Notes under the pieces: model-generated | Databases searched by the model: none | What the model saw: the letters and a program-made list of their open reading frames with translations, nothing else | What the model was told of the DNA's origin: nothing | Shown: positions 1 to 8,235 of the stretch, one piece after another | How positions within the stretch are numbered: position 1 is the first letter of the stretch | Layout of the letters: the number at the start of each line of letters is the position of its first letter | Program-made: the position numbers and the translations under genes | From: a virus | Taxonomy: Duplodnaviria > Heunggongvirae > Uroviricota > Caudoviricetes | DNA: 8,235 bases | Direction: 5' to 3' (one strand) | IMG/VR virus record: IMGVR_UViG_2651869696_000011

Positions 1-1
1 G

Positions 2-478
2 AAGCAGAAAAAGCTTATTATGCTTCCATCGGAAACGATGATCTGGCAGCCTGAGTTCACAGATAAAACACTCTCCAGGAAACCCGGGGCGGTTCAGGCC
101 GCCGGTCGTTATATTCGTTCGCATGAAGCCGTTCAGCACATCAGCATCCGCGACCGGCTGAATGATTTTATGCAGCAGCACGGCACAGTACTGGCGGCCG
201 CACTGGCACCGGAGCTGATGGGCTACAGTGAGCTGACGGCCATTGCCCGAAACTGTGCCATACAGCGTGCCACAGATGCCCTGCGTGAAGCCCTCCTGTC
301 CTGGCTTGCGAAGGGTGAAAAAATTAATTATTCCGCACAGGATAGCGACATTTTAACGGCCATTGGATTCAGACCTGACGCGGCTTCGGTGGATGACAGC
401 CGTGAAAAATTCACCCCTGCGCAGAACATGATTTTTTCGCGTAAAAGTGCGCAACTGGCATCACGTCAGTCTGTGTAA
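2..478 (+). CDS. psu: Psu-like polarity-suppression / capsid-decoration protein, C-terminal ~158 aa; 5' end lies outside the window
   Basis: Reading frame is open from the window edge (no stop between position 2 and the first ATG at 20), stop at 476-478. It is immediately upstream of, and transcribed toward, the cos site, as psu is in P4. Identity is inferred from context and recalled similarity to P4 Psu, not from an alignment. Confidence 0.55.
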   Translation, partial: KQKKLIMLPSETMIWQPEFTDKTLSRKPGAVQAAGRYIRSHEAVQHISIRDRLNDFMQQHGTVLAAALAPELMGYSELTAIARNCAIQRATDALREALLSWLAKGEKINYSAQDSDILTAIGFRPDAASVDDSREKFTPAQNMIFSRKSAQLASRQSV

Positions 479-514
479 AATTCCCCGAAAATCCGCCCGT
501 TTTTACTGAAAAAA

Positions 515-543
515 GCCATGCATCGATAAGGTGCATGGCTTTG
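515..543 (+). terminator. Putative rho-independent terminator downstream of the psu-like gene
   Basis: Perfect 8-bp stem gccatgca (515-522) / tgcatggc (532-539) with a 9-nt loop, followed by tttg; lies 37 nt after the stop codon. Confidence 0.45.
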
Positions 544-569
544 CATGCGTTTCCCTGCCTCATTTTCTG

Positions 570-597
570 CAGACCGCGCCATTCCCGGCGCGGTCTG
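570..597. other. Perfect 11-bp stem-loop in the cos-proximal spacer
   Basis: cagaccgcgcc (570-580) / ggcgcggtctg (587-597) with the 6-nt loop attccc; no T-tract follows, so it is not a classical terminator. Possibly part of the terminase recognition region near cos. Confidence 0.4.
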
Positions 598-642
598 AGC
601 GTGTCAGTGCAACTGCATTAAAACCGCCCCGCAAAGCGGGCG

Positions 643-661
643 GGCGAGGCGGGGAAAGCAC
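643..661. other. P2/P4-type cos cohesive-end sequence (cosN)
   Basis: Exact 19-nt string ggcgaggcggggaaagcac, which I recall as the cohesive-end sequence shared by P2, 186 and P4. It lies between the psu-like gene and the integrase-proximal cargo, as in P4. Confidence 0.6.
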
Positions 662-724
662 TGCGCGCCCGGTTGGTGCTCGTTACTAATGTTTTTTGCG
701 CCCGAGCACCGTCGGGAAGGGGCT

Positions 725-733
725 GGGGGGGGG
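725..733. repeat. G9 homopolymer inside a G-rich run (711-750: ggg, gggg, ggggggggg, gggg)
   Basis: Read directly from the sequence; the tract spacing fits a canonical G-quadruplex motif. Intergenic. Confidence 0.5.
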
Positions 734-896
734 ATAGGGGAGGTGCCTGACGTCGCGCGGTAATGTTGGTAAGTGTGCCGCTGATGGCTTCTGAGGGGAG
801 TGGTAAATAGCCGCCTTTCGACGGTGTAGTGGGGAGAGTATTGCTTACAAACGTAATGAAATTGTTTGAGTAGCTAGGCTACTGCATAGGATTATT

Positions 897-925
897 TTGT
901 TCTGTTAATATATCCGTTAATATAG
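897..925 (+). promoter_or_regulatory. Putative promoter and tandem 9-bp direct repeat upstream of the cargo operon
   Basis: gttaatata repeated at 904-912 and 916-924 (12-bp register); ttgttc (897-902) and atatag (920-925) are a possible -35/-10 pair with a 17-nt spacer. Lies in the AT-rich leader about 35 nt before the start codon at 959. Weak, sequence-only call. Confidence 0.25.
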
Positions 926-958
926 ATAGATTGATCCAATTGAGTTTAAGGAATGAGT

Positions 959-1342
959 ATGTTTCAGATATCAGCTGGAGTGTTCTTTGATTTAGATAAA
1001 ATAGAAAAACACGATGGCACATTTGTTTTTTATTCAAATGTTGATGTGTCTTTCTCGGTGGAAAACACCTCCCCTCTTTTTAAAGCAAATAAAATAAGTC
1101 ATGATGGTATAAACTGTTATGTGGTAAACTATACTCTCCTGACCGAAAAACCAGAACGAATTGAAGCTGGAGTCGTAGTTAGGGCTGGTGATGAGGATTA
1201 TAGGCAACAATTTATTTTATTATGGGAATTCTATTTTGATTGTGTGGCTAGAGTAGAAAAAGAATCGGTTAAAAAATATGTGCATTATCAAATTTTAATA
1301 AACATCACTCAAAAATTGCGCTTGAAGTTGCCCCATATTTAG
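959..1342 (+). CDS. Hypothetical protein (127 aa), first gene of the AT-rich cargo operon
   Basis: ORF 953-1342; the second in-frame ATG at 959 has a good SD (aagga at 947-951, 7-nt spacer), whereas the ATG at 953 is too close to it. AT-rich codon usage. No family recognised. Confidence 0.6.
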   Translation: MFQISAGVFFDLDKIEKHDGTFVFYSNVDVSFSVENTSPLFKANKISHDGINCYVVNYTLLTEKPERIEAGVVVRAGDEDYRQQFILLWEFYFDCVARVEKESVKKYVHYQILINITQKLRLKLPHI

Positions 1343-2661
1343 TGGAGATTAACCGAAGAGTTTCATTTGATGATGTCTCTGGGTTTTCTGCTTTTATTAA
1401 AGATGTAGTGAATCTAAATAGATCTGCCTTTAAATCTTTAATGGCAGCGTTAAAAATAATTAGTGATTCAAAAGAATCATTGTCAACCAACTTTGACCTG
1501 ACTTATTCCATGTTAGTCTATGCCTTGGAGTCTTTGTCTCAAAGAAATGATAACTATAAGTCTGATTGGGATGACTACGATCAAAAAACCAGAGGTGAAT
1601 TAGAGTCTGTATTTGAGCATATGCCTGGTGAGGATGTTTGTAAAATTAAATCAATACTTATTGAAGGCAAACAATTCAGATTACAAAAAAGGTTCAAAGA
1701 TTTTATACTGAAAAATCTTGAAGAAAATTATTTCAATGAAACAGAGAGATATCCAATCCGCTATAGCTTCCTTAGTAGAGCTTTAGATAATTTATACAAA
1801 ATCAGGTCTTCTTTTGTCCATGAGCTTAAGCCACTTGATGCAATGATCTCGAAAGCCTACAATCCTGTTGGTGATTGTCTGGTTCTTTTTGGCGAACCTC
1901 ACTTCAGTTACTCTGGATTGCTTCGACTTCTTCGCCATGTGATAATAAATTTTTGCCGTAAAAACTACAGTCAAAAAAGAGAGTATGTTAATTGGGTGAT
2001 GGAAACATCGGGTGTAATGGTTGCAGAGATATCTGCACAATATTGGCTCTGGAATGCAGACGGATTTACAGCTAAAAGTATAGCGAAGTGGTTTAGTGAA
2101 TACCTAAATATGTTAAATTTAGGCGAAGTCACTGATTTGCAGTCTATCATGGACAAAATTGAGATAATCTATGACCAATCCAAAAAAGAATATAAAAATG
2201 GGTTGTTGTATTTTTATTTCTTATATAACTTAATGCATAATGGAAATAAGGGTGAATGGCTTGAGTTTGCGAACAAGCGAAGTTCTATACTTGTTTGTGA
2301 TATATATTGGTATTCATGCTCTCCATATTTATATAAATCATTTACTAATGTTTCAAATGGTATTGCTGATATAAAAACATTGAGAAACTTTTTGTCTTGT
2401 TTTAACGAATATGATAAAAATAAATTTAAGCCAAATCGTTTAAATCTCCCTGCAATGACCGAAGTAATTATGTTGGCTTGCGCAGCAAATTCATTCTTCA
2501 GAATTGGAATGTATCAAGACTATGTTTTAATGGGCAATAGAGCGATGAGAGAAATTGCTTCAGTAAAAGATGTATTTTATTATATAAAAGAACGATTAAG
2601 TAATTCACAACTTATTGAATTGGACGAGTGCTTGAGATTGTATAGAAAAAAGGGGGGCTAA
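1342..2661 (+). CDS. Hypothetical protein (439 aa), second gene of the cargo operon; contains an Rx4H (HEPN-like) motif
   Basis: Long uninterrupted ORF with AT-rich codon usage. The only possible start before the first internal ATG (1441) is GTG at 1342, which overlaps the upstream stop (TAGTG) and has no clear SD, so the start is uncertain. The motif R-SSFV-H is at codons 155-160 (nt 1804-1821). Confidence 0.8.
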   Translation: MEINRRVSFDDVSGFSAFIKDVVNLNRSAFKSLMAALKIISDSKESLSTNFDLTYSMLVYALESLSQRNDNYKSDWDDYDQKTRGELESVFEHMPGEDVCKIKSILIEGKQFRLQKRFKDFILKNLEENYFNETERYPIRYSFLSRALDNLYKIRSSFVHELKPLDAMISKAYNPVGDCLVLFGEPHFSYSGLLRLLRHVIINFCRKNYSQKREYVNWVMETSGVMVAEISAQYWLWNADGFTAKSIAKWFSEYLNMLNLGEVTDLQSIMDKIEIIYDQSKKEYKNGLLYFYFLYNLMHNGNKGEWLEFANKRSSILVCDIYWYSCSPYLYKSFTNVSNGIADIKTLRNFLSCFNEYDKNKFKPNRLNLPAMTEVIMLACAANSFFRIGMYQDYVLMGNRAMREIASVKDVFYYIKERLSNSQLIELDECLRLYRKKGG

Positions 2662-2669
2662 CCCCTTTT
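2648..2669. terminator. Putative bidirectional terminator at the convergent junction of the cargo gene and the integrase
   Basis: 8-bp stem aaaagggg (2648-2655) / cccctttt (2662-2669) with the 6-nt loop ggctaa, A-tract on one side and ttttatttttaa on the other. Both stop codons (2659-2661 plus strand, 2658-2660 minus strand) lie in or beside the loop. Confidence 0.4.
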
Positions 2670-3854
2670 ATTTTTAACGTATTCACCCCACCAATCCATC
2701 AATTCAATTCGCTGCACGAGATAAGTAGAACGATTGTATGCTTTTCTAACTTCATTTTTATCACTGTGGGCTAAGGCAGACTCGATAACATCAGGATTTA
2801 ATCCAGCTTCATTCATGGCTGTACTTGCTATTGAACGTAATCCATGGGCAACTAATTTTCCGCCAAAACCAATACGTTTTAAAGCTGCATTTGCAGTCTG
2901 ACTGTTCATTGGTTTCTTTGGGTCATTCCGACTCGGAAAAACATATTCACGATGAGCACTAATAGGCTTCATCACATTAAGAATCTCTAATGCCTGAGAT
3001 GATAGAGGAATTATGTGTTCCCGTTTAGCCTTCATCCGTTCGGCAGGAATCGTCCAGAGCTTTGCATGAAGATCGATTTCTTCCCACCGAGTACTGGAGG
3101 CTTCAGAAGGGCGCACAAGAGTCAGGAGTTGCCATTCAATTAGACAGCGAGTCGGGATAGACAGATTTGACATGACTAAAGAACGCATCAGCTTTGGTAA
3201 TTCTTCAGGTCGAAGCGTCGGCATGTTTTGTTTTTTTGGCTTTTCGAAGGCCATGCCAACACCTGATGCTGGGTTTGCATCAATCAAGCCAGTGTTAACC
3301 GCATAAATCATTATTTCGTTAATGCGTTGCACCAGACGACGTACAGTCTCTAATGCCCCACGAGCTTTGACTGGCTCAAGTGCTTCGACCAATGTTCTAG
3401 CTTTGATCTGCTGAACGGGCATCTCACCAACGGCGGGGAATACATCTTTTTCCAATGAGCGCCAAATATCTTTTGCATAATCAGGGGTAACACTTTTGCT
3501 TTTGAGCTGAAACCAATTAGCGGCGACCGTCGAGAAAATACTGTCCTGTGCGATTTGCTGCTGTTCCTCTGCAATTTCAGCTTGAATTTGCGGGTCAATT
3601 CCGTTGGCTAACAAGGAAAGGTAATCCGCTCTTAAGCGTCGGGCGTCAGCAAGTGAAAGGGCTGGGAAGGCTCCTAGCCCCATCATTGTCCGTTGCTTTG
3701 TTGCCGGACGTTGATAACGGAAACGCCATAACTTCTTACCGTTCGTTTTAACGAGTAGAAAAAGACCATCGCCATCATGCAACGTTAGATCCTTTTCTAA
3801 CGCTTTAGCGCGCAGTACTTCTGTGTTGGTCAGGGGGCGTGTCGTTCTTGCCAA
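2658..3854 (-). CDS. int: P4-family tyrosine integrase (CP4-57 IntA-like), 398 aa
   Basis: N-terminus MARTTRPLT...DGDGLFLLV...LWRFRYQRP and C-terminal HGLRSIAST...ALAH...VRKAYNRSTYLVQR are characteristic of P4-type integrases. Its 5' end faces the ssrA-derived att core, the usual tRNA/tmRNA-int arrangement. Confidence 0.9.
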   Translation of the reverse strand: MARTTRPLTNTEVLRAKALEKDLTLHDGDGLFLLVKTNGKKLWRFRYQRPATKQRTMMGLGAFPALSLADARRLRADYLSLLANGIDPQIQAEIAEEQQQIAQDSIFSTVAANWFQLKSKSVTPDYAKDIWRSLEKDVFPAVGEMPVQQIKARTLVEALEPVKARGALETVRRLVQRINEIMIYAVNTGLIDANPASGVGMAFEKPKKQNMPTLRPEELPKLMRSLVMSNLSIPTRCLIEWQLLTLVRPSEASSTRWEEIDLHAKLWTIPAERMKAKREHIIPLSSQALEILNVMKPISAHREYVFPSRNDPKKPMNSQTANAALKRIGFGGKLVAHGLRSIASTAMNEAGLNPDVIESALAHSDKNEVRKAYNRSTYLVQRIELMDWWGEYVKNKRG

Positions 3855-3884
3855 TTTGGCCGCTCCTTCATGAATTGGTATACG

Positions 3885-3935
3885 CGTTTAGGTATACATC
3901 CTACCGTATACCTAAACGTATACCAATAATCACTG
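3885..3935. promoter_or_regulatory. Imperfect inverted repeat in the integrase leader (candidate operator or integrase/IHF binding sites)
   Basis: Arms ttggtatacgcgtttaggtatac (3885-3907) and gtatacctaaacgtataccaa (3915-3935) are reverse complements apart from a 2-nt cg insertion; gtatac half-sites recur four times. Lies 30-80 nt upstream of the integrase start codon. Confidence 0.45.
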
Positions 3936-3973
3936 GATTTAGCTGGATATCCTCGGACAACGGTAGACACAAA

Positions 3974-4005
3974 AAAGCCCGCAGAGCTTGTGCTATGCGG
4001 GCTTT
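3974..4005 (-). terminator. Rho-independent terminator (minus-strand sense) downstream of the tmRNA 3'-end copy
   Basis: Stem agcccgca (3976-3983) / tgcgggct (3996-4003) with a 12-nt loop; on the minus strand it is followed by a run of six T (complement of aaaaaa at 3971-3976). Confidence 0.5.
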
Positions 4006-4038
4006 CAGGATTTCTCCGGACGTATCCGGAAGAGCAAG

Positions 4039-4065
4039 TGGTGGAGCTGGCGGGAGTTGAACCCG
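4039..4065 (-). other. Attachment-site core: 27-nt copy of the ssrA (tmRNA) 3' end without the rest of the gene
   Basis: tggtggagctggcgggagttgaacccg is the reverse complement of the tmRNA 3' terminus (...CGGGUUCAACUCCCGCCAGCUCCACCA). The match breaks off at 4066 and the sequence to the right is an AT-rich protein-coding gene, so this is a partial att repeat, not a functional ssrA. Confidence 0.7.
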
Positions 4066-4103
4066 TGTCTGAAAAATATTAACCTGTTGTTTTAATTATA
4101 TAT

Positions 4104-4883
4104 TTATCTGAACATGGCGTTTGCGGCGCTTTTGCGTATCTTCTCTAGACCTTTTGTAGTCCATTTCTCTGGTACAGGTGTAAACCGTAGTGCAAAATCT
4201 GCCTCCATATTATCACCACTGAAACGTGCCACTCCACGTTCCAATTTTGTTTGCCAAGTGACTTTTTTAGTTTTACCCTCTATATCTTGATATTCAATAA
4301 TTAATTTTGGACCAGTGAATGATGAAGAACCGACTAATTTAAGTCTATGTGAAAGATATGCTATATTCAATAGAATATCAATTGCCGCGGTTGGTACAAA
4401 AATGTTTTTTGACTTCTTATCTATACTATATGGTAACGAAAAATCAATATCGTAAGGTGTCGATAAAGTATTGTACATATATACTTTTCTTTCTTTTATT
4501 ATTTTGAATATTCCATACTGGGAGTCGGTTGTAAAAGATTTATCTTCTTTTTTGAATTTTTTCGAAAACAACTCTAAATATAGATTTATGTTTTTTTTAT
4601 AATTAAAATCCCAATGATATCTAAGTGAAATTGCCGCCCCCAATCCTATGTTTGAAAATTTTGTTTGTGGAAGCGTAGGGGCTTGTAAGATATCAACATG
4701 AAAACCGTTGAAATCGTTAACATTCATCTTGATATTTAAAGTGTCTATCACTAAATTGGGTTTATAAGAGAGCCTTCTTTGAAATATCGTTAACCATATT
4801 GCATATAATGCAGCAATTGCTGAAATGAAAGTACCAACTGAAGATATGTAGGTGATTAGTTTGTCGAATGTAATTGTAATCAA
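4104..4883 (-). CDS. Hypothetical membrane-anchored protein (259 aa), a moron between integrase and att
   Basis: Strongly AT-rich ORF with a predicted N-terminal transmembrane helix (ITYISSVGTFISAIAALYAIWLTIF). The only start upstream of the first internal Met (codon 53) is TTG at 4881-4883, preceded by GGGGA at a 7-nt spacing. No family recognised. Confidence 0.65.
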   Translation of the reverse strand: MITITFDKLITYISSVGTFISAIAALYAIWLTIFQRRLSYKPNLVIDTLNIKMNVNDFNGFHVDILQAPTLPQTKFSNIGLGAAISLRYHWDFNYKKNINLYLELFSKKFKKEDKSFTTDSQYGIFKIIKERKVYMYNTLSTPYDIDFSLPYSIDKKSKNIFVPTAAIDILLNIAYLSHRLKLVGSSSFTGPKLIIEYQDIEGKTKKVTWQTKLERGVARFSGDNMEADFALRFTPVPEKWTTKGLEKIRKSAANAMFR

Positions 4884-4924
4884 CTTTAAATCCCCGATTT
4901 TAAAAATGCGGGGATTATTAAATA

Positions 4925-6097
4925 TTAATTATGATTATGCAAATGATTTATCGATGTAAAGTTATCATACTCTTTAAGATACGAACCATAGTGCCTGAAA
5001 AGCATCTCCGGCCCTTTATGCCCCATTTGAGCTGCAAGCCAAAACAGGTTTGCTCCTCGGCTGATATGGCTGGTGGCGAATGTATGCCTGGTTTGATATG
5101 GGTTTCTGTAACGAATACCTGCTTTTCGCAATGTTGGCACCCATGCTTTTTTCCTAATTGCATCAGCACTTGCCCAAGGCTTATTGGTCTTTGGATCTTC
5201 AAAGACAGTAGCATCCTTCATGAATGTAAATGGCTTCTGATTTATCAGCGCCAACATTGCCTCTTCTGTCAGTTCAACTTTCCGAGTACCTGCTTTTGTC
5301 TTTGTCCCTTTGATAACACCGACAACACTTGCGCTCTGGACATGGGCAGTTTTTCCAACAAAGTCGATATCACGCCATCGAAGGGCACATAATTCAGAAC
5401 TACGCAGGCCTGTATGTATAGCGAACCGGAACAGATTTTCCCATTGTTTGTTTCCGGCTGCTGCTAGTAATGCATCAACTTCTGCTGGTGATAGCGGATC
5501 AACTACGTAGCTGCTTTCTGCTTCTGACTTATCACTTTGGTAGCGCGAAGCTGTTACTAACGATACGGGGTTAATTTGAAGTACCCCATCGGTCACGGCT
5601 TCATCAAGTGCTGACCGCAGGAAAGATAACTGGTTGCGAATGGTTTTTAAGGTCGTTTTCTGGCTTTGAATCCACGCTTTCAGGGTTGCTGGTGTTAATT
5701 CACTTGCAGGGCAAATGTGAAGTGAGGCTAACGCACTACGGCATTTTTTATAACCACCGATCGTGGATGGTGAAAGTTTCCTCGTTTCGCAGATTTCAAG
5801 GTATTCGTCCAGGTACATTTTTACCGTTTTGCCTGCAGCAGCATTACCAAAAATTTTCAAACGAGCAGAACGGGGAAAATATTCCGCATAAATGAATGTT
5901 CCCCTTTCGATCTTATTATGAATTTCGCCGAGTGTGCGCTCAGCGTATTTAATGTTCTTTGGTGTTACTTCCAGATTGGAAAGAGGCTCACGACATTTAA
6001 CTCCTTTGTAGGTGAAAGTTATATTGATCGTTTCGCCCTGGCGGTGTTTCCTGATTGTTACGCCGCGCGGTAGTTTGAGCAGTTTTGTCTGGCCCAT
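4925..6097 (-). CDS. int: Tyrosine integrase (390 aa)
   Basis: C-terminal catalytic region carries the recombinase residues (TGLRSSE; RHTFATSH; MGHKGPEMLFRHYGSY). ATG at 6095-6097 is preceded by gtgagg. Its 5' end overlaps the 3' end of the excisionase gene by 40 nt. Confidence 0.9.
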   Translation of the reverse strand: MGQTKLLKLPRGVTIRKHRQGETINITFTYKGVKCREPLSNLEVTPKNIKYAERTLGEIHNKIERGTFIYAEYFPRSARLKIFGNAAAGKTVKMYLDEYLEICETRKLSPSTIGGYKKCRSALASLHICPASELTPATLKAWIQSQKTTLKTIRNQLSFLRSALDEAVTDGVLQINPVSLVTASRYQSDKSEAESSYVVDPLSPAEVDALLAAAGNKQWENLFRFAIHTGLRSSELCALRWRDIDFVGKTAHVQSASVVGVIKGTKTKAGTRKVELTEEAMLALINQKPFTFMKDATVFEDPKTNKPWASADAIRKKAWVPTLRKAGIRYRNPYQTRHTFATSHISRGANLFWLAAQMGHKGPEMLFRHYGSYLKEYDNFTSINHLHNHN

Positions 6098-6264
6098 TTT
6101 GCAACCTCACTAAGATCAATCCACCTCTCCTTAACGCCTTCAACCTTTAAAACCTGAACACCTTCACGCCAAACACCGCGCTGTACACGTTTGTTTATTG
6201 CTTCAGGAGTTTCGCCAGTTTCTTTGCAATAAGTTGAGATTGGAACACAATCGAGGTTCAGCAT
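6058..6264 (-). CDS. xis: Excisionase (Xis-like, 68 aa)
   Basis: Small basic protein immediately upstream of and overlapping the integrase, the lambda-like int/xis arrangement. The ORF track starts at GTG 6276, but the ATG at 6262-6264 has a better SD (ggaga, 5-nt spacer). Confidence 0.65.
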   Translation of the reverse strand: MLNLDCVPISTYCKETGETPEAINKRVQRGVWREGVQVLKVEGVKERWIDLSEVAKWARQNCSNYRAA

Positions 6265-6323
6265 ATGTTTCTCCACTTAGCCCGCTGCACACGGGCAGTA
6301 ATATCAAATTCCAGTCCTGATAA

Positions 6324-6539
6324 TTAATTTTGTTCCCTGGTTGCTACCTGTTTTATTGGCCTGATGCTGTCCAGTAGCAGACGGCGACGCATGTTAGGTG
6401 CACCCCAACGGTAACCAGTCTTTTTGTCGTAGGATTCACAACGTCCGGCAACCCAGGACGTTTCAGTGGAATGTAATTTCATCCGCTTTTCACCGTCTCG
6501 GGTGATAACAATTCCTGTATGAGTTTTTATCACGCTCAT
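6324..6539 (-). CDS. Hypothetical prophage protein (71 aa)
   Basis: Its ATG overlaps the upstream gene's stop (ATGA at 6536-6539), indicating translational coupling. No family recognised. Confidence 0.5.
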   Translation of the reverse strand: MSVIKTHTGIVITRDGEKRMKLHSTETSWVAGRCESYDKKTGYRWGAPNMRRRLLLDSIRPIKQVATREQN

Positions 6540-6898
6540 TTCTTAGTCTCCGGTGCTTTCGGTATTACTGCCCAGTGAGTAATATTGACGTTTTCAAGGT
6601 CCCCGACTTGAAATGTCCACTGCCATTCTCCGGTTTCTTTTTGCCCCCATGTGTACCAGAGAGAACGCCAGCCAATCAGCCAGCCTTCTCCGTTAGCATC
6701 AAATAACAGAACACTTTCATTTGCTGGCGGCAGTTCAGCTGACACTGGTATTACTTTGTTTTCCAGTGCTGCACATTTAGCTTCAAGCGCATCAAATTTA
6801 CGCACCAGGTATTCAGCATCCGTTTCATTCACTTTCAGATCTCGCGGTACACATTTCCCGCGCAGAAACCCTTCCATTTCGAAAACATTCATGCGCAT
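6536..6898 (-). CDS. DUF551-like phage protein (120 aa; YfdS-like)
   Basis: Trp-rich C-terminal segment (GWLIGWRSLWYTWGQ...ITHWAVIPKAPE) resembles the DUF551 signature found in lambdoid prophage early regions. Its start ATG (6896-6898) lies 7 nt inside the upstream HD gene (ATGCGCATGA). Confidence 0.55.
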   Translation of the reverse strand: MRMNVFEMEGFLRGKCVPRDLKVNETDAEYLVRKFDALEAKCAALENKVIPVSAELPPANESVLLFDANGEGWLIGWRSLWYTWGQKETGEWQWTFQVGDLENVNITHWAVIPKAPETKK

Positions 6899-7425
6899 TT
6901 GTGTAACTCCGATAATTCGTTAAAGCGTTCCATAAACATCCCGTAGGCATGGCCTGGAGCCAGTGGAATCACGTTGAATATCTCTGTTGCCGGGATACCT
7001 TCCAGCACAGGCCAGAAAGAGCCATCATCAAGCCCGAGATCGCGGCGTTCGGTTGCCAGCATGATGAGATCGGCATATTTCACGGGTGTACTCATAACCG
7101 GGGGTAACCCGTATTTCTCACGGATTACGGCGTCTATTTTTTCTTCCATCCGTTTATAGTCAGGAAGAAGGCGTTTCAGTGGTGCGGGGATGTCCTGGCA
7201 ATACGCTTCTGTTGCATCATGCATTAACGCTTCAAAAGCAAACTCCTGCGGTACCAGCTGGCTGCAAAGCACCGCATGTTGGGCGACGCTGTAGAAGTGT
7301 GAAAGATGACCAGCAAAGCGACAGATATTTGAAAGGGAAACCGCGATATCGTTAATAACGATGTCGTCTTTATTTATCTTGTCATAATAAAAATGCTTCC
7401 CGGAAAAAGTTTTAATAAATGACAT
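6889..7425 (-). CDS. yfdR: HD-domain phosphohydrolase, YfdR-like (178 aa)
   Basis: H...HD motif (RFAGH, SVAQH, MHDATEAY) typical of HD-superfamily enzymes. The ORF track begins at TTG 7506, but the ATG at 7423-7425 (MSFIKTF...) has a strong SD (gtggaga, 5-nt spacer) and gives the recalled 178-aa length of E. coli CPS-53 YfdR. Symbol is from memory, not a search. Confidence 0.7.
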   Translation of the reverse strand: MSFIKTFSGKHFYYDKINKDDIVINDIAVSLSNICRFAGHLSHFYSVAQHAVLCSQLVPQEFAFEALMHDATEAYCQDIPAPLKRLLPDYKRMEEKIDAVIREKYGLPPVMSTPVKYADLIMLATERRDLGLDDGSFWPVLEGIPATEIFNVIPLAPGHAYGMFMERFNELSELHKCA

Positions 7426-7545
7426 TTCGTTCTCCACTTTATATGCGCTGCACTGCGCTGAATTTTGGGAAAAGGAAGCCCTCGCCATCCGGCGATTATT
7501 AAGCAATTACGTTTCAATAGATGCCCCCGCAGGGGCGGTTAGTTT

Positions 7546-7740
7546 CTCCACAAAACAGAGAAGAACACCTGCGGTGACCGCCGCCCGGATGGATTGGGTT
7601 ATGAGCCCGTCGTCCGGTGATGCTCTTCTCTGTTTTGTAAAAAGAGCGGTACCAGCCGGAAGCAAGGGTACAAACTGGTACCGCCAGGACTACACACAGC
7701 ATAAAGTTGTGGTGCCGGGTGCCTCCCGGTGCCTGGCGAA
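7546..7740. other. GC-rich structured non-coding region (candidate ncRNA or cis-regulatory element)
   Basis: 15-bp inverted repeat acaaaacagagaaga (7550-7564) / tcttctctgttttgt (7624-7638) enclosing 59 nt. Perfect 10-bp hairpin gcggtaccag (7646-7655) / ctggtaccgc (7675-7684) with a 19-nt loop. Three ggtgcc direct repeats (7711-7733). The region is open in several frames on both strands with no RBS-supported ORF, which is typical of GC-rich non-coding DNA. Confidence 0.4.
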
Positions 7741-7938
7741 GGTTGCACACCAGACGGGTGGGTATCCACAGAAGGTCGACTGTCAGCCTCAACCTTAACC
7801 CGCGTGCGCTGAGCCGCATTCACCACAACGCTAAGGATTCTCTTTGGTTGAAAATACTTAGCTGTTATGTGCCTGTCTTTTCACCACTTCAGGCTCGGTG
7901 GTATCCTTTTAAGCCCGTATACATAAAAGGAAAATCAA

Positions 7939-8148
7939 ATGACTTTTGATGAAAAAGAACTTGATAATGCAATTAATAAAATCATCGTAACGTCGCTCTT
8001 TTCCTGTCTCAGCGACACTCAGCAGAAACAGTTCTACGAATCGGCTTTCAACATGATCGAGCGTTGTTGTTTCTGCGATGCCGACGAGTTACCTGAAAAA
8101 ATCAGGAAACAGTTGGCTGATGCTCTTCGAGTGCGACTTTCTGGGTGA
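7939..8148 (+). CDS. Hypothetical protein (69 aa), divergent from the int-xis operon
   Basis: ATG at 7939 preceded by aagga (7927-7931) with a 7-nt spacer. No family recognised. Confidence 0.5.
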   Translation: MTFDEKELDNAINKIIVTSLFSCLSDTQQKQFYESAFNMIERCCFCDADELPEKIRKQLADALRVRLSG

Positions 8149-8235
8149 TGCTGCCAACTTACTGATTTAGTGTATGATGGTGTTTTTGAGGTGCTCCAGT
8201 GGCTTCTGTTTCTATCAGCTGTCCCTCCTGTTCAG

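Follow-up and report, generated by a model that had tools for sequence, protein, structure and literature searches.

Whether a short string that resembles a phage cohesive end is a true cos site, which element it belongs to, and what it says about the mobility of that element are the questions raised by the locus studied here. The window, by which we mean the whole stretch of DNA analysed (8,235 nt), comes from the draft contig JHTB01000077.1 (9,071 bp), or from a sister assembly with three differing positions, and this contig starts inside an insertion sequence (IS). An earlier note, made from the letters of the window, had recognised 643-661 as the cohesive end of P2 and P4, and had taken the element on the left of the window for a P4-like satellite able to be packaged by a P2-like helper and to spread its cargo.

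Identity of the cos Site

The sequence GGCGAGGCGGGGAAAGCAC was found as a single exact copy, at 643-661 on the + strand, with 0 mismatches, and the whole window contains no second site for it even when up to three mismatches are allowed. The P4 record (NC_001609/X51522) begins with this very 19-mer (bases 1-19), and the P2 record (NC_001895) has it at the stretches annotated as "cosL; left cohesive end" (1-19) and "cosR" (33575-33593), in agreement with the earlier note. A chance match in GC-rich intergenic DNA is hardly conceivable: nothing was found to speak for it, none of 200 dinucleotide-preserving shuffles yielded a match, again with up to three mismatches allowed, and the likeness covers 55 bp in the case of P2 and 549 bp in that of P4.

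The cohesive end lies within a 55-bp cos core common to P2 and P4 (614-668, + strand), the region of terminase recognition and cleavage, which reads TGCATTAAAACCGCCCCGCAAAGCGGGCG, then GGCGAGGCGGGGAAAGCAC, then TGCGCGC. Identity over this core was 54/55 with P4, 53/55 with P2, 49-53/55 with four more P2-family phages and 54-55/55 with three other E. coli P4-like satellites; from AAGCGGGCG through GCGCGC, it was invariant in all of the phages and satellites compared (9/9). An imperfect hairpin is located inside the core, at 624-643. At position 662, the window and P2 have T where P4 has C, while at positions 632-633 the window agrees with P4 and differs from P2. These are natural variants, present in intact satellites too, and count against the site only weakly. 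When the window, P4 and P2 were aligned with the cut site as anchor, the likeness between the window and P2 was confined to 614-668 and stopped on either side. The 55-bp cos has indeed been described as the sole homology between P2 and P4 (PMC9594776; PMC9122126), and circles of P4 are cut at this site to give 19-nt ends (PMC2231350); the figure of 55 bp goes back to Ziermann and Calendar (1990), as cited in PMC2231350 and PMC9594776. Judging from the ends of the records, the nicks would be placed at 642/643 on the top strand and at 661/662 on the bottom strand. An open reading frame that spans cos (531-689) was considered as a gene and rejected.

It is very probable that 614-668 is the cos of a P4-like satellite integrated beside ssrA, with 643-661 as its 19-nt cohesive end, and the identity and cis-integrity of cos in the window copy are near certain.

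The Left Flank and the Interruption of psu

The DNA to the left of cos is that of P4. In a megablast search of phage records, window 94-642 aligned to P4 11076-11624 at 98.4% identity, a match made up of the last 385 nt of psu and of the non-coding right end of P4, to the final base of the record. Since this match reaches the right end of the linear P4 record, window position 643 is the point where that record wraps to base 1. Together with the identities of the core, this flank bears out the likeness to the P2 and P4 cos regions implied by the earlier reading. Two perfect hairpins with 11-bp stems (512-542 and 570-597, + strand; inverted repeats I2 and I3) are found between psu and cos, in a stretch (512-597) that is kept in P4, being ~99% identical to its right end, and the hairpin at 512-542 looks like the psu terminator.

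The psu gene itself is interrupted. The window opens with the terminal 97 nt of an IS629/IS1203 element of the IS3 family (1-97, + strand), ending in the inverted repeat ...CCCGGGGCGGTTCA. This IS end is 97-100% identical to annotated IS629 copies of Stx phages and identical to the IS1203 end at comparison locus L002; its transposase is oriented so as to read towards psu, and the gene upstream on the sister contig (L008) carries rve and HTH_21 domains. IS629 splits psu at window 97/98 and parts codons 1-64 from the remainder, so that the 3' two-thirds of the gene, codons 65-190 of 190, are left beside cos (98-478, + strand, 98.4% to P4 11076-11460). As the Pfam Psu match of ORF 20-478 (3.9e-62) is limited to profile positions 59-181, psu is a pseudogene here, resuming at codon 65; the ORF is an IS/psu chimera of 152 aa, which is on record on two contigs.

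The trinucleotide GGC at 98-100 (psu nt 192-194) would be the 3-bp target duplication. From this duplication and the left end of IS629, we predicted the protein encoded at the reciprocal junction, namely residues 1-64 of Psu followed by AEPPRESWRLNSLRKR, 80 aa in all. The predicted protein (MESTALQQ...VNQAEPPRESWRLNSLRKR) exists exactly in public assemblies, on four contigs, the longest being 10,075 bp; the corresponding variant based on IS1203 of M25631H has no record there. That the reciprocal junction is on record argues for a plain IS insertion and not for a deletion. An exact search for the IS629/psu junction of the window among one-genome-per-species contigs gave no match; the junction was present in none of the complete E. 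coli genomes, and none of these covered at least 80% of the window.

A P4-Like Satellite Beside ssrA

The element to which this cos belongs can be read from its relatives. Strain NS-NP030 shows 5 differences from window 94-4074 in 3,981 nt aligned, and its satellite carries, to the left of psu, delta, sid, a helix-turn-helix regulator, icd/cI, epsilon, ORF151, DUF5375 and the alpha primase, and abuts a complete ssrA on the right. M25631H and GPEC1209 resemble it and have the whole P4 backbone (alpha, DUF5375, ORF151, epsilon, icd/cI, vis/alpA, sid, delta, psu). The full backbone of the near-identical NS-NP030 locus makes the P4-family assignment safe, and the satellite identity proposed in the earlier note stands, as alpha, epsilon, sid, delta and psu are carried by near-identical loci in complete genomes. 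In the source genome itself, sid, delta, alpA, epsilon, alpha and the distal att site are out of view because the contig starts inside the IS. Seven core components have been described for P4-like satellites (PMC8628076), and those present in the window are an intact integrase gene, encoding 398 aa, and psu, the latter a pseudogene though still 98.4% identical to P4. The elements psu, cos, cargo, int and att follow one another as they do in P4, with the hotspot between psu and int, which confirms the position that had been given to cos on the P4 map.

Might cos instead be the remnant of a P2-like helper prophage, given that the 19-mer and the core are common to P2-family phages and that the 140 nt to the right of the core are closer to the flank of this family than to that of P4? 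We consider this very improbable, because the left flank matches psu of P4 at 98.4% identity, the window holds no portal, terminase or other gene of P2, the right side leads to a P4-family integrase and att site, and the near-identical loci are complete P4-like satellites.

The integrase is an intact tyrosine integrase of the P4 family (2658-3854, - strand, 398 aa; Pfam Arm-DNA-bind_3, Phage_int_M and Phage_integrase), 36% identical to P4 Int (E = 1e-85) and identical, as a protein, to the integrase of NS-NP030. Upstream of int, a cluster of GGTATAC(G)/CGTATACC repeats (3874-3927; repeats I1, I3, I4 and D1) may possibly represent arm-type sites for Int or regulatory sites, by comparison with the annotated arm repeats of P4 attP. 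Further on, just downstream of ssrA, is the hairpin AAAGCCCGCAGAGC/GCTATGCGGGCTTT (3974-4005, - strand; inverted repeat I2). The ends of the NS-NP030 satellite share a direct repeat of ~50 nt (D2; L003 5010-5059 and 15862-15911 at the NS-NP030 locus), the two copies being 86% identical and 10,852 bp apart, and since the hairpin at 3974-4005 falls inside this satellite-end repeat, it marks a probable int-proximal att site. This att copy (about 3950-4005) is identical to its NS-NP030 counterpart and is the one copy in the window. The hairpin sequence is also kept in strain C1, beside a different island. In other strains, tandem P4-family integrases are found at the same hairpin downstream of ssrA (L003 3699-5059; L007 4680-6000), which indicates that the ssrA locus carries arrays of islands sharing att sequence.

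Beyond the att site, alignment to the int-ssrA junction of NS-NP030, where a complete tmRNA gene is annotated, revealed a displaced fragment of the 3' end of ssrA (4039-4074, - strand), in which 27 nt agree fully with ssrA and the next 9 nt contain 2 mismatches. This fragment marks the junction with a lambdoid prophage and is outside the satellite proper. No complete tmRNA was detected in the window, either by ARAGORN or with Rfam at gathering thresholds. The lambdoid prophage sits in the 3' end of ssrA and separates the satellite from the complete ssrA, which is outside the window.

From 4075 onward, the window consists of the left arm of this prophage, with an ORF of 259 aa (phrog_7259), int, xis (phrog_2917), small ORFs and a yfdR-like 5'-deoxynucleotidase gene. 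The 259-aa ORF (4104-4883) is placed between the att fragment and the prophage int; with respect to the sister contig, a T-run indel at 4591 is observed, and the ORF becomes a 124-aa call in L008. A GC-rich stretch, 7507-7930, is without a convincing ORF or Rfam match, and its counterpart in C1 and GPEC1209 is a frameshifted hypothetical gene near genes of the yfdQ/yfdP type. Relatives of the prophage continue into ymfK/ymfT immunity genes and a P27-family terminase. Use of cos by this prophage was also considered and rejected, its relatives carrying a small terminase of the P27 family.

The Right Flank of cos

The stretch from psu to cos was present in 1,049 of the 5,426 complete E. coli genomes, and its conservation ends at 668/669 in most of the E. 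coli P4-like matches listed. This position is the edge of the variable defence hotspot, which directly adjoins cos, as in Rousset et al. (PMC9122126) and as also reported in PMC8628076.

To the right of this edge, the window contains a flank specific to its cassette (669-812, + strand), which in anchored global alignment is distantly similar to the region between cos and gpQ in P2-family phages. Against the five such phages aligned (P2, P2-T22, 10W, vB_YpM_22 and PhiR44_1), z was 4.3-7.2 and 0 of 500 dinucleotide shuffles reached the score, whereas z was about 0 against P4 and the GPEC1209 satellite. The similarity to the P2-family flank amounts to ~60-65%. Free local alignment of the right flank to P2 was weak (z = 0.4-3.7), and a three-way MAFFT alignment misplaced the P2 similarity, which was significant in the anchored global alignment only. 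BLAST of 662-860 without the core returned 19 E. coli genomes, with identities never below 95% and, in 16 cases, a match across the entire flank, and hit no P2-like prophage; the cassette is thus rare, with 16-19 occurrences in 5,426 complete E. coli genomes. As neither free local alignment nor BLAST without the core detected it, the P2 likeness of this flank must be old or weak, and in view of the mixed alignment results we treat it as tentative. The ~140 nt to the right of the core are the one mildly unusual feature of the site, seeming to resemble the cos flank of the P2 family and not that of P4.

An origin of 669-812 in a diverged phage of the P2 family, from its cos-to-gpQ flank, would point to recombination at cos between helper and satellite; we consider such an origin unlikely. 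Helper-satellite recombination at cos was put forward as a speculation by Rousset et al. (PMC9122126), and gene-level exchange between helpers and satellites was almost absent in a 2026 survey. From a functional point of view, the right flank could lengthen the packaging signal past the 55-bp core and so raise packaging efficiency; longer cos flanks indeed gave better transduction of cosmids (PMC9594776).

Other particularities of this flank should be noted. It ends in a stretch that resembles the tQ terminator region of P2, and the G run at 725-733 is G9 in the window and G8 in both NS-NP030 and L008. The final 131 nt of the cassette flank (730-860) recur in strains XJ34 and XJ6-3 at 100% identity, in DNA annotated as lying within ypjA or next to it, which suggests a deleted satellite remnant fused to the ypjA region.

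The Cargo Gene of the Hotspot

The hotspot is occupied by one gene (953-2661, + strand), which encodes a single protein of 567 aa in relatives (NS-NP030 and M25631H) and has its counterpart at L003 12865-14568 at the NS-NP030 locus. In the window, this gene appears as two ORFs, 953-1342 and 1342-2661, as a result of a 1-nt deletion, the run at 1271-1276 being A6 instead of the A7 of NS-NP030 and M25631H; the split is identical in the sister contig. The change from A7 to A6 may stem from slippage or from a sequencing error in the homopolymer, or the gene may truly be a pseudogene. Table S1A of Rousset et al. (2022; PMC9122126) gives the proteins of the relatives (WP_088551761 and WP_074507673) as single occupants of the hotspot between psu and int, labelled "hypothetical". 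Sequence searches of Pfam (even at E = 10), PHROGs and PDB gave no match for the cargo protein. A weak match to the PADLOC Cas13-ApeA model was obtained (7e-6, residues 148-273), and the protein has an RSSFVH motif compatible with the Rx4H pattern of HEPN domains. On these sequence features, the 567-aa protein may be an uncharacterised ApeA-like abortive-infection nuclease.

Packaging and Mobility of This Copy

The way in which this cos would serve the satellite can be proposed by analogy with P4. In the presence of an active P2-family helper, the satellite would be excised by its own integrase between the two att copies, and would replicate as a circular molecule, about 10.9 kb long without the IS and about 12.2 kb with it. 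The helper terminase, gpM/gpP in the P2 family, would then recognise the 55-bp core on the circle and nick it 19 nt apart, at 642/643 and 661/662, and the linear satellite DNA would be threaded into a capsid derived from the helper. In the resulting virion DNA, psu would occupy the right end, and the cargo gene would lie some 290 bp in from the left end. Excision, replication, cleavage and packaging of this satellite are all steps that we infer.

The packaging substrate of P4 is excised closed circular DNA (PMC2231350), so that packaging also depends on int, vis, the two att sites and replication functions. Of these requirements, the window shows int and one att copy, and most of the others are outside it. 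The cos site is necessary for packaging but not sufficient. As far as can be read from the letters, the cis-acting cos signal is intact in the window copy, and that part of the earlier claim of a packageable element that spreads its cargo is sound: cos is genuine. The claim overreaches for this particular copy, in which psu is split by IS629 and the cargo gene is frameshifted, and cos alone, in view of these two changes, is no proof of mobility in the source strain.

It is indeed conceivable that cos is genuine but sits in a decaying satellite that can no longer be mobilised, as a recent fossil and not as a working packaging signal, a reading that we take seriously while holding it to be somewhat less than probable. 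Two disruptions are present within 4 kb, the IS629 in psu and the frameshift in the cargo gene, the latter in both assemblies of the lineage; the contig breaks at the IS, leaving room for rearrangement; the satellite no longer adjoins a complete ssrA because a lambdoid prophage stands between them; and functional P2 and P4 elements have been noted to carry almost no transposable elements (PMC13586616). Apart from the IS, however, only 5 differences in 3,981 nt distinguish this copy from an intact satellite, no change is seen in the cos core, in int or in the int-proximal att, and the reciprocal IS junction expected of a simple insertion is on record. Neither psu nor the cargo gene is required in cis for packaging, psu being dispensable for the growth of P4 in the older literature on this phage. 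A further point against packaging is the length added by the IS: at about 12.2 kb, compared with about 10.85 kb otherwise, the unit would exceed the 11.6 kb of P4 by ~5%. Whether the whole satellite of the window is still mobilisable is, in our judgement, an evenly balanced matter.

Comparison With Known Systems and Significance

The closest known system is P4 itself (NC_001609/X51522), with which the window element shares an identical cohesive end, a core identity of 54/55, a left flank at 98-99% from psu to the cut site, and the placement of cos between psu and the region of accessory genes and int. By contrast, from 8 nt to the right of the cohesive end onward, the P4 sequence is unrelated to the window; P4 carries gop, beta and cII in the hotspot, where the window element has one 567-aa gene, and the integrases are only 36% identical. 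P4 integrates at leuX, whereas the window element is found beside ssrA. With P2 and other Peduoviridae (NC_001895, 10W, vB_YpM_22 and PhiR44_1), the shared features are the identical 19-nt end, a core identity of 49-53/55 and a distant colinearity of the ~140 nt to the right of the core with the cos-to-gpQ flank; the left flank of P2 is unrelated, and the window is without P2 structural or terminase genes.

At ssrA, E. coli K-12 carries CP4-57, a cryptic P4-like prophage with a P4-family integrase. The window element would differ from CP4-57 in its closeness to P4 itself at psu and cos, and in the full backbone of its relatives. The arrangement is also that of the published psu-int hotspot, with psu, cos, a variable cassette and int in this order and conservation ending a few bases past cos (PMC9122126; PMC8628076); the window copy differs from it by the IS629 in psu and the frameshifted cargo gene.

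The finding of cos is in itself already known, since it belongs to textbook P4 biology, and both the hotspot adjacent to cos and the cargo protein have been published (Rousset et al. 2022, PMC9122126; de Sousa and Rocha 2021, PMC8628076). Its importance beyond annotation is thus small, the cassette being already catalogued. If the stretch 669-812 did derive from a P2-family phage, it would be a physical record of helper-satellite recombination at cos. The cos site marks the left element of the window as a P4-family satellite and sets the boundary of its hotspot at 668/669, and, in accordance with established biology, it accounts for the spread of the neighbouring cargo gene in E. coli populations by means of P2-family helpers.

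Follow-up and report, generated by a model that had tools for sequence, protein, structure and literature searches.

Proteins of the HEPN superfamily share an alpha-helical fold and an Rx4-6H motif and have metal-independent RNase activity (Anantharaman et al. 2013). Among those described in phage defence, ApeA is a single-protein system of ~570-580 aa that resides in E. coli mobile-element hotspots. Its NTD (residues 1-198) and Mid domain (199-309) precede a HEPN domain (335-583), and the catalytic R502/R521 lie near the C-terminus (Gao et al. 2020; Juozapaitis et al. 2026, 10.64898/2026.01.26.701840; Drobysheva et al. 2026, 10.64898/2026.03.20.713152). DARNA, an abortive tRNA anticodon nuclease of 456 aa, carries its HEPN domain (R117/H122) at the N-terminus, ahead of an ssDNA-binding, Pds5-like C-domain (Puteikiene et al. 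2026, 10.64898/2026.02.22.705581). Other HEPN proteins, such as HepT/MNT, AbiV, the C-terminal HEPN of AbiA and the HEPN of Csm6, are either small, free-standing toxins paired with antitoxins or domains within RT or CRISPR proteins.

P4-like satellites carry interchangeable cargo of foreign composition in a slot near cos, and P4 gop-beta-cII, PARIS, TIR-NLR and RT-nitrilase are examples with demonstrated phenotypes. Rousset et al. 2022 (Cell Host Microbe 30:740, PMC9122126) list in their Table S1A HEPN_Apea entries at P4 loci, as well as NC_010468/WP_000486482 as P4 hotspot cargo. The latter protein, from E. coli ATCC 8739, was cloned by these authors as the single-gene system 'HEPN-TPR' (pFR83), which appears in Table S2B among the 'additional tested systems' and not among the validated systems of Table S2A. 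HEPN-TPR was not one of the systems that protected against their panel of lambda, T4, P1, 186cIts, CLB_P2, LF82_P8, AL505_P2 and T7. This test was weak, being limited to eight phages and a native promoter with expression not checked; the authors themselves consider the panel too small, and one PARIS homologue scored only after induction (PMC9122126). DefensePredictor (2026) subsequently placed the protein in Table S5 as a 'Predicted novel defense gene' with a mean log-odds of 7.09, and in later work 6 of 8 tested P4 hotspot cargo of unknown function proved defensive.

Here we analyse a stretch of 8,235 nt of viral DNA (IMG/VR record IMGVR_UViG_2651869696_000011), referred to as the window. An original prediction, made from the letters of the window, read positions 953-2661 as a two-gene operon between cos and int of a P4-like satellite and as a candidate undescribed anti-phage system. 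We find that the location was read correctly, and that the operon is a single, frameshifted gene whose intact product is the protein of pFR83.

Results

A foreign cargo in the hotspot of a P4-like satellite

The P4 backbone claimed for the element, consisting of a psu-like gene, an exact cos sequence and a P4-type integrase, was found in all three parts (Table 1). The cos 19-mer had no match in 200 shuffles. The psu fragment covers positions 59-181 of the 182 positions of the Psu profile in Pfam and is cut off at the contig start, where an IS3-family element is located in closed sister assemblies; in loci L016/L017 an rve transposase lies directly upstream of it. In ATCC 8739 the satellite backbone is complete, with alpha primase, an Icd-like gene, delta and psu. 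As for the proposed link to ssrA, a 36-nt att fragment was recovered, but ARAGORN detected no tRNA or tmRNA gene in the window, where ssrA is represented by this att fragment only. The fragment forms the junction with the next integrated element, and the match of the window to ATCC 8739 stops inside ssrA.

The low GC content ascribed to the cargo was borne out, at 0.31-0.35 for the AT-rich block as a whole and 0.28-0.40 over about 900-2700, versus 0.50-0.59 upstream and 0.44-0.49 in the integrase. The slot is variable: with the same flanks, related E. coli satellites carry other cargo between psu/cos and int, such as DUF262+HEPN, nSTAND1/AAA/RloB, NACHT, AAA+methylase (Dam) and a DarT1-associated NADAR antitoxin family protein. 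Positions 953-2661 are a cargo of foreign composition that occupies the hotspot between psu/cos and int in an ssrA-integrated P4-like satellite, as had been proposed from hotspot position and composition.

Table 1. Features of the satellite and its cargo gene in the window
Feature	Position	Strand	Basis
3' part of psu (polarity suppression/capsid decoration gene of P4)	20-478	+	Pfam PF07455 Psu, E 3.9e-62
P2/P4 cos site, exact 19-mer GGCGAGGCGGGGAAAGCAC	643-661	+	1 exact match
Tandem 12-nt direct repeat TC[TC]GTTAATATA, 2 copies, in AT-rich leader	901-924	+	Repeat search
ORF1, 129/127 aa	953/959-1342	+	ORF list
Native codons 1-106, N-terminal alpha/beta domain	959-1276	+	RefSeq and homologue starts, AF2 model
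A6 run, frameshift site (A7 in intact alleles)	1271-1276	+	Alignment to ATCC 8739
Out-of-frame ORF1 tail of 21 aberrant residues, stop TAG 1340-1342	1277-1342	+	ORF list and translation
ORF2, 439 aa, GTG start, intact residues 129-567 (HEPN and TPR-like)	1342-2661	+	ORF list and translation
Central HEPN domain, intact residues ~137-335	1366-1962	+	
Predicted catalytic Rx4H motif RSSFVH, R283...H288 of the 567-aa protein	1804-1821	+	Homologue alignment
C-terminal TPR-like helical-repeat domain, residues ~346-567	1993-2658	+	
GC-rich hairpin with flanking A/T runs	2648-2669	.	Terminator scan and RNA fold
P4-type tyrosine integrase, 398 aa	2658-3854	-	Pfam Arm-DNA-bind_3, Phage_int_M, Phage_integrase
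ssrA (tmRNA) 3'-terminal fragment, 36 nt, att repeat	4039-4074	-	Rfam tmRNA partial match, 18 bits; sequence comparison

One gene, broken by a frameshift

The two co-oriented ORFs of the predicted operon (127 and 439 aa) are present, but they are halves of one gene. In ATCC 8739 the region is a single 569-codon ORF, 99.7% identical in DNA to the window. The sole frame-breaking difference is A7 versus A6, and the alleles otherwise differ by one amino-acid substitution (S/Y at window 1985). Across 5,426 complete E. coli genomes, each of the 19 full-length copies is 1 nt longer than the window copy and is annotated as one hypothetical protein. Nearly all of 70 homologues from a word-index search are 560-584 aa long. 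Among 1.84 billion representatives, a family profile search found 1,180 clusters with E<=1e-3, of which 468 reached E<=1e-30, and nearly every one of the best 150 of the 1,180 matches profile positions 1 to ~565 in one polypeptide. The N-terminal residues are conserved along with the rest of the protein in a 38-sequence alignment. Since ATCC 8739, 19 of 19 E. coli copies and almost all of the best 150 relatives have one ORF, we conclude that 953-2661 is one 567-codon gene, split where an A7 run has lost a single A.

The intact product is the 567-aa RefSeq protein WP_000486482.1. Its gene starts at ATG 959, with AAGGA 6 nt upstream, and ATG 953 is an upstream alternative; the RefSeq protein and its homologues begin M-F/L-Q-I-S. 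In the window allele the native 22-residue interdomain linker is lost, and the TAG that ends the aberrant tail of ORF1 shares one base with the ORF2 GTG. The product of ORF2 is identical to WP_249399475.1, a RefSeq entry with several GenBank accessions.

The A6 run is a real, clonal -1 frameshift. It is not a sequencing error, because six independent assemblies, which come from four or more separate accessions or projects, share the identical A6 allele; among them are a 5.3-Mb contig and a Logan raw-read assembly. By locus, the run is A6 in the window and in L016-L021, and A7 in L001, L004 and L005. Satellites of the A6 lineage have an IS3-family element inserted in psu and an IS21-type element upstream. 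A7 is the longest homopolymer in the cargo gene, and independent linker frameshifts lie within the same 70 nt in three diverged alleles: the window; L003, which has the same A7 to A6 change in an allele ~91% identical to that of the window; and L004, which has a G deletion 47 nt downstream. Further copies are inactivated by IS1 (H39), by 5' truncation (H45) or by a transposase (the truncated copy in L023). The window copy is most likely non-functional, a pseudogene in a decaying satellite.

A central HEPN domain between two further domains

Neither protein had been recognised in the original prediction, yet the larger half holds a HEPN domain and a putative TPR-like domain. The intact protein opens with an alpha/beta domain of approximately residues 1-110, for which the AF2 model has strands at 15-63 and helices at 78-108, followed by a linker with pLDDT <50 at residues 111-118. 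The central domain is HEPN by its fold and its conserved Rx4H motif. RSSFVH or a variant of it occupies the corresponding position of 68 of 70 homologues, and the 38-sequence alignment shows no variation at R283, S284 or H288, the pattern being R-S-x-[FY]-[VA]-H. The C-terminal TPR-like domain is presumed to be a sensor or oligomerisation domain.

Profile searches returned one weak domain match and assigned no family or system. The match, to the Cas13-ApeA domain of PADLOC, covers profile positions 17-133 of 187 (E 7.4e-6, 23.9 bits); no PADLOC system profile matched besides this domain, hits to MTase_I and CSD_V being at noise level. Pfam HEPN_Apea (PF18739) did not match the cargo protein itself; it gave sub-threshold matches in 8 of 38 relatives (best E 0.0032) and none in 10 more distant ones. 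Pfam, NCBIfam and PHROGs yielded no usable family for either ORF or for the merged protein, and PDB sequence searches with the protein and the 38-sequence profile found nothing at E<=10.

Relation to described systems

The cargo protein resembles ApeA in being a single-protein HEPN system of similar length and setting, and its HEPN domain has an Apea-like flavour, with the helix-1 motif [WY]xALESL. Unlike that of ApeA, its HEPN domain is central (R283 of 567), with an unrelated domain of ~110 aa before it and the TPR-like domain of ~220 aa after it. Searched with hmmsearch, residues 1-400 of the Ec1-4 and Pa1 ApeA proteins gave negative bit scores against the family profile. Membership in ApeA was rejected on the different architecture and the lack of N-terminal homology, which places the cargo protein outside the ApeA family as a distant HEPN protein of Apea-like type. 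DARNA offers a different likeness, being one polypeptide with a HEPN nuclease and a large alpha-helical, repeat-like, non-catalytic domain, which in DARNA senses the trigger; it has no N-terminal alpha/beta domain, unlike the cargo protein. Membership in DARNA was rejected on domain order, length, and the absence of a PADLOC or PDB sequence match. In contrast to HepT/MNT-type toxins and Abi proteins, the cargo HEPN is flanked by an extra domain on each side and lacks a partner gene. Although gop-beta-cII, PARIS, TIR-NLR and RT-nitrilase occupy the same slot, their proteins are unrelated to it.

HEPN-TPR of pFR83 is the same protein (MFQISAGVFF...), encoded by a single gene in the same psu-int hotspot; it represents the intact allele, and the window carries the A6 frameshifted allele with one substitution. 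The claim that the system is undescribed therefore falls: the cargo protein had already been catalogued, cloned and predicted to be defensive. The pFR83 clone is the one published test that our searches turned up; WP_000486482 is absent from the set cloned for DefensePredictor, and neither 'HEPN-TPR' nor the accession was found in the main texts of the literature. The P4 systems Crouga, Bandua, Aernus, Toga, Reve and Hailong of 2026 were set aside as unlike the cargo protein by description, and comparison by description with the six named, validated P4 loci of unknown function in 10.64898/2026.02.27.708500 gave no match.

Family spread and neighbourhoods

The family with this N-domain/HEPN/TPR-like arrangement comprises at least 468 clusters at 50% identity, distributed over Proteobacteria, Firmicutes, Actinobacteria and Cyanobacteria, and is without a Pfam or PADLOC model. 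A Pectobacterium relative occupies the same slot of a P4-like satellite, a Vibrio relative adjoins Gabija and IS elements, an Aeromonas relative adjoins SIR2+HerA in an integrase island, a Klebsiella relative lies at a prophage end, and others are found on Bacillus plasmids. No conserved partner gene, antitoxins included, was found in the Klebsiella, Vibrio, Aeromonas and Pectobacterium contexts.

Several apparent resemblances were discarded during this comparison. The Aeromonas homologue has a 259-aa gene downstream of it that is unrelated to the 259-aa ORF at window 4104-4883. Two candidate split forms were also dropped: P0066, apparently short at its N-terminus, is a gene-calling artefact with the full ORF open in L022, and P0060 is a transposase-truncated copy.

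Leader and terminator

The AT-rich leader does contain the direct repeats noted originally. A weak sigma-70-like promoter (TTGTTC, 17 nt, TAATAT), seen by eye and below the scan threshold, overlaps the repeat; the promoter scan gave no plus-strand site upstream of 953 at that threshold. The hairpin said to be common to the cargo and the convergent integrase is likewise present. It spans the overlapping stop codons of the two genes, has T/U runs on both strands, folds with an MFE of -14.4 kcal/mol (z -2.7) on the plus strand and -10.4 kcal/mol (z -1.9) on the minus strand, and resembles a bidirectional intrinsic terminator. An overlap of the int stop with the cargo-gene stop is also seen in Pectobacterium.

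Discussion

Taken as a whole, the locus is very probably a single HEPN cargo gene that is frameshifted here and whose intact form would act in an RNase-type defence. For the intact form, the most plausible prediction is a role against phages or in abortive infection. It is favoured by a HEPN domain with an invariant Rx4H motif, by relatives that adjoin Gabija or SIR2+HerA or lie within other mobile elements, and by the machine-learning prediction of defence; against it, the clone was not among the protecting systems. The original prediction had held that a well-expressed clone with no phage phenotype would refute such a role, and pFR83 goes part of the way towards being that clone, in a weak test. 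We predict that the intact protein is most likely a phage-triggered RNase of the abortive-infection type.

By analogy with ApeA, DARNA, AbiV and PrrC/RloC, the intact protein would dimerise via its HEPN domain and so form a composite RNase site, kept inactive until the TPR-like domain, the N-terminal domain or both recognise a trigger. This trigger could be a phage-derived protein, nucleic acid or small ligand. The released enzyme would cleave tRNA or other RNA, translation would halt, and phage replication would stop through abortive infection or growth arrest. In such gating of an RNase by a ligand or trigger, the protein would likely follow the logic of ApeA. In the window lineage, the change from A7 to A6 breaks the frame in the flexible linker after the N-terminal domain, leaving a 127-aa N-terminal fragment and a GTG-initiated HEPN-TPR fragment of 439 aa. 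Some activity of the window allele may persist, given the overlap of stop and GTG and a -1 slip that restores the wild-type protein.

The split itself invites other readings. In a true two-gene system, the 127-aa N-domain and the 439-aa HEPN-TPR protein would be made separately, coupled through TAGTG, and would reassemble or regulate each other. Such a system would accord with a break in a low-confidence linker, with the overlap of the ORF1 stop and the ORF2 GTG, with the independent origin of linker frameshifts in three diverged alleles and with the persistence of the split allele in at least six assemblies. We nevertheless consider it improbable: none of the 19 full-length complete-genome copies has this layout, and the best 150 representatives are almost all single polypeptides; no convincing Shine-Dalgarno is seen by eye before the ORF2 GTG, and ORF1 ends in 21 aberrant residues. 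Moreover, A7 as the longest homopolymer in the gene is an expected mutational hotspot, the gene has also been inactivated in other ways (in H39, H45 and L023), and the surrounding satellite is itself degraded by IS elements. The A-run might instead allow phase-variable or programmed expression, as a contingency tract or through -1 slippage of the ribosome or of transcription, so that a toxic abortive-infection gene is turned on and off or held at a very low level. HEPN toxins are costly to their host, and an off-switch would for that reason be advantageous; the same A7 to A6 change is found in two diverged alleles, and a -1 slip on GTT AAA AAA T restores, by eye, exactly the wild-type V-K-K-I-C-A. 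The tract, however, is not conserved, being A8 in Klebsiella, GAAAAAGA in Pectobacterium and CAGAAGA in Vibrio, and a conserved slippery tract was rejected with the A-run kept only among close enterobacterial alleles. A6-A7 is also short for efficient slippage, the heptamer departs from the canonical X XXY YYZ site, no stimulatory structure is evident, and every assembly of the window lineage has A6, giving no hint of switching, which together render regulated slippage very improbable. Finally, a homopolymer miscall in an intact gene is almost certainly not the explanation. A 1-nt homopolymer difference is a classic error type and the window is a short draft contig, but the identical A6 recurs across the six assemblies, among them the independent Logan assembly, and RefSeq carries the 439-aa product.

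A separate question is whether the intact protein is anti-phage at all. Other possibilities are a HEPN toxin or addiction module stabilising the satellite, a part in P4-P2 satellite-helper interference or in RNA processing, and a HEPN domain that is not catalytic. That pFR83 is not among the systems protecting against eight phages (Rousset et al. 2022), that no homologue is validated, and that PADLOC system profiles are unmatched apart from one weak domain match all point this way. Against these stand a predicted catalytic Rx4H motif that is invariant across very distant relatives, the lack of a conserved antitoxin partner, and the recurrence of the family in defence islands and mobile-element slots of Vibrio, Aeromonas, Klebsiella, Pectobacterium and Bacillus plasmids. 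The small panel, the PARIS homologue that needed induction, and the success of 6 of 8 tested unknown P4 hotspot cargo argue in the same direction, and we regard a function outside phage defence as unlikely. The opposite extreme is that this is a real single-protein anti-phage RNase family with its own trigger sensing, missed only through the small panel, in which the linker frameshifts (two A7 to A6, one G deletion) were selected as a reversible off-switch or a functional split and are not plain decay; we give this bolder proposal a slim chance. The favoured reading remains a single HEPN gene with an RNase-type defence role when intact, in a copy that has decayed.

These results show how a compact 'two-gene AT-rich operon' can arise from one homopolymer frameshift, and that one close relative settles the question. 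Together with the IS1-disrupted and truncated copies, the broken copy in the window is a small example of the inactivation of defence cargo, which a 2026 survey found to be rare in P4 satellites. The locus is a further entry in the well-documented P4 psu-int defence hotspot. If validated, the intact protein would add one more architecture to the trigger-gated HEPN RNases (ApeA, DARNA, Tha, AbiV), a useful, incremental extension of that group.

Satellite backbone and the cargo locus

The window is identical in sequence to the 8,235-bp draft contig JHSV01000108.1 (assembly GCA_001266155.1). It carries the P4 backbone claimed in the original prediction, with a psu fragment, an exact cos and a P4-type integrase, and the cargo lies between psu/cos and int, the right place for a P4-like satellite hotspot. 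The low GC of the cargo block was borne out by measurement, as were the direct repeats in its leader and the terminal hairpin shared with the integrase. The proposed ssrA link held in part: the att repeat is present, but the ssrA match is confined to that fragment.

Features of the window and predicted domains of the intact cargo protein
Feature	Position	Strand	Details
psu fragment	20-478		Pfam Psu, E 3.9e-62
P2/P4 cos	643-661		exact 19-nt sequence
G-run	719-726		just 3' of cos, intergenic; one G more than ATCC 8739; second homopolymer-length polymorphism
Low-GC block	about 900-2700		GC 0.28-0.40 vs 0.50-0.59 upstream
Tandem 12-nt repeat	901-924		
Two co-oriented ORFs	953/959-1342 and 1342-2661		ORF listing
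Hairpin	2648-2669		spans overlapping stop codons of cargo gene and integrase
P4-type integrase	2658-3854	-	
IsrM sRNA (Rfam), weak partial match	3971-4078	-	31 bits vs gathering score 376; overlaps att/tmRNA fragment; probably not meaningful
3' tmRNA fragment	4039-4074		36 nt; att repeat
Second AT-rich ORF	4104-4883	-	259 aa; GC about 0.30; N-terminal hydrophobic helix
CPS-53/KpLE1-like element	4925-8148		integrase, yfdR-like protein, DUF551 protein
Integrase of second element	4925-6097		beyond ssrA fragment
yfdR-like HD-domain 5'-deoxynucleotidase	6889-7506		
STnc100 sRNA (Rfam), sub-threshold	7637-7851	-	42.1 bits vs gathering score 47; E 1.2e-6; full model length
N-terminal domain	residues about 1-110		beta-rich; AlphaFold2 model
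Central domain	residues 137-335		helical; AlphaFold2 model
C-terminal domain	residues 346-567		helical-repeat; AlphaFold2 model

One gene split by a frameshift

The cargo had been read as a two-gene operon, a reading overturned by comparison with intact relatives. The same satellite, 99.7% identical to the window's, sits at ssrA in E. coli ATCC 8739; our own ORF listing shows one open frame of 569 codons across the interval there, and the annotation gives one hypothetical protein of 567 aa (WP_000486482.1). The sole frame-breaking difference in the alignment is an A-run, GTT AAAAAAA TAT (A7) in ATCC 8739 versus A6 in the window (1271-1276). Among complete E. coli genomes the gene is carried by 20 of 5,426, and all 19 full-length copies cover 1,802 nt where the query has 1,801 nt, each with a single-protein annotation. 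IS1 interrupts one of the 19 (NZ_CP144926.1), and the twentieth copy is 5'-truncated (NZ_AP018395.1); each adds an independent inactivation of the cargo gene. Nearly all of 70 homologues from a word-index search are 560-584 aa long. In a profile search of 1.84 billion representatives, 1,180 clusters passed E<=1e-3 and 468 passed E<=1e-30; of the best 150 matches, almost all run as one chain along profile positions 1 to about 565. Conservation in the alignment takes in N-terminal residues (Q3, N27 and others) together with the rest of the protein. Judged from sequence, the start is almost certainly ATG 959, with AAGGA 6 nt upstream and homologues beginning M-[FL]-Q-I-S; hence the 127 aa first given for ORF1. 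We conclude from these comparisons that the two ORFs are one gene split by a frameshift.

The A6 frameshift is real and clonal. Six assemblies from several projects share it, among them a 5.3-Mb contig and one assembled independently from raw reads, and RefSeq lists its 439-aa product as WP_249399475.1. The frame is lost after residue 106, which eliminates a 22-residue linker; within the linker, AlphaFold2 confidence is lowest at residues 111-118. A tail of 21 aberrant residues is added to ORF1, whose TAG stop overlaps the GTG taken by gene callers as the start of ORF2. Two more diverged alleles split within the same 70-nt stretch, one (L003, about 91% identical) by the identical A7 to A6 change and the other (L004, about 86% identical) by loss of a G 47 nt downstream of the A-run. 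Although A7 is the longest homopolymer of the E. coli gene, the run differs in Klebsiella (A8), Pectobacterium and Vibrio; we accordingly interpret the site as a mutational hotspot, not as a selected switch. Two seemingly short relatives were rejected as further split forms, one being a gene-calling artefact and the other a transposase truncation. Separately, nearly all 24 members of a Salmonella enterica cluster (about 91% identical) are 'partial' proteins (364-455 aa) that stop at the edge of a contig, which suggests a repeat or IS insertion inside the gene in many Salmonella assemblies.

In closed assemblies of the window lineage, psu is interrupted by an IS3-family element, which accounts for the contig's start within psu, and closed or longer assemblies have an IS21-type element further upstream of the sid/delta genes (window 1-20, L016 3501-4714, L017 1-888); the satellite is thus decaying. 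The window copy has also lost the covalent link between its N-terminal domain and HEPN-TPR; it is most likely inactive. A -1 slip on GTT AAA AAA T would recreate the wild-type sequence, but low-level wild-type product from this allele is less likely than inactivity, as is a functional split pair.

The intact protein and its contexts

The original prediction recognized neither product, and searches of Pfam, NCBIfam and PHROGs indeed returned no family; a HEPN motif and a predicted TPR-like domain were nevertheless found. PADLOC gave one weak domain match (Cas13-ApeA, E 7.4e-6, residues 150-275). Of 70 homologues, 68 have the motif R-S-x-[FY]-[VA]-H at the equivalent position; an alignment of 38 sequences, 8 of which match Pfam HEPN_Apea below threshold, shows no variation at R283, S284 and H288. 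An AlphaFold2 model built from this alignment (mean pLDDT 85.6) has three domains. Motif, weak profile matches and model together indicate a predicted N-domain/HEPN/TPR-like architecture.

In Pectobacterium brasiliense the gene fills the corresponding slot in a P4-like satellite at smpB/ssrA, its stop again overlapping the integrase stop. Elsewhere it adjoins Gabija genes, IS elements and a trypsin-STAND protein (Vibrio navarrensis), lies in an integrase-bounded island adjoining SIR2+HerA (Aeromonas media) or sits at one end of a prophage (Klebsiella); Bacillus thuringiensis and Paenibacillus plasmids carry distant full-length relatives. No neighbour gene is conserved among these contexts, and the cargo gene is therefore a single-gene unit. 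Other E. coli strains hold different cargo between the same psu/int flanks (DUF262+HEPN, nSTAND/AAA/RloB, NACHT, AAA+methylase, a DarT1-associated NADAR antitoxin family protein), which confirms the hotspot and the slot's variability.

Beyond the satellite, the CPS-53/KpLE1-like element is integrated in tandem at the duplicated ssrA 3' end. Between the att site and its integrase, the second AT-rich ORF matches phrog_7259 (unknown function, E 2e-85) and nothing in Pfam, NCBIfam or PADLOC; a 1-nt T deletion at 4591 shortens it to 124 aa in three sister assemblies (L016, L017, L019). This ORF may represent a moron or a defence candidate carried beside the integrase of the neighbouring prophage.

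Prior testing and candidate function

The locus and protein, thought undescribed, are already in the literature as a candidate tested without phenotype. The study that defined the psu-int hotspot (Rousset et al. 2022, PMC9122126) lists 'NC_010468 hypothetical WP_000486482' in Table S1A and, in Table S2B, the one-gene P4-locus plasmid pFR83, 'HEPN-TPR', from E. coli ATCC 8739; its insert begins in the psu 3' end and encodes a protein identical to the merged ORF. The paper reserves Table S2A for validated systems and S2B for 'additional tested systems', which places the gene among those that were tested but did not score. In that study, protection against one or more of eight phages (lambda, T4, P1, 186cIts, CLB_P2, LF82_P8, AL505_P2, T7) was seen with 7 of 19 P4 constructs; the authors cautioned that the panel was small, and one PARIS homologue scored only once induced. 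The location is right and an anti-phage role plausible, but the clone did not score against those eight phages. DefensePredictor (PMC13092281) flags WP_000486482.1 as 'Predicted novel defense gene' (Table S5, mean log-odds 7.09), and the accession is absent from its tables of cloned systems. A 2026 P4/P2-hotspot preprint (10.64898/2026.02.27.708500) tested eight P4 loci of unknown function; by description, none of the six named loci that protected fits the cargo protein.

ApeA, the nearest named system, is likewise one HEPN protein of about this size; it also occurs in P4 hotspots and has the same helix-1 motif [WY]xALESL. A ligand pocket gates its tRNA anticodon nuclease activity (10.64898/2026.01.26.701840; 10.64898/2026.03.20.713152). 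However, ApeA is ordered NTD-Mid-HEPN with catalytic Arg 502/521, whereas the cargo protein's HEPN is central and followed by the TPR-like domain. Against the first 400 residues of five validated ApeA proteins the family profile gave no similarity, and no match to Pfam HEPN_Apea is above threshold. We therefore did not file it as ApeA. DARNA (N-terminal HEPN plus helical sensor domain) follows a comparable logic with another domain order and an unlike sequence.

On the model of ApeA, DARNA, AbiV and PrrC/RloC, the intact protein would probably form dimers through HEPN, creating a composite RNase site that stays inactive until the TPR-like and/or N-terminal domain senses a trigger derived from the phage. 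Once active, it would cleave tRNA or other RNA, leading to translation arrest. The cargo protein family has no Pfam or PADLOC model, and its defence function is a candidate one.

Follow-up and report, generated by a model that had tools for sequence, protein, structure and literature searches.

A HEPN-TPR gene in the psu-int hotspot of a P4-like satellite, split by a one-base deletion and predicted to encode a stand-alone ribonuclease

HEPN RNases recur as effectors in prokaryotic immunity, as in Cas13, Csm6, PrrC, ApeA, and DARNA. In ApeA, the HEPN domain (R502/R521) is C-terminal, after an N-terminal domain and a Mid domain; ApeA, which assembles into decamers or dodecamers, cuts either the anticodon loops of tRNAs or the genomes of RNA phages. 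DARNA (PD-T7-3) is a HEPN tRNase that is switched on by single-stranded DNA displayed by the phage SSB. The HepT/MNT toxins and AbiV are minimal HEPN proteins of ~130-150 amino acids: HepT has a cognate MNT antitoxin, while AbiV is a stand-alone Abi protein. The nearest entry in the literature is from Rousset et al. 2022, who listed NC_010468 / WP_000486482 among P4 loci (Table S1A) as "hypothetical" and cloned the gene as pFR83 "HEPN-TPR"; it appears in Table S2B under "additional tested systems," outside the validated systems (PMC9122126). "HEPN-TPR" is a supplementary-table label only, given without motif or fold analysis (PMC9122126).

We analyzed 8,235 nucleotides from a virus (IMG/VR record IMGVR_UViG_2651869696_000011), hereafter the window. 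It contains the same gene as the Rousset entry (ATCC 8739, WP_000486482) in the same P4 psu-int locus, and the DNA is 99.7% identical, but the window allele has a frameshift from A7 to A6. We consider it quite likely that positions 959-2661 hold one three-domain gene (beta-rich, HEPN RNase, and TPR-like), the sole hotspot cargo of a P4-like satellite, which would encode a stand-alone, phage-triggered RNase and which is inactivated here.

Like the HEPN-TPR protein, ApeA (Gao_Ape) is a stand-alone HEPN protein on mobile elements (about 570-580 amino acids), and it has both R-x4-H (RNLIVH) and an "ALESL"-type motif in helix 2. By analogy, we propose that the two may also share the logic of a trigger-activated RNase. 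There are weak HMM cross-matches as well: 7 of 34 homologues match HEPN_Apea from Pfam weakly (best E value, 0.0032), and in one of these, P0050, the match covers profile positions 4-74 and scores 14.1 bits, versus a gathering cutoff of 24.4. The domain order differs, however: instead of being C-terminal, the HEPN domain is central in the HEPN-TPR protein (residues 129-340, with R283), with 110 beta-rich amino acids before it and a TPR-like region after it. For a direct comparison, we recovered the sequence of Ec2ApeA from a complete genome and collected 9 ApeA HEPN homologues. Aligning our family to these with hhalign gave a probability of at most 0.3%, which is only weakly negative because the 9-sequence alignment is shallow; a single-sequence run paired RSSFVH with RNLIVH, and the similarity was not significant. 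Because the HEPN_Apea score is below the gathering cutoff, the domain order differs, and the profile-profile similarity is not significant, we rejected membership in ApeA. Ec2ApeA, an experimentally studied ApeA homologue, is labeled "hypothetical protein" in RefSeq; its gene (L005 3105-4856) lies in a P2-like prophage, between the genes for baseplate protein V and virion morphogenesis.

DARNA is similar in that it is a HEPN effector made of one protein, follows an abortive-infection logic, and has its sensor, an ssDNA-binding domain, at the C terminus. In DARNA, however, the HEPN domain (R117-x4-H122) is N-terminal, without an additional N-terminal domain, and given this other domain order and the lack of a match to PD-T7-3 from PADLOC, we rejected membership in DARNA as well. 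The HEPN-TPR protein thus differs from both ApeA and DARNA in domain order, and we infer a like action by analogy. HepT/MNT toxins and AbiV are just 4-13% identical to the window protein, and no MNT gene was found in the window or in the homologues' loci, which argues against a HepT-MNT system.

The hotspot, the family, and a candidate role in defense

The locus is the psu-int (psu-cos-int) defense hotspot of a P4-like satellite. Its left border is the 3' part of psu (20..478, plus strand), which matches Psu from Pfam over profile positions 59-181 of 182 (E = 3.9e-62); the window's contig begins inside psu. The 19-mer GGCGAGGCGGGGAAAGCAC at 643..661 (plus strand), which we take to be the core of the P2/P4-type cohesive end (cos), is an exact and single match, with 0 expected by chance. 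The right border is a tyrosine integrase of the P4 type (2658..3854, minus strand), with Arm-DNA-bind_3, Phage_int_M, and Phage_integrase domains from Pfam; the identical protein, WP_000124719, is found in complete genomes. Between psu/cos and int lies the HEPN-TPR gene (959-2661, plus strand), with 32-36% GC versus 44-57% in the flanks. This arrangement, a variable gene between psu and int and beside cos, is that of P4 hotspot cargo, and the psu-int hotspot of P4 is known to adjoin cos (Rousset 2022, PMC9122126). By a consensus scan, the cargo's stop codon also lies within a terminator-like hairpin (2648..2669, plus strand; AAAAGGGGGGCTAACCCCTTTT, with a run of Ts), and this hairpin extends into the 3' end of the integrase gene that converges on the cargo.

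Beyond the integrase, positions 4039..4074 (minus strand) are a copy of the ~36 3'-terminal nucleotides of ssrA, with two mismatches, and are the remnant of the satellite's attachment site. This copy was identified by alignment to a complete genome (L002): window positions 94-4074 align to 6216-10196, and the tmRNA gene is annotated at 10161-10523. The satellite adjoins ssrA in complete genomes, and scans of the window for tRNA, tmRNA, and Rfam families had no matches; neither a tmRNA nor a tRNA gene is complete there. Sibling assemblies have an IS3-family transposase gene (HTH_Tnp_1 and rve) next to, or in place of, the 5' part of psu (L012 3501-4714; L013 1-888), so the P4-like satellite appears to be degraded or decaying in this lineage.

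The remainder of the window includes a 259-amino-acid ORF (4104-4883, minus strand; about 28% GC) between two integrases. It matches phrog_7259, of unknown function (E = 2e-85), has a hydrophobic N terminus that resembles a transmembrane segment, and is called as just 124 amino acids in siblings L012, L013, and L015. This ORF may be another cargo or defense candidate. After the copy of ssrA, there is a second integrative element in tandem (4925-8148), which encodes an integrase with Arm-DNA-bind_2 (4925-6097), a DUF551 protein (6536-6898), a YfdR-like HD-domain 5'-deoxynucleotidase (6889-7506), and small ORFs. A region of E. coli strain C1 is 99.4% identical to the second element and has a different P4-type integrase upstream of it.

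Clustered at 50% identity, homologues of the HEPN-TPR protein fall into more than 1,000 groups, and those that are named come from Gammaproteobacteria, Lacrimispora (Bacillota), and Cellulomonas (Actinomycetota). The Aeromonas homologue is in an integrase island beside SIR2 and HerA; the Ferrimonas homologue is near DUF4145 and a kinase/PP2C pair; the Lacrimispora homologue is in a prophage, between the terminase and portal genes; the Cellulomonas homologue is near HEPN_AbiV and a DEAD/ResIII helicase; and the Klebsiella homologue is in a variable region near a resolvase. No neighbor is common to these five loci. In looking for a conserved neighbor, we also compared the window's 259-amino-acid ORF with the ORFs downstream of the homologues in Aeromonas and Lacrimispora, but these are unrelated to each other.

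The HEPN-TPR protein is an uncharacterized member of the HEPN effector class and a candidate anti-phage protein, which the literature has flagged so far without validation. The supplement of DefensePredictor gives WP_000486482.1 a score of 7.09 and describes it as a "Predicted novel defense gene"; its file of tested systems does not include this accession. Searching the literature for "HEPN-TPR" or the WP accession yielded no main-text match and no characterizing paper, and the P4 systems that were newly named in PMC13586616 do not have this architecture.

Alternatively, this could be a genuine HEPN protein with a role outside of defense, such as satellite-helper interference, element addiction, or RNA processing, or a noncatalytic, ligand-binding HEPN. 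HEPN domains do occur in toxin-antitoxin modules and in noncatalytic forms (PMC3710099), and the published test of the intact gene, against eight phages, left it off the list of validated systems (PMC9122126). Negative results on small panels of phages are common (PMC13586616). However, the predicted catalytic residues are intact and invariant, and HEPN domains with the motif have been argued to be RNases (PMC3710099). The family's siting in defense hotspots, islands, and moron positions of prophages favors defense, as does the machine-learning prediction. We therefore think that a non-defense role is unlikely, though it is the strongest of the alternatives, and we favor a stand-alone antiviral RNase.

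One 567-amino-acid gene split by a deletion in an A-tract

The window was originally described as encoding a 439-amino-acid protein, with a 127-amino-acid protein upstream as a potential partner or regulator. These are the two halves of a single gene for 567 amino acids, which is broken by a one-base deletion. When we compared the 439-amino-acid ORF (1342..2661) to 5.8 billion proteins, nearly all of the homologues had about 567 amino acids. The best match, P0001 from E. coli, has 567 amino acids and is 99% identical to the ORF. P0001 begins with MFQISAG, its residues 1-106 are identical to those of the upstream ORF (959..1342), and it runs on via KESVKKICALSNF and then LVEINRR into the 439-amino-acid ORF. 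More broadly, the family includes about 1,170 clusters, nearly all of ~565 amino acids.

Translation in three frames placed the switch between frames at GTT AAAAAA TATGTGC. The 5' part of the gene (959..1276, plus strand) encodes residues 1-106 of 567, which form the beta-rich N-terminal domain; the 3' part (1277..2661, plus strand) is in another frame and encodes residues 107-567, with 99% identity to P0001. Residues 107-127 of the 127-amino-acid ORF are out of frame relative to the intact protein, and the start codon called for the 439-amino-acid ORF is an internal GTG, for V129 of the intact protein. AAGGA lies 6 nucleotides 5' of the ATG at 959; the bases before the GTG at 1342 contain no Shine-Dalgarno sequence. 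We found the gene in 20 of 5,426 complete E. coli genomes, and all 19 of the full-length matches are one base longer than the window. Alignment with two of these, ATCC 8739 and NS-NP030, showed A7 where the window has A6 (1271..1276, plus strand), and at this locus RefSeq has a single 1704-nucleotide CDS in both (WP_000486482 and WP_088551761, respectively). The putative partner is thus the protein's own N-terminal domain, severed by the loss of one nucleotide from the A7 tract, and at other loci no conserved neighboring gene goes with the family. Since the deletion parts this domain from the HEPN and TPR-like domains, the gene is probably inactive, or a pseudogene, in this strain lineage.

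Could the frameshift instead be an error in sequencing or assembly, with the gene intact in the organism? The A6/A7 difference does sit in a homopolymer, and another homopolymer in the window differs between sibling assemblies. This second run, at 717-725 in the noncoding stretch from cos to the cargo gene, has nine Gs (G9) in the window and L015 but eight (G8) in the complete genomes and in the siblings L012, L013, L016, and L017; it could be hypervariable, or its variation could be a sequencing artifact. However, while the G-run varies, A6 is constant in all six of the assemblies of this lineage that we checked (GCA_001266155.1, whose contig JHSV01000108.1 is the window, and five others), among which are one 5.3-Mb contig and one read assembly from Logan. 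The exact 439-amino-acid product is also on record for several contigs (6 in one listing and 10 in another). Because A6 recurs across the six assemblies, we conclude from the sequences that the deletion is inherited and is not a read error; an error at this site is improbable.

As for a genuine two-gene system, with a 127-amino-acid regulator (or antitoxin) 5' of a 439-amino-acid HEPN toxin, the one-base overlap of the window's ORFs (TAGTG) does resemble translational coupling, and both gene callers and RefSeq annotate the 439-amino-acid ORF as a protein in this lineage (WP_249399475.1 in RefSeq), but we give this reading almost no weight: the junction was created by the deletion, RefSeq has one CDS for 567 amino acids wherever we checked, nearly all of the family representatives listed are full length, the internal GTG lacks a ribosome-binding site of the Shine-Dalgarno type, and there is no MNT-type antitoxin. 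We also examined two short homologues as potential natural examples of a split: P0057 has a mis-called start (the same frame continues upstream), and P0056 is a copy that was disrupted by an IS. The apparent module of a toxin plus a partner is a frameshift annotation artifact, which has been carried on in RefSeq as a 439-amino-acid protein.

Two other alleles are also disrupted. The allele in L003, which is 91% identical, has an independent A6 at the same place (about L003 347-358), while the allele in L004, which is 86% identical, retains A7 and is missing one base about 45 nucleotides downstream (about L004 3970). With the window's lineage, this makes three independent one-nucleotide deletions in the linker between domains. 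A slip of -1 on A6 (from GTT AAA AAA to ATA TGT GCA) would restore VKKICA. Judging from the sequences, the recurrent frameshifts in the linker could reflect an on/off switch that is prone to slippage, or a site of low-level -1 frameshifting, either of which could limit autoimmunity.

The HEPN domain and its predicted active site

The original prediction was that an R-x4-H motif indicates a HEPN-like RNase domain. Translation confirms the motif: AGGTCTTCTTTTGTCCAT at 1804-1821 encodes RSSFVH in the reading frame of ORF 1342..2661, within YKIRSSFVHELK (codons 152-163 of the ORF, nucleotides 1795-1830). We number its residues by the intact protein, as R283 and H288; these are R155 and H160 of the 439-amino-acid ORF, which is a product of the frameshift. 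The motif is the only R-x4-H, and also the only R-x4-6-H, in the ORF. By itself, it carries no significance: 0.27 occurrences are expected in an ORF with 439 amino acids, 24 arginines, and 5 histidines, and at least one is present in 24% of shuffles of the protein, so the caution that such a short motif could arise by chance was justified. The region was also expected to be helical, and it is in both of our AlphaFold2 models: the motif lies in a helix at 141-160 of the 439-amino-acid ORF, or 269-289 of the 567-amino-acid protein.

In an alignment of 34 homologues with 17-88% identity, Y280, R283, S284, and H288 are invariant. We then aligned 181 full-length members of the family (the best 150 matches from a profile search of 1.84 billion proteins, together with the first search), whose median identity to P0001 is 26%. 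Among these 181 proteins, S284, Y280, and W204 are conserved in all, E191 in 180, and R283 and H288 in 179 each. Just 13 of the 567 positions are at least 95% conserved, and 5 of the 13 are within Y-x2-R-S-x3-H-x-L. The two blocks with the lowest entropy in the whole protein are residues 181-195 (LTYSMLVYALESLSQ; window 1498..1542, plus strand), which include E191, the predicted catalytic acidic residue, and residues 276-290 (LDNLYKIRSSFVHEL).

The full-length AlphaFold2 model (pLDDT of 86) has a beta-rich N-terminal domain (residues 1-110, with strands across 15-76 and a helix at 78-92) and two helical domains, one at 130-335 and one at the C terminus (345-567). The first of the two helical domains corresponds to the HEPN domain (residues about 129-340; 1342..1977, plus strand). 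HEPN domains are defined by R-x4-6-H at the end of helix 3, an acidic residue that is conserved within helix 2, and an insert between helices 2 and 3 (Anantharaman et al. 2013, PMC3710099). In our model, the domain is a four-helix up-down bundle. R283-x4-H288 (1804..1821, plus strand) is at the end of the third helix (269-289), and a low-confidence loop leads from there to the fourth helix (318-335). E191 is in helix 2 (179-197), and the insert (198-268) comprises three short helices. Two details are less typical: E191 and the next basic residue form E-x4-[KR], not E-x3-[KR], and the residue after R283 is serine in 181 of 181 members, which is polar, but HEPN proteins usually have N, D, or H (PMC3710099). 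When we searched with the model of this domain, the best structural matches were HEPN proteins, such as HepT, AbiV, Csm6, and sacsin.

Whole-protein fold searches were uninformative or were dominated by TPR-like matches, and a full-length search with Foldseek had no match. Sequence models weakly favor the HEPN assignment: the first half of the domain matches "Cas13-ApeA" from PADLOC (3.6e-6), which is the sole ApeA-type match from PADLOC. There was no Pfam match above threshold for the window protein, no match for the family's profile among the sequences in PDB, and no match to NCBIfam or PHROGs for either the 127- or the 439-amino-acid ORF.

A chance R-x4-H in some non-nuclease helical protein, which the shuffles and the empty Pfam and full-length Foldseek results might seem to allow, is hardly credible given that R, S, and H are each retained in at least 179 of 181 divergent homologues, that 5 of the 13 most conserved positions fall within their motif, and that the domain's model retrieves HEPN folds. 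Conservation and the structural models instead support a genuine HEPN ribonuclease domain whose conserved catalytic signature is R-x4-H, with a predicted role as a nuclease. Overall, conservation, fold, and topology bear out the HEPN part of the original prediction; its other part, a partner or regulator, fell away with the finding of a single gene.

The C-terminal domain (residues 341-567; 1978..2658, plus strand) is all-helical and TPR-like and is the most variable, with an entropy of 2.84 bits versus 2.32 for the HEPN domain. The N terminus is nearly invariant in the family (MLQIxxGKFF). For the N-terminal domain, a weak match to "CSD_V" from PADLOC and five predicted strands led us to consider a cold-shock or OB fold, but hhalign comparisons to CspA and CspB were empty.

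Proposed mechanism and significance

We propose that E191 in helix 2 and RSSFVH (R283-x4-H288) would form the active site of a metal-independent HEPN RNase, which, by analogy with other HEPN enzymes, would be completed across the interface of a dimer. This stand-alone RNase would be switched on by a phage-derived trigger, and it would then either stop translation or destroy viral RNA. The variable TPR-like domain at the C terminus may be the sensor, and the N-terminal domain may regulate the enzyme or contribute to oligomerization. More tentatively, the family of ~567-amino-acid proteins might be an uncharacterized kind of stand-alone antiviral RNase with an activation logic of its own, in which the TPR-like sensor and the N-terminal domain together gate the central HEPN site, and frameshifts in the linker might be more than decay.

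Pinpointing E191, R283, and H288 provides ready-made catalytic-dead controls. The family is widespread, its arrangement of domains is outside of PADLOC 2.0 (2023) and Pfam, and it is predicted by machine learning to function in defense. Each HEPN family that has been characterized revealed a different mode of sensing infection.

Follow-up and report, generated by a model that had tools for sequence, protein, structure and literature searches.

Probable arm-type integrase-binding sites upstream of the integrase gene of a P4-like satellite at the ssrA 3′ end

A satellite and a lambdoid prophage in tandem at ssrA

The window, as we call the whole stretch of 8,235 nucleotides that was analyzed, contains in its left part the right-hand portion of a P4-like satellite prophage. 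The element has the P4-type satellite backbone (psu, delta, sid, Vis, and primase), with Psu encoded at 20–478 (PF07455, E = 4e-62). Between psu and int, 2 ORFs on the plus strand (953–2661) encode proteins of 129 and 439 amino acids, for which Pfam and NCBIfam gave no family and neither PADLOC nor NCBIfam a firm identity. The larger of these showed a weak ApeA-like N-terminal match in PADLOC (E = 3.6e-6). Elsewhere, the same position is occupied by a gene for a 567-aa hypothetical protein (Escherichia coli ATCC 8739), by DUF262 and HEPN genes (GPEC1209), or by Drt3b (GF3-3), so that it looks like a variable cargo or defense slot. The satellite ends in 3 features that are all encoded on the minus strand and are therefore co-oriented:

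2658–3854, minus strand: int; 398-aa tyrosine integrase of the P4/CP4-57 type, with an arm-binding domain at the N terminus
3974–4005, minus strand: element-borne Rho-independent terminator, downstream of the ssrA 3′ end; found as a repeat-finder pair, by the terminator scan, and through Rfam IsrM, and conserved in relatives
4039–4075, minus strand: copy of ~35 nt from the ssrA 3′ end, the att core; identical to ssrA from 4039 to ~4065, followed by 2 mismatches

The adjacent gene had been called a P4-type integrase in the original prediction, and Pfam agrees, detecting Arm-DNA-bind_3 (PF13356, residues 8–91, E = 9.6e-23), Phage_int_M (PF22022), and Phage_integrase (PF00589). The protein also matches NCBIfam PRK09692, and its residues 8–94 match PDB entries 3ju0 and 3jtz. 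It is 36% identical to P4 Int and 60% identical to CP4-57 IntA. Its start codon, a TTG at 3854, occupies a position that is conserved as ATG or GTG in relatives.

No intact tmRNA or tRNA gene was detected in the window by ARAGORN; what is present is the 3′ fragment of ssrA, with a weak Rfam match to tmRNA. As the same junction runs on into an intact ssrA gene adjoining smpB in E. coli ATCC 8739, KMi029, and GF3-3, we take this fragment to be the copy of the att core. To the right of 4075 lies a lambdoid prophage with an Arm-DNA-bind_2 integrase of its own (4925–6097, minus strand) and with DUF551 and YfdR-like early genes. E. coli GPEC1209, in which the junction matches at 98%, likewise has a lambdoid prophage adjoining the satellite where ATCC 8739 has ssrA, in a compared stretch that ends before ssrA. 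The satellite and the lambdoid prophage that meet at the ssrA 3′ copy represent a tandem occupation of ssrA.

Several further observations were made in this region. The lambdoid prophage of GPEC1209 continues with genes for a repressor, Q, lysis, and terminase. In the lambdoid prophage of the window, a full-length Rfam match to STnc100 was found at 7637–7851 (minus strand), which at 42.1 bits (E = 1.2e-6) falls below the gathering score of 47. Similarity to the 3′ end of IsrM, a Salmonella island sRNA, was seen in the terminator downstream of the ssrA 3′ copy. The corresponding Rfam match (3971–4078, minus strand) was not taken for an sRNA, scoring 31 bits against a gathering score of 376 and consisting essentially of the terminator stem-loop.

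Four copies of a short motif upstream of int

Upstream of int, the repeat finder returned 2 pairs of fully complementary segments. The inner pair (3885–3897 and 3906–3918) spans 13 nt at 100% complementarity with 8 nt in between, and the outer pair (3874–3884 and 3917–3927), of 11 nt and also 100% complementary, lies flush with it save for a CG bulge. Together, they form an inverted repeat with arms at 3874–3897 and 3906–3927 and with 22 matched positions interrupted by this single 2-nt bulge. The first arm reads ATTGGTATACG, CG, TTTAGGTATAC; the second reads GTATACCTAAACGTATACCAAT. The original prediction had described a near-perfect 21/23-bp inverted repeat at 3885–3935, built from GTATAC half-sites with a CG insertion and centered about 55 nt upstream of the integrase start. 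The repeat was recovered with its half-sites, of which there are 4, and with the insertion at 3885–3886, but it had been placed ~10 nt too far to the right, missing the outer left half-site. Its center, at ~3900.5, was measured at ~47 nt upstream of the int TTG.

The arms resolve into 4 copies of a unit of ~11 bp with the consensus WTTRGGTATAC, which on the int strand appear as 2 direct copies 12 bp apart, followed by 2 inverted copies. These and the associated features are as follows, in the order in which they are met on the int strand:

3934–3958, minus strand: 3 RTCCRR direct repeats in 10-bp phase, located between the terminator and site 1 and reading GTCCGAG, ATCCAG, and ATCCAG along the int strand
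3917–3927, minus strand: site 1, ATTGGTATACG on the int strand; outer right arm, holding the predicted -35 hexamer
3921–3926, minus strand: predicted -35 hexamer, TTGGTA, inside site 1
3905–3916, minus strand: site 2, TTTAGGTATACG on the int strand; inner right arm, repeating site 1 in the same orientation with 12-bp spacing
3898–3903, minus strand: TAGGAT, the predicted -10 hexamer; part of the 8 bp that separate the arms, with a 17-bp spacer to the -35 hexamer
3887–3897, plus strand: site 3, TTTAGGTATAC on the plus strand, inverted relative to sites 1 and 2; inner left arm, perfect in the window and degenerate in most relatives
3885–3886, no strand: CG dinucleotide that makes the arms unequal (spacing of 14 bp between sites 3 and 4, of 12 bp between sites 1 and 2)
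3874–3884, plus strand: site 4, ATTGGTATACG on the plus strand, inverted; outer left arm, just upstream of the int ribosome-binding site
3863–3867, minus strand: Shine-Dalgarno sequence AGGAG, 8 nt before the int TTG, as read from the sequence; a purine-rich block is conserved there in relatives

Written out on the int strand, the ssrA core is followed by 112 bp that hold the terminator and the 3 RTCCRR repeats, then by site 1 (ATTGGTATACG), site 2 (TTTAGGTATACG), the gap GTAGGAT, site 3 (GTATACCTAAA, inverted), CG, site 4 (CGTATACCAAT, inverted), 6 nt, AGGAG, 8 nt, and TTG. The 4 sites (3874–3927) are therefore separated by 112 bp from the ssrA-derived core (4039–4075), to whose sequence their motif is unrelated.

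The clustering of the motif is pronounced. GTATAC occurs 4 times within 46 bp (at 3878, 3892, 3906, and 3918), where 1.0 copy is expected in the whole 8,235-bp window. With a fifth copy at 7917, outside int, exact matches in the window total 5, a count that was reached in none of 200 shuffles. The 13-bp inner pair is the longest short-loop inverted repeat of the window and was equaled in 1 of 100 dinucleotide shuffles, in a test that scored this pair alone and ignored the adjoining 11-bp outer pair. As single-stranded DNA, the repeat region folds at -18.4 kcal/mol (z = -6.9), with none of 200 shuffles folding as well.

Interleaved with the sites is a conserved promoter-like pair, TTGGTA-17-TAnnnT, and from the ssrA terminator to int there is no other promoter-like element. 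In the 59 distinct upstream regions of relatives (see below), the columns of the -10 hexamer read T (58/59), A (59/59), 2 variable positions, A or C, and T (59/59). TTGG in the -35 hexamer is invariant or nearly so, with class C reading TTGGCC. The promoter scan called no promoter in the window between 3700 and 4200, TTGGTA-17-TAGGAT scoring 8/12. In relatives, it called TTGGTA-17-TATAAT (10/12, locus L031) and TTGGTA-17-TATACT (9/12, locus L033) at the homologous position, and no other promoter. Based on the conservation of the hexamers and on these calls, we propose that this element is the int promoter; the terminator just upstream means that int needs a promoter within ~110 bp. In the resulting layout, the -35 hexamer would lie in site 1, the spacer would coincide with site 2, the -10 hexamer would lie in the gap, and transcription would start within site 3, at ~3889–3892 on the minus strand. 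As sites 1 and 2 would cover the -35 hexamer and the spacer, and sites 3 and 4 the predicted start and the leader, occupancy by Int should block RNA polymerase. Binding of Int to these sites would thus most likely repress int transcription.

The RTCCRR repeats on the core side of site 1 are conserved across all classes of arm sites, and similar motifs occur in P4 (GTTGTCCG...AAATCCGG) and in CP4-57. They are plausible candidates for binding sites of the excisionase (Vis/AlpA). A match to the IHF consensus picked out by eye (AATCCAGTGATTA, ~3928–3940, minus strand) was dropped, as class B has AATCCAGAGAAAA there and the match is not conserved. On the other side of the cluster, an out-of-frame ATG (3871–3869) directly after site 4 opens an ORF of 13 codons (3829–3871, minus strand) overlapping the start of int. 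An ATG out of frame with int is found there in class-B relatives too, and the annotated int ATG of P4 has the corresponding place, right behind the inverted repeat.

Copies on the far arm and in relatives

The window ends before the far end of its own satellite, and the far arm was examined in E. coli records and at tandem junctions inside the retrieved loci. The element of E. coli ATCC 8739 is 100% identical to the window over 3840–3975. At its far end, beside the primase/crr end, it carries ATTGGTATACG ATTAGGTATACA, the only other exact tandem GGTATAC pair in 17.5 kb. This pair, around 1146248–1146274 of NZ_CP022959, lies 54 bp from TTCAAACTCCGCCAGCC, a degenerate copy of the ssrA core, which is also the distance found in P4. 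Similarly, GPEC1209, which shares the tandem-prophage arrangement of the window, has the same far-end pair at 54 bp from a core copy. In E. coli KMi029, both arms of a class-B element show GGTACAC, and the far pair is once more 54 bp from the core. Within 270 bp of Kluyvera sichuanensis sequence (locus L041, 1210–1480, on the same contig as locus L007), a far arm with GGTATAC is followed by a core copy and by an int arm with GGTACAC. This contig carries 2 P4-like elements of different arm-site classes in tandem, and the mixed junction indicates that the motif belongs to the element rather than to the locus. GGTATAC tandem pairs were also seen upstream of the match in loci L058 and L080.

Comparison with the int upstream regions of CP4-57-like and P4-like elements, which the original prediction had suggested, revealed the same layout in P4, in CP4-57, and in 59 distinct Enterobacterales regions. 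The latter came from an integrase scan with one genome per species, which yielded 80 loci; the 59 distinct intact upstream regions share the architecture. By the core of the motif, loci fall into the classes GGTATAC (34 loci), GGTACAC (25), and GGCCTAC (6), with class cores TATAC, TACAC, and CCTAC. The repeat is thus present in homologous elements, but it is sites 1, 2, and 4 that are conserved and not the near-perfect palindrome. The same heptamer recurs in these 3 sites of one locus in 53–55 of the 59 distinct regions and across the 3 core classes: the heptamer of site 2 equals that of site 1 in 53, and the core of site 4 equals that of site 1 in 55. Site 3 matches the site 1 core of its own locus exactly in only 15 of the 59, suggesting that the fourth site may be dispensable. 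The near-perfect palindrome is peculiar to the window's clade and results from its intact fourth site.

The number of inverted copies varies further. More distant integrases (47–55% identical; loci L074 and L079) are preceded by 2 direct copies and 1 inverted copy of unrelated motifs before the start codon. Three Pectobacterium loci (L044, L047, and L049) have, ~30–50 nt upstream of int, 1 or 2 additional inverted copies (TGTATACCAAT) that separate site 4 from the ribosome-binding site, so that the int-proximal inverted sites range from 1 (P4 and CP4-57) to 4. The 136-bp stretch at 3840–3975 has a match in 440 of 5,426 complete E. coli genomes, and related copies occur in many genera of the Enterobacterales, all adjoining an ssrA-type terminator.

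The consensus integrases of the classes are 63–67% identical over residues 1–95, compared to 82–96% in the catalytic domain, and 17 of the 19 class-diagnostic residues lie within residues 1–67. In the sequences compared, motif class therefore tracks the N-terminal arm-binding domain of the integrase and not the excisionase Vis. Specifically, the Vis proteins of P4 and of the ATCC 8739 element share 99% identity, while the repeats of the 2 elements are unrelated (GGTATAC versus GGGGGCA), which argues against Vis as the reader of the arm sites. A role of Vis/AlpA at the RTCCRR repeats would fit this near-identity. The loci are phylogenetically related, so the class counts do not represent independent events, and the link between motif class and N-terminal domain could partly reflect physical linkage or shared ancestry. 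Excision would join the 2 arms and the 5′ part of int into a contiguous stretch of the circle, which could be exchanged as one block. As a modest gain, the classes amount to a natural allelic series: changes of 1–3 bases in the core of the sites go together with substitutions that lie solely in the N-terminal domain. Such a series could serve to decode how this type of arm-binding domain reads DNA, or to engineer orthogonal integrase/attP pairs.

Readings of the repeat and known systems

A symmetric repeat beside a gene start can be read in several ways. One is that it acts through nucleic-acid structure, either as a DNA cruciform or as a hairpin in the RNA of read-through or int transcripts, with effects on termination, stability, or translation, and not as a set of protein-binding sites. 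Besides the DNA fold given above, the region folds as RNA at -28.8 kcal/mol, and hairpin potential is kept in all classes (mean MFE ~-25 kcal/mol, z ~-8). The pair counts also show covariation (88% of cells paired, 9 pairs in which both partners changed, and a score higher than in any of 500 shuffles), so that the degeneracy of site 3 does not disprove a conserved hairpin. However, inverted copies of one binding motif give the same covariation signal. A hairpin requires complementarity between the arms only, leaving the heptamer shared by sites 1 and 2 (53/59) unexplained, as well as the far-arm copies ~10 kb away in the prophage. Moreover, the inner helix is less well kept (78.9% paired, with 11–25 of 46 distinct rows unpaired at 6 of the 11 pairs), and site 2 stays at consensus while site 3 drifts, so that this drift is not compensated. 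The stem is A+T-rich, no T-run follows it, and the terminator scan calls no terminator at the repeat; without a U-tract after the stem, the repeat is not a terminator. Rfam gave no match over 3874–3927, even at E up to 1. Finally, with the predicted start inside site 3, int mRNA would lack the 5′ arm of the hairpin. Given the identity of the direct repeats, the far-arm copies, the lack of a U-tract, and the predicted start inside the repeat, we consider a structural role improbable.

About as poorly placed is the possibility that the repeat is a palindromic operator, read not by Int but by an HTH excisionase/regulator of the Vis/AlpA family or by another dimeric repressor. A symmetric palindrome beside a promoter-like element would suit such a protein, and for P4, both Vis and Int have been reported to repress int (Piazzolla et al. 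2006, cited in PMC2951348). Nonetheless, an operator would be expected to follow its regulator, and here the near-identical Vis proteins of P4 and ATCC 8739 go with unrelated repeats, while motif class follows the N-terminal domain of the integrase instead. Nor would a palindromic operator lead one to expect direct copies in tandem on the far arm, at the distance seen in P4, and the separate, better-conserved RTCCRR repeats with their 10-bp phase (3934–3958) form a more natural target for Vis. We therefore think it slightly less probable still that Vis or a similar repressor is the reader.

Very unlikely is the reading that the repeat is, or is the fossil of, a transcriptional operator for Int only, without a role in recombination. 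It would account for the overlap with the predicted promoter and has precedents in the autorepression by Int of KplE1 and P4, as far as these are treated in PMC2951348. The matching tandem sites on the far arm, however, are distant from any int promoter and lie at a P4-like distance from the core, and they make sense only for assembly of an intasome. The elements also appear to be mobile, with related copies across many genera, all beside an ssrA-type terminator. A functionless chance palindrome, for which it might speak that 1 of 100 shuffles gave a perfect 13-bp inverted repeat with a short loop, is practically negligible and already refuted by the comparative data, considering the adjoining 11-bp pair, the fourfold clustering of GTATAC, and the 59 distinct regions from many genera in which the sites are conserved and switch class in concert.

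We thus consider it highly likely that the repeat is a cluster of arm-type integrase-binding sites, located on the int-proximal attachment arm of a P4-like satellite that is inserted in the ssrA 3′ end, and probably serving as an operator for int autorepression as well. The N-terminal arm-binding domain of the element's own Int would bind the 4 copies of WTTRGGTATAC, while its C-terminal domains would bind the ssrA-derived core 112 bp away. Together with the tandem pair on the other arm, the int-side cluster would build the intasome for integration and excision. The same binding of Int would repress int, as reported for Pint of P4 and PintS of KplE1. The original prediction had offered an operator for autoregulation or arm-type sites inherited from attP. 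These options are not exclusive: the comparative data argue strongly for arm-type sites, and we infer the operator function from the position of the predicted promoter among them.

The arm-site layout has already been described for P4, and in that sense the repeat is real but ordinary. It adds little in terms of mechanism, repeating the pattern of P4 and KplE1, in which the int promoter is embedded in arm-type sites. For annotation, it marks the int-proximal attachment arm of a common family of ssrA-inserting P4-like satellites, and it helps to set element boundaries and to resolve tandem arrays. More tentatively, the 3 classes of arm sites, with their matched N-terminal domains and one shared core site, might form a diversified “addressing” system that keeps satellites that compete for ssrA, and are stacked there in tandem, recombinationally orthogonal. 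We put this forward as a possibility that we hold to be rather unlikely. Under such a system, each Int would assemble an intasome on the arms of its own element only, and tandem neighbors, such as the 2 elements of K. sichuanensis, would excise independently, without co-excision or mutual deletion. The four-site palindrome of the window's clade would then be a derived, tighter autorepression operator, and the classes would constitute a natural recognition code for the DUF4102-type arm-binding domain.

Among known systems, the closest is P4. Its GenBank record (NC_001609) annotates 12-bp “attP arm sequence repeat” features as a tandem pair at 3942–3965 and an inverted copy at 3915–3926 that abuts or overlaps the int start, followed by the core at 4078–4097 and a second tandem pair at 4151–4174. 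Upstream of int, P4 reads ATTGGGGGCATA ATTGGGGGCATC ... ATGTGCCCCCAA ATG, the tandem pair being ATTGGGGGCATA ATTGGGGGCATC. The order on the int strand is the same as in the satellites described here, running from a tandem pair over 54 bp to the core, and from there over ~112 bp to a direct pair with 12-bp spacing, an inverted copy, and the int start. On the int side, the first site lies 113 bp from the core in P4, compared to 112 bp in the window; each unit begins with ATTGG, and the satellite backbone is shared. The core of the motif, on the other hand, is GGGGGCA in P4 and GGTATAC in the window, and P4 has 1 inverted copy where the window has 2, which accounts for the near-perfect palindrome of the latter. 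P4 also has an annotated repeat copy inside int (3621–3632), whereas the only other exact GTATAC of the window, at 7917, lies outside int when exact copies are counted. The core site of P4 is a leucine tRNA gene, rather than the ssrA 3′ end. The attP arms and int promoter of P4 are the subject of work that we cite through later papers (Pierson & Kahn 1987; Piazzolla et al. 2006).

CP4-57 shares with the window the ssrA 3′-end target, the element-borne terminator, and the co-orientation of these features with int. In E. coli K-12, the region upstream of intA reads TTTTAGGCCCAT TGATAGGCCCAA ... TGGGCCTAAA before the ribosome-binding site, with a motif of its own, AGGCCCA. It thus has 2 direct copies at 12-bp spacing and 1 inverted copy, as in the general layout. 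It differs in its motif (TTTTAGGCCCA), in having only this 1 inverted copy, and in the wider spacing of this copy from site 2. CP4-57 is, moreover, a larger cryptic prophage and not a P4-type satellite. A paper on the Shewanella element CP4So contained nothing on Int sites.

For KplE1, negative autoregulation by the integrase has been demonstrated experimentally at attL/PintS (Panis et al. 2010, PMC2951348). According to the same paper, autorepression occurs where the int promoter overlaps an att arm, and it is predicted for pairs of a tRNA gene followed by a co-oriented int gene. As in the layout proposed here, the KplE1 int promoter lies inside the att arm, arm-type Int sites and excisionase sites overlap the promoter, and the tRNA gene and int are co-oriented. 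The 2 elements differ in integrase family, target (argW in KplE1), motif, and number of sites, and the regulation of the window's element is predicted only.

The attP site of phage lambda (P1, P2, and P′1–P′3) is served by a heterobivalent integrase whose N-terminal domain binds the arms. Both arms carry short repeated sites, in both orientations, and the excisionase sites lie between an arm site and the core. The element in the window resembles lambda in the type of integrase and in having repeated arm sites in both orientations. It differs in the spacing and number of the sites, and in that the int promoters of lambda are not known to overlap attP. The domains that would read the sites differ as well, since the DUF4102/PF13356-type arm-binding domain has an extra strand and helix compared to the lambda fold variant (PMC8138268).

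Follow-up and report, generated by a model that had tools for sequence, protein, structure and literature searches.

An orphan 27-nt ssrA 3′ end as the probable internal junction between a P4-like satellite and a temperate prophage in tandem

Tandem occupancy of ssrA, the tmRNA gene, is a textbook trait of enterobacterial genomes, and tandem integrative arrays at tRNA and tmRNA genes are said to have been described by Williams in 2003 under the title "Traffic at the tmRNA gene". Islander resolves tandem tDNA arrays routinely, and in its results no target is enriched as strongly as the tmRNA gene (Hudson et al., 2015, PMC4383910); the framework for tandem tRNA/tmRNA arrays is given by Islander and TIGER (PMC4383910; Mageeney et al., 2020, PMC7192596). 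Among the elements concerned, P4-like satellites have been described by Moura de Sousa and Rocha (2021, PMC8628076), and the hotspot for defence genes that they carry between psu and int by Rousset et al. (2022, PMC9122126). Among the temperate phages, site-specific integration has been shown experimentally for the Citrobacter phage ΦNP, whose attP/attB is the 25-bp sequence TGGTGGAGCTGGCGGGAGTTGAACC and whose integration at K-12 ssrA, with duplication of TGGTGGAGCTGGCGGGAGTTGAACC, has been validated (PMC6456863).

The window, by which we mean the whole stretch of 8,235 nucleotides analysed here, holds parts of both kinds of element, and a 27-nt sequence at 4039-4065 is very probably the internal junction of two independent integrative elements that lie in tandem at the 3′ end of ssrA. 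The features, with positions and strands of the window, are the following.

1-478, plus strand: psu, polarity suppression protein of a P4-like satellite (Pfam PF07455 Psu, E 3.9e-62)
479-661, plus strand: P4 right end with a P2/P4-type cos (19-nt cohesive end at 643-661)
953-2661, plus strand: AT-rich cargo gene in the psu-int hotspot of the satellite (GC about 30%)
2658-3854, minus strand: Int1, P4-type tyrosine integrase of the satellite (Pfam Arm-DNA-bind_3, Phage_int_M and Phage_integrase)
3855-4038, minus strand: P′ arm of the satellite, bounded directly after the CCA (junction alignment)
3874-3927, no strand: nested inverted repeats GGTATAC/TTAGGTATAC, directly upstream of int1 (repeat search)
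3974-4005, minus strand: Rho-independent terminator from the satellite arm, with the stem starting 34 nt past the CCA
4039-4065, minus strand: orphan ssrA 3′-end core, a hybrid att site that is both the distal prophage junction and the ssrA-proximal satellite junction
4066-4103, minus strand: phage P arm, with degenerate ssrA homology in 4066-4074 (tmRNA pseudogene remnant)
4104-4883, minus strand: AT-rich cargo gene of 259 aa in the int-attP slot (phrog_7259, function unknown; GC about 30%)
4925-6097, minus strand: Int2, ssrA-specific tyrosine integrase of a temperate phage (Pfam Arm-DNA-bind_2 and Phage_integrase)
6058-6276, minus strand: excisionase gene xis, overlapping the start of int2 (phrog_2917, E 1.6e-45)
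6324-8143, minus strand: phage early-left genes (DUF551 protein, YfdR-like 5′-deoxynucleotidase and others), common to SfV, mEp460 and related lambdoid phages

As in the described tDNA arrays, a 3′ fragment in the orientation of the target gene marks an element end and each element encodes a separate tyrosine integrase; the full-length fragment comes here from the phage only, that of the satellite being degenerate, and nothing essential differs. Features that the left part has in common with P4-like satellites and with CP4-57 are the Psu protein, a cos that matches that of P4 exactly, AT-rich cargo of variable content lying between psu/cos and int, and an integrase of the P4 type that starts about 185-200 nt past the CCA of ssrA, the two being separated by a conserved terminator. 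As to differences, P4 itself integrates at leuX, the IntA of the cryptic K-12 prophage CP4-57 is just 60% identical to Int1, and the cargo gene of the window is frameshifted. The right part resembles ΦNP and LLS in its integrase (Int2 is 92% identical to that of ΦNP and 86% to that of LLS), in the overlap of xis and int, in a single slot for changing cargo that separates int from attP and in the presence of the ssrA 3′ end in attP, and differs from them in the cargo of that slot and in the phage arm 5′ of the core.

The sequence TGGTGGAGCTGGCGGGAGTTGAACCCG occurs once in the window, at 4039-4065 on the plus strand, and is the exact reverse complement of the final 27 nt of E. coli ssrA, as compared with the intact gene of NS-NP030; the ssrA sense is therefore the minus strand of the window. 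In 200 dinucleotide-preserving shuffles it was matched 0 times, even with up to 3 mismatches allowed, and a chance match was on this basis discarded. Past the core, imperfect homology to ssrA continues up to 4074, with 2 mismatches (window TTTCAGACA vs ssrA TTTCGGACG). ARAGORN returned zero tmRNA and zero tRNA genes over the whole window, and the Rfam tmRNA model gave a partial match at 4039-4114 that covers the 3′ end only and scores 18 bits vs a gathering score of 47, so that the 27-mer is to be regarded as an orphan fragment. The same two results rule out a functional tmRNA gene at 4039-4065, and a tmRNA or tRNA hidden elsewhere in the window was likewise dismissed after the ARAGORN and Rfam searches gave none. 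The fragment, which reproduces the 3′ terminus of its target gene exactly and marks an element boundary in the manner used by Islander, does not function as a tmRNA; it is a scar, and one that could serve again as a site of recombination. A previous sequence-only reading of this DNA had described an orphan 27-nt ssrA 3′ core that is neighboured by an AT-rich protein gene instead of the tmRNA body, and this description holds, the neighbour being the 259-aa gene at 4104-4883; the distances it gave are also right, Int1 starting 185 nt and Int2 ending 860 nt from the core.

The boundaries of the two elements were examined by a five-way alignment of the junction, in ssrA sense, between the window and the complete E. 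coli genomes NS-NP030, GPEC1209, R12 and C1. On the 5′ side of the core the window follows the phage carriers, past the CCA it follows the satellite carriers, and the switch takes place exactly at the 27-mer. Genomes without one of the elements confirm these boundaries, as Islander asks: in NS-NP030 and ATCC 8739 the satellite stands beside an intact ssrA (99.7-99.9% identity over window 94-4074, with 99.9% for NS-NP030), while R12 holds the phage only and matches the window rightwards from the core, its orphan core being followed by the native flank up to glaH. Moreover, in C1 the phage adjoins a different island with a P4-type integrase. Both elements are found in GPEC1209, RM10740 and AR_0369, which have the same hybrid junction and, about 40 kb rightward, an intact ssrA, on the same strand as the core, together with smpB. 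The order in GPEC1209 is glaH, native flank, degenerate relic, 11-kb satellite, core, cargo-int2-xis, the rest of a prophage of about 40 kb, ssrA and smpB, and RM10740 and AR_0369 are laid out in the same way. Since the window contains neither an intact ssrA nor the outer ends of the elements, the array is reconstructed from these close relatives. The sequence-only reading had proposed a tandem integration at the tmRNA gene by two different integrases, had expected the intact ssrA to the right and had suggested a comparison with strains lacking one or both elements; the junction alignment and the single-element strains agree with the first proposal, the three genomes with the identical junction have ssrA where it was expected, and homology breaks at the core as predicted.

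A query spanning the junction (3965-4140) was covered to at least 80% in 10 of the 5,426 complete genomes, and no complete E. coli genome matched the whole window at a coverage of at least 80%. The nearest tandem, that of GPEC1209, carries another satellite cargo (DUF262 and HEPN), and from these two results it follows that the exact pairing of phage and satellite variant is absent from the collection. NS-NP030 is itself a tandem, with a second island encoding a P4-type integrase (L010 12106-13335) directly past the satellite, the arm of which begins right after the degenerate CCA of the satellite. When species-representative genomes were scanned with the phage arm plus core, Atlantibacter sp. 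RC6 (L015 2213-2330) was the single match; in it, arm and core are followed by a spacer and terminator of the type of K-12 CP4-57 and, beyond the terminator, by large ORFs with no gene of integrase size, which in size and layout resemble a fimbrial chaperone-usher operon. The CP4-57-type "arm" may in some lineages be the native ssrA terminator.

On the satellite side, psu is cut at its 5′ end by the edge of the window (its annotated length in NS-NP030 and GPEC1209 is 573 nt, which puts the start before position 1). Positions 479-642 are 98.8% identical to 11461-11624 of P4, where the linear record ends, and are followed at 643-661 by an exact match, with an expected number by chance of 0, to GGCGAGGCGGGGAAAGCAC, the 19-nt cohesive end of P2/P4; this stretch provides the P2/P4-type cos of a P4-like element. 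The element is judged to have the core set of a P4-like satellite, namely psu, delta/ogr, sid, alpA, epsilon, the alpha primase and an integrase. Psu and Int1 lie in the window itself and the others outside it, where the satellite goes on in NS-NP030 and GPEC1209 with an ogr/Delta-like gene, an HTH regulator, an Icd-like gene, a derepression protein and a primase-helicase; it also encodes a hypothetical protein, labelled "glycoprotein 3" in AR_0369, which judging by its position is probably Sid. Int1 scores 591 bits with the NCBIfam model NF007246 (cut-off 434).

The cargo at 953-2661 is split into two ORFs of 129 and 439 aa by the loss of one base, A7 to A6, at about 1271-1276, which is visible in the alignment, its homologue being a single CDS of 567 aa in NS-NP030 and ATCC 8739; the split could be that of a pseudogene, a case of phase variation or a homopolymer sequencing error. 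A weak PADLOC match to Cas13-ApeA (HEPN) was obtained (E 3.6e-6), and searches of Pfam and NCBIfam with this cargo gave no match. The locus is entered as "hypothetical" in the P4 hotspot in Table S1A of Rousset et al. (2022, PMC9122126), where the ATCC 8739 copy of the satellite appears.

The arm between int1 and the core (3855-4038) is identical to that of NS-NP030, where it lies 3′ of the intact ssrA, over the stretch aligned, shows a few substitutions vs GPEC1209, and diverges from R12 (native flank) and C1 (other island) at the first base after the CCA. Its terminator has 14-nt arms, 93% complementary, then a T-run, and has been kept in the arms of three elements with P4-type integrases, namely K-12 CP4-57, the C1 island and the satellite of the window. 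The nested repeats are probable candidates for arm-type or operator sites of Int1; copies of TTAGGTATAC, exact or with 1 mismatch, are confined in the GPEC1209 satellite to the vicinity of its two ends. The Salmonella sRNA IsrM gave a partial Rfam match at 3971-4078 on the minus strand (31 bits), which is due to its 3′ terminator, the same one as in the arms of the P4-type-integrase elements. IsrM may sit in an equivalent arm region; a literature search for its genomic position returned nothing useful.

At the other end of the satellite the junction is TTCAAACTCCGCCAGCCCA in GPEC1209 and NS-NP030, and one base shorter still in ATCC 8739. This relic (L006 10683-10701; L010 ~11920-11945; L011 ~2070-2090) is degenerate, with 19 nt and a 4-base gap vs ssrA; its ungapped identity to attB is limited to the terminal CCA, and the bases past this CCA vary with the downstream content. 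The sequence-only reading had asked for further copies of the core: one is present in the intact ssrA, but a third 27-mer at the outer end of the satellite is absent from GPEC1209 with up to 5 mismatches allowed, only the gapped 19-nt relic being there. Since the outer junction is degenerate and does not duplicate the 27-mer, the 27-nt direct repeat belongs to the phage. The boundary of the satellite, as placed by the alignment, sits exactly at the CCA, so that the 27 nt serve also as its ssrA-proximal att site, and the degenerate outer repeat with its 4-base gap means that canonical excision by Int1 is not assured.

On the phage side, the arm at 4066-4103 is identical or nearly so in the phage carriers GPEC1209, R12 and C1 and unlike the ssrA body of NS-NP030. 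Of 5,426 complete E. coli genomes, 412 contain the int2 gene. Int1 and Int2, which share the PF00589 domain but have different arm-binding domains, are 24% identical over 100 aa and unrelated beyond the catalytic region, so that each element shows an integrase of its own as in Islander. The integrase gene lies close to the attachment site and overlaps the excisionase gene, an overlap also present in ΦNP and LLS, and the order int-cargo-core, with an attP that holds the ssrA 3′ end, is that of the ΦNP/LLS type. In the free Escherichia phage LLS, an attP and a 39-nt "tmRNA pseudogene" are annotated after xis-int and one cargo gene, and this attP consists of the 27-nt core (0 mismatches), then CCA-ATCATGATTGG..., then a terminator; the record of ΦNP ends with the core, with 1 mismatch, and its 25-bp site falls within the 27-mer of the window. 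From the LLS attP it follows that members of this phage family bring with them the ssrA 3′ end and, next to it, about 170 nt of sequence like that downstream of ssrA. Indeed, the intact ssrA of GPEC1209 is flanked by a copy of the phage type, which shows 92% identity to the native flank by glaH (copies of the ~170-nt flank, terminator included, are at L005 40526-40760 and L008 6093-6260), and, the phage bringing such a near-native flank, the ssrA into which it has integrated retains a near-native 3′ context. The reading of CCA-ATCATGATTGG... as a purely native flank was abandoned: it is native in R12, but the phage has its own 92% copy at the intact ssrA. In K-12, ssrA is already followed by CP4-57, with its P4-type integrase, and ΦNP lysogens of K-12 should for this reason hold a tandem of the type seen in the window.

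Other members of the family have different genes in the slot between int2 and attP, which is thus a place for variable cargo: the sibling prophage of AR_0369 has a defence pair of DarT toxin and NADAR antitoxin, ΦNP has an AAA ATPase, and LLS has a homologue with 27% identity to the 259-aa protein. The gene of the window was found in 50 genomes of the complete E. coli collection. In the model of its 259-aa product (pLDDT 78) a long helix at the N-terminus is followed by a beta-sandwich and then by a helix at the C-terminus, and a fold search with this model yielded no informative match; the N-terminal helix is possibly a membrane anchor. That the protein is an undescribed prophage factor of defence or superinfection exclusion that acts as a single gene is a tentative idea, to which we give rather little weight, and a parallel to it would be the ApeA-like 567-aa gene, if this were switched by slippage at its A7 tract.

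In the early-left region, Rfam STnc100 gives a sub-threshold match at 7637-7851 on the minus strand (42.1 bits vs a gathering score of 47, E 1.2e-6), which overlaps the ORF at 7514-7819, annotated by RefSeq in related prophages as "frameshifted hypothetical protein"; instead of a gene, this stretch may represent a structured RNA. The prophages of GPEC1209, AR_0369 and RM10740 have in common the int2/xis/early-left module and a pair of type II restriction-modification genes beside ssrA. In the late regions GPEC1209 and AR_0369 carry an HK97-type head and a Mu-like contractile tail and RM10740 a lambda-like siphovirus tail, and prophages with the int2 module are strongly mosaic in their late genes.

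Read in ssrA sense, that is, from right to left, the array would begin with the intact ssrA about 40 kb to the right, continue with a prophage of about 40 kb that ends with xis-int2-cargo, reach the orphan core and pass, beyond it, into an 11-kb P4-like satellite opening with its own terminator and int1, after which the native flank by glaH would follow. Recombination by Int2 inside the identity block, provided by the copy of the ssrA 3′ end included in the phage attP, would rebuild ssrA at one prophage end, with a terminator supplied by the phage, and would leave the displaced 27-nt core at the other, where it would abut the satellite arm with the terminator at 3974-4005. Int2 together with Xis could remove the phage and give the satellite-only state; Int1 could remove the satellite and give the phage-only state, the satellite circle in this case joining TTCAAACTCCGCCAGCCCA to CTTGCTCTTCC. 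The strand-exchange position within the core, the current excision competence of both elements and the order of arrival are points that we infer. In the prophages next to such satellites in GPEC1209 and RM10740 the packaging genes are of the P27 family or lambda-like and the tails Mu-like or lambda-like, whereas the cos of the satellite is of the P2/P4 type, which argues, on established P2/P4 biology, that the two elements are adjacent through a common target site and presumably not as helper and satellite.

That the window could be a single composite mobile element with two integrases is suggested by the contiguity of its halves and by a junction that recurs in 10 genomes, but each half is found alone elsewhere and then ends exactly at the core, the cargo on the two sides varies independently, and the satellite has its own P4 cos while the attP of free LLS is without a satellite, all of which makes this explanation very improbable. 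Still less credence can be given to the 27-mer as the remnant of a deleted or rearranged ssrA, or as a product of chance or assembly: although the gene is represented by a 3′ fragment alone and ARAGORN detects no tmRNA, chance is excluded by the shuffles, what lies 5′ of the core is phage arm, as in the attP of the free phage, and not chromosome adjacent to ssrA, the genomes with the same junction retain an intact ssrA, and an artefact would have had to occur in 10 independently finished genomes.

Within the preferred reading of two independent elements in tandem, the order of arrival is not readable from the structure, because both orders yield the same product and the second element can enter either restored core (PMC7192596); the sequence-only reading, which had the satellite come before the phage, stands as to the tandem, and its order is mildly favoured. 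We consider it somewhat the better guess that the satellite occupied ssrA before the phage entered the rebuilt ssrA and displaced it outward. After entry of the satellite a single full 27-nt core would be left, its outer copy being degenerate, so that entry of the phage would necessarily give the arrangement observed; there is a laboratory precedent in the lysogeny by ΦNP of K-12 with CP4-57 resident at ssrA (PMC6456863), and in other genomes this phage end adjoins other resident islands or satellites that differ in cargo, which suggests that the phage is a frequent newcomer. Against this stands the identical final structure produced by the opposite order (PMC7192596), in which the phage would have come first, as in R12, and the satellite would have entered at the displaced distal core and not at the intact ssrA. 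This second order is possible, though on balance doubtful: a phage-only state does exist (R12), the distal core with the native flank matches an unoccupied attB in its 27 nt and in the sequence that follows, and entry at either restored core is a general principle (PMC7192596), but the satellite would face two usable sites, the layout ssrA-satellite-phage was seen in none of the genomes examined, and arms of the satellite type by an intact ssrA seem to be much more frequent than hybrid junctions that are spanned. A mild preference is thus given to the satellite-first over the phage-first order.

Since tDNA arrays are standard, and the phage family, the satellite family and the hotspot have all been described, the finding is one already known; the observation is real, correctly read, ordinary and well documented. 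Its main value is in correct annotation, with the boundaries of the elements fixed to the base, the satellite and the adjoining prophage recognised as separate elements with a common target site, and two uncharacterised AT-rich cargo genes flagged in slots known to hold defence genes.

Follow-up and report, generated by a model that had tools for sequence, protein, structure and literature searches.

The window, an 8,235-nt stretch of DNA from a virus of the class Caudoviricetes (IMG/VR record IMGVR_UViG_2651869696_000011), carries on its minus strand the genes yfdR, yfdS, orf71, xis and int in this order, with a structured RNA element upstream of yfdR and a fragment of ssrA beyond int (Table 1).

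Table 1. Features of the window, with positions counted from its first letter
Feature	Position	Strand	Assignment and basis
ssrA (tmRNA) 3' end, GGGTTCAACTCCCGCCAGCTCCACCA	4045-4074	-	att-site copy at the int end; Rfam tmRNA fragment
int	4925-6097	-	390 aa, lambda-type tyrosine integrase; Pfam Arm-DNA-bind_2 (E 5e-23) and Phage_integrase (E 4e-16); PGAP 'site-specific integrase'
xis	6058-6264	-	68-aa excisionase (72 aa from the alternative GTG at 6276); PHROG 2917 'excisionase' (E 2e-45); GGAG 6 nt upstream of ATG-6264
orf71	6324-6539	-	71 aa, small early-left phage protein; PHROG 1226
yfdS	6536-6898	-	120 aa, C-terminal DUF551 domain
yfdR	6889-7425	-	178 aa, putative HD-domain 5'-deoxynucleotidase / DnaA-binding protein of the CPS-53/SfV type
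GC hairpin, GCCCCCGCAGGGGC	7522-7537		point of absence of the yfdP-yfdQ cassette; alignment with GPEC1035, flagged stem-loop
Long hairpin, ACAAAACAGAGAAGA...TCTTCTCTGTTTTGT	7548-7636	-	~25-bp stem, between the sRNA-like terminator and yfdR
STnc100/PasD-family sRNA-like element	7637-7851	-	Rfam RF02076; upstream of yfdR on the same strand

Gene overlaps and the prophage end

A first-pass annotation of this DNA had described three genes that overlap start to stop and end 47 nt before an excisionase gene, which in turn overlaps the integrase gene. Direct reading of the sequence agrees with this description in all but the spacing. The 10 nt shared by yfdR and yfdS, TCATGCGCAT on the plus strand at 6889-6898, read ATGCGCATGA on the minus strand, and the yfdR stop codon TGA (6889-6891) lies within the first three yfdS codons, ATG CGC ATG. 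The overlap between yfdS and orf71 is 4 nt (plus strand TCAT at 6536-6539, ATGA on the minus strand), and that between xis and int is 40 nt, from the int ATG at 6097 to the xis stop at 6058. A separate GGAG precedes the ATG of each of yfdR, yfdS, orf71 and xis (for xis, ATG-6264) by 6-8 nt, the distance being 6 nt for yfdR.

The spacing between orf71 and xis depends on the start codon assigned to the latter, as the end of orf71 at 6324 lies 47 nt from GTG-6276 and 59 nt from ATG-6264. Because GTG-6276 falls within the Shine-Dalgarno sequence (GTGGAG) of ATG-6264, and because ATG-6264 is the start chosen both by PGAP and by a 356-member cluster of 68-aa 'excisionase' proteins, the gap is more likely 59 nt, and the earlier figure stands only for the less well supported GTG. 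The 10-nt and 4-nt stop/start overlaps are of the kind that defines translationally coupled pairs, the yfdR/yfdS overlap has the same length of 10 nt in K-12, and a sequence scan found no strong or convincing terminator between yfdR and int. Overlaps of 4 and 10 nt are commonplace in phage operons, and those observed here are real and statistically unremarkable.

A search with window positions 5900-7900 as the query, with the resulting identity to E. coli strain C1 extended by exact matching, shows that C1 is 100% identical to the window over 4501-8000. In C1 the genes mark the left end of a prophage of lambdoid type, which also carries a LexA-like (S24) repressor gene (cI/ymfK), cro/ymfT, ymfL, genes for replication, Q and lysis and, on the border of the 26-kb sequence examined, an HNH endonuclease gene. 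In genomes that lack this prophage, the match to the window ends at 4074 and overlaps annotated ssrA; the prophage is thus inserted in the ssrA 3' end. A tRNA scan found no tRNA. We further note that a P4-like satellite remnant or island adjoins the prophage at ssrA and that, within the window, one gene of the neighbouring element is split.

Identity of the genes and their mosaic relatives

The first-pass annotation had called the product of yfdR a YfdR-like HD-domain protein, an assignment against which it would have counted a low identity to YfdR or the loss of HD residues, and it had proposed alignment with K-12 YfdR, YfdS and YfdT. The assignment is borne out by a gapless, full-length alignment with K-12 YfdR in which 175/178 residues are identical (98%) and the three substitutions (I149M, E170D and H175R) all lie outside the HD motif. 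The protein also belongs to PHROG 318 (E 4e-109), and PGAP calls the gene yfdR in strain C1. The residues of the HD site are intact: H50, H69-D70, D119 and the catalytic Glu, E73, do not vary when the protein is aligned with phage homologues that are 36-67% identical to it, and these residues match their counterparts in Atu1052 (PDB 2GZ4; residues 18-174, E 9e-13). Atu1052 and the diverse phage homologues were used for this comparison because a MAFFT alignment of YfdR with YfbR aligned the HD pair and E73 and put both the first His and the final Asp out of register. YfdR shares with E. coli YfbR and Atu1052 the HD-domain fold family and an H...HD...D metal site. It nonetheless differs from YfbR in that their identity is only 23%, the Pfam YfbR-like match is partial, both the Pfam and the NCBIfam YfbR models score below their cut-offs, and its nucleotide affinity is reported to be much below that of YfbR (PMC4776307).

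YfdR-family proteins are found in 333 phage records, from many unrelated phages both temperate and lytic; lytic and jumbo phages that infect Caulobacter, Bacillus, Stenotrophomonas, Vibrio and Rhizobium are among them. This wide distribution argues for a general role in nucleotide metabolism, as a dNMP phosphatase, rather than for one specific to E. coli DnaA. The most likely role of YfdR is that of a metal-dependent 2'-deoxynucleoside 5'-monophosphate phosphatase, and family distribution together with annotation suggests that it serves phage biology as a nucleotidase. It is only for K-12 YfdR that a phosphatase activity on dNMPs and an interaction with domain I of DnaA are known (PMC4776307); the allele here differs from it at three residues.

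The second gene product also aligns with its K-12 namesake, with 114/118 identical residues (97%), and belongs to PHROG 583 (E 1e-81). Its residues 50-117 match Pfam DUF551 at 20.7 bits, just below the cut-off of 22 bits, and its source name is 'DUF551 domain-containing protein'. The proposed alignment with K-12 YfdT, on the other hand, indicates that the third gene is unrelated, since BLASTP returns only a 19-residue chance match (E = 0.49), and orf71 was rejected as a YfdT. It falls instead in a PHROG family of unknown function (E 6e-34) with homologues in mEp460, in Stx2a phages and in Yersinia and Klebsiella phages. No match to orf71 was found in Pfam, NCBIfam and PDB sequence searches, and for orf71 and YfdS together nothing significant was returned by Pfam, NCBIfam, PADLOC and PDB sequence searches. 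TorI was likewise rejected as the identity of the excisionase: BLASTP gives no local alignment at E <= 100, and the protein belongs to PHROG 2917 instead.

The closest known arrangements are those of the K-12 prophage CPS-53 (KpLE1), with the order yfdP-yfdQ-yfdR-yfdS-yfdT-torI (PMC4776307), and of phage SfV, with the order int-xis-orf28(YfdT)-orf29(YfdS)-orf30(YfdR)-orf31(YfdQ)-orf32(YfdP)-...-cI (NC_003444), whose orf29-31 were named as homologues by the authors of the K-12 study (PMC4776307). The locus here resembles CPS-53 in the near identity of yfdR and yfdS and their overlap, in the orientation of the cluster and in the presence of an excisionase gene at its end. It differs from CPS-53 in lacking yfdP and yfdQ, in a third gene unrelated to yfdT, in an excisionase unrelated to TorI, and in an adjacent integrase that is specific for ssrA and not argW; moreover, whereas CPS-53 is a remnant, the element here looks like a complete prophage. 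With SfV it shares ~95% DNA identity over the yfdS/yfdR/STnc100-like region as well as gene order and position relative to cI, but SfV has orf32/orf31 (yfdP/yfdQ), the YfdT homologue orf28 and a different xis/int module.

In SfV, in K-12 and in the majority of E. coli genomes, yfdR is immediately preceded by yfdP-yfdQ, which point the same way. Compared with GPEC1035, SfV and K-12, this cassette of ~1.3 kb is missing here. In the alignment with GPEC1035, the sequence left of the 7522-7537 hairpin corresponds to the yfdQ-yfdR spacer and that on its right to the region upstream of yfdP, which has a related hairpin. Among 5426 complete E. coli genomes, 457 have the yfdQ-less junction and 2673 the yfdQ-yfdR junction, which makes the absence of the cassette a common polymorphism and not a private deletion. 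It is conceivable, though improbable, that in this frequent yfdPQ-less variant YfdR and YfdS have a role independent of YfdQ.

Variation is also found on the other side of the gene pair. The ~95% DNA identity to SfV, SfII, SfIV, mEp460 and other phages extends over yfdS, yfdR and the non-coding sequence before yfdR, and the similarity to SfV breaks off precisely at the stop codon of yfdS (query position 646, window 6545); in a prophage of O111:H8, entirely different genes follow yfdR. The pair yfdR-yfdS thus recombines freely with different xis/int modules, which speaks against a dedicated coupling of a replication modulator to excision, and these comparisons show the link of yfdR-yfdS to xis-int to be positional and mosaic. 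The proposal of the first-pass annotation that the prophage couples a host-replication modulator to its excision genes is made unlikely by this variation in xis/int partners and by the absence of yfdQ.

One could also regard the genes as decaying remnants of a cryptic prophage that have no current function, as K-12 CPS-53, where they were first named, is a cryptic remnant and a split gene lies in the element next door within the window. We consider this very improbable, given that all five ORFs are intact and have good Shine-Dalgarno sequences, that the identical C1 prophage keeps its cI, cro, replication, Q and lysis genes, and that near-identical genes are carried by the isolated phages SfV, mEp460, SfII and SfIV.

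Promoter and structured RNA upstream of yfdR

In scans that covered sigma-70 consensus sites only, no sigma-70-like site with at least 8/12 matches was found on the minus strand at 7850-7426. The sole weak promoter-like site from the relaxed scan (at least 8/12) lies at 7879-7851, ahead of the STnc100-like element. A sigma-70-type promoter directly upstream of yfdR was rejected, as neither scan, including the relaxed one at 8/12, revealed one. Within 8001-8235, strain C1 departs from the window at one position or more. It has a promoter TTGACA-16-CATAAT with 11/12 matches at L001 14605-14632, equivalent to window positions 8504-8531. This pL-like promoter lies past the window end, ~1.08 kb upstream of yfdR and directly after the cI terminator, and has between its hexamers a 17-bp inverted repeat, TGTATCTCAAAGGTACA, which is a repressor-type operator. 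The pattern TGTAY-N7-RTACA occurs in three copies in the 26-kb C1 locus, the other two being both in the cI-cro spacer. Sequence and position identify the C1 upstream site as a pL/OL-type promoter. A 91-aa ORF that follows pL was considered as an N-like antiterminator and discarded, being by inspection neither arginine-rich nor N-like.

Between this promoter and yfdR lies a structured stretch, of which the minus-strand fold of 7420-7860 has z = -4.4. The stretch includes both hairpins of Table 1, and its upstream part matches the full-length RF02076 model at 42.1 bits (E 1e-6) against a gathering score of 47, and since this is under the threshold we call the element STnc100-like only. The same element is found upstream of yfdP in SfV and GPEC1035. 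At its 3' end are a 13-bp stem and a U-run that form a terminator at ~7640-7692. PGAP labels the stretch a 'frameshifted hypothetical protein'; a prophage sRNA-like element is more likely. The strong terminator at ~7640-7692 sits between pL and yfdR, and no N-like protein was recognised. Because this terminator intervenes and an N-like antiterminator was not identified, uninterrupted transcription from pL into yfdR is something that we infer. We hold with little confidence the idea that the ~430 nt between pL and yfdR form a cis-acting gate, either an attenuator or a processive-antitermination RNA, and not just a stand-alone sRNA gene; in that doubtful case, the gate would set how much leftward transcription reaches yfdR-yfdS-orf71-xis-int.

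These observations bear on the claim of the first-pass annotation that YfdR heads the operon. In a fuller form, this reading would have yfdR open a translationally coupled operon driven from just upstream of the gene, an operon that deliberately couples a DnaA-targeting inhibitor of host replication to excision. A separate start would be favoured by the terminator-like structure ~215 nt upstream of yfdR, and the gene is preceded by a 210-nt untranslated spacer; in the divergent O111:H8 prophage the annotated genes that follow cI begin with yfdR, and YfdR binds DnaA in vitro (PMC4776307). Against these points stand the lack of a sigma-70-like site at 8/12 or better on the minus strand at 7850-7426, the operator-controlled promoter 1.08 kb upstream in strain C1, and the placement of yfdP-yfdQ immediately upstream of yfdR and in the same orientation in most relatives. 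The absence here of yfdQ, which is needed for the initiation block, and the variation in xis/int partners between phages count against the intended coupling as well. We therefore do not place yfdR at the operon head, and consider an own operon with this purpose quite unlikely.

A probable early-left accessory module and the reported link to DnaA

We read the region, with a probability of about 0.8, as the promoter-distal portion of an early-left (pL-type) operon, belonging to an E. coli lambdoid prophage of the SfV/mEp460/e14 kind that sits in the 3' end of ssrA, with the minus-strand order [pL/OL beyond the window]-small ORF-STnc100-like RNA-yfdR-yfdS-orf71-xis-int. According to this reading, the LexA-like (S24) repressor would keep pL off in the lysogen, and its SOS-induced cleavage would derepress the promoter. 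The leftward transcript, insofar as it passes the sRNA-like terminator, would then run through yfdR-yfdS-orf71 and on into xis-int, so that accessory and excision proteins would be produced at the same time. The overlaps of start and stop codons, with each Shine-Dalgarno sequence placed in the preceding gene, may lead to co-translation of the three small genes in roughly fixed proportions, and the YfdR phosphatase would adjust the nucleotide pool early in lytic growth.

The first-pass annotation had also referred to a report that E. coli prophage YfdR binds DnaA and inhibits replication initiation, and the paper indeed exists. It describes binding that depends on Phe46 (Noguchi and Katayama, 2016; PMC4776307) and is directed to domain I of DnaA (PMC4776307). 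In that study multicopy yfdQRST blocks replication initiation, the minimal set for the block being yfdQ and yfdR with either yfdS or yfdT, and constructs without yfdQ failed to suppress hda-185 (PMC4776307). No phenotype resulted when yfdQRST was deleted, and the authors caution that the initiation block is possibly an overexpression artefact (PMC4776307). Of the initiation-inhibiting set, yfdR and yfdS are present here and yfdQ and yfdT absent, and no YfdQ ORF is found in the window. As yfdQ was required in the published assay, the replication-block phenotype cannot simply be transferred to this prophage. A block of host initiation by the yfdQ-less variant is possible and is not expected from the published data, and binding of DnaA by the YfdR encoded here is a possible secondary effect. 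More generally, the published DnaA result should not be automatically transferred to yfdQ-less prophages, which make up ~15% of yfdR loci in complete E. coli genomes.

It could still be that YfdR and YfdS alone, at the levels reached on induction, are enough to bind domain I of DnaA and to slow initiation in the host, the function having been kept without yfdQ. The frequency of the yfdQ-less layout with an intact yfdR (457 genomes) is in line with this, as is the persistence of the layout in a diverged prophage whose junction is 92% identical. The failure of yfdQ-less constructs to suppress hda-185, the lack of a deletion phenotype and the artefact allowed for by the authors (PMC4776307) point the other way, and the YfdR family is widespread among phages of hosts with unrelated DnaA contexts. 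We regard a retained initiation-slowing function as rather unlikely and favour the early-left accessory module with a nucleotidase.

Such a module is already known, and the feature is an ordinary mosaic module of enterobacterial lambdoid prophages comparable to lambda exo-xis. Its importance beyond annotation is small: the SfV gene order, reportedly published by Allison and colleagues, has been out since 2002, and YfdR-DnaA binding since 2016. The exo-xis region of lambda and Stx phages (orf60a, orf61, orf63, orf73, ea22 and ea8.5) similarly consists of small accessory genes that are early, pL-distal and placed before xis-int. In lambda this block is reported to inhibit host DNA replication and to influence the lysis-lysogeny outcome (PMC3824215). 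The lambda genes are N-antiterminated, whereas an N analogue was not identified here, and the two regions differ in gene content, with no sequence homology except DUF551. This domain is found also in an Ea22 variant (PMC10834534).

Movement of yfdR and its upstream cassette

In a diverged lambdoid prophage of E. coli O111:H8 strain 7-55 62A (locus L012, 2451-3520), no gene is annotated between the repressor gene and yfdR, and a different set of genes comes after it, namely a 116-aa ORF, DUF4752 and an Ea22-like gene. This gene order shows yfdR moving as a single-gene module. The ~1.3-kb yfdP-yfdQ cassette, which lies directly upstream of yfdR in most relatives, varies by presence and absence between two related GC hairpins (7522-7537 in the window). 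Of the complete E. coli genomes (5426), 2673 carry the yfdQ-yfdR junction and 457 the yfdQ-less one.

Features of the window
Feature	Position	Strand	Match or location
Psu	20-478		Pfam, E 4e-62
129-aa ORF	953-1342		between Psu and P4-type integrase
439-aa ORF	1342-2661		between Psu and P4-type integrase
P4-type integrase	2658-3854	-	
ssrA 3' end (GGGTTCAACTCCCGCCAGCTCCACCA), then ssrA terminator	3971-4114	-	
259-aa ORF	4104-4883	-	PHROG 7259, E 2e-85 (unknown function)
Hairpin, ~25-bp stem (ACAAAACAGAGAAGA...TCTTCTCTGTTTTGT)	7548-7636	-	between sRNA-like terminator and yfdR
STnc100/PasD-family prophage sRNA-like element	7637-7851	-	Rfam RF02076
Predicted 69-aa ORF	7939-8148	+	PHROG 3311, E 8e-47

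An sRNA-like element upstream of yfdR

The RF02076 match is full-length and scores 42.1 bits (E 1e-6), below the Rfam gathering score of 47. Its 3' end is a terminator with a 13-bp stem followed by UCUUUUU, and a weak promoter-like site (AAGACA-17-TATTTT), ending at 7851, stands in front of the element. The ~25-bp-stem hairpin directly follows this terminator, upstream of yfdR. The sRNA-like element is also present in Shigella phage SfV and in strain GPEC1035, where it lies upstream of yfdP; GPEC1035 keeps the hairpin as well, there in front of yfdP. The equivalent DNA in strain C1, an E. coli genome identical to the window over 4501-8000, is annotated by PGAP as a 'frameshifted hypothetical protein', and a related sequence in e14 is overlapped by the ymfH annotation. 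The predicted 69-aa ORF is antisense to the left operon; its 3' end is overlapped by a predicted 91-aa minus-strand ORF (window 8102 to ~8377), which PGAP calls instead in strain C1.

Prophage and P4-like island at ssrA

The ssrA 3' end is present here with its terminator after it, and the lambdoid prophage and the P4-like island are therefore arranged in tandem at ssrA. An Rfam 'IsrM' match over the same interval looks spurious (31 bits vs a threshold of 376). The P4-like satellite remnant (20-3854) adjoins ssrA. Its 129-aa and 439-aa ORFs together correspond to one 567-aa protein in other E. coli, and the gene is thus split in the window. In P4-like satellites, defence genes are known to cluster in the stretch from psu to int. 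In PADLOC the 439-aa ORF weakly matches the 'Cas13-ApeA' entry, in its ApeA-like domain (E 4e-6). On the lambdoid side, the 259-aa ORF has no match in Pfam, NCBIfam or PADLOC, and its N-terminal stretch is hydrophobic as judged by eye. Its location, with int on one side and the attachment site on the other, is typical of morons.

What the first reader, a model, noticed from the sequence alone, without database searches (positions are those of the whole stretch)
7510..7850. GC-rich structured non-coding block between the prophage early operon and a divergent gene
About 340 bp with no credible ORF but strong secondary-structure potential: a 15-bp inverted repeat (7550-7564 / 7624-7638) enclosing 59 nt, then a perfect 10-bp stem with a 19-nt loop (7646-7684), then three ggtgcc repeats (7711-7733). 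Its GC content contrasts with the flanking genes. It could be a small RNA, a leader for the leftward operon, or a recombination or replication site.
Basis: seen in the sequence. Interest (0 to 1): 0.5.

Follow-up and report, generated by a model that had tools for sequence, protein, structure and literature searches.

The report
Prophage STnc100-like small RNA gene
The GC-rich block is non-coding DNA inside a prophage's leftward early operon that encodes, on the minus strand, a roughly 200-nt pseudoknotted small RNA related to the known STnc100/PasD prophage sRNAs, followed by a long processing-type hairpin; public records annotate the same block as a protein ("YmfH" in E. coli K-12).

Summary
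All three sequence features exist at the stated coordinates. They belong to two conserved RNA modules read on the MINUS strand.

Module 1 (7851→7637) matches Rfam STnc100 over its full length at 42.1 bits (gathering score 47, E=1e-6). The "ggtgcc" repeats are its most conserved hairpin. The 10-bp stem plus U-tract is its intrinsic terminator.

Module 2 (7643→7545) is a 25-bp hairpin (z=-7.8) in the 5' UTR of the next gene.

Covariation is strong: 23 of 26 helix pairs change on both sides across 109 distinct relatives. A pseudoknot not in the Rfam model is supported by more than 30 different complementary sequence pairs.

No reading frame is conserved, so the public "YmfH/hypothetical protein/frameshifted" annotations look spurious.

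Relatives come in two contexts. About 70% have core, linker and terminator, like this one. About 30% are leaders directly upstream of dicB, kilR, kil or tciA.

Best reading: a divergent member of the STnc100/PasD family of Hfq-associated prophage sRNAs. The identity is well supported. The trans-acting mechanism is inferred from relatives only.

Interest is moderate: a known kind, with new structural and annotation detail.

The parts
7851..7879 (-). Weak candidate sigma-70 promoter for the sRNA: -35 AAGACA (7879-7874), 17-nt spacer, -10 TATTTT (7856-7851). The inferred start is near 7845.
   Evidence: It scores 8 of 12 in my scan and falls below the tool's threshold. The sequence upstream of about 7843 is not conserved in ST64B or sal3, so this promoter is uncertain. 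The alternative source is PL, which lies beyond the IS1.
7699..7837 (-). Structured core of the STnc100-like RNA. Closing helix P1: 7829-7821 with 7714-7706. hp1: 7817-7802. P2: 7801-7799 with 7758-7756. P4: 7755-7748 with 7738-7731.
   Evidence: Rfam STnc100 match 7851-7637, 42.1 bits, E=1.2e-6. Custom model R1 scores 105.5 bits. Covariation. Coordinates.
7739..7796 (-). Pseudoknot or alternative pairing: AAGGUUG (7796-7790) with the P4 loop CAACCUU (7745-7739). A competing partner, UCGACCUU, lies at 7779-7772.
   Evidence: The same interaction is kept with different sequences: CAGUUAA/UUAACUG, UGGUUAU/AUAACCA, AAGGCUG/CAGCCUU, CCAGUC/GACUGG and more than 25 others. An own-sequence Watson-Crick run of at least 6 nt occurs in 53 of 93 sequences, against about 10% of cross-paired controls.
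7685..7705 (-). Single-stranded linker UUUAUGCUGUGUGUAGUCCUG between core and terminator; candidate seed or Hfq-contact region.
   Evidence: UGCUGUGUG(U/A)AGUC is conserved in E. coli, Salmonella (ST64B) and Cronobacter (phiES15) copies, although their terminators differ. The seed function is inferred.
7637..7684 (-). Intrinsic terminator of the sRNA: stem 7684-7675/7655-7646, 19-nt loop, tail UCUUUUUAC (7645-7637).
   Evidence: Perfect 10-bp inverted repeat. It aligns to the terminator of the Rfam model. ST64B/sal3 and phiES15 have entirely different stem sequences but still a hairpin plus U-tract at the same place. In 91 of 131 family contexts a terminator ends a median 58 nt after the core.
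7545..7643 (-). Module 2: long irregular hairpin. A 25-bp stem (7643-7619 with 7569-7545) is capped by a small three-way junction and followed by GGAGAAAC. It is a candidate RNase III processing or 5'-UTR element.
   Evidence: MFE -63.2 kcal/mol, z=-7.82. Constant length in 19 of 20 variants (one has a 1-nt insertion), with G-C to A-U and G-U to G-C changes that keep the stem. Substitutions show no codon-position bias in any frame. The module also occurs behind a divergent core in mEp460 and Stx2c phages.
7523..7536 (-). Small GC hairpin GCCCC-UGCG-GGGGC downstream of module 2.
   Evidence: Other loci have the variant GACCUUGCAGGGUC, with compensating changes, just before the SD and ATG of a yfdP-like gene.
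6889..7425 (-). yfdR-like HD-family 5'-deoxynucleotidase, the next gene downstream in the leftward operon.
   Evidence: RefSeq annotation of the identical sequence. Weak Pfam YfbR-like hit.
7939..8148 (+). Divergent ymfI-like ORF (69 aa), truncated by the IS1 end that starts at 8144.
   Evidence: phrog_3311, E=7.6e-47. The K-12 neighbour at the same position is ymfI. IS1 identity.

Best explanation
The block is not a gene for a protein. On the minus strand it encodes two RNA modules inside the leftward (PL) early operon of an e14/SfV/ST64B-type lambdoid prophage.

Module 1 is an sRNA of about 200 nt belonging to the STnc100/PasD superfamily. It has a 5' pseudoknotted multi-helix core (P1, hp1, P2, P4, P5), then a 21-nt conserved single-stranded linker, then an intrinsic terminator. 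Transcription comes from PL, or from a weak promoter of its own, and stops at this terminator to give a discrete, stable RNA. By analogy with its relatives it acts in trans by base pairing through the linker, with Hfq and possibly CsrA, while the conserved core serves as a stabilising or protein-binding scaffold.

Module 2 is a conserved 25-bp hairpin in the 5' UTR of the next gene. Polymerases that read through the terminator transcribe it, and it is most likely an RNase III processing or stability element for the downstream mRNA.

Shown here: non-coding status, strand, homology, secondary structure, pseudoknot, terminator and modularity. Inferred: the existence of a discrete transcript in this strain, Hfq/CsrA binding, trans targets, and RNase III cleavage.
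For: Homology. Rfam STnc100 matches full length (model 1-206) at 42.1 bits, E=1.2e-6, on the minus strand. The homologues in SfII, ST64B, sal3, phiES15, P1 and PPompW also match, at 33-41 bits.

Structure.
- RNAalifold gives five helices.
- In 29 subfamily sequences, 97.9% of cells pair against 90.4% in shuffles, with 0 of 500 shuffles as high; slid controls give 27-48%.
- In 109 distinct superfamily sequences, 96.4% pair against 80.1%, and 23 of 26 pairs change on both sides.
- The pseudoknot is supported.

Strand. G-U is the commonest pair at one P4 position. The U-tract lies only on the minus strand. The RNA is co-oriented with yfdR.

Terminator. It is replaced by unrelated hairpin-plus-U-tract sequences in Salmonella and Cronobacter copies. 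Core, linker and terminator is the modal architecture, found in 91 of 131 contexts.

Expression and function of relatives.
- STnc100 copies are transcribed in EHEC and one was confirmed by Northern blot (PMC5331693).
- EcOnc27, which overlaps an STnc100 copy, binds Hfq (PMC12711010).
- PasD1/2 are Hfq-dependent sRNAs with RIL-seq targets (PMC8550237).
- PasD is structurally homologous to STnc100 (bioRxiv 10.64898/2026.05.13.724894).
- PasD2 is the top CsrA-bound chimera partner.

Module 2. z=-7.82, with conserved length and stem-preserving changes.
Against: The Rfam score is below the curated gathering threshold (42.1 versus 47).

There is no expression data for this locus. Its own promoter is weak (8 of 12) and not conserved in the Salmonella copies. 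In this strain IS1 separates it from PL, so it may be poorly expressed here.

About 30% of relatives lack a terminator and sit 30-45 nt upstream of dicB, kilR, kil or tciA start codons. That context argues for a cis role of the core.

A pseudoknotted five-helix core that is more conserved than its linker is atypical for a simple base-pairing sRNA.

No target was found: the one search, in the 18.5 kb around the homologous locus, was at chance level.

The covariation alignment A5 was fitted to the model, and the loci were retrieved through conserved motifs, which fixes some columns by construction.
Confidence: 0.6

Rival explanations
1. A cis-acting leader or processing module. The conserved core, and the hairpin of module 2, act only on their own transcript. 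They would be RNase III/RNase E processing sites that excise or stabilise segments of the long early transcript and set the translation or stability of the downstream gene. Any released RNA would be a by-product.
For: The core lies 30-45 nt upstream of the start codons of dicB, kilR, kil, tciA and other small genes, with no terminator, in about 30% of contexts.

In Qin-type prophages it directly follows DicF (DicF at L010 1944-1995, core from 2007). The published RNase III-dependent 72-nt DicF 3' end (PMC5069750) maps by my arithmetic to about L010 2015, inside the 15-16-bp extended P1 helix of the core.

Module 2 has a 25-bp duplex, which is RNase III-sized.

Upstream sequences, and therefore any promoter, are not conserved between the E. 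coli and Salmonella copies.
Against: In the window type the core is followed by a terminator that has been maintained through complete sequence replacement. That selects for a discrete short RNA.

Many canonical relatives have good promoters ending a few nt before P1, e.g. TTGACA-17-TAAATT.

Relatives are abundant Hfq- or CsrA-bound RNAs.

P1 here is only 9 bp, too short for RNase III.

Cis and trans roles are not mutually exclusive.
Confidence: 0.25
2. A put-like processive antiterminator RNA. The nascent core, in particular the last two stem-loops P4 and P5 that are separated by one nucleotide, would bind RNA polymerase and let it read through the terminators of the early (PL) and late (PR') operons, as HK022 putL and putR do.
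For: Members sit downstream of PL-type promoters (this locus, the dicB operon, the P1 ban operon). Others sit directly at PR'-like promoters between Q and the lysis genes, the same kind of operon in which antitermination operates.

No N-like protein is evident between PL and the core: the 91-aa ORF there has no Pfam family.

Like put (PMC9378689), the core has a complex tertiary fold.
Against: blastn with word size 7 finds no similarity to the HK022 genome. Neither Rfam STnc100 (HK022 26-31 kb only) nor my model R1 (all of HK022 and the lambda Q-S region) hits there.

A terminator conserved immediately after the element, and discrete RNAs of about 190-210 nt seen for relatives, show that termination does occur.

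Tandem arrays of several copies make little sense for an antiterminator.
Confidence: 0.07
3. A real or decayed protein-coding gene. This would be the 'YmfH' of K-12 e14, SfII_35, or the PGAP 'frameshifted hypothetical protein', with the structures being incidental.
For: RefSeq and GenBank annotate CDSs here: a frameshifted pseudogene at window 7507-7826 in identical or near-identical strains, SfII_35 and ymfH in K-12. PHROG families phrog_33599 and phrog_3651 match ORFs on both strands.
Against: Annotators use different frames and even different strands.

ORF length in the YmfH frame is 75, 103, 19, 27 or 12 codons among homologues. In the SfII_35 frame it ranges from 7 to 112 codons, or stays open.

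Core lengths of 128-154 nt differ by non-multiples of 3.

Substitutions are spread evenly over codon positions in all six frames: 7/4/7 and 5/5/6.

Protein identity is about 52-55% where DNA identity is about 77%.

There are no Pfam hits. The peptides are Arg/Cys/Pro-rich and look like junk.
Confidence: 0.03
4. A DNA-level site: an attachment or recombination site, an origin, or a primosome assembly site acting as double- or single-stranded DNA.
For: Inverted and direct repeats lie in an intergenic, GC-rich block near int/xis.
Against: The pairing includes frequent G-U pairs, which would be A-C mismatches on the other strand.

A U-tract terminator and sRNA covariance-model matches are strand-specific.

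The same element occurs in late operons, in P1 and next to DicF, far from any att or ori.

The prophage att site (ssrA fragment) is at 4039-4114.
Confidence: 0.02

Closest known systems
STnc100 (Rfam RF02076), Gammaproteobacterial prophage sRNA
   Same: Full-length alignment to the 206-nt model. Shared features: the closing helix with the GGUGAAU junction; hp1 with a 5-bp stem, a bulged base and a UNNGC loop; a penultimate hairpin; the invariant CCGGGAGGCACCCGG hairpin; then linker and terminator. It is prophage-borne in Enterobacteriaceae. My model built from this subfamily recovers canonical copies at 40-67 bits.
   Different: The score is below the gathering threshold (42.1 versus 47). The hp1 stem is GCGGC/GC-A-CGC instead of CCCCC/GG-A-GGG. 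It lies in the leftward early (PL) operon between the repressor and int, not between Q/stx and the lysis genes. It is followed by an extra conserved 25-bp hairpin.
PasD1/PasD2 (EPEC prophage sRNAs) and EcOnc27 (EHEC)
   Same: Zhu et al. report PasD as structurally homologous to STnc100, and EcOnc27 overlaps an STnc100 copy. All are prophage intergenic RNAs ending in an intrinsic terminator. These are the relatives with experimental support for Hfq and, for PasD2, CsrA association.
   Different: I had no PasD or EcOnc27 sequence, so similarity was not tested directly. PasD is linked to Q and lpxR in late regions. Seeds differ between family members, so targets cannot be transferred.
The dicF-dicB, kilR, kil and tciA leaders (Qin, Rac, phiES15, P1)
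   Same: The closest sequence relatives of this core, sharing the same hp1 motif, are the untranslated stretches directly upstream of these genes.
   Different: Those copies lack the linker and terminator and have a longer P1 (15-16 bp in Qin types). The window copy has a terminator and precedes yfdR, or yfdP-like genes in relatives, rather than a division inhibitor.
ymfH of E. coli K-12 prophage e14
   Same: 92.6% identical over the 215 nt, at the same position between ymfI/ymfJ and the xis-int end of the operon.
   Different: K-12 annotates it as a 103-aa protein. The K-12 copy carries a deletion and a substitution in the otherwise invariant P5 hairpin and is followed directly by xisE.
HK022 put RNAs; lambda 6S RNA and StxS (promoter-proximal terminated transcripts)
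   Same: All are structured RNAs made from the first few hundred nt of antitermination-controlled phage operons. Short terminated transcripts can accumulate in lysogens. The statements about lambda 6S and StxS rest on my own knowledge. Those about put come from PMC9378689.
   Different: There is no sequence or model similarity to HK022 or to the lambda Q-S region. The architecture differs from put: five helices plus a pseudoknot, against two stems with a triplex.

Membership tests
STnc100 (Rfam RF02076) | Covariance-model score at or above the curated gathering threshold (47 bits) | tested here: not met
   42.1 bits, E=1.2e-6, model positions 1-206 of 206, minus strand 7851-7637. Relatives of the same subfamily score 33-41 bits.
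STnc100 (Rfam RF02076) | Consensus architecture: closing helix, 5' hairpin, penultimate hairpin, CCGGGAGGCACCCGG hairpin, 3' terminator | tested here: met
   See the Rfam alignment and RNAalifold. The joint alignment with canonical copies keeps 96.4% of pairs, with double-sided changes in 23 of 26 pairs. All 5 hp1 pairs switch between the two subfamilies.
STnc100 (Rfam RF02076) | Prophage-borne in Enterobacteriaceae, often multi-copy | tested here: met
   The element lies in an e14/SfV-type prophage. It is present in 2714 of 5426 complete E. coli genomes, 1828 of them with at least 80% coverage. It also occurs in Salmonella, Shigella, Cronobacter, Citrobacter and Enterobacter.
STnc100 / PasD (as Hfq-associated sRNAs) | A discrete transcript of about 200 nt that binds Hfq and pairs with targets | not testable with these tools
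   Only relatives have data: Northern and RNA-seq, Hfq CLIP and RIL-seq, CsrA.
PasD1/PasD2 | Sequence similarity to the E2348/69 PasD genes | not tested
The link rests on Zhu et al..
Intrinsic (Rho-independent) terminator | GC-rich hairpin immediately followed by a U-tract on the transcribed strand, maintained in evolution | tested here: met
   A 10-bp perfect stem at 7684-7675/7655-7646 plus UCUUUUU. Unrelated but equivalent terminators stand at the same place in ST64B/sal3 and phiES15. The simple scanner missed it because its loop limit is 8 nt.
HK022 put antiterminator RNA | Sequence or structure similarity to putL/putR | tested here: not met
   No blastn similarity to HK022. No STnc100 hit in HK022 26-31 kb and no R1 hit anywhere in HK022.
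HK022 put antiterminator RNA | Terminator read-through dependent on the RNA and on the beta' zinc-binding domain | not testable with these tools
   This needs transcription assays.
Protein-coding gene (YmfH / SfII_35 / phrog_33599 / phrog_3651) | A reading frame conserved among homologues, with codon-position bias of substitutions | tested here: not met
   ORF lengths vary from 7 to more than 112 codons in both candidate frames. Indels are not multiples of 3. There is no third-position excess in any of six frames. There is no Pfam family.
RNase III substrate (module 2) | About 20 bp or more of nearly perfect dsRNA | tested here: met
   A 25-bp stem including G-U pairs, with no mismatch in the MFE fold.
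RNase III substrate (module 2) | rnc-dependent cleavage in vivo or in vitro | not testable with these tools
   There is only an indirect parallel. The RNase III-dependent 72-nt DicF end maps into the extended P1 helix of the related core in Qin-type prophages.

The most novel reading that the evidence does not exclude
The conserved core would not be merely the body of a base-pairing sRNA. It would be an autonomous, pseudoknotted RNA domain (five helices plus a loop-strand tertiary helix) that phages place in antitermination-controlled early and late operons. It often sits immediately upstream of host-toxic genes (dicB, kilR, kil, tciA, icd-type). There it would act in cis as a processing, gating or polymerase- or protein-binding element.

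That would make it a new class of phage cis-regulatory RNA whose K-12 copies are hidden as 'ymfH' and as the dicB and kilR leaders. The window copy would be a derivative in which a terminator converts the same domain into a released RNA.
Probability: 0.22. Interest if true: 0.65.

Novelty: new member of a known kind. Interest (0 to 1): 0.4.

Why it matters
The practical point is annotation. A block present in roughly half of complete E. coli genomes is filed as a hypothetical protein, a frameshifted pseudogene or "YmfH". It is a structured RNA of the STnc100/PasD family that the Rfam threshold just misses. Screens that score "ymfH" as a protein may be reading an RNA effect; one example is its reported triggering of a retron toxin.

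Biologically, three findings give testable handles on a multi-copy prophage RNA family whose function is still open:
- a covarying pseudoknot;
- two usage modes of the same core, as a released sRNA and as the leader of dicB, kilR or tciA;
- the coincidence of the known RNase III site of DicF maturation with the core's closing helix.

In this strain the IS1 insertion cuts the RNA off from PL. That makes the strain a natural test of whether the RNA has its own promoter.

Tried and rejected
1. put-like antiterminator. I fetched HK022 and ran an Rfam scan of 26-31 kb, blastn with word size 7 and my model R1 on all of HK022 and the lambda Q-S region. Nothing matched. I keep it only as a low-probability functional analogy.

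2. Coding gene.
- Pfam gave nothing.
- PHROGs hit families on both strands, which I read as families of spurious ORFs.
- tblastn across homologues, codon-position counts and ORF-length census showed no conserved frame. Rejected.

3. boxA/nut resemblance of CGCUCUUUUUACAA at the terminator tail. The GCUC is not conserved in SfII and others (GUCC). Rejected by inspection.

4. Target search. I looked for the complement of the linker in the 18.5-kb homologous locus. The result was at chance level: 3 matches including the linker itself, and 30 of 200 shuffles did as well.

5. Literature. Searches for a described dicB or kilR leader structure, or for an sRNA in ST64B at this position, found nothing specific.

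6. Pseudoknot test with the count of structure pairs. This was not possible because MAFFT and the model alignment do not put the two strands in register. I replaced it with an own-versus-cross complementarity test in Python.

7. The promoter scanner found no promoter on the minus strand upstream of the RNA. My relaxed scan gives only 8 of 12.

8. Other weak Rfam hits in the window look like chance or are partial matches: STnc310 (E=0.91) is probably chance, IsrM matches only a terminator, and tmRNA matches only its 3' end.
Full report
SETTING

The window carries the left arm of a lambdoid prophage of the e14/SfV/ST64B type. A strain with 100% identity over 7400-7950 (KSC1031, locus L001; window coordinate = L001 - 1601) gives the gene order in the leftward direction: ymfK (cI-like repressor), a 91-aa ORF, the block, yfdR, three small ORFs and int.

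In L001 the repressor gene is followed by a terminator and then a strong promoter with repeated operator-like TGTACC motifs. The promoter is TTGACA, 17 nt, CATAAT, at L001 about 10133-10100. I take it to be PL.

In the window an IS1 end starts at 8144. It truncates the divergent ymfI-like ORF (7939-8148) and separates the block from PL.

OBSERVATION

- The 15-bp inverted repeat extends to 25-nt arms (I1).
- The 10-bp perfect stem with a 19-nt loop is there (I5).
- The three ggtgcc copies lie at 7711-7733.
- GC content is 54-56% against about 40% in the flanks.

The folds are better than shuffles. For the minus strand of 7630-7860, z=-3.12. For 7515-7645, z=-7.82.

WHAT IT IS: MODULE 1

An Rfam scan at E-value threshold gives one relevant match. 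It is STnc100 (RF02076) on the minus strand, 7851-7637, covering model positions 1-206 of 206, at 42.1 bits (gathering score 47) and E=1.2e-6.

This segment comprises hairpin P5 and the 3' strand of the closing helix.

Homologues occur at 97-99% identity in phages SfII, SfV and SfIV and in many E. coli phages. They occur at about 77-88% in Salmonella ST64B and 118970_sal3, and at 77% in Cronobacter phiES15. Fragments match P1, SJ46 and PPompW prophages. All of these match STnc100 below threshold, at 33-41 bits.

Between the E. coli and Salmonella copies three things stand out.
- The core is almost invariant.
- The sequence upstream of about 7843 is unrelated.
- The terminator hairpin is replaced by a completely different hairpin plus U-tract. 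phiES15 has a third version.

This is the signature of selection for termination on this strand.

STRUCTURE

I collected relatives with two motif scans of public collections. From them I extracted 41 distinct cores of this subfamily, which I recognise by the hp1 motif GAAUGCGGCUNAGCGCACGCG.

RNAalifold on 29 of them gives five helices:
- P1, the closing helix (9 bp);
- hp1 (5 bp with a bulged A and the loop UNAGC);
- P2 (3 bp);
- P4;
- P5.

In this alignment 97.9% of cells pair, against 90.4% in column shuffles (0 of 500 shuffles as high) and 27-48% when partners are slid. Seven pairs change on both sides.

A covariance model built from this alignment (R1) scores the window copy at 105.5 bits. 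It also recovers 140 matches in 100 loci, including canonical STnc100 copies at 40-67 bits.

In the resulting alignment of 109 distinct sequences, 96.4% of cells pair against 80.1% in shuffles. Double-sided changes occur in 23 of 26 pairs. All five hp1 pairs are among them: GCGGC/GC-A-CGC in this subfamily, and CCCCC/GG-A-GGG or CUUUC/GAAAG elsewhere.

Two caveats apply. This alignment is fitted to the model. The retrieval motifs also fix some columns by construction.

G-U is the commonest pair at one P4 position. That assigns the structure to the minus-strand RNA rather than to DNA or to the plus strand.

PSEUDOKNOT

The 7 nt following P2's 5' strand (AAGGUUG, 7796-7790) are complementary to the apical loop of P4 (CAACCUU, 7745-7739). 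The same relationship holds with different sequences in other clades:
- CAGUUAA/UUAACUG (Qin/Rac type);
- UGGUUAU/AUAACCA (P1);
- UGGUUAA/UUAACCA;
- AAGGCUG/CAGCCUU (phiES15);
- CCAGUC/GACUGG, AUCAGCA/UGCUGAU and others in canonical STnc100.

Across 93 distinct sequences, the longest Watson-Crick run between these two regions is at least 6 nt in 53. This is true of about 10% of cross-paired controls. The means are 5.6 and 3.9 nt.

The pairing crosses P2 and P4, so it is a pseudoknot, or in some members an alternative to the inner part of P4. In the window AAGGUUGA can also pair with UCGACCUU (7779-7772), which is the MFE choice. I found no mention of this interaction in the papers I read, and a nested Rfam model cannot contain it.

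MODULE 2

Downstream of the terminator lies a 99-nt element (7643-7545). It is a 25-bp stem capped by a small three-way junction, followed by GGAGAAAC and a small GC hairpin at 7536-7523.

Its length is constant in 19 of 20 variants; one carries a 1-nt insertion. The three diverged types (E. coli, Salmonella and an e14/K-12-like type) keep the stem through G-C to A-U, G-U to G-C and C-G to U-G changes.

It is separable from the window-type core. mEp460, cdtI and Stx2c phages carry the terminator and hairpin at 96% identity behind a divergent core variant that R1 scores at only 33 bits. In most loci it precedes a yfdP-like gene. In the window yfdP and yfdQ are absent and yfdR follows.

A 25-bp duplex in a 5' UTR is the classical RNase III substrate. 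That role is inferred, not shown.

NOT A PROTEIN GENE

Public records disagree on what is coded here.
- PGAP calls a frameshifted pseudogene at window 7507-7826.
- SfII annotates a CDS in another frame.
- ST64B and SfV annotate nothing.
- mEp460 annotates the opposite strand.
- K-12 calls the homologous block (92.6% identical) protein YmfH. PGAP's frameshift is relative to that protein.

Several tests argue against coding.
- ORF length in the YmfH frame is 75, 103, 19, 27 or 12 codons among homologues. The SfII_35 frame varies just as much.
- Core lengths from 128 to 154 nt differ by non-multiples of three.
- Substitutions fall evenly on codon positions in all six frames.
- Protein identities of 52-55% accompany 77% DNA identity.
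- Pfam finds nothing.
- PHROGs has families on both strands, as expected for ORFs called over conserved non-coding DNA.

CONTEXT OF THE FAMILY

Of 131 distinct downstream contexts, 91 have an intrinsic terminator. Its stem ends a median 58 nt after the core. In the window the distance is 65 nt, so the window copy has the modal architecture.

Many canonical copies start a few nt after good promoters, e.g. TTGACA-17-TAAATT. They lie between a Q-like gene end and the lysis genes, sometimes twice in a row or in arrays.

The other 40 contexts have no terminator. In the window's own subfamily these are leaders ending 30-45 nt before the start codons of dicB (with DicF immediately upstream), kilR, a Cronobacter kil, P1 tciA, small membrane or zinc-finger-like ORFs, and C4/IsrK-like regions.

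The published RNase III-dependent 72-nt form of DicF (PMC5069750) ends, by coordinates (DicF at L010 1944-1995, core from 2007), inside the 15-16-bp extended P1 helix of that core.

MECHANISM

Relatives provide the only functional data.
- STnc100 copies are transcribed in EHEC, and one was confirmed by Northern blot.
- EcOnc27, which overlaps a copy downstream of stx2B, binds Hfq.
- PasD1 and PasD2 are abundant, Hfq-dependent sRNAs with many RIL-seq partners.
- Zhu, Shabalina and Storz link PasD structurally to STnc100 and note different seeds.
- PasD2 is the most abundant RNA in CsrA-bound chimeras.

I therefore favour a released sRNA of about 200 nt. Its conserved linker (UGCUGUGUGUAGUC, shared by the E. 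coli, Salmonella and Cronobacter copies) would be the pairing region and its core a scaffold. Module 2 would process or stabilise read-through mRNA.

Identity and structure are well supported (about 0.9). The trans-acting mechanism is an inference (about 0.5). The main rival is a purely cis role, which the leader-type relatives make plausible. The two roles could coexist.

The put-like antiterminator idea fails every similarity test. A DNA-site reading is contradicted by strand-specific RNA features.

VERDICT

This is a real, conserved, structured RNA locus. It is a divergent, sub-threshold member of a known prophage sRNA family, widely mis-annotated as protein. It comes with a newly noted pseudoknot and an attached conserved hairpin. 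Interest is moderate.

Noticed in passing
window 8144-8235: The left end of an IS1 element (100% identical to IS1A/IS1B ends). It truncates the ymfI-like ORF 7939-8148, with the stop codon supplied by IS1. It also separates the RNA block and the yfdR-int genes from the PL promoter seen in IS1-free strains.
   Followed up: partly
window 20-3854: The right end of a P4-like satellite. It has psu (20-478, Pfam Psu, E=4e-62) and two AT-rich ORFs (953-1342 and 1342-2661, GC about 28-35%) in the psu-int position, which I recall as a defence-gene hotspot in P4-like satellites. The 439-aa ORF has only a weak PADLOC ApeA/HEPN-type hit (E=3.6e-6). A P4-type integrase follows at 2658-3854 (-).
   Followed up: partly
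window 3971-4114 (-): The 3' end of tmRNA (ssrA), ending CCACCA at 4039, followed by a terminator that produced the partial IsrM hit. This is an att-type fragment lying between two integrases, so two mobile elements are integrated in tandem at ssrA.
   Followed up: no
window 4104-4883 (-): A very AT-rich (GC 23-33%) 259-aa ORF with no Pfam or PADLOC family. It lies between the ssrA fragment and the lambdoid integrase (4925-6097). Strain KSC1031 carries a DarT/NADAR (DarTG-like) pair at the same place, so this is a variable cargo slot.
   Followed up: partly
L237 2501-2837 (E. coli K-12 e14): The K-12 gene ymfH (103 aa, y-ome) is the homologue of this RNA block. Its copy has a 1-nt deletion and a G-to-A change in the otherwise invariant P5 hairpin. 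A ymfH clone was reported as a trigger of the retron-Sen2 toxin RcaT. Reg-Seq saw a start site for the ymfH-xisE-intE unit only with gentamicin.
   Followed up: partly
L010 1944-2149 (PPompW) and 14 of the 18 loci sharing that downstream sequence: The core follows the DicF terminator by about 12 nt and precedes dicB. The literature's RNase III-dependent 72-nt DicF 3' end falls in the core's extended closing helix.
   Followed up: partly
L155 2318-3359; L202 4372-5467 and 8371-8523; L163 365-996; L171 1718-2340: Tandem arrays of 3-6 STnc100-type cores spaced about 220-270 nt apart in IMG/VR viral contigs. The reason for such arrays is unexplained.
   Followed up: no
L136, L062, L094, L104, L116 (downstream of the core): In some contigs the core is followed within about 100 nt by a C4/IsrK-like sequence (GGGUGCCGGGCGUGGAAACCCG). 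ST64B also carries an IsrK-family RNA (64 bits) to the right of its immunity region (L004 19-95).
   Followed up: no
L150 1480-1600 (minus strand as displayed): Downstream of a canonical core that starts at a PR'-like promoter (TTGACA-17-TAAATT), a conserved stretch reads CCUGGUAAAUCGGUAGCUCGGACUAUUAG before a strong terminator. It was not identified.
   Followed up: no
window 7347-7388 (-): A weak Rfam STnc310 hit (23 bits, E=0.91) inside yfdR. It coincides with a terminator-like hairpin on the plus strand (7343-7367) and is probably chance.
   Followed up: no
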